This document shows, piece by piece, positions 1 to 37,383 of a DNA stretch of 37,383 nt. The notes below the pieces were generated by a model, which was given only the letters and a program-made list of their open reading frames with translations, was not told the DNA's origin and searched no databases. Origin of the DNA: Chlamydiota bacterium (GTDB lineage Bacteria > Chlamydiota > Chlamydiia > Chlamydiales > Rhabdochlamydiaceae). The DNA lies in the NCBI GenBank assembly GCA_013041585.1, contig JABEVM010000073.1:1-37383 (forward strand), given 5' to 3'. The position numbers and the translations under genes were made by a program. Numbering within the stretch: the first letter of the stretch is position 1; each line of letters opens with the position of its first letter.

Positions 1-226
1 CTGATTTGTCTCATAATACCTCGATGATTGATTACCAACGAGATATAGTCTCACTTCAGCGAGTTTCCTTCCTCAAGTTATTTTTTGTCGTGTACAGAGA
101 TATCGGTCTTAAAGATGAGAGGTAAGCCTAAACCACAGGTGTAGAATTCCAAAATTGCAGTAGTGGGCGTCCCTAAAAACCGTCTTCTTGCGTGTTTCCA
201 AAAGCGCAAAACTATTATTCTTTTTC

Positions 227-1525
227 TTATGGGTCCATCATGGAAGGTTCCCCTTCTTTTTTAACAGCAGTATAATTGTTAGTTGCCTCGTGCATATTGA
301 AATTTGCAGGAAACTCAAAACCCATCGTAGCAAGAAAATCTGAGACTTTTTTGTTAATTCTGTAAAGAAGAGCCGGAGATAACTGCGACATGGCTTTTCC
401 TTCCAAACATTGATCTTCTTGCTGTGTTAAAGCTACATAAAAAGGCTCAGCATCTTCTTCTTCTCCCTCTTCGACAAATCCCACATAATTGGGAAACTCG
501 ATTACTCCTCCAGGGGCCAAGACACGGTTTGCATTTCCAAAAATAATTTTTGCTCCGCCTTCTTCAAAGAGATAATTAGGAAGATATTCCAAAAGGACCT
601 TATTAAACTTTCCTGAAGGAAGATATTTCCACTGAATTGGGGAAGAAACATCAAGAAGAGCATCAGGGTTTATTTCTGGTCTAATATCAATACAATACTC
701 GCCCATATGCGAATGATCACGCGACTGCATTGGGGTATTTTCTTTACTAGACATATCGCTATCGCTTGGAAAATCAGGATCATAGCCTACATGCCAATCA
801 GTATGTCCACAACCTACGATGAGCTGACGATCTTTAAGAGGCACAACGCCGATATAGGTGTTAATACCACAATTTATTCCCTTTCCACAGCGCATCTGAA
901 TCAATTGTATGCGGTCTAATTGATCCTTAATGATCTTATTCCCTTCTTCCAAAATAGGGATACTCTCTGCGTACGCCGCATATACCCTTTGCACATCTTT
1001 TTCCGAATGAGCTTCCAAAGCATCCTTTTCCAGGCTGAGGAAAAGATCCTTTACTTTATCCATATAAGACATTGCGTCTGAAAGTAATTTTTCTTGTTCT
1101 TCTAATTTTAGAGGTGAGAACTCTTCGATCAAATGCCTTTGGTTGTAAATGACATCTACAGCACTCCGCCACTCTTGCAACCCTTCCTGGAACGCGTTCA
1201 TATTAACTATAAAGTTGATTGCAAAATGTGTAAGATCTAACTGATCTTCAAGCAAGAGACTTCCTGTTGCAATAGTAAAACCATGCCTGGAATAAAAAGC
1301 CTTCGCTTCTGACTTCATTTCCTTCGAATGAGTAATACGAGCCTGTTGCACGACTCCCTTTAACACATTTTCCATCAGATCAACTTGAGCAGTTGTGTTC
1401 AAAATCAAGGTTTCATGGCGCTCCAATTCTTCATAAGTCATCTCCTCGATAAACTGACCTTGCTCTTGAATCGTGCGTACAGCAGGAGTCCATGTTAACA
1501 TGGTTGCATTAAGTGCTTGTATCAT
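227..1525 (-). CDS. hypothetical protein; helical N-terminal half, C-terminal half resembles a class I SAM-dependent methyltransferase fold
   Basis: 432-aa ORF. ATG at 1525 is preceded by an AAGGAAAA RBS. The C-terminal half carries motifs in canonical order: LIVGCGHT (motif I-like), YCIDIRPE (acidic end of beta2), KFNKVLLEYLP (beta4) and RVLAPGGVIEF (cf. RVLKPGG of Methyltransf_11/25). No family recognised for the first ~230 aa. Confidence 0.5.
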   Translation of the reverse strand: MIQALNATMLTWTPAVRTIQEQGQFIEEMTYEELERHETLILNTTAQVDLMENVLKGVVQQARITHSKEMKSEAKAFYSRHGFTIATGSLLLEDQLDLTHFAINFIVNMNAFQEGLQEWRSAVDVIYNQRHLIEEFSPLKLEEQEKLLSDAMSYMDKVKDLFLSLEKDALEAHSEKDVQRVYAAYAESIPILEEGNKIIKDQLDRIQLIQMRCGKGINCGINTYIGVVPLKDRQLIVGCGHTDWHVGYDPDFPSDSDMSSKENTPMQSRDHSHMGEYCIDIRPEINPDALLDVSSPIQWKYLPSGKFNKVLLEYLPNYLFEEGGAKIIFGNANRVLAPGGVIEFPNYVGFVEEGEEEDAEPFYVALTQQEDQCLEGKAMSQLSPALLYRINKKVSDFLATMGFEFPANFNMHEATNNYTAVKKEGEPSMMDP

Positions 1526-1565
1526 GTCGTTTTCCTTTTTCGTTTTCGATTCTGATTTGTTAACA

Positions 1566-3779
1566 TTAGAGCATCTTTTCCAAAAGCTGCTTGATCAGAA
1601 ACACTTTCAGAGTGGTTTTCTTTTGAATATCAGAAATTTGCATTGTATAGGGGTTTAAGAGTTTTACAACTTCAAAAGGATCTTCAGAATGCATAGTTTT
1701 CTTCTTTTTGCTAGGAGCGCCTCCAACTTCAAGAGAAGGATTATCTAAATCCCAAAACCCTTTTTCTAAATATTCTCCTACCATTTCGTGCGCATCTTTT
1801 TGCGTAAAACAACGATGATAGCAATAAGCATTGGAAAGATTTTTTTCATCTATAGCACGATCAAAAGTATACCCAAATACTCCCAAGTAAGTTACCTCGT
1901 CTACAGTCATTTCCCCGGGTAGGAAGTAATGAACTCCTCTTTTTTCAGAGGTCTCTTTTCTATGCAGGTCCAAGATGCCATGTTGTAAAATTTCTCGGTC
2001 CAATCGCAAGGAGAAAGTATGGAAAGCTACAACTTTATTTTTCACAAATTTTGATTCATTTTTATATCGCGGCTCTTCTACTAGTTTTTGAGGATTATCA
2101 AGCACGTTCTGCACACGCTCTGCGTAGATAATTTCTGATGGAGAAGGAACTGGCTCAGGGGGTGAAGCGCGAGATAGAGTAATCGGAGCAATCTCTACGG
2201 TTTTTGGGGTGCTTTTGGAACTTCCCCCCACAGAAACTTTTTTTACTGCATCAATTGTTTCTTTAGGGTTTGAAACGATTTCTTGAGGTTTTATAACGAT
2301 GTGTTGAGGAGCTTTTTGTTTAGGAGTTTTTTTCTCGCTTGGAGAAGCTTCAATGCTTTTATGAGATGAGGGCAATTCTTTTATGGGAGGTTTCATTTTC
2401 CCAAAAAGCTCGTCAGGATGAGGAAAAGTTTTTCCTCCTATGATAGATAATCTGGAAGCGAATAAAACAAGTTTATGTTCTTTTGAAATTTTTTGAGGAG
2501 TTTGACTGAATAAAACCTCATATCCTACTCGATATATTCTTTCATAGACGCTTTGATGGAAAAAATATTCCTCAGAAAGTTTATAATAGGTTGAAAAATT
2601 CAGTAGATTTGTATCCCGATAAAGGACCCGTGCTTGATACTCTTGCATAACTATCCTATATGTATCTAAGATGGGCTGTAGAGGAAGTTCATGATAATAC
2701 GAAGGAGCTGCAATACCGTATTTGAAAATCAAAGGCAGGAATGCATCATAAAGTGCTATCAGTTGTTGATCATCCTTTTTTTTCTCTTGTACGAAGAGAC
2801 AAGAATCAACTCCTTTTAAAACCAGTAATAAATAAGGCTGTAAAGTAGAAGGCATCGTATCGTTCTCATAGCTTGCAGTCAGGATGCGTTTGATTTCTAA
2901 AACCTTTTTCATACTTACATGTCGAAAATCTGCAACAATATCTACTTTTTTCCCCGCATTTTCTGATACCTTTCTTATATTTTCTTTTGTTTCATCAGAA
3001 AAAGTTGAACACAAAATCAAAGAAAGACCTGCATCAAATTTAGCTAACTCTTCTAAAAATTCTAAGGTCGAAATTCTAATTTGTGTATCTGACGAGTTTA
3101 GATTAGCTGCTTGCAAAATGTGTCCTGAAGACCGGATCACATTTTCGCTTTTTTCGATAGCTTGAATCCGAAACTGAAACTTGGAGGATTTTAACAATAC
3201 TGTGCAAGCTTCACGTTGGAAATTTAGTAAAGAAAGGAGATGTTGATATTCTTTGCACTTTTCACGTGTTTCAAGAGTGTTTATCTTATCAACTACCTTA
3301 TCCCATTTTTTCTCTACAGCGCTGACTTGCCTAGCAGATTCCTTTTCAATTTGGGCATTTACTTTACCACGAAAATTTCCAAAATATTTTCCATTCAATG
3401 TAAGAAAATCAATTTCAGTATTGCTACCATAGCTAAGTAAAAAATCGTAGACGACAATCGCAGATTTGACATGAAGCAGGTCTCGAAAGGCATGAGGAAT
3501 TCCGAGCAGATGTTCAAGAACGCCCTCTAATAGCAATACAATTTTTTCCGATGCTCTTGTGTCATTAATGTGAAGGAGAGAGCTGTTTGATGAAGTGGCG
3601 AACAAATCGCGAGAATCTTCGCTTGAAGCATAGAGGGAAACAAGCCCCCCTTTACTAGACCAGGCGTAATGATTGGGATAAGAAAAAGCAACTTCAAGAT
3701 TTTTTGTAAAATCAGATAAATTTTGAGGCGCTGGGAATCCGGTCGAATGCACAAAGTGATGGATCGATACGCTATTCAT
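1566..3779 (-). CDS. large hypothetical protein (orphan; two globular parts joined by a Pro/Lys/Ser-rich linker)
   Basis: The long ORF opens at GTG 3803. ATG at 3779 (MNSVSIHH...) has a GAAGGGG RBS 6 nt upstream and is the more likely start. The low-complexity linker reads ...SSHKSIEASPSEKKTPKQKAPQ...PPEPVPSPSE. No catalytic motif recognised. A 40-nt gap to the next gene downstream suggests co-transcription. Confidence 0.55.
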   Translation of the reverse strand: MNSVSIHHFVHSTGFPAPQNLSDFTKNLEVAFSYPNHYAWSSKGGLVSLYASSEDSRDLFATSSNSSLLHINDTRASEKIVLLLEGVLEHLLGIPHAFRDLLHVKSAIVVYDFLLSYGSNTEIDFLTLNGKYFGNFRGKVNAQIEKESARQVSAVEKKWDKVVDKINTLETREKCKEYQHLLSLLNFQREACTVLLKSSKFQFRIQAIEKSENVIRSSGHILQAANLNSSDTQIRISTLEFLEELAKFDAGLSLILCSTFSDETKENIRKVSENAGKKVDIVADFRHVSMKKVLEIKRILTASYENDTMPSTLQPYLLLVLKGVDSCLFVQEKKKDDQQLIALYDAFLPLIFKYGIAAPSYYHELPLQPILDTYRIVMQEYQARVLYRDTNLLNFSTYYKLSEEYFFHQSVYERIYRVGYEVLFSQTPQKISKEHKLVLFASRLSIIGGKTFPHPDELFGKMKPPIKELPSSHKSIEASPSEKKTPKQKAPQHIVIKPQEIVSNPKETIDAVKKVSVGGSSKSTPKTVEIAPITLSRASPPEPVPSPSEIIYAERVQNVLDNPQKLVEEPRYKNESKFVKNKVVAFHTFSLRLDREILQHGILDLHRKETSEKRGVHYFLPGEMTVDEVTYLGVFGYTFDRAIDEKNLSNAYCYHRCFTQKDAHEMVGEYLEKGFWDLDNPSLEVGGAPSKKKKTMHSEDPFEVVKLLNPYTMQISDIQKKTTLKVFLIKQLLEKML

Positions 3780-3881
3780 ATTATGCCCCTTCTTTTCGGG
3801 CACGGATGTTATCTTTTCCAGATGTTTAGTTCAATCAGTAATAATAGATGTAAATCACTGAGTTAAAATATCTTGTTTTTC

Positions 3882-3905
3882 AAAAAATTTATCTCGATGG
3901 AGATA
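3882..3905 (-). terminator. weak rho-independent terminator candidate downstream of the permease gene
   Basis: On the minus strand: TATCTC-catc-GAGATA, followed by AATTTTTT, ~50 nt after the stop at 3957. The stem is only 6 bp and AT-rich. Confidence 0.3.
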
Positions 3906-3956
3906 GAGCGGGCGGCGGTTCAATGAATGATAAACAGCTTGCTTCTCTATGTAGAA

Positions 3957-5162
3957 CTAAAATCCGAAAAATAGTTGAAAAACCTCAAGAACGATCACAG
4001 AAAGGCTTAAGACGTATAGAAAAATAAGCAGGGTTTTCCCACCAGGCAAAGGACTTTCTGATTCCAATCGCTTTTTATAGCGCCCTACCCAGACTAATGA
4101 GACGGGTAAAAGTCCATTCAGAATCGATTCTCCAAATCCCCCTGCAAGAGAAAGAGCCTTATCAAATAAGGTTGCATCTAAGCACACAAACAGAAAAGGA
4201 GGGAAAAAGGTTACAATCGATAGGAAAGTTCTCTTTGAACGAATAACAGTGTCCTTCCAGGCATCTTGCAGAAAATCTACCATGGAAAAAGCAACCCCAA
4301 GAAGCGAGGTGATGATCGCAAAGAAAGCAAAGAATTTAGCAAGTTTGGAAACCCATGGATTTCCAACAATGTGCTCAAGTGCTTGCGCAGCAGTCCCGCC
4401 TTGTTCGAGAGTTTGTTTGATCATCTCGCTTGGAACTGACCCGATGACAAGCCACTGCCAAAGGATATAGACAAGCAGAGGAAGAGTCGTTCCAAACACG
4501 ATAGCAAGTTGCAGACTCTTTCGATCCTTTTTTAAATAGGTACATAAAGGGGGGATCACATTGTGAAAACCAAAAGCGCTAAAAAGGATAGGCACCGAAA
4601 TAAACATTTTGGAAAAATGAGAAGGTTGCAATTTTGAAAAAGAAACCTCTTTAGAGCCTGCACCAAGTAACAAGAAATACGCGATTACCATGGACACAAC
4701 AAGGATAATATTGACTCTGTCGATACTTTTGACACCATGAGCGACAATGACCGCAAAAAAAGCGCCAAACAGGAAATAACTCGCAGTCCCTTGTATTGCA
4801 ATCCCAGTAATCTCTTCTAAAAATCCCATAAGAAGCGGCGCACCTGCTGCAAAATAGGCAACCATCAAACAGTAATACAAGAAGACAAACATGCTCCCTG
4901 CAAACCATTTTCCTTTCGAGCCTAAGAATCTTTTGGACATAGAAAGAATATTACTGCCCTCAGGCATCCATAAAGAAACTTCGAGTAAAAGAAGTCCGGT
5001 GCAGAGCATAAATGCCCAAGCTAGAACTGTAATAAGCATAGCTGGAGCAAAGCCCGCCTCACCTGTGACAAGAGGAATTCCCAGCATTCCAGCCCCGACT
5101 GTAGTGCCTGCAATTAAAAGGGTCCCGCTCAAGATACTTTGAAAAGATTTTTTTGGATGCAT
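3957..5162 (-). CDS. tyrP: aromatic amino acid permease, TyrP/Mtr/TnaB (HAAAP) family
   Basis: 401 aa and polytopic. The N-terminus LLIAGTTVGAGMLGIPL...LLLLEV...SKRFLGSKGKW is colinear with E. coli TyrP (FIVAGTTIGAGMLAMPL...LLLLEV...AKRYLGRYGQW) as I recall it. Confidence 0.8.
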   Translation of the reverse strand: MHPKKSFQSILSGTLLIAGTTVGAGMLGIPLVTGEAGFAPAMLITVLAWAFMLCTGLLLLEVSLWMPEGSNILSMSKRFLGSKGKWFAGSMFVFLYYCLMVAYFAAGAPLLMGFLEEITGIAIQGTASYFLFGAFFAVIVAHGVKSIDRVNIILVVSMVIAYFLLLGAGSKEVSFSKLQPSHFSKMFISVPILFSAFGFHNVIPPLCTYLKKDRKSLQLAIVFGTTLPLLVYILWQWLVIGSVPSEMIKQTLEQGGTAAQALEHIVGNPWVSKLAKFFAFFAIITSLLGVAFSMVDFLQDAWKDTVIRSKRTFLSIVTFFPPFLFVCLDATLFDKALSLAGGFGESILNGLLPVSLVWVGRYKKRLESESPLPGGKTLLIFLYVLSLSVIVLEVFQLFFGF

Positions 5163-5251
5163 GCTATAATTTTGTATATATAATAAAAACTGTATAAAAA
5201 GAATAAAGTAGGCTAATGTTTCCCTAGAAAATTGTCAAAATAAATTCTCCT

Positions 5252-5539
5252 ATGTTTCAAGAGAGCGCAAAAGGGGTAACCCTTAGCATTAAAGTACTTC
5301 CAAAATCAAGCTTTACGGGATATGTAGGCTTTGAAAATGGGGTGCTAAAAGTTAAGCTCAAGGCAGTTCCTGAAAAAGGAAAGGCCAATGAGGAGCTGAT
5401 CGCATTTTTATCTTCTTCTTTACGAATTCCCAAATCAAAAATTCTTCTTTTACGAGGAGAGACAAGCAAACAAAAAACAGTTTGCTTTCTCGGCATGAAA
5501 AAAGAAGAAGTAGAAAAGCTCTTTGAAAAAATCATCTAA
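5252..5539 (+). CDS. DUF167 / YggU family protein
   Basis: 95 aa. Pattern GV.L.IKV.P.....G.....LKVKL.A.PEKGKANEELI.FL...L.I.KS.I.L..GETS..K is typical of YggU. The full-length antisense ORF (5257-5535) has no such match. Confidence 0.75.
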   Translation: MFQESAKGVTLSIKVLPKSSFTGYVGFENGVLKVKLKAVPEKGKANEELIAFLSSSLRIPKSKILLLRGETSKQKTVCFLGMKKEEVEKLFEKII

Positions 5540-5541
5540 AA

Positions 5542-6909
5542 CTACCACTCAGCAAAAATGGCAAAGATTGCGTAAAAAATTCCAGTAGGGATAGATGCTG
5601 CCAAGAGTAAATATAAGGGTGAGATCTTATCTTGGAAGAATTTCTTAAGGATTACCTGTCCAGCAGGATTGGGAACGTTCGCTATCACTGTAAGGCCTCC
5701 ACCTACTACAACCCCGCTCATAACCGCATACTTTAAAGAGGTCGTTAAATCAGGAAGGAGTGTGGCTAAATAAGCAATGGCGGTATTATCATTAAATGCC
5801 GTCAAAGCCATACTAATGAGCATCATTTCATTGTTACCTAATCCTCCAAGAATTGATTGAATCCACCAAGCTTGCAAACCGCCGTGTATCAAAAGGCCCG
5901 CCAAAAACAAACCAACAAGTAGAGGTCTTTTTAGTTGCACAGGGAATTGATGGGGCAGTGTTGCCTGATGAAACCCTAAAAACATAAGAAAAGATCCAAT
6001 GAAAATGGGGGGATAATAAGAATTTAAAATAACCCAAACTAAGAAAGTAACATGAACTGCTGTGACCCAAAACGGAATCTTATCCCCTTCTTTTTCTTCA
6101 GACATCGCCAAGTTTTTCTTATCGATGGAGATAAGTTCTTTTCGAAAAAAGAAAAAATAACAAAGTGTCGAACAGATAATTCCCACGATGGCTTTGATCC
6201 CAAAATGAGTAAACATGAACCATGAGCTCCAATCCCAAATCCTCTGCACAATCAAAACAGGCGGCGCTGAAAAATTAGTAAGGAGCCCCCCTACAGAAAT
6301 ATTGGAAAATAAAAGCCCTAATGTTCCATAGGCTAGTTTTTTACTTGGCTCATGCACATAAAAATGTTTCCCGAGTAAAAGTGCGCATAAGGTCATAGCG
6401 CCGGCCTCGGTGATAAACGAACCTAAAATAGGCCCTGCAATTAAAATGCTAAGCCACCAAGCAGCAGAGCTTCCTCCAAGTATCTTAGTAATAAATCGAA
6501 GTCCATTTTCTGAAAGGACAAGTATCGGTTTTGTGGCCGTTAAACTCATGATCACCACAACCAGCATCGGCTCGATGTAAACTCTTTTAGACAAATAGTC
6601 CACAGCAGAGGACCAACTATAAAAGCAAATAATTGTAAAAAGAAGAGGGATGACCCAAAGTCCAAAAACAACCTCTACCTCTCCTAAAAACCGTAGAATT
6701 TCAGAAAAGAAAGTGATGGAAATTTTGCGTCTTTTCTCGATCTTTTGCAGTGGGGCTTTCTCTGCAATTTTCTCTGACCATTTTGTAAAGAAATTTGCAA
6801 ATAAGGTATGAAGAACGGCGAGCAAAAAAATACATAAACAGACAATCTTAAAATTCATAGAAGATTGCGTTTGAAGAAATTCTGAGTCTACAAAACCTAG
6901 CATATTCAT
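5542..6909 (-). CDS. polytopic inner-membrane transporter, possibly the 'putative Na+/H+ antiporter' (former DUF1504) family; substrate unknown
   Basis: 455 aa with about 11-12 hydrophobic helices. The start codon overlaps the pncA stop (ATGA at 6906-6909). The family assignment is from memory of overall architecture only. Confidence 0.45.
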   Translation of the reverse strand: MNMLGFVDSEFLQTQSSMNFKIVCLCIFLLAVLHTLFANFFTKWSEKIAEKAPLQKIEKRRKISITFFSEILRFLGEVEVVFGLWVIPLLFTIICFYSWSSAVDYLSKRVYIEPMLVVVIMSLTATKPILVLSENGLRFITKILGGSSAAWWLSILIAGPILGSFITEAGAMTLCALLLGKHFYVHEPSKKLAYGTLGLLFSNISVGGLLTNFSAPPVLIVQRIWDWSSWFMFTHFGIKAIVGIICSTLCYFFFFRKELISIDKKNLAMSEEKEGDKIPFWVTAVHVTFLVWVILNSYYPPIFIGSFLMFLGFHQATLPHQFPVQLKRPLLVGLFLAGLLIHGGLQAWWIQSILGGLGNNEMMLISMALTAFNDNTAIAYLATLLPDLTTSLKYAVMSGVVVGGGLTVIANVPNPAGQVILKKFFQDKISPLYLLLAASIPTGIFYAIFAIFAEW

Positions 6910-7529
6910 AGTGATTGTTCCACTTGTAACGAATTTGTAATGATTACCCCTTTTTCCTTCATTGATGCTAGCGCCTTTTTTTCATCATCTGGATGTAAGT
7001 TAATAGCCCTGCAAGCATCTTCAATGACAAAAGCAGAAAATCCAAGCTCTATTGCATCAAGCGCAGAATATAAAACACAGTACTCAGTCGCAATTCCGGC
7101 TAAGTAAATCTCTGTTATCCCTTTGGATCGCAGATATTTCTGAAGACCTGTATCTTTCTTCCTAGCGTTATCAAAAAAAGCGCTATAGCTGTCAATTTCG
7201 GGGTCCCAGCCTTTATAAAAATAAGCTGCAATTTTCTCTTTTCTTAACCCTTTTACGATTTCACTTCCATACGCATTCTCTATACAATGCTCAGGCCAGA
7301 GAATTTGTTTGATCCCACCTATTTCGATCACATCTCCTATTTTTCTTCCTGGATGATTGCTTGCAAAACTTACATGATTCTTAGGATGGAAATCCAAACA
7401 TGCCAAGACTATGGAAAACTGTTCAGAAAGATGATTGATAATAGGAATGATTTCATCAGCTCCAGCCACCCCTAAACGACCTGTCGGCATAAAATCGTTT
7501 TCCATATCTACAATCAAAAGAGCTTTCAT
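6906..7529 (-). CDS. pncA: nicotinamidase/pyrazinamidase (isochorismatase superfamily)
   Basis: 207 aa. LLIVDMENDF carries the catalytic Asp, LDFHPKNHVSF the metal-binding Asp/His cluster, and GIATEYCV the catalytic Cys. Confidence 0.85.
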   Translation of the reverse strand: MKALLIVDMENDFMPTGRLGVAGADEIIPIINHLSEQFSIVLACLDFHPKNHVSFASNHPGRKIGDVIEIGGIKQILWPEHCIENAYGSEIVKGLRKEKIAAYFYKGWDPEIDSYSAFFDNARKKDTGLQKYLRSKGITEIYLAGIATEYCVLYSALDAIELGFSAFVIEDACRAINLHPDDEKKALASMKEKGVIITNSLQVEQSL

Positions 7530-7536
7530 GTTTTAC

Positions 7537-8997
7537 CTAAGCTTTTGTGCTTTCTTTAATGAGCTGAATTTTTTTCTTATATAATCCCTCTTCTAAGCCG
7601 CAAAAATAGGGATCAGGATCAGCAAGCTTACGTATCCCTTTGGGAAATTTCGATAATTCTTGAAGAGTCCTTTTTTGAAGTGCTTGTAAAGAGGGCTTTT
7701 TATAGACCAAAGAACCTTGAGAAAATATTTTTTGTAAGAGGTCGATGTAAGGTTGTCCTTTTTCAATTTCCTTTTTCTTGCCTCCTACTCCAAATTCAAT
7801 CATAGCGTTTTCCCCTGTTGGAGGATTTTCTACATTGTAGACCATATCCGCAATATATCCATTTTCTGATACAAATCTACGAACTTGCAAAATTCCTGGG
7901 TCTGTCGTTTTTGTAACCTGGTCGGACACTTTAAGTTTATACTCCCAAGGTTTACCGGGATCTCGGAGGGCTGCGAGTTTATAAACTCCATCTAATGCAG
8001 GTTGTCCCCCACCTGTCATTAAATGAGTTCCTACTCCCCAAACATTGATCTTACCTCCAGAGCGCTTACAATTCTCGATCAAGAATTCATCAAGCTCATT
8101 ACTTGCCATAATGGATAGATTTGTAAATCCTGCCTCATCGAGCTTTTTGCGGATTTTTTGGCTTAAAACTACTAAATCCCCTGAGTCTAATCTGACTCCA
8201 ATAAGTTCGTGATGAGAGCTTCTCATCTTCTTCGCAACTCGGATTGCTTTTTCTATCCCTTTTAGGGAATCGTATGTATCGATAAGAAAAACAGAGCTAT
8301 CAGGAAAAATCTCTGAAAAGGCTTGAAACGAATCTTCTTCCTCAGAAAAGGCCATAATCCAGCTGTGCGCTTGGGTCCCCTTTACAGGGATTCCAAAGAG
8401 CTTACCTGCGAGTAAATGAGAGGTAGATTCGCATCCACCAATGAAAGCTGCGCGGCTTGCGCTAATGGCTCCATCAATTCCTTGTGCACGTCTCATTCCA
8501 AACTCTACAACAGGATCAGATCCTGCAGCCCATACAATACGCGAGGCTTTCGTCGCGATGAGGGTCTGAAAATTTATAATATTGAGCAGAGGACTTTCTA
8601 ATAGCTGCGCCTGCAGAAGAGGTCCCTTCACTCGTAAGATAGGCTCATAGGGAAAGACAGGAGTTCCTTCCTCTAGCGCATCCAAATCACAGGTAAAACG
8701 CATCTCTCCAAGGAATTGTAGAAATTTTTCTTCGAACAGTTTTTTTCCAAACCTATCGGTTAGGTTACCAAGATAGACCAAATCATCAGGCGTAAAACGC
8801 AAGTTTTCTAAAAAATTGATAGCCGTCTCAAGTCCTGCGGCAATTGCAAAAGCTCCTCCAAAGGGCTTTTTGCGAAAAAAAAGATGAAATACAGCCTCTT
8901 TATTTTGCATCCCCATCTTCCAGTATCCATATGCCATTGTAAGCTGATATAGATCTGTAAGGAGCGACAGGGATTGCGAATAAATCTCTGTGCTCAT
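7537..8997 (-). CDS. pncB: nicotinate phosphoribosyltransferase
   Basis: 486 aa. The N-terminal LLTDLYQLTMAYGYW signature, FGMRRAQG, the GTQAHSW phosphohistidine region and GVGT near the C-terminal part are all present. A 7-nt gap separates it from pncA. Confidence 0.85.
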   Translation of the reverse strand: MSTEIYSQSLSLLTDLYQLTMAYGYWKMGMQNKEAVFHLFFRKKPFGGAFAIAAGLETAINFLENLRFTPDDLVYLGNLTDRFGKKLFEEKFLQFLGEMRFTCDLDALEEGTPVFPYEPILRVKGPLLQAQLLESPLLNIINFQTLIATKASRIVWAAGSDPVVEFGMRRAQGIDGAISASRAAFIGGCESTSHLLAGKLFGIPVKGTQAHSWIMAFSEEEDSFQAFSEIFPDSSVFLIDTYDSLKGIEKAIRVAKKMRSSHHELIGVRLDSGDLVVLSQKIRKKLDEAGFTNLSIMASNELDEFLIENCKRSGGKINVWGVGTHLMTGGGQPALDGVYKLAALRDPGKPWEYKLKVSDQVTKTTDPGILQVRRFVSENGYIADMVYNVENPPTGENAMIEFGVGGKKKEIEKGQPYIDLLQKIFSQGSLVYKKPSLQALQKRTLQELSKFPKGIRKLADPDPYFCGLEEGLYKKKIQLIKESTKA

Positions 8998-9368
8998 CGT
9001 TTATCTGGATGCTGAACTACGATTTGTTCTCTTTTTTTCTCTAAAGCATCGATTTGCAGCTGAATACGTCTTGCAGCTTCTCTATCAGCGTCAGCATCAT
9101 TCCATGCTTGTCTTGCATCCAAATACCGATTGGACTCAAACTGCCAACGTTCTGCATTTAAATCATTATTATACGCCCTAGCAAGGTACATATTTCTACG
9201 ATCTTTAAGCACTTCTATCTCCTTATTAATAGAATCGAGCTCCTGTGCTACAGGAGTAGTCTGCTGTGCAATTTCCGAAGAAAAAACATAAGAGTCTTTT
9301 TCTACTACAACCTTACCAAAGACCCACAACGCAGTCATGATAACAATGACAAAAGTTATTCTCTTCAC
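8994..9368 (-). CDS. small membrane-anchored coiled-coil protein (hypothetical)
   Basis: 124 aa. GTG start with an AGAGGGAG RBS 6 nt upstream. N-terminal hydrophobic anchor ITFVIVIMTALWVF, then a charged helical region. The stop overlaps the pncB start (ATGA at 8994-8997). Confidence 0.55.
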   Translation of the reverse strand: MKRITFVIVIMTALWVFGKVVVEKDSYVFSSEIAQQTTPVAQELDSINKEIEVLKDRRNMYLARAYNNDLNAERWQFESNRYLDARQAWNDADADREAARRIQLQIDALEKKREQIVVQHPDKR

Positions 9369-9512
9369 CTGGCACTCCCTCTTTTTCGATCATTATAATT
9401 TGACTTATATACAGTTTGGTAAAAAATGAAAAATATTTCTTGAAACTCCGCTGTTGTGAAGATAGAAAAGGCCTGCTAAAATAGGCTATTATCCATAGGC
9501 AATTCCCTTTTT

Positions 9513-10541
9513 ATGAAAAAAATTTTTATTATCCTCTTTCTCTGCGCTGCCCCTCTTGTATGGGGAGAGCCTTCTTTAAAAGAGAGGTTTACCTCCGGGC
9601 AAAAAGGAGACTTTATTGTCACAAAGCAGTCCGACCTCTACTCCATCCTTCTGATTAAGTCGATTTCAGAGCACTTTCTAACCTTGGAAGAGATTTGTGT
9701 TCCTGTCGAAACTTACAAAACGCAAAACCTTTCCTGGAGAGACTGGGTCAAAAAACATGCTCCGGGCCATACTTCTTGGAACATATACCAGATAGACCTT
9801 CATGAAAATCAGCTCTCAGAATCTTTTTCTGTCATGCACAGGCGCTGGAATTTTCTCGAACAATCCCAGAACTTTTTCGCAAAACTCTTGGCTCTACCCT
9901 TTTATAAGGTTCTCCCAGAGAAACAACGAAAAATTGGCGCCGCTTCTTCCGATGAAATCGACAAAAGGGCCCTTTGGACTCCTCCTCTTACTATAGATGG
10001 AAAATCGACGAAGCACCCCTCGTTTGAAGTGTTTGAGACCACTTGGCCCAAAGACATGTCAGAACTATCTCAAAGCGCTGTGCAAATGTACTTTAATAAA
10101 AATGAGCCAACTTTTCCTTTTCCCTATTGGATTGAAATCAGTACGACCCACTACGCTATGCGCATACAAATTGTAGATTCAGGAAGAGGATTTTTCACCC
10201 CTTCTGGAGAGATCCCACGAAGAAGCCCTAGATTTTATCAAACCACACAAATACACGAAGACAAAGTCATCGTTCCTATCTTAACTCCAACCTACTATAC
10301 GAAATTTGGCTTAGTAGCTTTTGACCTTACAACGGGGAAAAGTGCATCTTTTATAGTAAGCCCTAAAAAGAGCTCCTCGCCAGAGAAGCTGGACCTATTC
10401 CTAGAAAAGAAAGAATTAGATGAGCGCCTTGAAAAAGGCCACACTTATAAATGGATCCTTACTATTCCGGGTCATCCTGAGATTTCTGTAGAATCGGATG
10501 AGAACTTTACTTGGCCTGTAAAACAGGCTAGAAAACCGTAA
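9513..10541 (+). CDS. exported hypothetical protein
   Basis: 342 aa with a Sec-type leader MKKIFIILFLCAAPLVWG/EP. No recognisable domain. Confidence 0.55.
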   Translation: MKKIFIILFLCAAPLVWGEPSLKERFTSGQKGDFIVTKQSDLYSILLIKSISEHFLTLEEICVPVETYKTQNLSWRDWVKKHAPGHTSWNIYQIDLHENQLSESFSVMHRRWNFLEQSQNFFAKLLALPFYKVLPEKQRKIGAASSDEIDKRALWTPPLTIDGKSTKHPSFEVFETTWPKDMSELSQSAVQMYFNKNEPTFPFPYWIEISTTHYAMRIQIVDSGRGFFTPSGEIPRRSPRFYQTTQIHEDKVIVPILTPTYYTKFGLVAFDLTTGKSASFIVSPKKSSSPEKLDLFLEKKELDERLEKGHTYKWILTIPGHPEISVESDENFTWPVKQARKP

Positions 10542-10711
10542 TTGTAAACGATTTTAAATCCCCTATTTCACAATAAGGTCTTTCAAGAATAGACTTACTA
10601 CGTATTTTTTTATCTAGCCCAAAGCTCCCCACTTCTTTTGAAATCTTCTTGCAATTTTTTGAATCAATCCCTCACACTGCTTGCTAATTCAAACCACAAA
10701 TACATGTAAGA

Positions 10712-12592
10712 GTGATGGATAAAACTTATTCTCTTCGGAAATCTAAAAAAGTCTTTTTTCACGTTTATCATGGTATTCGCCGTAAGAAAGATAAAATCCC
10801 AGCTACAGAAAAACAAAGGATTTATGATCTTCTTACCCAGCTGCAGACAGAGATCCTCGCAAAAAATAAAGAGCAGGCGAGCCTTTTAGCAAAGCAAGCA
10901 GAGAGAATCTCTGCTCCTTTTTTCAAAAAGAACTTTTTTTCTCAATCTCTAGAATTTGTTTTTGCCTTAGCTTTCGCAATCTGCGTCGCGTTTTTAGTCC
11001 GTCAGGTTTGGTTCGAGTTTTACGAGATTCCAACGGGTTCTATGAGGCCCACTTTCAAAGAGCAAGATCGCCTCATGGTTTCTAAGACCACGTTTGGTAT
11101 CAATACTCCGATGACCACCTCTCAAATGTATTTTGATACAGACTTAGTACAGAGAAGCGGCATTGTTATATTTACCGGCGAAAATATGGACATTTCCGAT
11201 GTAGACACCAACTATTTCTACGTTTTCCCTGGCAAGAAGCAGTATATCAAAAGGCTCATAGCCAAACCCGGAGATACAGTCTATTTCTATGGTGGTAAAA
11301 TCTATGGAATTTCTGCAGAAGGAGAAGATATCACTCCTCAGCTTCAAAGAAAAGAACTAGAAAAGATCGAGCACATTCCGTTCCTTCAGTTTGAAGGAAA
11401 AGTGGTCATTCCAGAGGCTCCAAAAAATGGGATTTCTCCGATTGCCATCCTCTATCAAATGAATGAGCCGGTAGCACGCCTATTCTGTACTCCGACCTAT
11501 CAGATCGAAGGGGAAATGCTCCCACTCGCTCCCCTTACACCGCAACTGAGTCAATATAGCGACCTCTGGGGATTTAAAAATTTTGGCATGTCAAGGCTCC
11601 TTACGAAAGAAGAAGTAAACGAGTGTACAGATAGTGACACATCGTCCATGGAAGAAGGGGTGCTTTACCTGGAAATTCGTCATCATCCGGGCCTGCAAGC
11701 TTTGCACCTCACATCAGACTATTCTGGAAGAGTTCGCCCAGCGCTCAATGTAAATTCTACTGTGATTCCACTACAAAAGCAGCATTTAGAAACTTTGTTT
11801 TCTAACCTGTATACAGCTAGATTTATCGTAAAAAATGAAGTAGCTATGCGCTATGGGATGCCATCTTATCTTTTATCATCCAGTAGTGCTTTCCTTCCAA
11901 AGCTTCCTGGAGTCCCTGATGGTACATACGAATTCTACTATGGCAAAGCATATCAAATTTTTTGGCAGGGGCTCGCTGAAGAATTACCGGCTAACCACCC
12001 TATCTATGAGTTTGATAATAAAAGAATACAAACCTTGTACAACTTAGGGATCGAGTTTGATACAAAATTTTCTCCCTATAGAAAAAAACAACCGCTGTAC
12101 CCATCTAGATATGTCTATTTCTACGAAAAAGACCTCTACGCTTTAGGTGCTCCCCTTCTCACAAAAGAAGATCCCACTCTACTTAACTTCTTGGATCGGG
12201 AATATACCAAACAAACAGCTTCTACCTACAAAGACCCATACCAAGCTTTCCAAGACTATGGCGCTCCTCTAAAAGAAAATGGAGAACTAGATGTAACCTT
12301 TATAAAGCAATATGGACTGAAACTTCCTGCTAAGTCCTATTTGGCACTAGGTGATAACCACGCGATGAGCTCTGACAGTAGAGTATTTGGCTTTGTTCCT
12401 GAAGGAAACCTTCGCGGCGGTCCTGACTTTATTTTCTGGCCTCCCGGCCCTAGATTTGGAGCTCCTGATCAGCCTCCTTATCCATTTGTGAATCTACCAA
12501 GAACAATTGTATGGGCCGTATGCGCTATCATATTAGGAATGTGGTGGGTGGTTCATAAGAAAAGAACGAAACTCCCCATTTCTCTTACATAG
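10712..12592 (+). CDS. lepB: signal peptidase I, long chlamydial-type form
   Basis: 626 aa; the ATG at 10715 may be the true start. It has the Ser box GSMRPTF, the Lys box YIKRLIAKPGDTV and box E GDNHAMSSDSRVFGFVP. A large insertion between the boxes and a C-terminal TM segment are as in Chlamydia LepB (~630 aa). Confidence 0.88.
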   Translation: MMDKTYSLRKSKKVFFHVYHGIRRKKDKIPATEKQRIYDLLTQLQTEILAKNKEQASLLAKQAERISAPFFKKNFFSQSLEFVFALAFAICVAFLVRQVWFEFYEIPTGSMRPTFKEQDRLMVSKTTFGINTPMTTSQMYFDTDLVQRSGIVIFTGENMDISDVDTNYFYVFPGKKQYIKRLIAKPGDTVYFYGGKIYGISAEGEDITPQLQRKELEKIEHIPFLQFEGKVVIPEAPKNGISPIAILYQMNEPVARLFCTPTYQIEGEMLPLAPLTPQLSQYSDLWGFKNFGMSRLLTKEEVNECTDSDTSSMEEGVLYLEIRHHPGLQALHLTSDYSGRVRPALNVNSTVIPLQKQHLETLFSNLYTARFIVKNEVAMRYGMPSYLLSSSSAFLPKLPGVPDGTYEFYYGKAYQIFWQGLAEELPANHPIYEFDNKRIQTLYNLGIEFDTKFSPYRKKQPLYPSRYVYFYEKDLYALGAPLLTKEDPTLLNFLDREYTKQTASTYKDPYQAFQDYGAPLKENGELDVTFIKQYGLKLPAKSYLALGDNHAMSSDSRVFGFVPEGNLRGGPDFIFWPPGPRFGAPDQPPYPFVNLPRTIVWAVCAIILGMWWVVHKKRTKLPISLT

Positions 12593-12602
12593 CGAGTATT
12601 AT

Positions 12603-12863
12603 ATGAGACTACAAGGCGGTTTTTATCCAGGTCCACTTCCAGATCTTCTTACTTCCGCCATTACAAGGCATAGCTTCGAAGAGGTTAGAATCCTAGTAGA
12701 AAAGTTCGGACATTTGGCAACACCTGAGCATTTGGCGTTAGCAAGACAAGAAGAAGCAAGAGTAAGTAGGACGCCTATTCCACATGTTGGACCCAAAACA
12801 GAAGTCCAACAGATTACACAATATCTCTATGAAAAAGCAGTTAAGGTGTCTTCAAAGCTCTAA
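12603..12863 (+). CDS. small hypothetical protein (doubtful)
   Basis: 86-aa ORF starting 10 nt after the lepB stop. No clear RBS and no motif. Confidence 0.3.
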   Translation: MRLQGGFYPGPLPDLLTSAITRHSFEEVRILVEKFGHLATPEHLALARQEEARVSRTPIPHVGPKTEVQQITQYLYEKAVKVSSKL

Positions 12864-13114
12864 TAAAATGGAGCGCCCTTAATTTTAAACAAGCATAAGC
12901 CTGGCTTGTTTTCCATGACTACCCTCTCTTTAAGAGATGAGGATACTGGCAAGAAACAATTTTTCAAATGAATGAGTCTTCGCATAGCAGGATGTAAAAA
13001 GTCTTCTTTTTTTAAGACTGCGAATTTGTTTGCAGTGTCCGCGCGAGAAGCTGCTGTCACTGGTTGCTGCATAGAGGGATACTGTTTGGGTCCCAAAAAA
13101 AGTTTCGAAGCCAT
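12860..13114 (-). CDS. small hypothetical ORF downstream of ileS (doubtful)
   Basis: Internal ATG at 13114 (MASKLFLG...) with a GAGAGGGG RBS, placed just after the ileS stop. The longer 106-aa version would overlap ileS. It contains the hairpin at 12887-12912 and competes with the + strand ORF 12972-13154. Confidence 0.2.
   Translation of the reverse strand: MASKLFLGPKQYPSMQQPVTAASRADTANKFAVLKKEDFLHPAMRRLIHLKNCFLPVSSSLKERVVMENKPGLCLFKIKGAPFY
12887..12912 (+). terminator. hairpin candidate terminator for the lepB transcription unit
   Basis: AAACAAGC-ataagcctg-GCTTGTTT followed by T. It lies in the convergent zone between lepB and ileS. The loop is long and the T-run short. Confidence 0.3.
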
Positions 13115-13128
13115 GTTATCCCCTCTCT

Positions 13129-16100
13129 CTAGTTCGCTAAAGAAATCTGAATGATTGTAGGCTCGCCATTGAGGTCCCATTCTGTCCCTTGCGATTCTAC
13201 AAAGTCTACTTTTTTAGCTAACACTTCATTACAGATATAGTCTTTATGAAGAGCGTAGCACTGCTTGACCCTGTCCGTTGTCTGCATCTTTACATCGATA
13301 CGATCGACAACAGCGTAGCCATCATCGCGGCGCATGGTGTTGATCTTGTTTACAAGCTCTCTAGCAAGTCCTTCCAAGAGTAATGCATCATTGAGCTCTG
13401 TATCCAAGGCAACCGTAATTTTATCCACAGACGCTGCAACAAGTCCACTATGGGCTTTTCTTTCAATCGTCACATCTTCAGGGGTGATGACAAAATTCTG
13501 ATCTTCTACAGCAAGCTGGATGCTTTGTCCTTGTAAAAGTGCTTCTAATGAATGGGAATTAAGATCTTGGATTTTTTGTTGTACAGCGTTCATGTGCTTT
13601 CCCACTTTTTTACCAAGGACGCGGAAATTAGGTTTTACAATGATAGATACAAATCCGCCTTCATTTTCGTGGTAGACAATCTCTTTGACATTGAGCTCAT
13701 CCGCAATTAACTGCTTTTGTCTCTTGAGAGCATCTAAAACTACTTTGTCTGAAGAAACGATATGAGCTCTAGCAAGTGGCTGTCTCACCTTTAATTTATG
13801 CTCTTTACGAAGACCATGGCCTGCACTGACTACAGTTTGCACGCTTTGCATTTCATGCTCTAAAACTTCATCCCGCATTTTAGGATTGTATTTTGGGAAG
13901 TCGCATAGATGCACAGATTCCGGCATCTTTTCATCTTTAAGCTCTTGATAAATCGCTTCGCTGATAAAAGGAATGAAAGGAGCTGCCACCTGCGAAAGAG
14001 TGAGAAGAACATGATAGAGAACTTGAAAAGCTTCTCGTCTATCTTGCGTATCTTCATCTGACCAAAATCTAGAACGGTTTCTTCGGATATACCAATTTGT
14101 TAACTGATCGATAAAACCAACAAAAGGATCTACAGCTAAGCTCAGTTGATATGCATCCATTTCTCTAGTGACATCTTGGATAAGTTTCTGCAGAACGGAT
14201 AGGATCCAACGATCGACATCAGCTTTTGGATTTAAAACTTCTCCTTTTGGCTTCCACTGATAAATTTCCGCATAGGTCGCTAAAAATAAATACGAGTTCC
14301 AGAGTGGAATTAAAGCTTGGCGCATGACAAGCTCAACACCCTTCTCAGAAAATTTCAAGTCATCTGCTGCAACAACCGGACTATGTAAAAAGTATAGACG
14401 GACTGCATCAGCGCCATATTGGTTGATCACAATTTCTGGCTCAGGATAGTTTTTAAGACGTTTTGACATTTTTGCGCCATCTTCCGCTAAGATAATCCCG
14501 TTTACGATGACGTTTTTAAAGGCAGGTTTTTGATAGAGCGCAACCGCCAAAACTGTGAGTGTATAGAACCATCCCCTTGTTTGATCTAAGCCCTCTGCAA
14601 TAAAGTCTGCAGGAAATGCCTTCATTGTCTCTTCTTTGTTCTCGAAAGGGAAATGGTTTTGTGCATAAGGCATCGATCCGGATTCAAACCAGCAGTCAAA
14701 AACTTCTGGAATTCTCTTATAAACCTGTCCACCTTCTGTGAAGGTAAGCTGATCTACATAATGGCGATGTAAATCTTCTACTTTTGTACCTGTCTTTTTC
14801 TCAAGCTCTTCTACACTTGCAATGACTTTGCACTCCCCTGTTTCACTACGCCAAATTGGGATAGGAGTTCCCCAATAGCGATTTCTAGAAATCGCCCAAT
14901 CTCTTGCATTCTCAAGCCATTTACCAAAACGACCTTCTTTGATATTTTCAGGAACCCAATGGATGGTCTGATTAGCAGCAAGCATCTGATCTTTAATTTT
15001 TTCAACAGCGACAAACCAAGTACGCACCGCTTTGTAGATAAGCGGAGTATCAGATCTCCAACAAAATGGATATCTGTGACGAATTTGCGTATGTTGGAAA
15101 ACTCTTCCTTCTTGCTTGAGCCTTTTGATGATCTCTTTATCGGCATCTTTTACAAACATTCCCTCATAATCAGGAACTTCTTTTGTAAACCTTCCATTTT
15201 GATCGATAGGACAGACAAGCTCAATCCCTTCTCTTGTGCATACAAAAAAGTCGGTTTCTCCAAAGGCTGGAGCTGCGTGAACAATCCCCGTTCCTTCTTC
15301 CGCTTCAACAAAGTCATCTACAAGTACACGAAAAGCATTTTGCTGCTTCTTTCTTGTAAAATATGGGAAAAGCGGCTCATACATTTTACCCTTAAGATCT
15401 TTTCCTAAGAAAGTATCTACGACTTCGTACTCTTCTGGATTCTTAAAATAATGAGAGAGCCTCTTCTGCGCTAAAATATAAAAAATTCCGCTCTTACACT
15501 CTTTGATTTTCACATATTCAAGGTTTGTACCTACAATCACGGCTAAGTTAGAAGGAAGCGTCCAAGGTGTTGTCGTCCAAGCAAGAAGTTTTGTATTTGG
15601 ATCCCCAACTAACGGGAATATGATGGTAAGAGAAGGATCATCGACTTCTTTATAGTTTAAATTCGCTTCGAAGTTAGAAATGGGGGTTCCTAGCTGTGCG
15701 GAAAAAGGCATAACTTTAAAGCCTTCGTAGACTAACCCTTTTTTATATAATTCAGAAAAAACCCACCACACGGACTCCATAAAACTTTTGTCCATCGTGC
15801 GGTATGTCTCACTAAAATCCATCCATCTGCCCATACGATGAACGGTTCTTTCCCACTCTTTTGTATAACGAAGAACGATGCTGCGGCATTCTTCATTAAA
15901 GTTGCCGATACCGAATTTTTCAATCGAAGGCGCTCCGGATAATTCTTTTGCTTTTTCAATCTCATTCTCAACTGGAAGACCGTGGCAGTCCCAGCCGAAT
16001 CTGCGTGGTACGTAAAAACCTTTCATCGTTTTATAACGCGGCACCACATCTTTCATTGTTCCTGCAAGCAAATGCCCATAATGTGGAAGACCTGTAGCAA

Positions 16101-16254
16101 AAGGAGGTCCGTCATAGAAAGAAAATAAAGGAGCTTCTTTTCGAAGATCAATAGACTTTTGATATACTTTGTGGCCTTGCCAGTATCCTAATATCCTTTC
16201 TTCTCTTTGAGGAAAGCTCTCTTCAGCGCGTTTTGCAAACATAAGAAAATCCAA
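13129..16254 (-). CDS. ileS: isoleucine--tRNA ligase, type 2 (eukaryote-like)
   Basis: 1041 aa. It has the HIGH motif PHYGHLLAG, the KMSKS motif KMSKRL, the CP1 editing-domain region (WTTTPWTLPSN) and a type-2 C-terminal extension without the type-1 zinc-finger tail. Confidence 0.95.
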   Translation of the reverse strand: MDFLMFAKRAEESFPQREERILGYWQGHKVYQKSIDLRKEAPLFSFYDGPPFATGLPHYGHLLAGTMKDVVPRYKTMKGFYVPRRFGWDCHGLPVENEIEKAKELSGAPSIEKFGIGNFNEECRSIVLRYTKEWERTVHRMGRWMDFSETYRTMDKSFMESVWWVFSELYKKGLVYEGFKVMPFSAQLGTPISNFEANLNYKEVDDPSLTIIFPLVGDPNTKLLAWTTTPWTLPSNLAVIVGTNLEYVKIKECKSGIFYILAQKRLSHYFKNPEEYEVVDTFLGKDLKGKMYEPLFPYFTRKKQQNAFRVLVDDFVEAEEGTGIVHAAPAFGETDFFVCTREGIELVCPIDQNGRFTKEVPDYEGMFVKDADKEIIKRLKQEGRVFQHTQIRHRYPFCWRSDTPLIYKAVRTWFVAVEKIKDQMLAANQTIHWVPENIKEGRFGKWLENARDWAISRNRYWGTPIPIWRSETGECKVIASVEELEKKTGTKVEDLHRHYVDQLTFTEGGQVYKRIPEVFDCWFESGSMPYAQNHFPFENKEETMKAFPADFIAEGLDQTRGWFYTLTVLAVALYQKPAFKNVIVNGIILAEDGAKMSKRLKNYPEPEIVINQYGADAVRLYFLHSPVVAADDLKFSEKGVELVMRQALIPLWNSYLFLATYAEIYQWKPKGEVLNPKADVDRWILSVLQKLIQDVTREMDAYQLSLAVDPFVGFIDQLTNWYIRRNRSRFWSDEDTQDRREAFQVLYHVLLTLSQVAAPFIPFISEAIYQELKDEKMPESVHLCDFPKYNPKMRDEVLEHEMQSVQTVVSAGHGLRKEHKLKVRQPLARAHIVSSDKVVLDALKRQKQLIADELNVKEIVYHENEGGFVSIIVKPNFRVLGKKVGKHMNAVQQKIQDLNSHSLEALLQGQSIQLAVEDQNFVITPEDVTIERKAHSGLVAASVDKITVALDTELNDALLLEGLARELVNKINTMRRDDGYAVVDRIDVKMQTTDRVKQCYALHKDYICNEVLAKKVDFVESQGTEWDLNGEPTIIQISLAN

Positions 16255-16420
16255 AAGCTAATATTATTTTTTGCACCTATCTTACCTGAAATGAATTCTT
16301 TAAGTCCAGGGCTTTAAGCCTTGGAAAAGATCAGAAATCTTCTCATTTTCTCCAGGAAACACTCATTGTATTTTCAAAGCGGTTCCTATATACTATTTAG
16401 ATAATTTTAAAAAAAACAGT

Positions 16421-17404
16421 ATGACAGAAATCACCCTTCCAACTATTGCCGATGGCGAAGATAAAAGCTCTCCCTTAGCGAACTGCATTCGAAACAACTA
16501 CCGTCATGTCCGAAAATGGGCAAAGCGGACGGCCACCAACTGTTTTCGAATCTACGATCGCCAGATCAATCACTACCCCCTAGCCATAGATTTCTACGCT
16601 GGACGATTCTGTGTGCAGTACTTTTCTCCTTCCAAAGAAGAGGATGAACCACCAGAAGAACTCACAAGCGAGATCGCAAAAATACTAGGCGCTCTATTTA
16701 GCGCGAATCCAGATGACATTTACTGGCGTACAAGAGCAAAGCGAAAGGAAACTAGGCAATATGAGAAACTAGGCGAATCAAAAGAATTTTTTACGGTTTT
16801 AGAATACGGTGTAAAATTTAGCGTAAACCTTCTTGATTATCTCGATACAGGACTTTTTCTTGACCACAGAGAAACACGCAAAATTGTTGCCTCTGTTTCG
16901 AAGGGCAAAAGAGTACTTAACCTTTTCGCCTACACATGCTCATTCAGTGTGCATGCAGCAGCCTCTGGCGCTACCTTTACTAAAAGTGTAGATATGTCCA
17001 ATACGTATACTGAATGGGGAAAACACAATTTTTTACTTAATTCCCTTCCTCTCAAAAACAATCCAATTGTTCGAGCCGACTGTCTAAAATTCTTAGATGA
17101 AGAAATTCTCACAGGCGCAAAATATGATATTATCGTGATCGATCCCCCTACCATTTCCCGTTCTAAAAAAATGGAGGGCCTCTTTGATGTTCAAGTGGAC
17201 TATGTTTTCTTGATCTCAAAAGCGTTAGAGCTTTTATCTCCAGAAGGAGTGATTTTCTTCAGTACAAATTCCCGCAGGTTTGTTTTTGACCCAGATCTTT
17301 TCCCTTCCACTTCGATTATAGAAATCTCTAAGAAAACGCTCCCAATTGACTTCCACGACCCCAAGATCCATAGATGTTGGAAGATCTCTCAGTTATCATC
17401 TTAA
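16421..17404 (+). CDS. class I SAM-dependent RNA methyltransferase, RlmK (C-terminal half of RlmKL/YcbY)-like
   Basis: 327 aa. TGLFLDHRETR, VLNLFAYTCSFSVHAAASGA, SVDMSNTY and IVIDPPTISRSKKM...FDVQ are colinear with the m7G2069 methyltransferase module as I recall it. Confidence 0.7.
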   Translation: MTEITLPTIADGEDKSSPLANCIRNNYRHVRKWAKRTATNCFRIYDRQINHYPLAIDFYAGRFCVQYFSPSKEEDEPPEELTSEIAKILGALFSANPDDIYWRTRAKRKETRQYEKLGESKEFFTVLEYGVKFSVNLLDYLDTGLFLDHRETRKIVASVSKGKRVLNLFAYTCSFSVHAAASGATFTKSVDMSNTYTEWGKHNFLLNSLPLKNNPIVRADCLKFLDEEILTGAKYDIIVIDPPTISRSKKMEGLFDVQVDYVFLISKALELLSPEGVIFFSTNSRRFVFDPDLFPSTSIIEISKKTLPIDFHDPKIHRCWKISQLSS

Positions 17405-17434
17405 GCAATAAGAGCTTACTTTTCACGTTTCTCC

Positions 17435-17463
17435 GATACAAATAAATCCCTCTTTGATAAAAT
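17435..17463 (+). promoter_or_regulatory. candidate sigma-70/66-type promoter of ssrA
   Basis: GATACA, 17-nt spacer, TAAAAT, then 6 nt to the mature 5' end at 17470. The -35 element is a poor match. Confidence 0.3.
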
Positions 17464-17469
17464 GAATGT

Positions 17470-17843
17470 GGGGGTGTAAAGGTTTCGACTTTGAAACGTA
17501 CTCTCGATGGCATGCGGAGGACGTCGGTTGGCCTCCTTAATCATCCGATAAAAACATAAATGCAGATGACTCTATGGAGCTTCTACAGGCTGCTTAAGAC
17601 CTAACAGTTTTAAGTGACCCGATAGCCTAATACCTGACCAGGAGTGTTAGAACTATCGTCATCGACCCTGGTGTGAATCTCCGTTTTACTTCTTATACGG
17701 GGAATTCGAGATCGAAAGAAGAAAGCTGTTCTCTAGTGTGGCACCTTTCAGCAGGAACATCTTTTCAATAAACAAAGGTGCTAAGCATGTAGTCGTTGAT
17801 GGGAAATTTGCTAAGGACGAGGGTTCGATTCCCTCCACCTCCA
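17470..17843 (+). ncRNA. ssrA: tmRNA (transfer-messenger RNA)
   Basis: The 5' end GGGGGTGTAAAGGTTTCGAC pairs with the 3' end CACCTCC-A to form the acceptor stem, including the G3:U alanine identity pair. The T-arm is GGGTTCGATTCCC and the 3' CCA is not encoded. The tag ORF GCA GAT GAC TCT ATG GAG CTT CTA CAG GCT GCT TAA (17562-17597) encodes ADDSMELLQAA, ending in the canonical AA. Both ends closely resemble Chlamydia ssrA as I remember it. Confidence 0.92.
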
Positions 17844-17850
17844 AAAATAA

Positions 17851-17879
17851 AAGGCCGGGATTCATCCCGGCCTTTTTTA
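17851..17879. terminator. bidirectional rho-independent terminator (ssrA on +, SRPBCC/PadR unit on -)
   Basis: AAGGCCGGGA-ttca-TCCCGGCCTT is followed by TTTTT on + and by TTTTATTTTT on the complementary strand. Confidence 0.85.
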
Positions 17880-17909
17880 TCATTACAAATTCAGGAAATC
17901 ACACCGGAC

Positions 17910-18329
17910 CTATTCAAGAGCTTCTACCTTTTTGAGCATTTCCTCCATCTCTATTGGAATCTTCTTTCTGATAAACCTGCCAATCATACAGGCAAAAAAG
18001 AAGGATAAAGGTCCACAGATCTCTACTTGGAAAGTAACTTGCGTTTTACCAGCAACTTGGCTCATAGATTGGTAACTGATCACTTTCGCAAAAGAAAGAT
18101 AGGCTTCTTGAACCACTAGCTTTAGGGGTTCAACCTGTGTTAATAGGGTTTTGAAAAGAGAGGTCCCTACAAATTTAGTACAGCCGGTTGTGCCAGTCTG
18201 AAATGGACCATCGATCTGGCTTAACTCAATTTCCAGGTCCCATTTTTTCCAATTTTCAACGTCTTCCCAAAGTTTCCAAATTTGCATGGGAGTGGCTTTT
18301 GTTTCTACGGTGTGTTTAATGATGCGCAT
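17910..18329 (-). CDS. SRPBCC (START/Bet v1/polyketide cyclase-like) family protein
   Basis: 139 aa. The N-terminal pattern ...ATP.QIW.LW.DVENW.KWD... is typical of the SRPBCC ligand-binding fold. It overlaps the PadR stop by 14 nt. Confidence 0.65.
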   Translation of the reverse strand: MRIIKHTVETKATPMQIWKLWEDVENWKKWDLEIELSQIDGPFQTGTTGCTKFVGTSLFKTLLTQVEPLKLVVQEAYLSFAKVISYQSMSQVAGKTQVTFQVEICGPLSFFFACMIGRFIRKKIPIEMEEMLKKVEALE

Positions 18330-18882
18330 ATTCTAAAATTCCTTCCTTTAACCATGTAATTTCTACTGTAAGTTGAGTGATCCCGTATCTGAGCGATTTG
18401 AGACGAATCGCTTTCCGAGGATACTCGCCTAGCCTCTCTAACCGGTCTTCGATTTTCCTGTATTCTTCGTACGTTTTTTCGGCTTTTTCCAATCTTTCCT
18501 CAAACAGTCGGATCATTTCCTTTTCATCTTTGACGAAAAAGAGTTTGAGAAGAAACTCATTTCGAGGAGTTTCATTTGCGGTCGGACCTTCAAACCAAAC
18601 TTGAAATTCGGCCCATCCAGCATCGGTAATGGAAAAAACTTCTTTCCTTTTCTTCCCAACATTGATAACTGTGGCTTCTGCCTTCCCCTCCTTCGCTAAA
18701 ATTTTTAGCATCGGATAGATTGTAGAGTCAAATTCTCGCCAGAAATAAACAGTCGATCTGTTCATAAGAGCTTTGATCTCATATCCTGAACAGGGACTAT
18801 CGAGCAGCATCCCCAAAATTGCATATCTTGTTTTATTAACTGATCTCATAAAAATACCTAGTTTATGGGTATTTTGCCACAA
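18316..18882 (-). CDS. PadR family transcriptional regulator (with C-terminal PadR-type extension)
   Basis: The winged-helix signature is RYAILGMLLDSPCSGYEIKALM...STIYPMLKILAKEGKAE. The likely true start is ATG at 18849 (MRSVNKT...), 7 aa before the helix. Confidence 0.85.
   Translation of the reverse strand: MWQNTHKLGIFMRSVNKTRYAILGMLLDSPCSGYEIKALMNRSTVYFWREFDSTIYPMLKILAKEGKAEATVINVGKKRKEVFSITDAGWAEFQVWFEGPTANETPRNEFLLKLFFVKDEKEMIRLFEERLEKAEKTYEEYRKIEDRLERLGEYPRKAIRLKSLRYGITQLTVEITWLKEGILEYAHH
18851..18875. promoter_or_regulatory. inverted repeat, candidate PadR operator
   Basis: AAAATACC-N9-GGTATTTT is a perfect 8-bp pair of arms directly upstream of the probable PadR start at 18849. Confidence 0.3.
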
Positions 18883-18983
18883 CAGGAGATTTTACGCAGC
18901 AGTAAAACATCATTTTAAAATAACCCATTTACCTAAAACTACCTGACTGATATATTACATACCACATTACACAGGAATTTAGG

Positions 18984-26572: not shown

Positions 26573-29194
26573 TTAGAAAGAGGGATAGTAAGCCTGTAAT
26601 GGAAGCTCGCTTGGGGTTAAGGAAGAAACAGAAACATTTTGTAGCACGGCCTCTAACAAGGTTTGCTCAGATGTGTCATTGAGCGCATCGATTCTTTCAA
26701 AACACCTAGCGAGCAAGTCTACTTGTGATGGGTCAAGTCCGAGCGTCAATCGAATTGTTGTACATTCCTCACTAAATAACATAGTGAAGTTGGGATGATA
26801 AAATCCCAAACTGAGTCGGTAAAAAATCGGGTGTTTTCCTTCCATGCATTGTAAATAGATGCCCCCTGCGGCAAGAGCAGATCCTCTAATTTGATGTAGA
26901 GGCCCTGAGATCTTAACATCAATAAAAGAAGGATCAGCCTCTTCCTTGATAGGAACAACCCGGTAGCCGCTCTCTTTGTAATTAAGAAGCCTAGAAGATA
27001 TTTTGTTTAAAAGAGCTCTTGTATTCGCAAAGATCTGCTTTTGATAAAGTTCTAACTCCGAAGCTGCATATTGGTAGGCAAGACAAAACCAATTTAGGCT
27101 AAGCCTGTCATTTTGCAAAGCTGGATCCGTTAAAAGAGAGGTAAATGAAGACCATTTTGTATCTTGGTTATGAATCATGTAGAATGGCGCGCCGCAGTAG
27201 TTATCCATTCCAAAAAGATCAAATTTAATGCCACTTTTATAGCAGATGATGTTAAGAGCGCCTGACTGAATCTCTTCCCTAAATTCAGTAAGCAACTGCC
27301 CAACTCTTGGAGAATCGATGAAATCAAGAGTGCAATCTAAAGCAAGAATGAGAGGCATCCCCTGCCTTGTGCTCAAAGATGTATGCAAAACCTCGGAAAC
27401 ATTTTCAACGCTATATGCATCAATTTGAAATTCGGTCCCTCTCCAAACAGGGTTGAACTGAGCTAAGATGAGATCAACTTCTTCCCAATCCTTTTCAGTT
27501 GCATCTTTAATAGAGGATGCGCTTGAAACTAACTTAGCTGCGTTGATGCATTCATAGTAGGTATTTTTCCCATAAAGAACACGAGGCTTTTTACCAATGG
27601 CTTTCTCCGTAGCATTAAAGATACCTGCAATACTTGTCATTGCAGAGGAATGAATCCCATACGATGCCAATGGTTTGAGATCAGATGGAATGCAGTGCAA
27701 AAGATTTTGATAAATAGATGGGAAGTCACCAAAGGTAAATGGAGAAAAAATTTCGAGAAGGGCGCAAAGGCTGGCATGGATCTCTTCAATATGTGAGGCC
27801 ATAGTAAAAAATGGATCTTCAGATCCCTTTTCTTTTAAGTGTTGAAGCTCTTCTTTGATCTTCATCAAGGAAATTTTTGTAACAGAGGACCTAGTTGGAC
27901 AGGTTATGATCTCATTCCATTTCTCTTCTGAAAGGGAAGAAAATAACCCTTTGAGCACATCTAGCGTTCCTTTGAGAAGCAAAGTCTTTTCAGGCTGATT
28001 TGACCTCCAATTTTGTTCAAAAGCATGTAAGTCGGAAACAAACTCATCTTTTGATTCGAGTTTCACCTGAATAGGTGAATGACCATGTTCCAAGGTGATG
28101 ATGTTTGGTGAGCTAGGCCATCTATCTAGCTCAATTCGATTAGCCGAAAGCCCAAAGACCGAGATCCATTGCAAAAGAAACTGATACTGCTCTTCGATTT
28201 TCTCAGAAGATGTAGCAGTAAAGGGAAGTAAGCGAATACCCCCGATCTCTTCTTGTTTCATTCTTTCGATGCAAAGGATTTGATCTATATTTATGTTATA
28301 CTCTTTGCAAGCTTCCATGAACGCAGCTTGATAGGTATTCCAAGTTTGAAGCCATTTTTCCGAATCTTGTCTATCGCCTTTAAAAACTTGAGTTAGATCA
28401 ACAACAACCTTTGAGGGATCCGTCTGCACTCTTAAAGCGATTTTTTTGACGGTTGTTTGTACCCTTTCGTTTTCAGCAATACCAAGAAAAGAAGGGAGAT
28501 AGTCTTGTAAATCGAAAGGGCGTGTCAAGATCAAAGGATAATGGGGAGGATGAGGAAGATCCTGTTTCCAAGCGTTCATCCTATTTTTGTATGCATTAGA
28601 GAGTTTAATCCAAGGACTTCTGGCATACGCATTGGCCGACTGTGGATGTACTTGAAGGCGGGTATCAAAAATGGGACAAATCCAATCGACCACGGAAGGA
28701 AAAAAACCCGTAGATTTGGCAAGCCAGCGCTTCTGTAAAAAGGAAAGAAGTTGGCTCTGTTCCTCAGAAACCGCAGGAATTCGAGAGAGGATTGCTTCGT
28801 TTATATGCCATGAAAATTGAGATGGGGGAATTCCTTTAAAAAAAGAAGGAGAAGGTCCTTTCCCAATTTGAGCAAAAACATGATGAGCTACACTACCGCA
28901 CAGATTACTTAAAAACAGGCATTCCTTTCCTACCTTTGAAGCCCAAGGGGAAATTTGGCATATCCCCCATCCTAACCTTGCCAAGACAAAGGCTGAGCCG
29001 AAAATAGTTCCCGTTCCAACATAGACAGCGCCTTTAGAGATTTTGTGAAGAATAGTATGAATTTTCTCATCAACTTCAAGTGAGGAATCTACCCTTTCCT
29101 TAGAAATTTCAGAGAATCGAGATAAATCATTTGGTTCACATGTTTGTATACAACTTGTAGAAAAGACTATTAATAAAAAAAGAGTTTTCTTCAT
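26573..29194 (-). CDS. large exported protein: unknown ~450-aa N-terminal region plus C-terminal Cys/Met-metabolism PLP-dependent-enzyme-like domain
   Basis: 873 aa with the hydrophobic leader MKKTLFLLIVFSTSC. The C-terminal ~370 aa is colinear with the cystathionine gamma-synthase/beta-lyase family. Matching elements are HSSAMTSIAGI, LILAQFNP, LILALDCTL, CYKSGIKFDLFGMD (Schiff-base Lys position), RLSLGFYHPNFTML and TIRLTLGLDPSQVDLL. Confidence 0.55.
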   Translation of the reverse strand: MKKTLFLLIVFSTSCIQTCEPNDLSRFSEISKERVDSSLEVDEKIHTILHKISKGAVYVGTGTIFGSAFVLARLGWGICQISPWASKVGKECLFLSNLCGSVAHHVFAQIGKGPSPSFFKGIPPSQFSWHINEAILSRIPAVSEEQSQLLSFLQKRWLAKSTGFFPSVVDWICPIFDTRLQVHPQSANAYARSPWIKLSNAYKNRMNAWKQDLPHPPHYPLILTRPFDLQDYLPSFLGIAENERVQTTVKKIALRVQTDPSKVVVDLTQVFKGDRQDSEKWLQTWNTYQAAFMEACKEYNINIDQILCIERMKQEEIGGIRLLPFTATSSEKIEEQYQFLLQWISVFGLSANRIELDRWPSSPNIITLEHGHSPIQVKLESKDEFVSDLHAFEQNWRSNQPEKTLLLKGTLDVLKGLFSSLSEEKWNEIITCPTRSSVTKISLMKIKEELQHLKEKGSEDPFFTMASHIEEIHASLCALLEIFSPFTFGDFPSIYQNLLHCIPSDLKPLASYGIHSSAMTSIAGIFNATEKAIGKKPRVLYGKNTYYECINAAKLVSSASSIKDATEKDWEEVDLILAQFNPVWRGTEFQIDAYSVENVSEVLHTSLSTRQGMPLILALDCTLDFIDSPRVGQLLTEFREEIQSGALNIICYKSGIKFDLFGMDNYCGAPFYMIHNQDTKWSSFTSLLTDPALQNDRLSLNWFCLAYQYAASELELYQKQIFANTRALLNKISSRLLNYKESGYRVVPIKEEADPSFIDVKISGPLHQIRGSALAAGGIYLQCMEGKHPIFYRLSLGFYHPNFTMLFSEECTTIRLTLGLDPSQVDLLARCFERIDALNDTSEQTLLEAVLQNVSVSSLTPSELPLQAYYPSF

Positions 29195-29310
29195 ACCGTC
29201 AAATTAGTAACTATGAACCTATAATTGACATATATAAAAAAGCTGTAAATCATCCAAGATATTTAAAATCCGTATTCTCTCACTCCTTAAAATCCAAGAT
29301 CATAAGAAAT

Positions 29311-29340
29311 AAAAAAGCTCAGGAATAATTCCTGAGCTTT
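29311..29340 (-). terminator. rho-independent terminator of the SMT-like gene
   Basis: On the minus strand, AAAGCTCAGGAA-tta-TTCCTGAGCTTT is followed by TTT, giving a TTTTTT run with the last three stem bases. It lies 29 nt after the stop at 29369. Confidence 0.75.
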
Positions 29341-29368
29341 AGCTTTATTACAGCTTACACGTAATTTC

Positions 29369-30430
29369 TTACGCCTTTTTTTGTCCCACAATGTAATAGC
29401 TTGTTGTGACAAGTCTTAAGCGATCAGCTTCAACAAAAGCTTCTCCATCTTTTGTCAAACGATCGAATAAGGCTTTAAAATGTGCAGGCAGTATTTTGCA
29501 TTTTACAAGGAAGTTAATCCATTTTGCTGCACGAGTATAGAATTTATCCGCATTTTCAATCAGTGGCGCTTGCAGCCCATCTATGCTAGCGTTTTCATCT
29601 ATCAAAATTTCAAATCCTGCTTCTTTCATGAGATTTACGTATTGCTCCGAAGAAGGACTTCCGATTGCACCGATTAAAGGCTTGATCCTCTTCATCAAAT
29701 CAGCATGATACGGATTTTTCTCGTCGTATTTGCTAAGTGTTACCCAATCCAGACATGCAAATTTTGCACCCGGTTTAAGCATACGATAGATCTCTTTAAA
29801 AAGTTTTCCTAAATCTTTTGATAAACTAAAAGCCTGTATTTGATAGATAGCATCAAAAGAATTGTCAGCAAAAGGATAAGGGATGTCGTTCATATCCCCC
29901 TTTTGGAAGTGGCATTGATTAGATAGTCCATTGCCAGCAGCAAAGCGTCTTGCGGATTCCAATTGTGTTGTATCAATATTCATTCCGGTAACATTTGCAC
30001 CTGTATGAGAAGCTACATGGTTTGCAACACGTCCTCTTCCACATCCTATATCCAAAACCTTATTCCCTTTCTTGATACCAAGGTCCTGCGCCATTTTTCT
30101 TTCAAAGAGGGTTTGATTTGTAATGATACTCTTAGAAAGATCGATTGCAGGAGGAATATACATCTTTTCCACTTGGCCGATTGCGCAAAGGTGGTTAAGC
30201 ACGCTATAATAATCAACTAGCTTTCTCTGAATTTCCTTATAATAATCTTTTCCCATATCTTTTATCAGCTGATCTTCATTGACCCAATCATGGTCATAGA
30301 TATTGTAGGAATTGAGAAATGCATCAATTTTTTCTGGAGGGAGTGTATACAAAGTTTTGAATGACTTCATAACCGTGGACATTCTATAAAACTTAAATTG
30401 CAACTTAGATTGAACACTAACTTGTGACAT
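29369..30430 (-). CDS. SAM-dependent methyltransferase of the sterol 24-C-methyltransferase (ERG6/SMT)-like family
   Basis: 353 aa. VLDIGCGRGRVANHVA...NVTGMN...LSNQCHFQKGD...FDAIYQIQA...EIYRMLKPGAKFACLDWV..KYDEKNPYH...AGFEIL is colinear with yeast ERG6 as I recall it. The ERG6 counterpart reads VLDVGCGVGGPAREIA...NVIGLN...LSDQMDFVKGD...FDKVYAIEA...EIYKVLKPGGTFAVYEWV..KYDENNPEH...CGFEVL. Confidence 0.6.
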   Translation of the reverse strand: MSQVSVQSKLQFKFYRMSTVMKSFKTLYTLPPEKIDAFLNSYNIYDHDWVNEDQLIKDMGKDYYKEIQRKLVDYYSVLNHLCAIGQVEKMYIPPAIDLSKSIITNQTLFERKMAQDLGIKKGNKVLDIGCGRGRVANHVASHTGANVTGMNIDTTQLESARRFAAGNGLSNQCHFQKGDMNDIPYPFADNSFDAIYQIQAFSLSKDLGKLFKEIYRMLKPGAKFACLDWVTLSKYDEKNPYHADLMKRIKPLIGAIGSPSSEQYVNLMKEAGFEILIDENASIDGLQAPLIENADKFYTRAAKWINFLVKCKILPAHFKALFDRLTKDGEAFVEADRLRLVTTSYYIVGQKKA

Positions 30431-30660
30431 TGTGACTCCTTTACCTGTCTTTCAGCTTTAGGTTAATTTCAAATGCAAAATTGATTCTTTTGCCTAGTTG
30501 GGCCTTTCCCCAAAAGGCAATAAATTCTTCAAAAGTGTTGTTTTCCAAACCTACTAGAGAGGCTCTCTCAAGTAAACTCTTTTTTTTGATTTAATTTTAG
30601 ATTGTACATTTTTCAGACAAAAACACAAAAAAAACTATTGCTTACTCCTTCCAAGATAGT

Positions 30661-30686
30661 AGAAAACCCCATGTTCTCCATGGGGC
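30661..30686 (-). terminator. rho-independent terminator of the porin gene
   Basis: On the minus strand, CCCCATG-gagaa-CATGGGG is followed by TTTTCT. It lies ~20 nt after the stop at 30705. Confidence 0.6.
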
Positions 30687-30704
30687 TTTCAAGAAAAAAA
30701 GAGA

Positions 30705-32039
30705 TTAGAAATCAAATCTCACACCAAATGTCAATCCTTGCAAAGCAAGATCACCCTGTCTTCGATTTGCTGTGGTTTCATTGCTAAAACTGCTGATAAC
30801 TCTTTGAGCTGTGAAATCTAAGATGTTTTGCGCTGAAGTAAGCACATTAGGCGATCTTGGTAGTATAAGCTCTCTCAGCTCGTTCTGGTCGAACCATTTA
30901 TTGAACTCATAGCCAAGAGAAATGAAAAGATGCTGTTTATCATTATTAAAGTCGGTATGCCAAGTCATTCCAAGAGCTAGTTGAAAAGTGCTTCTTACTC
31001 GATGAAAATTATCATGAAGTGAAAGGTCATAAGCATTGGTTAGAGCAAATGCCCCTAAAGGGTCATCTGGTACATTTGTAACTATCGTACCACTTGATTT
31101 AAAGCTTTCTTCAACCTCAAACCGACCATACAAAAGGGATCCAGACATTTTTCCATACACCGCAAAAGATCTTGCGAAATTCCAATTTACATCGAGTCCG
31201 CCTCGTAGGCCTCCCCCGTCGTAATTATTTTCCCCCTTAAATTTACTTGTAGGAGAAAACGAGTTGAACTGAGCCGGCGTTGCGTTTACTCCACCGAGCT
31301 GTCCTACAGTTATATTAAGAATAGAATCATATTTTGCATTCACATGCTGATGAATAAATGCTCCCCTTAGACCTATATGAGGACGAAGTGTGAGGCTTTT
31401 CCCTAGGAAAAAGTTTCTTCCTAATTCTAAATCAACAGTATTATAATGCAGCCTCCAATGAGAACTTGCACCGGCAGCTGGACCTCCAAGAACAACAGGC
31501 CCCCAGCTAGGAACTATGTATTCCCGCGTAGTTTGCTGCGGATTTTGTGCAATTGTTTGGCCATTAAGCTCATTTGTAAAAGACTGCGCCCCCTTAAAGG
31601 AATCATGCGCCGTACTTTGAAGCCATGTCCAATTTAAAAAAAGATCCCACTGATCTCGCTGCCCAAATATCGCACCTATTCCTACTTTGAATCCCGGCTT
31701 CCATTTAAAATCTAGATCCTTGTCTTTTGTAGACCCTGAAAGACTGTAGCCGACATTTGGATTCGTTGTAAAACCAGCAACATCGGGAACTAACAACTCT
31801 TGTGTATTCTCACTCAGCCCGTAGTCAAGTCCATCTTCTGTTGCTTGCCAATAGATAAAGGAAAGATCCATCTCAAAACGATTTGGATTAGTATAAGGAG
31901 GAAGCTTATCACCAAGACTTGGTGTCCGCTCTTGTTCAACTTTTTTATCTTGCGGTTTACTTGGCTCTTTTGCCTCAGTAAAGCTATTTAGCCCGATCAA
32001 AACACTCATCAAAGCTAGATTTTTGAATTTCATCTTCAT
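30705..32039 (-). CDS. outer-membrane beta-barrel protein, Legionella-MOMP/chlamydial MOMP-like family
   Basis: 444 aa with the leader MKMKFKNLALMSVLIGLNSFTEA. The FIYWQATEDGLDY motif is typical of this family. Amphipathic beta-strands alternate and the protein ends in a C-terminal aromatic, ...FGVRFDF. Confidence 0.7.
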   Translation of the reverse strand: MKMKFKNLALMSVLIGLNSFTEAKEPSKPQDKKVEQERTPSLGDKLPPYTNPNRFEMDLSFIYWQATEDGLDYGLSENTQELLVPDVAGFTTNPNVGYSLSGSTKDKDLDFKWKPGFKVGIGAIFGQRDQWDLFLNWTWLQSTAHDSFKGAQSFTNELNGQTIAQNPQQTTREYIVPSWGPVVLGGPAAGASSHWRLHYNTVDLELGRNFFLGKSLTLRPHIGLRGAFIHQHVNAKYDSILNITVGQLGGVNATPAQFNSFSPTSKFKGENNYDGGGLRGGLDVNWNFARSFAVYGKMSGSLLYGRFEVEESFKSSGTIVTNVPDDPLGAFALTNAYDLSLHDNFHRVRSTFQLALGMTWHTDFNNDKQHLFISLGYEFNKWFDQNELRELILPRSPNVLTSAQNILDFTAQRVISSFSNETTANRRQGDLALQGLTFGVRFDF

Positions 32040-32143
32040 TCCTTTTTTGATTCATTTTCATCGTTAAATAAAAAAGGATTCTAATTTTTTCTCAAATTAA
32101 ACTTATATATATTTTTTGTAAGCCATGTCTGCTTATGATTTCA

Positions 32144-32683
32144 TTACAATTTGGCAAGGAACAACTTCTGAATCTGCAATGTATCTACGTATTGGCCAGG
32201 CCTAATTTCAAAAAAATACAAAAGTTGCCATTTTTGTGTTTTTTCAGCCTGTCTATTATCAGGGATATCCCATGGTGGATAGACCCGCATAGCACGCTTT
32301 CCTCCGTTCCCTTCTTTTGACACAATGTCCTTTTCACAGAGAACTTCTTTTGGAAAAACAAATTGGCCAAAACGTTCTCCCCTTCGGACGCTGATAACGA
32401 AAAGGTCGACTGGATCTGCCCTATCATACGGCTGAATAGGACCGGTCCCTATCCTCTTCCATAGAGTAACAAACTGTCCTATTTTAGTTGGCGTGATCTT
32501 TGCTACGCGAAACTTGATGCGAAGATTATTCATTTCAAACTCAAACGCACCATACTCTTGGCTTTCCGCTTCTCGCTTTAGTTTGTCAATTGACAGTCCG
32601 TTTGGTTCATATGCAAATTTTTGCGCTGCAAGAAGGTCGGGATGAACTATTTCAGAAAAATCCTGCTCTTTTTCTTTACTCAT
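32144..32683 (-). CDS. MepB family protein
   Basis: 179 aa. The pattern QEYGAFEF......FRVAKITPTKIGQFVTLWKR...VDLFVI...FGQFVFPK..L......GKRAMRVYPPWD matches the MepB domain as I recall it. Confidence 0.65.
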   Translation of the reverse strand: MSKEKEQDFSEIVHPDLLAAQKFAYEPNGLSIDKLKREAESQEYGAFEFEMNNLRIKFRVAKITPTKIGQFVTLWKRIGTGPIQPYDRADPVDLFVISVRRGERFGQFVFPKEVLCEKDIVSKEGNGGKRAMRVYPPWDIPDNRQAEKTQKWQLLYFFEIRPGQYVDTLQIQKLFLAKL

Positions 32684-32770
32684 GAGTTTAGCCAGTAAAA
32701 ATTTGTGATGAATACTAAGAAAGCTGCCAATTTTTTCTAAGAAAAAATTCTGAAATAACTTGTTCTCTTT

Positions 32771-33307
32771 TTATTTCTTTTTTGAAGGAAGCTTGATCAC
32801 ATCGCCATCCACTACAAAAACACCATTACCGCAATGATGAATCGTACGAGGAGCTTTTTTAGCAGGGCGGGTCCAAGCTTTGACAACTTCTAAGATAAAC
32901 ATGTTATATTTTGCTGCCATTTTCATATCGATTACTTTGCATTCAAGACTCGCATAGCACTCAGTGAGAAGAGGCGCTTTCACCTTAGAAGCAGGCTCCT
33001 CTGCAAGATGAAATTTCTCGAACTTATTGACTTTACTACCTGAAGTATTTCCAACCTCTACCACTTTTTTAGCAAGTTCTACAGTTGGGATATTGAGCAC
33101 ACACTCTTTTGTTTTCTTTAAGGCATTGAATGAATAGTTTTGATCACTTACTACGCATGCCAAAATAGGCGGTGTAAAATCTATCATCATATGCCATGAC
33201 ATCGTCATAACGTTAGCCTCGCCTTTTAGGGAGGTTGTAAGCATCAAAACTGGTCCGGGTTCTAGGAGTTGATACACTTTTGATAAAGGAAAGTTTTTTT
33301 TAGGCAT
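32771..33307 (-). CDS. flavin reductase-like FMN-binding (split-barrel) protein
   Basis: 178 aa. LEPGPVLMLTT...NVMTMSWHM...PPILACVV......NIP is typical of the Flavin_Reduct domain. Confidence 0.78.
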   Translation of the reverse strand: MPKKNFPLSKVYQLLEPGPVLMLTTSLKGEANVMTMSWHMMIDFTPPILACVVSDQNYSFNALKKTKECVLNIPTVELAKKVVEVGNTSGSKVNKFEKFHLAEEPASKVKAPLLTECYASLECKVIDMKMAAKYNMFILEVVKAWTRPAKKAPRTIHHCGNGVFVVDGDVIKLPSKKK

Positions 33308-33401
33308 GGTTTGAAAATCCCTCTGAAAATTGGGATAGTAAGAAACCCATGTATTTTGCGCAAGGCCGAGAAAATACCTATTATTTCAAAACTGGATCAA
33401 A

Positions 33402-33854
33402 TTAATGATTCAAGCATTCCATTTTTTTCTCTACACAAGAAAGAGAATGTTTCAACCAAATAGGAATATCGATGTGACTTAGAGCTTCATTTACGGTTAA
33501 CCAATAGTACTGCGGAACTTCTCGGACCGAAGGGATAACCTCCGGGATAGTATTTTGTATATTGCAATAGAAAATCGTATCAAGCACATGCTCTTGGCTT
33601 GAATCTACAAAATAAGTGCTTGTAACAAAGTGAATAGGATCCGTCAAATTCAACCCAACTTCTTCTAAAACTTCTCGTTTTACAGCCTGCTCTAAAATAT
33701 CTACGTTTTCACCGCCATCTTTGTATTCAACCTTTCCACCTGGAAAAGCCAAAAAACCTCCAGCATGAACTCCATGAGGCCGTTTGATAAATAAAAACCG
33801 ATCATTACATTTAATTGCGCACTCCACTACAACAAGAAATTTTTCCATAAACAT
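33402..33854 (-). CDS. NUDIX hydrolase
   Basis: 150 aa. The Nudix box core is GGK......AVKREVLEEVGL. It starts 3 nt after the fabH stop. Confidence 0.8.
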   Translation of the reverse strand: MFMEKFLVVVECAIKCNDRFLFIKRPHGVHAGGFLAFPGGKVEYKDGGENVDILEQAVKREVLEEVGLNLTDPIHFVTSTYFVDSSQEHVLDTIFYCNIQNTIPEVIPSVREVPQYYWLTVNEALSHIDIPIWLKHSLSCVEKKMECLNH

Positions 33855-33857
33855 CCC

Positions 33858-34859
33858 TTATGCCTTTTGATAGGTAAGTATAGCAGCGCCCCAAGTAAGT
33901 CCAAATCCAAAGGCAGTCAAAAGGATATTCGTATCCGGCTGCAGGGATTGAGTACAAATCAGCTCATCTAAAGCAATACCCACGGAAGAGGCGGAGGTAT
34001 TCCCATATTTGTGAATGGTGAGATAAACGCGCTCCATAGGGATTTGAAAACGTTTTGACATCGCTTCGATAATGCGCATATTTGCTTGGTGGGGAACAAG
34101 CCAACTCACATCGCTTTCAGTAAGATTTGCAAGGTCTATACATTCTTTACATGCCGATTCCATTTTGCGAACCGCATGTTTAAAAATTTCACTTCCGTGC
34201 ATTTGAATATAATGAAGGTCCTTATCCACAGTTGCAGCAGAAGCTGGCAAGCGGCATCCTCCTGCAGGGACCATTCCCAGGGATGTATGCGCTCCATCTG
34301 CGCCAAGGCGCATGCTTCGAATCAAAAACCCATCTTTTTTTTCCCTACTCACTACGCAGGCAGAGGCCCCATCTCCAAATAGCACACAGGTTGTGCGATC
34401 CTTGTAATTTACAATCGAAGAGAGCTTTTCTGAGGCCACGACAAGAACATTCTTGTACATTCCGCTCTCGATAAATGATTTTGCGGTACATACCCCATAA
34501 ACATAGCCCGAGCAAGCAGCTTGGATATCCATAGCCGATGCTTTTATAGCGCCAAGTCCATGCTGGATCATGCAGGCTGTACTGATCGTTTGATAATCTG
34601 GTGTAGAAGTGGTTACTAAAATACAGTCGACTTCTTCAGGAGTGATCTGAGCTCTTTGCAGAGCCGATCTAGCAGCTTCGAGGCCCATATCTGAGGTGAA
34701 TTCATTCTCTCCGGCAATGCGCCTTTCCCTCATACCCGTACGAGTGAAAATCCATTCATCAGATGTTTCGACCATTTTCTCTAGATCATGATTTGTCAAA
34801 ATTTTACTGGGCAGATACGACCCTGTTCCAATAATTTTAGCTTGATAGAGCATATGCAC
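33858..34859 (-). CDS. fabH: 3-oxoacyl-ACP synthase III (KAS III)
   Basis: 333 aa. It has IIGTGSYLPSKILTNHDLEKMVETSDEWIFTRTGMRERRIA and the catalytic triad: AACSGYVYG (Cys), VPHQANMRII (His), GNTSASS (Asn). It is very similar to Chlamydia FabH as I recall it. Confidence 0.88.
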   Translation of the reverse strand: MHMLYQAKIIGTGSYLPSKILTNHDLEKMVETSDEWIFTRTGMRERRIAGENEFTSDMGLEAARSALQRAQITPEEVDCILVTTSTPDYQTISTACMIQHGLGAIKASAMDIQAACSGYVYGVCTAKSFIESGMYKNVLVVASEKLSSIVNYKDRTTCVLFGDGASACVVSREKKDGFLIRSMRLGADGAHTSLGMVPAGGCRLPASAATVDKDLHYIQMHGSEIFKHAVRKMESACKECIDLANLTESDVSWLVPHQANMRIIEAMSKRFQIPMERVYLTIHKYGNTSASSVGIALDELICTQSLQPDTNILLTAFGFGLTWGAAILTYQKA

Positions 34860-34955
34860 GTCCCTGTAGAGTAAGTGTAATCATTCTACCATGCAATGGA
34901 TCAAAAAAGAAGTGGCAAATCTTTCTAAAAACAATAGATTTTTTTATTCTACTGC

Positions 34956-34982
34956 TTGTAAAAGCCTTATGATATTTTACAA
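34956..34982. promoter_or_regulatory. inverted repeat in the fabH / VOC divergent promoter region (candidate operator)
   Basis: TTGTAAAA-N11-TTTTACAA is a perfect 8-bp pair of arms. Confidence 0.25.
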
Positions 34983-35026
34983 ATAAGATATGAGTTTATT
35001 ATCCTATGCCTTTTCTTGGAGAATGT

Positions 35027-35398
35027 ATGAAATATAGCCATTATGGAATTCCAACCAGCGAAGTCAAAGAAAATGAATCCTATGTGGAAGTTGGGGATTT
35101 TAAGTTTTATACGACACCCTATGAAGCAAACAAGTACCATATTATGTGGCACCGCTTTGAAGAAGGCCACGGCCTTCCAGAAATCATAACAAAAGTTCCC
35201 CACATTGCCTTTACTGTTGAAAATCTAGATAAGGAAATTAAAGGAAAAAAAGTCATTTTAGGTCCCTATTATCCTCTCGAAGGATATCGGGTAGCGATGT
35301 TCGAAGAAGACGGTGTGCTCATTGAGCTGATCGAAACAAAGCTCAGCGATGAAGAAATTTCCAAACTAGAAAAAGAAAAAATCACAGATTTGCCGTAA
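35027..35398 (+). CDS. VOC (glyoxalase/bleomycin-resistance-like) family protein
   Basis: The ATG at 35027 follows a GGAGA RBS; the ORF is open from 35006. VPHIAFTVENLDKEIKGKKVILGP....GYRVAMFEEDGVLIELIE fits a single VOC beta-alpha-beta-beta-beta module. Confidence 0.5.
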   Translation: MKYSHYGIPTSEVKENESYVEVGDFKFYTTPYEANKYHIMWHRFEEGHGLPEIITKVPHIAFTVENLDKEIKGKKVILGPYYPLEGYRVAMFEEDGVLIELIETKLSDEEISKLEKEKITDLP

Positions 35399-35418
35399 CT
35401 TCGAAAGCGTCATTGTTA

Positions 35419-35718
35419 TTACACTATTTTTACTAGCCTTTGAGCCTGAATAGGGCTTGCTAAGCCATCTTTACACACTTCTTTTAAAATTTGTGTGTAC
35501 CCTTGACCGTGATAAGAATCATACGATTCTTGATCTGCAAACACTTCATAAAGAAAAAGGGATCGGTCACTTGGGTCAATCGATGCAGATAAAGAAAATA
35601 CCTCACATCCAGGAATTTCCAAAACACGCGGAACAATATCCTGAATCTTCTGCATAATTTCCGCGTAGCACTCCGGCTTAGGAGTAATTTTTAAGAAAAA
35701 CACAATTGATTCGTTCAT
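35419..35718 (-). CDS. ABM-domain (antibiotic biosynthesis monooxygenase / YgiN-like) protein
   Basis: 99 aa. Its ferredoxin-like pattern (IVFFLKITPKP......PGCEVFSL......LFLYEVFADQESYDSH-like) is typical of ABM. It lies 27 nt downstream of the MFS gene. Confidence 0.65.
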   Translation of the reverse strand: MNESIVFFLKITPKPECYAEIMQKIQDIVPRVLEIPGCEVFSLSASIDPSDRSLFLYEVFADQESYDSYHGQGYTQILKEVCKDGLASPIQAQRLVKIV

Positions 35719-35745
35719 AATTGCCTATACTAGATTTGAAAAATC

Positions 35746-36981
35746 TTAAATTTCCAATTTGCGCGTAGCGGGAGCTAAATGCTGATTTCGTATGTACAAC
35801 ATAACATAAAGCCCTAAGCAAGATGCTGTGGATAAAATCGCGAGCAGGCTCATAGGCTTTGTGCTCCCATCAAACAAGCTTGCTGCAATCCAGACAAGTC
35901 CGGAAGTCATAAGAAGTCGAAAGGATTGTGTAAACGACATCGCAGAACCAGTCAAGTTTTCTCCTATGTAGAACATAGAATAAGTAAAATAGATTGTCAT
36001 GGAAAGAGCACTTCCAAAGCTTGCGAGTGTCATGGTAGTGATGAGTAGCTGTGGAGAATCAATAGAAAAAAAGCTTAGGACTCCTAAAGTGAAGATTCCA
36101 AGTAAGTAAAATAGGCTTCCAATCATTTTTGTCGTCATCATCCCAATTTTTTTTATCAAATAAGCAGCGCCCATACTCCCGACGAAAAAAGCCGCCATAA
36201 TCGAGGCTTGGTAATACCCAAAAACCTCTTTTGCAACATGTAAATGATCTACAAAAATTAAAGACAGGTTGCTAATGAAAACAATGACAACACTGAACAT
36301 TAAGCACCAAATCACCGAATGCGCCATAAATGGGAAATTAAGAAGGAGCAATCCGTAATTTTTGAAAATGCTAGATGGGTTCAACTTGTTTCTTTTCTCT
36401 TTAGGGAGAGTCTCTTTAGTAAAGACTGCTGTACAAACAACTGTAATGATCGCTAGGACCGCAATTAAATAAAAATTCATCCTCCAGCCCATATGCAAAC
36501 TAATCCAATTCCCCAGCATTGGAGCGAGCGCCATCACACCCGATACGGCTCCATTGAGAATAGAAACAAGCCTAGAAGATCTTTCAGCTGGATACACATC
36601 AAATATGGTAGCAAGGCCAGAACTTACAATAGCGCCACAACCAACACCTTGTAGAAATCGATACAGAATCATAAGGCTTAATGAATCTGTCAGAGCGCAT
36701 CCGATACTTCCTAACATAAAAATAGAAAGTCCCGTGCAAAGCACAGATTTTCTTCCATAGGCATCGGAGGCGGGCCCAAAAAACAAGGACGATATGCATA
36801 GTCCTAAAAAATTCATGCTGAGAAGCATTTGGATCGCATCTTCATTTGTTTTAAAGTAGGTGACCATTTCGGGAAAGCTTGGAGTATAGATATCGGTTTC
36901 TATGTAGAAAGTAATAAAAGCCAGTAGCGTGATCCCTAAGAATAAAACTTCTTGATATTTGCTCTTAAAAAAAGAATTCAT
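35746..36981 (-). CDS. MFS transporter, Bcr/CflA-type drug-efflux subfamily
   Basis: The probable start is MNSFFKSK at 36981; the ORF is open to 37068. It has 12 TM segments, the MFS motif A region GPASDAYGRKSVL, and RFLQGVGCGA. Confidence 0.8.
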   Translation of the reverse strand: MNSFFKSKYQEVLFLGITLLAFITFYIETDIYTPSFPEMVTYFKTNEDAIQMLLSMNFLGLCISSLFFGPASDAYGRKSVLCTGLSIFMLGSIGCALTDSLSLMILYRFLQGVGCGAIVSSGLATIFDVYPAERSSRLVSILNGAVSGVMALAPMLGNWISLHMGWRMNFYLIAVLAIITVVCTAVFTKETLPKEKRNKLNPSSIFKNYGLLLLNFPFMAHSVIWCLMFSVVIVFISNLSLIFVDHLHVAKEVFGYYQASIMAAFFVGSMGAAYLIKKIGMMTTKMIGSLFYLLGIFTLGVLSFFSIDSPQLLITTMTLASFGSALSMTIYFTYSMFYIGENLTGSAMSFTQSFRLLMTSGLVWIAASLFDGSTKPMSLLAILSTASCLGLYVMLYIRNQHLAPATRKLEI

Positions 36982-37068
36982 ATGCACCCATCTTAAGTTA
37001 CAGATACTAGGATAAAAGAAGGGTTTATGAATTGCAAGATAGGAAAAACTAACACCCATATAAAACAC

Positions 37069-37104
37069 AATCGACGATTACAACATACGCTGCAATCGTC
37101 GATT
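37069..37104 (-). terminator. perfect 11-bp hairpin between the small K/A-rich ORF and the MFS gene (candidate terminator)
   Basis: AATCGACGATT-N14-AATCGTCGATT. On the minus strand it is followed by GTGTTTTAT. It lies 44 nt after the stop of the small ORF. Confidence 0.4.
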
Positions 37105-37147
37105 AATTACAAAACAAAACGTTAGTAAATCCGTGGAAGCGGGCTTA

Positions 37148-37225
37148 CTATTTTTTTGATTTGCTTTTTGCTTTTTTTGTAGCTGCTTTTTTAGGAGCTG
37201 CTTTTTTTGCTGCTTTCTTGGCCAT
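37148..37225 (-). CDS. 25-aa Lys/Ala-rich histone-H1-like small protein (not in the ORF track)
   Basis: ATG GCC AAG AAA ... AAA TAG translates to MAKKAAKKAAPKKAATKKAKSKSKK (12 Lys, 8 Ala). An AAGAGGA RBS lies 7 nt upstream and a hairpin lies downstream. The GCN/AAR periodicity stays in frame. Confidence 0.4.
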   Translation of the reverse strand: MAKKAAKKAAPKKAATKKAKSKSKK

Positions 37226-37383
37226 AGTATCCTCTTTGTTTAGGGTGCCTTACTTTTTTCATACATAATACAAAAAATTTAATTCAATAGATTCTTGTAT
37301 CTGCGAAAAAAAAACATGTTTTATTTTTTTCAAGCCTCTAACCGAAGCAATGAATCTGATTAAAATATAGCTTACATGTATAC

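Follow-up and report, generated by a model that had tools for sequence, protein, structure and literature searches.

An extremely diverged, predicted fold-type I PLP enzyme of Rhabdochlamydiaceae and its unannotated chlamydial family

The described PLP enzymes closest to the protein reported here include: (i) the Cys/Met-metabolism family (PF01053, e.g., MetB and MetC), which are proteins of ~380-430 aa with D-N-T, S-x-T-K-Y...D, S-L-G-G...H-P and L-R-(I/L)-S-x-G motifs, (ii) the PF00155 class (class I/II aminotransferases, MalY/PatB C-S lyases and the alpha-oxoamine synthases (AONS) SphA, BioF and Kbl), which provides the best structural neighbours in the PDB, and (iii) the sphingosine-1-phosphate lyase of Legionella pneumophila (LpSPL, 4w8i), which is of fold-type I and serves an intracellular bacterium as a secreted effector. 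Class I/II enzymes have a phosphate-binding Arg ~8 residues past the Lys (K-x5-G-x-R-x-G), which is missing from the PF01053 enzymes as it is from the protein described here. In MetB (tetrameric, ~390 aa), Y46 and R48 of the neighbouring subunit bind the PLP phosphate. The AONS enzymes are marked by a D-x-x-H motif and a stacking His. A precedent for exported PLP enzymes is found in the BsrV-type periplasmic broad-spectrum racemases, which are Sec-exported, act on free amino acids and are linked to the cell wall. The Bsr enzymes are, however, of fold-type III (alanine-racemase fold) rather than fold-type I, and have no known sequence or structural relation to the family described here.

The gene of interest lies in a 37,383-nucleotide stretch of a Chlamydiota contig (JABEVM010000073.1; the window) and is a real, monocistronic ORF on the minus strand (26573..29194), complete from its ATG start to its stop codon and encoding 873 aa, as initially annotated. 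The start MKKT(I/L)F is common to the 873-aa protein and its closest homologue (P0002, 86% identity). A promoter-like site, TTTACA-17-AATTAT (29221..29249, minus strand), is located ~27 nt upstream of the ATG, as a pattern match from a consensus scan in which the count of promoter-like sites in the region was not above that of shuffles. Between the gene and an upstream methyltransferase gene is a strong intrinsic-terminator-like hairpin (29314..29340, minus strand; 12-bp stem followed by a T-run), which has the longest stem of the 12 terminator-like sites in the region (vs 3.3 +/- 1.5 in shuffles). Thus, the transcription units of the two genes appear to be kept apart. No conserved operon or gene neighbourhood that hints at a pathway was found around the family genes.

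A cryptic PLP-enzyme fold was proposed for the C-terminal ~370 aa of this protein. An AlphaFold2 (AF2) model (pLDDT 85, pTM 0.86) has 302 matches to the PDB by Foldseek (E<=1e-3, probability 1.00), of which the best 50 are all fold-type I PLP enzymes. The alignments extend over ~370-410 columns of targets of ~370-400 aa, and thus cover the targets nearly completely, with modest TM-scores of 0.45-0.55 per target. The PLP module is longer than proposed, spanning ~445 aa (residues 401-845; 26660..27994, minus strand; boundaries from the broad family), and consists of helices at the N-terminus, a large domain of seven strands and a small domain at the C-terminus. The seven strands (510-515, 538-541, 558-561, 575-578, 615-620, 647-652 and 669-674) are modelled in the order expected for the fold, and both this order and the spacing of the landmarks agree with fold-type I. 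By its predicted structure, the region of residues ~401-845 is of the fold-type I, aspartate-aminotransferase-type fold. By contrast, no PLP family was matched when the protein was scanned against Pfam and NCBIfam or when two family profiles were searched against the PDB, and hhalign against 11-sequence templates linked no PLP family to the module (P>=0.16). Since none of the sequence methods ties the module to the PLP families, the fold assignment rests on predicted structure. The C-terminal tail (residues 846-873; 26576..26659, minus strand) is poorly conserved and modelled with low confidence (pLDDT <50 at residues 855-873).

The predicted catalytic residues of the module were assessed in 146 aligned representatives (50% clustering), with 134-140 counted per position, and by greedy profile alignment to known enzymes. 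Lys657 (27224..27226, minus strand; codon verified) is the predicted Schiff-base (internal aldimine) lysine. It follows the sixth strand of the AF2 model in an S-x-x-K context (S654-G-x-K657-F); Lys657 and Ser654 are each found in 138/138 representatives and pair with K198 and S195 of MetB and with K233 and S230 of MalY. Asp620 (27335..27337, minus strand), which ends the fifth strand, is predicted to contact the pyridine nitrogen of PLP. The D-x-T622-x-D624 motif retains Asp620 in 138/138 and Thr622 in 136/138 representatives, and these residues pair with D173 and T175 of MetB. Tyr546 (27557..27559, minus strand; Y-x-E548), after the second strand, is predicted to stack on the PLP ring and pairs with MalY Y121; the position is Tyr in 126/140 and His in 14/140 representatives, with Glu548 in 139/140. 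Asn581 (27452..27454, minus strand) of an F-N-P motif that follows the fourth strand is the predicted hydrogen-bond partner of PLP O3', is present in 111/140 representatives and pairs with MetB N148 and MalY N173. In the small domain, Arg815 (26750..26752, minus strand) of the motif T-I-R-L-T-x-G-L-D-P is predicted to bind the alpha-carboxylate of the substrate, is retained in 134/134 representatives and pairs with MetB R361, MalY R365 and AspC R374. Ser517, which also counts among the residues characteristic of PLP catalysis in this fold, is located at a helix N-terminus, and all of these residues occupy the secondary-structure elements where the fold would place them. The invariant core set is Lys657, Asp620, Ser654, Arg815 and Tyr/His546. 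Thus, the fold is found and the predicted Lys, Asp and Arg positions are retained in homologues, such that the PLP reading of the initial annotation holds. At the positions equivalent to the class I/II phosphate-binding Arg, the protein instead has Asp664 and Asn665 (137/138 and 104/138 representatives). An invariant Asp at this presumed phosphate-side position is unusual beside a phosphate.

The ~450 aa in front of the catalytic domain were regarded as one block, and are better described as a leader, a helical hairpin and an N-domain. The leader (residues 1-20; 29135..29194, minus strand) includes MKK, a hydrophobic core (LFLLIVF) and STSC. This sequence, MKKTLFLLIVFSTSC, is hydrophobic as initially noted and resembles a Sec signal peptide. 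A hydrophobic 12-mer is present at the leader position in 103/120 close homologues, in line with the proposed export; however, signal-peptide-like leaders occur in only 25/114 full-length members of the broad family, and the N-termini of peptidase fusions and of a Parachlamydia protein are polar. The lipobox suggested for the leader is similarly restricted: Cys15 is present in the 873-aa protein, but the Ser at -3 is atypical ([LVI][ASTVI][GAS]C) and a lipobox-like Cys is found in just 23/120 close homologues. The hairpin (residues 38-110, helices 38-79 and 88-110; 28865..29083, minus strand; pLDDT 81-93) coincides with the hydrophobic stretches noted at residues 55-110. The helices are Gly/Ala/Ser-rich, contain conserved Arg and Glu, and have no more than moderate hydrophobicity (mean Kyte-Doolittle 1.07 and 0.73), with no 19-residue window reaching 1.4 anywhere in the protein. 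Chlamydial Inc proteins have a bilobed hydrophobic domain of two ~20-aa TM-grade segments near the N-terminus. P83, E91 and S96 of the hairpin are conserved within the subfamily, and a hairpin HMM matches only 38/150 broad-family representatives. Leader and hairpin are thus limited to a Rhabdochlamydiaceae/Simkaniaceae subfamily.

The N-domain (residues 112-400, ~290 aa; 27995..28861, minus strand) is an alpha/beta domain with invariant residues (W129, N132, RWLAK 156-160, Q181, H183, P184, Y190 and R192) and motifs (LTRP 223-226, GG.R.LP 318-324 and NR.ELDR 352-358). A model of the N-domain by itself (pLDDT 70) has no PDB match at E<=1e-3. An N-domain HMM matches 76/121 broad-family members with room for the domain, always upstream of the PLP module, and the conserved N-domain and PLP module together form the family core. 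The family includes at least 656 clusters (E<=1e-3). All members whose source name gives a family or genus are chlamydial (Rhabdochlamydiaceae, Simkania, Parachlamydia and Protochlamydia), and every named member is labelled hypothetical, as was anticipated for routine annotation. Fusions to Peptidase_M15_4 (VanY-type D-Ala-D-Ala carboxypeptidase, E=2e-20) and Peptidase_C26 (gamma-glutamyl peptidase of the gamma-glutamyl hydrolase type, E=1e-24) are rare: of 150 listed representatives, 57 long ones were scanned and 7 of these are fusions. In the fusions, the M15 domain retains its SxHxxGxAxD motif, and the M15 fusion is a tandem pair ~6 kb from a PBP_dimer gene. Pentapeptide repeats are also found in relatives.

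The module was initially ascribed to the Cys/Met-metabolism family on the basis of colinearity with E. coli MetB, which would make it a diverged but bona fide PF01053 member with C-S/C-gamma lyase or synthase activity on cystathionine, cysteine, methionine or homocysteine. The six motifs on which this was based are all found at residues 515-828 (HSSAMTSIAGI 515-525, LILAQFNP 575-582, LILALDCTL 615-623, CYKSGIKFDLFGMD 651-664, RLSLGFYHPNFTML 793-806 and TIRLTLGLDPSQVDLL 813-828), the MetB strings given for comparison match the actual E. coli protein, and ten landmarks are in identical order in the two proteins. With an 11-sequence template of PF01053, greedy profile alignment adds the pairs S795-S326 and H800-H336 to those given above for Asn581, Asp620, Thr622, Ser654, Lys657 and Arg815; the eight landmarks thus paired include the family-typical T622-T175, S795-S326, H800-H336 and R815-R361. 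Identical catalytic pairs number 7/8 in the true order, compared to 1 for the reversed profile and <=4 for 30 block-shuffled profiles; thus, the colinearity of landmarks exceeds chance. The overall alignment does not: the hhalign score against PF01053 (P=0.16-0.22) is within the range of shuffled profiles, while the same template detects class I/II aminotransferases (positive control, probability 97.4%, E=1.5e-11). Motifs of the module that the greedy alignment places opposite those of PF01053 are N-P, D-x-T, S-x-x-K, S-L-G, H-P and R-x-(S/T)-x-G, and the forms present in the module (D-C-T, S-G-x-K-F...D, S-L-G-F-Y-H-P and I-R-L-T-L-G) are degenerate versions of those of the family. The Lys-to-SLG distance, put at ~140 residues against ~138 in MetB, is 138 in the 873-aa protein but 128 in MetB, and the SLG-to-Arg distances differ by 15 residues; the Lys-to-Arg distance (158) is close to that of MetB (163) and longer than that of AspC (128) or the class I/II enzymes compared (128-132). 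PF01053 also has the least bad hhalign P (0.16, vs 0.27-0.42 for 9- to 11-sequence PF00155 templates) and, like the 873-aa protein, no class I/II-type phosphate-binding Arg. However, PF01053 is not matched by a Pfam hmmscan even at E<=10, nor is PF00155 matched by Pfam, and none of the 60 PF01053 structures listed, of at least 91 PDB entries matching this family, is in the Foldseek top 50. The best structural neighbours are instead AONS and class I/II enzymes (TM-score 0.45-0.55 per target, at E-values of 5e-7 to 7e-6), and the lyase-named matches (3l8a, 8juj, 3b1c and 3t32) are MalY/PatB-type. At 873 aa, the protein has a conserved N-domain, leader and hairpin beyond the size of the PF01053 enzymes, and no counterpart of the MetB segment with Y46 and R48 was identified in its different N-terminal architecture. 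The superfamily fold is common to the module and the MetB/MetC family, membership in PF01053 is unsupported, and the lyase/synthase reading is decidedly unlikely. No result points specifically to the suggested action on host sulfur amino acids. An AONS-like enzyme (e.g., of the serine palmitoyltransferase, BioF or SphA type), which would make an amino-lipid or sphingoid-type base at the membrane by joining an acyl-thioester to an amino acid in a condensation, fits the possible membrane tether of the subfamily, the lowest Foldseek rmsd values (5.6-6.1 A; BioF, 3wy7, and the Claisen-condensation enzyme ThAOS, 7poa) and the top Foldseek matches, which are AONS-family structures (9pep, 9dos, 9ds0 and 9dri) identified as SphA (PMC13351049). 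However, the E-value of the AONS matches (5e-7) does not stand apart from the 1e-6 to 7e-6 of aminotransferases, decarboxylases, SHMT and lyases. An hhalign comparison with E. coli Kbl yields P=0.19, D-C-T-L-D replaces D-x-x-H, and Tyr predominates over His at the stacking position, such that this chemistry is very unlikely. LpSPL ranks 29th by Foldseek (TM-score 0.50) with no specific similarity of the 873-aa family to SPL; unlike this family, LpSPL is recognisable by sequence, as a eukaryote-like group II decarboxylase/SPL member.

The peptidase fusions suggest a different substrate, in which the module would racemise or transaminate D-Ala, D-Glu, meso-DAP or similar amino acids downstream of peptidases that release peptidoglycan or gamma-glutamyl products. 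The intact M15 motif, the nearby PBP_dimer gene, the free alpha-carboxylate implied by the invariant Arg815 and the subfamily leader, which would direct the enzyme to the periplasm, the site of the cell wall, are each consistent with such a role. The fusions are nonetheless rare, the fusion proteins have no signal peptide, a cell-wall gene neighbourhood is absent from the window and from 72 related loci, and likeness to known racemases is limited to the superfamily fold; thus, a cell-wall racemase or transaminase is rather unlikely. The module could also be a catalytically dead scaffold (e.g., a pseudoenzyme, ligand sensor or interaction domain of a secreted effector), as may be argued from the extreme sequence divergence from known PLP families, the acidic residue at position 664, and the polar N-termini and pentapeptide repeats of relatives, which are typical of secreted effectors. 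Pseudoenzymes normally lose the Lys or Asp, whereas here the Lys, Asp, Ser, Arg and stacking aromatic are maintained across 134-140 divergent representatives. Unless the module is catalytic, or minimally binds the cofactor, such invariance is difficult to account for, and a dead scaffold is highly improbable.

The reading favoured here, at a probability of roughly 80%, is that the 873-aa protein, although extremely diverged, is a catalytically competent PLP enzyme of fold-type I and founds a new chlamydial family. In the proposed mechanism, PLP would form an internal aldimine with Lys657, Asp620 would keep the pyridine nitrogen protonated as an electron sink, Tyr546 would stack on the PLP ring, Ser654 and Ser517 would hold the phosphate, and Arg815 would bind the alpha-carboxylate. 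Such a role of Arg815 suggests as substrate a free alpha-amino acid, or an amino-acid moiety whose alpha-carboxylate is free. The N-domain upstream of the module probably either completes the active site or controls access to it. The leader and hairpin of the Rhabdochlamydiaceae/Simkaniaceae subfamily have about an even chance of serving in export or membrane tethering. As a tentative best guess, with the odds somewhat against it, the enzyme would use a peptide-derived amino acid and need no co-substrate, its reaction being a beta/gamma-elimination or replacement, or a racemisation. This guess is favoured by the motifs closest to those of the family, which are of the PF01053 type (D-x-T, S-x-x-K-aromatic, S-L-G...H-P and R-x-(S/T)-x-G), and by the occasional VanY-type M15 and C26 gamma-glutamyl peptidase fusions.

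It is conceivable, but improbable, that the family forms a chlamydia-specific PLP enzyme system for D-amino-acid or cell-wall-peptide chemistry, in which a racemase, transaminase or lyase works with the M15 and C26 peptidases to which it is fused in some lineages. Such a system would provide or recover D-Ala, D-Glu or DAP where bacteria lack canonical racemases, or destroy immunostimulatory muropeptides. Members of the Rhabdochlamydiaceae/Simkaniaceae subfamily would be exported to the periplasm or the inclusion, and others may be secreted. More broadly, a large putative PLP family of chlamydiae escapes standard annotation.

The reading frame of the PLP gene runs from 26573 to 29194 on the minus strand, opens with ATG and encodes 873 amino acids, exactly where the initial annotation had placed it. 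The motifs quoted there are all found in the protein, and the strings quoted for E. coli MetB (cystathionine gamma-synthase, Pfam family PF01053) match the real MetB sequence (from NC_000913.3); the Lys-to-SLG spacing of MetB, put at ~138 residues, is 128. The observation holds up, and the corrections to it are small. Direct sequence searches with the 873-aa protein return no PLP enzyme: Pfam has no PLP match and a single noise match (Yuri_gagarin, E = 0.15), NCBIfam gives noise only (anti-sigma antagonist, E = 0.011), phmmer against the PDB gives no match at E ≤ 10 and BLASTP against E. coli MetB finds no match. The family profile built from 67 sequences likewise has no match in the PDB at E ≤ 10, and a second family-profile search of the PDB is also without a PLP match. 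When the family profile is compared by hhalign with nine single E. coli fold-type I enzymes and with small paralogue alignments, P is at least 0.038 throughout; with deeper templates made from plasmid-borne homologues, P is at least 0.16, with the positive control working. Full-length homologues are many (45-86% identity), none has a Pfam domain on record, and the expected label of hypothetical protein holds for the few that are source-named.

An AlphaFold2 model computed with the 67-sequence alignment has a mean pLDDT of 85 and a pTM of 0.86. Foldseek compares this model with the PDB to give 302 matches at E ≤ 1e-3, of which the best 50 are all fold-type I PLP enzymes, with a probability of 1.00, TM-scores of 0.45-0.55 per target, identities of 10-14% and alignments that span essentially the entire ~370-400-aa targets. 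These best 50 include SphA, an alpha-oxoamine synthase (PMC13351049), as well as aspartate beta-decarboxylase, aromatic, aspartate and alanine aminotransferases, the O2/PLP enzymes Plu4 and RohP, BioF, SHMT, group II decarboxylases, LpSPL and C-S lyases of the MalY/PatB type. This uniform set of structural matches supports the core idea, a fold-type I PLP fold that is cryptic at the sequence level. Structure prediction here recovers what profile methods with a positive control miss.

The family that shares this fold is large. When 1.84 billion representatives were searched exhaustively with HMMER and the 67-sequence profile, 656 clusters came out at E ≤ 1e-3, 478 of them at E ≤ 1e-10 and 277 at E ≤ 1e-30. 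Many members of this broad family have in common only a module of ~440 aa (query residues ~401-845), which is nearly always at the extreme C-terminus, after N-terminal extensions that range in length from 25 to 1070 aa. Conservation was counted over 146 aligned representatives, with denominators that vary by column. The Lys, Asp and Arg positions, the loss of which in homologues had been named as grounds for dropping the PLP reading, are retained without exception: Lys657 (138/138) is the predicted Schiff base, Asp620 (138/138) the predicted partner of the pyridine nitrogen and Arg815 (134/134) the predicted binder of the substrate alpha-carboxylate. Ser654 (138/138, predicted phosphate contact) and Gly797 (136/136, predicted structural) are equally constant; Thr622 of the D-x-T motif is kept in 136/138 and Asn581, predicted to hydrogen-bond O3', in 111/140, while Glu548 (139/140) and Asp664 (137/138) have no assigned role. 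Position 546 is Tyr in 126 representatives and His in 14; Tyr/His alternation is the pattern expected of a residue that stacks on the PLP ring, and thus fits the role predicted for Tyr546. The catalytic residues occupy the right elements of the predicted secondary structure: the helix that follows strand 1 has Ser517 at its N-terminus, Tyr546 comes after strand 2, Asn581-Pro after strand 4 and S-G-x-K657 after strand 6, Asp620 closes strand 5, and the small domain carries Arg815 on its final strand. Since the catalytic residues are invariant, the module is predicted to be a working enzyme. The invariant acidic Asp664 (27203-27205) is next to Asn665, at the place where class I/II aminotransferases have their PLP-phosphate-binding Arg; the explanation could be another mode of phosphate binding, a metal site or a variant cofactor.

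The initial annotation had further assigned the fold to the Cys/Met-metabolism family, PF01053, and this part does not stand. At least 91 distinct PF01053 sequences are in the PDB (60 among the matches listed), and none of the 60 listed is among the Foldseek best 50; the lyase-named matches (3l8a, 8juj, 3b1c and 3t32) are of the MalY/PatB type and belong to the class I/II aminotransferase family. A module profile of the broad family (251 sequences, Neff 4.6) compared profile to profile gives P = 0.16 with a PF01053 template of 11 sequences (MetB, MetC and nine plasmid-borne homologues of 28-42% identity) and P = 0.27-0.42 with class I/II templates of 9 to 11 sequences, and membership of the module in either family was rejected by this criterion. 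The PF01053 and class I/II templates, compared as a positive control, find each other at 97.4% probability (E = 1.5e-11); thus, the module is far more diverged from both than they are from one another.

The residue pairings made by eye with MetB are nonetheless essentially recovered by greedy alignment to PF01053, which pairs N581-N148, D620-D173, T622-T175, S654-S195, K657-K198, S795-S326, H800-H336 and R815-R361; alignment to MalY pairs Y546-Y121, N581-N173, S654-S230, K657-K233 and R815-R365. A null test gives 7/8 identical catalytic pairs for the true column order, one for the reversed profile and at most four for 30 block-shuffled profiles, and the colinearity of the catalytic landmarks is thus real; the raw alignment score of 18.2 is within the range of the 30 shuffled profiles (14.5-36.2). 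This colinearity reflects the plan of the superfamily. At the level of motifs, the nearest known family is PF01053, a resemblance and not membership, because of the D-x-T motif, the aromatic residue after the Lys, the S-L-G...H-P motif, the lack of the class I/II Arg and the spacing from Lys to Arg (158 residues), which is close to that of MetB (163), compared with 128 in AspC. The interpretation first offered is partly supported.

Ahead of the module, the protein carries a signal-peptide-like leader (MKK followed by a hydrophobic core of 7-8 residues), a helical hairpin (residues 38-110, pLDDT 81-93) and an alpha/beta N-domain of ~290 aa with dozens of invariant residues. The hairpin is moderately hydrophobic (Kyte-Doolittle 1.07 and 0.73, with no 19-mer of the whole protein reaching 1.4) and has a conserved Arg and Glu; it may be membrane-associated or Inc-like, or simply part of the soluble fold. 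The N-domain modelled alone has a pLDDT of 70 and no neighbour in the PDB at E ≤ 1e-3. As the weak matches of this model are aminotransferases (E = 0.03-0.5), an internal duplication was considered, in which the N-domain would be a degenerate second PLP half; this was rejected for lack of support (hhalign against the C-terminal module, P = 0.27; against the templates, P of at least 0.34). The N-domain HMM matches 76 of the 121 broad-family members in which 250 aa or more precede the module, among them the Parachlamydia protein and fusion proteins of both kinds, and the hairpin is found in only 38/150 broad-family representatives. Thus, the N-domain and the PLP module make up the conserved family core, to which the Rhabdochlamydiaceae/Simkaniaceae branch later added the leader and hairpin. 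The conserved N-domain is a target for further structural work.

Export, also proposed at the outset, is plausible for this subfamily only. A signal-peptide-like leader is present in 103/120 close homologues (a lipobox-like Cys in only 23/120), but in only 25/114 full-length members of the broad family, the rest of which open with polar sequence; export is therefore a reasonable hypothesis for the 873-aa protein and not a family property. In this subfamily, the enzyme's site of action may lie outside the cytoplasm, and relatives resemble secreted effectors.

Rare domain fusions are the only functional hints, with peptidase fusions in 7 of 57 long representatives scanned (150 listed). Five giants of ~1420-1514 aa (representatives P0170, P0190, P0192, P0210 and P0211) have pentapeptide repeats (residues ~180-300) and a Peptidase_C26/GATase domain (~415-590, C26 E-values down to 1e-25), then the N-domain and the PLP module. 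One of these, P0170, is Protochlamydia WP_068467984.1 (1514 aa), named a gamma-glutamyl-GABA hydrolase family protein at NCBI; the name is taken from the C26 domain only, and thus the PLP part was overlooked. Two other representatives have a C-terminal Peptidase_M15_4 domain (VanY-type, E = 2e-20) in which the SxHxxGxAxD zinc motif is retained; a PDB sequence search with the fused M15 domain gives no match. The M15 form occurs as a tandem pair in one metagenomic genome (locus L082, 4555-7746, 1063 aa, and 8001-11189, 1062 aa), ~6 kb from a PBP_dimer gene and with H+-PPase, transaldolase and EF-Ts/S2 genes also nearby. C26- and M15-type peptidases free amino acids from peptide bonds of unusual kinds, gamma-glutamyl-type and D-Ala-D-Ala-type, respectively. 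Both fused peptidase types, together with the invariant Arg815, which implies a substrate with a free alpha-carboxylate, suggest that the module may transform an amino acid released from peptides. A link to peptidoglycan or D-amino acids is attractive, but its basis is these seven among the 57 long representatives scanned.

The gene neighbourhood is uninformative as to function. In the window, the PLP gene is flanked by SDR, SAM-methyltransferase and porin genes; these neighbours were not found at 72 related loci, which show no conserved gene neighbourhood. Recurrent neighbours there are transporters or housekeeping genes (MFS, EamA and IscS/NifU), and the commonest neighbour 'families' are antisense reading frames within the PLP gene itself. 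The PLP gene is predicted to form its own transcription unit, with a terminator (29340-29314, minus strand, 12-bp stem) 3' of the upstream SAM-methyltransferase gene and a promoter-like site at 29249-29221 (minus strand). The palindrome at 29314-29340, between the two genes, is perfect, has a terminator score on both strands and on the minus strand is followed by TTTATTTCTT.

Convergent with the 3' end of the PLP gene is an 88-aa reading frame (26268-26534, plus strand) with a signal-peptide-like start, MKSISILSAIFFLSLSS, and a tail that is extremely rich in His and Asp (of the 88 residues, 19 are His and 24 Asp). It has no Pfam match and looks like a secreted metal-binding peptide; at the 72 related loci there is one loosely similar His/Lys/Asp-rich frame (L029, 573-872), which does not adjoin the homologue. 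The window is chlamydial: among its products are a protein of the CT021 family and a major outer membrane protein of the Legionella/chlamydia type, and the named homologues of the PLP protein come from Rhabdochlamydiaceae and Simkania. The adjacent minus-strand frames at 227-1525 (432 aa) and 1566-3803 (745 aa) have no Pfam family at E ≤ 1e-5 and may be further unannotated chlamydial proteins. An isochorismatase-family (nicotinamidase-like) gene adjoins a nicotinate phosphoribosyltransferase gene (6906-8997, minus strand) in what looks like an NAD salvage pair, with Na+/H+ antiporter and Trp/Tyr permease genes nearby. The stretch at 22000-25000, where G+C rises to 0.43 from ~0.39 elsewhere in the window, encodes an APH-type phosphotransferase (23284-24162), a SnoaL-like protein, an alpha/beta hydrolase and a methyltransferase, and may be a horizontally acquired accessory block.

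Most source names in the PLP family are chlamydial: Rhabdochlamydiaceae (including Candidatus Rhabdochlamydia and Candidatus Acheromyda), Simkania, Simkaniaceae and Parachlamydiales, with Parachlamydia acanthamoebae UV-7 (F8L1F7/CCB87099.1) and Protochlamydia as further named members. A few metagenome-assembled genomes with a family member carry the label Verrucomicrobia or Acidobacteriota, probably through misassignment. Cluster look-up of 30 divergent members gives two named taxa, a homologue search from the Parachlamydia protein gives eight close relatives only and one from a diverse family alignment returns only its own first sequence. The literature searched, on the accessions, on PLP enzymes in these chlamydial families and on structure-based annotation of chlamydial hypothetical proteins, yielded nothing on the family. 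Within the known fold-type I PLP superfamily, it is classed here as a new and deeply diverged family, and its companion domain is also new.

Among protein families, the PLP enzymes are some of the best catalogued, and at least 656 sequence clusters here escape Pfam, NCBIfam and PDB-profile searches, an annotation gap. The rare D-Ala-D-Ala-type and gamma-glutamyl-type fusions offer a testable connection between the family and the question of how chlamydiae acquire and handle D-amino acids and cell-wall peptides. Because its invariant catalytic residues point to a working enzyme, the predicted protein would extend the small metabolic repertoire of these obligate intracellular bacteria by an activity that transforms amino acids.
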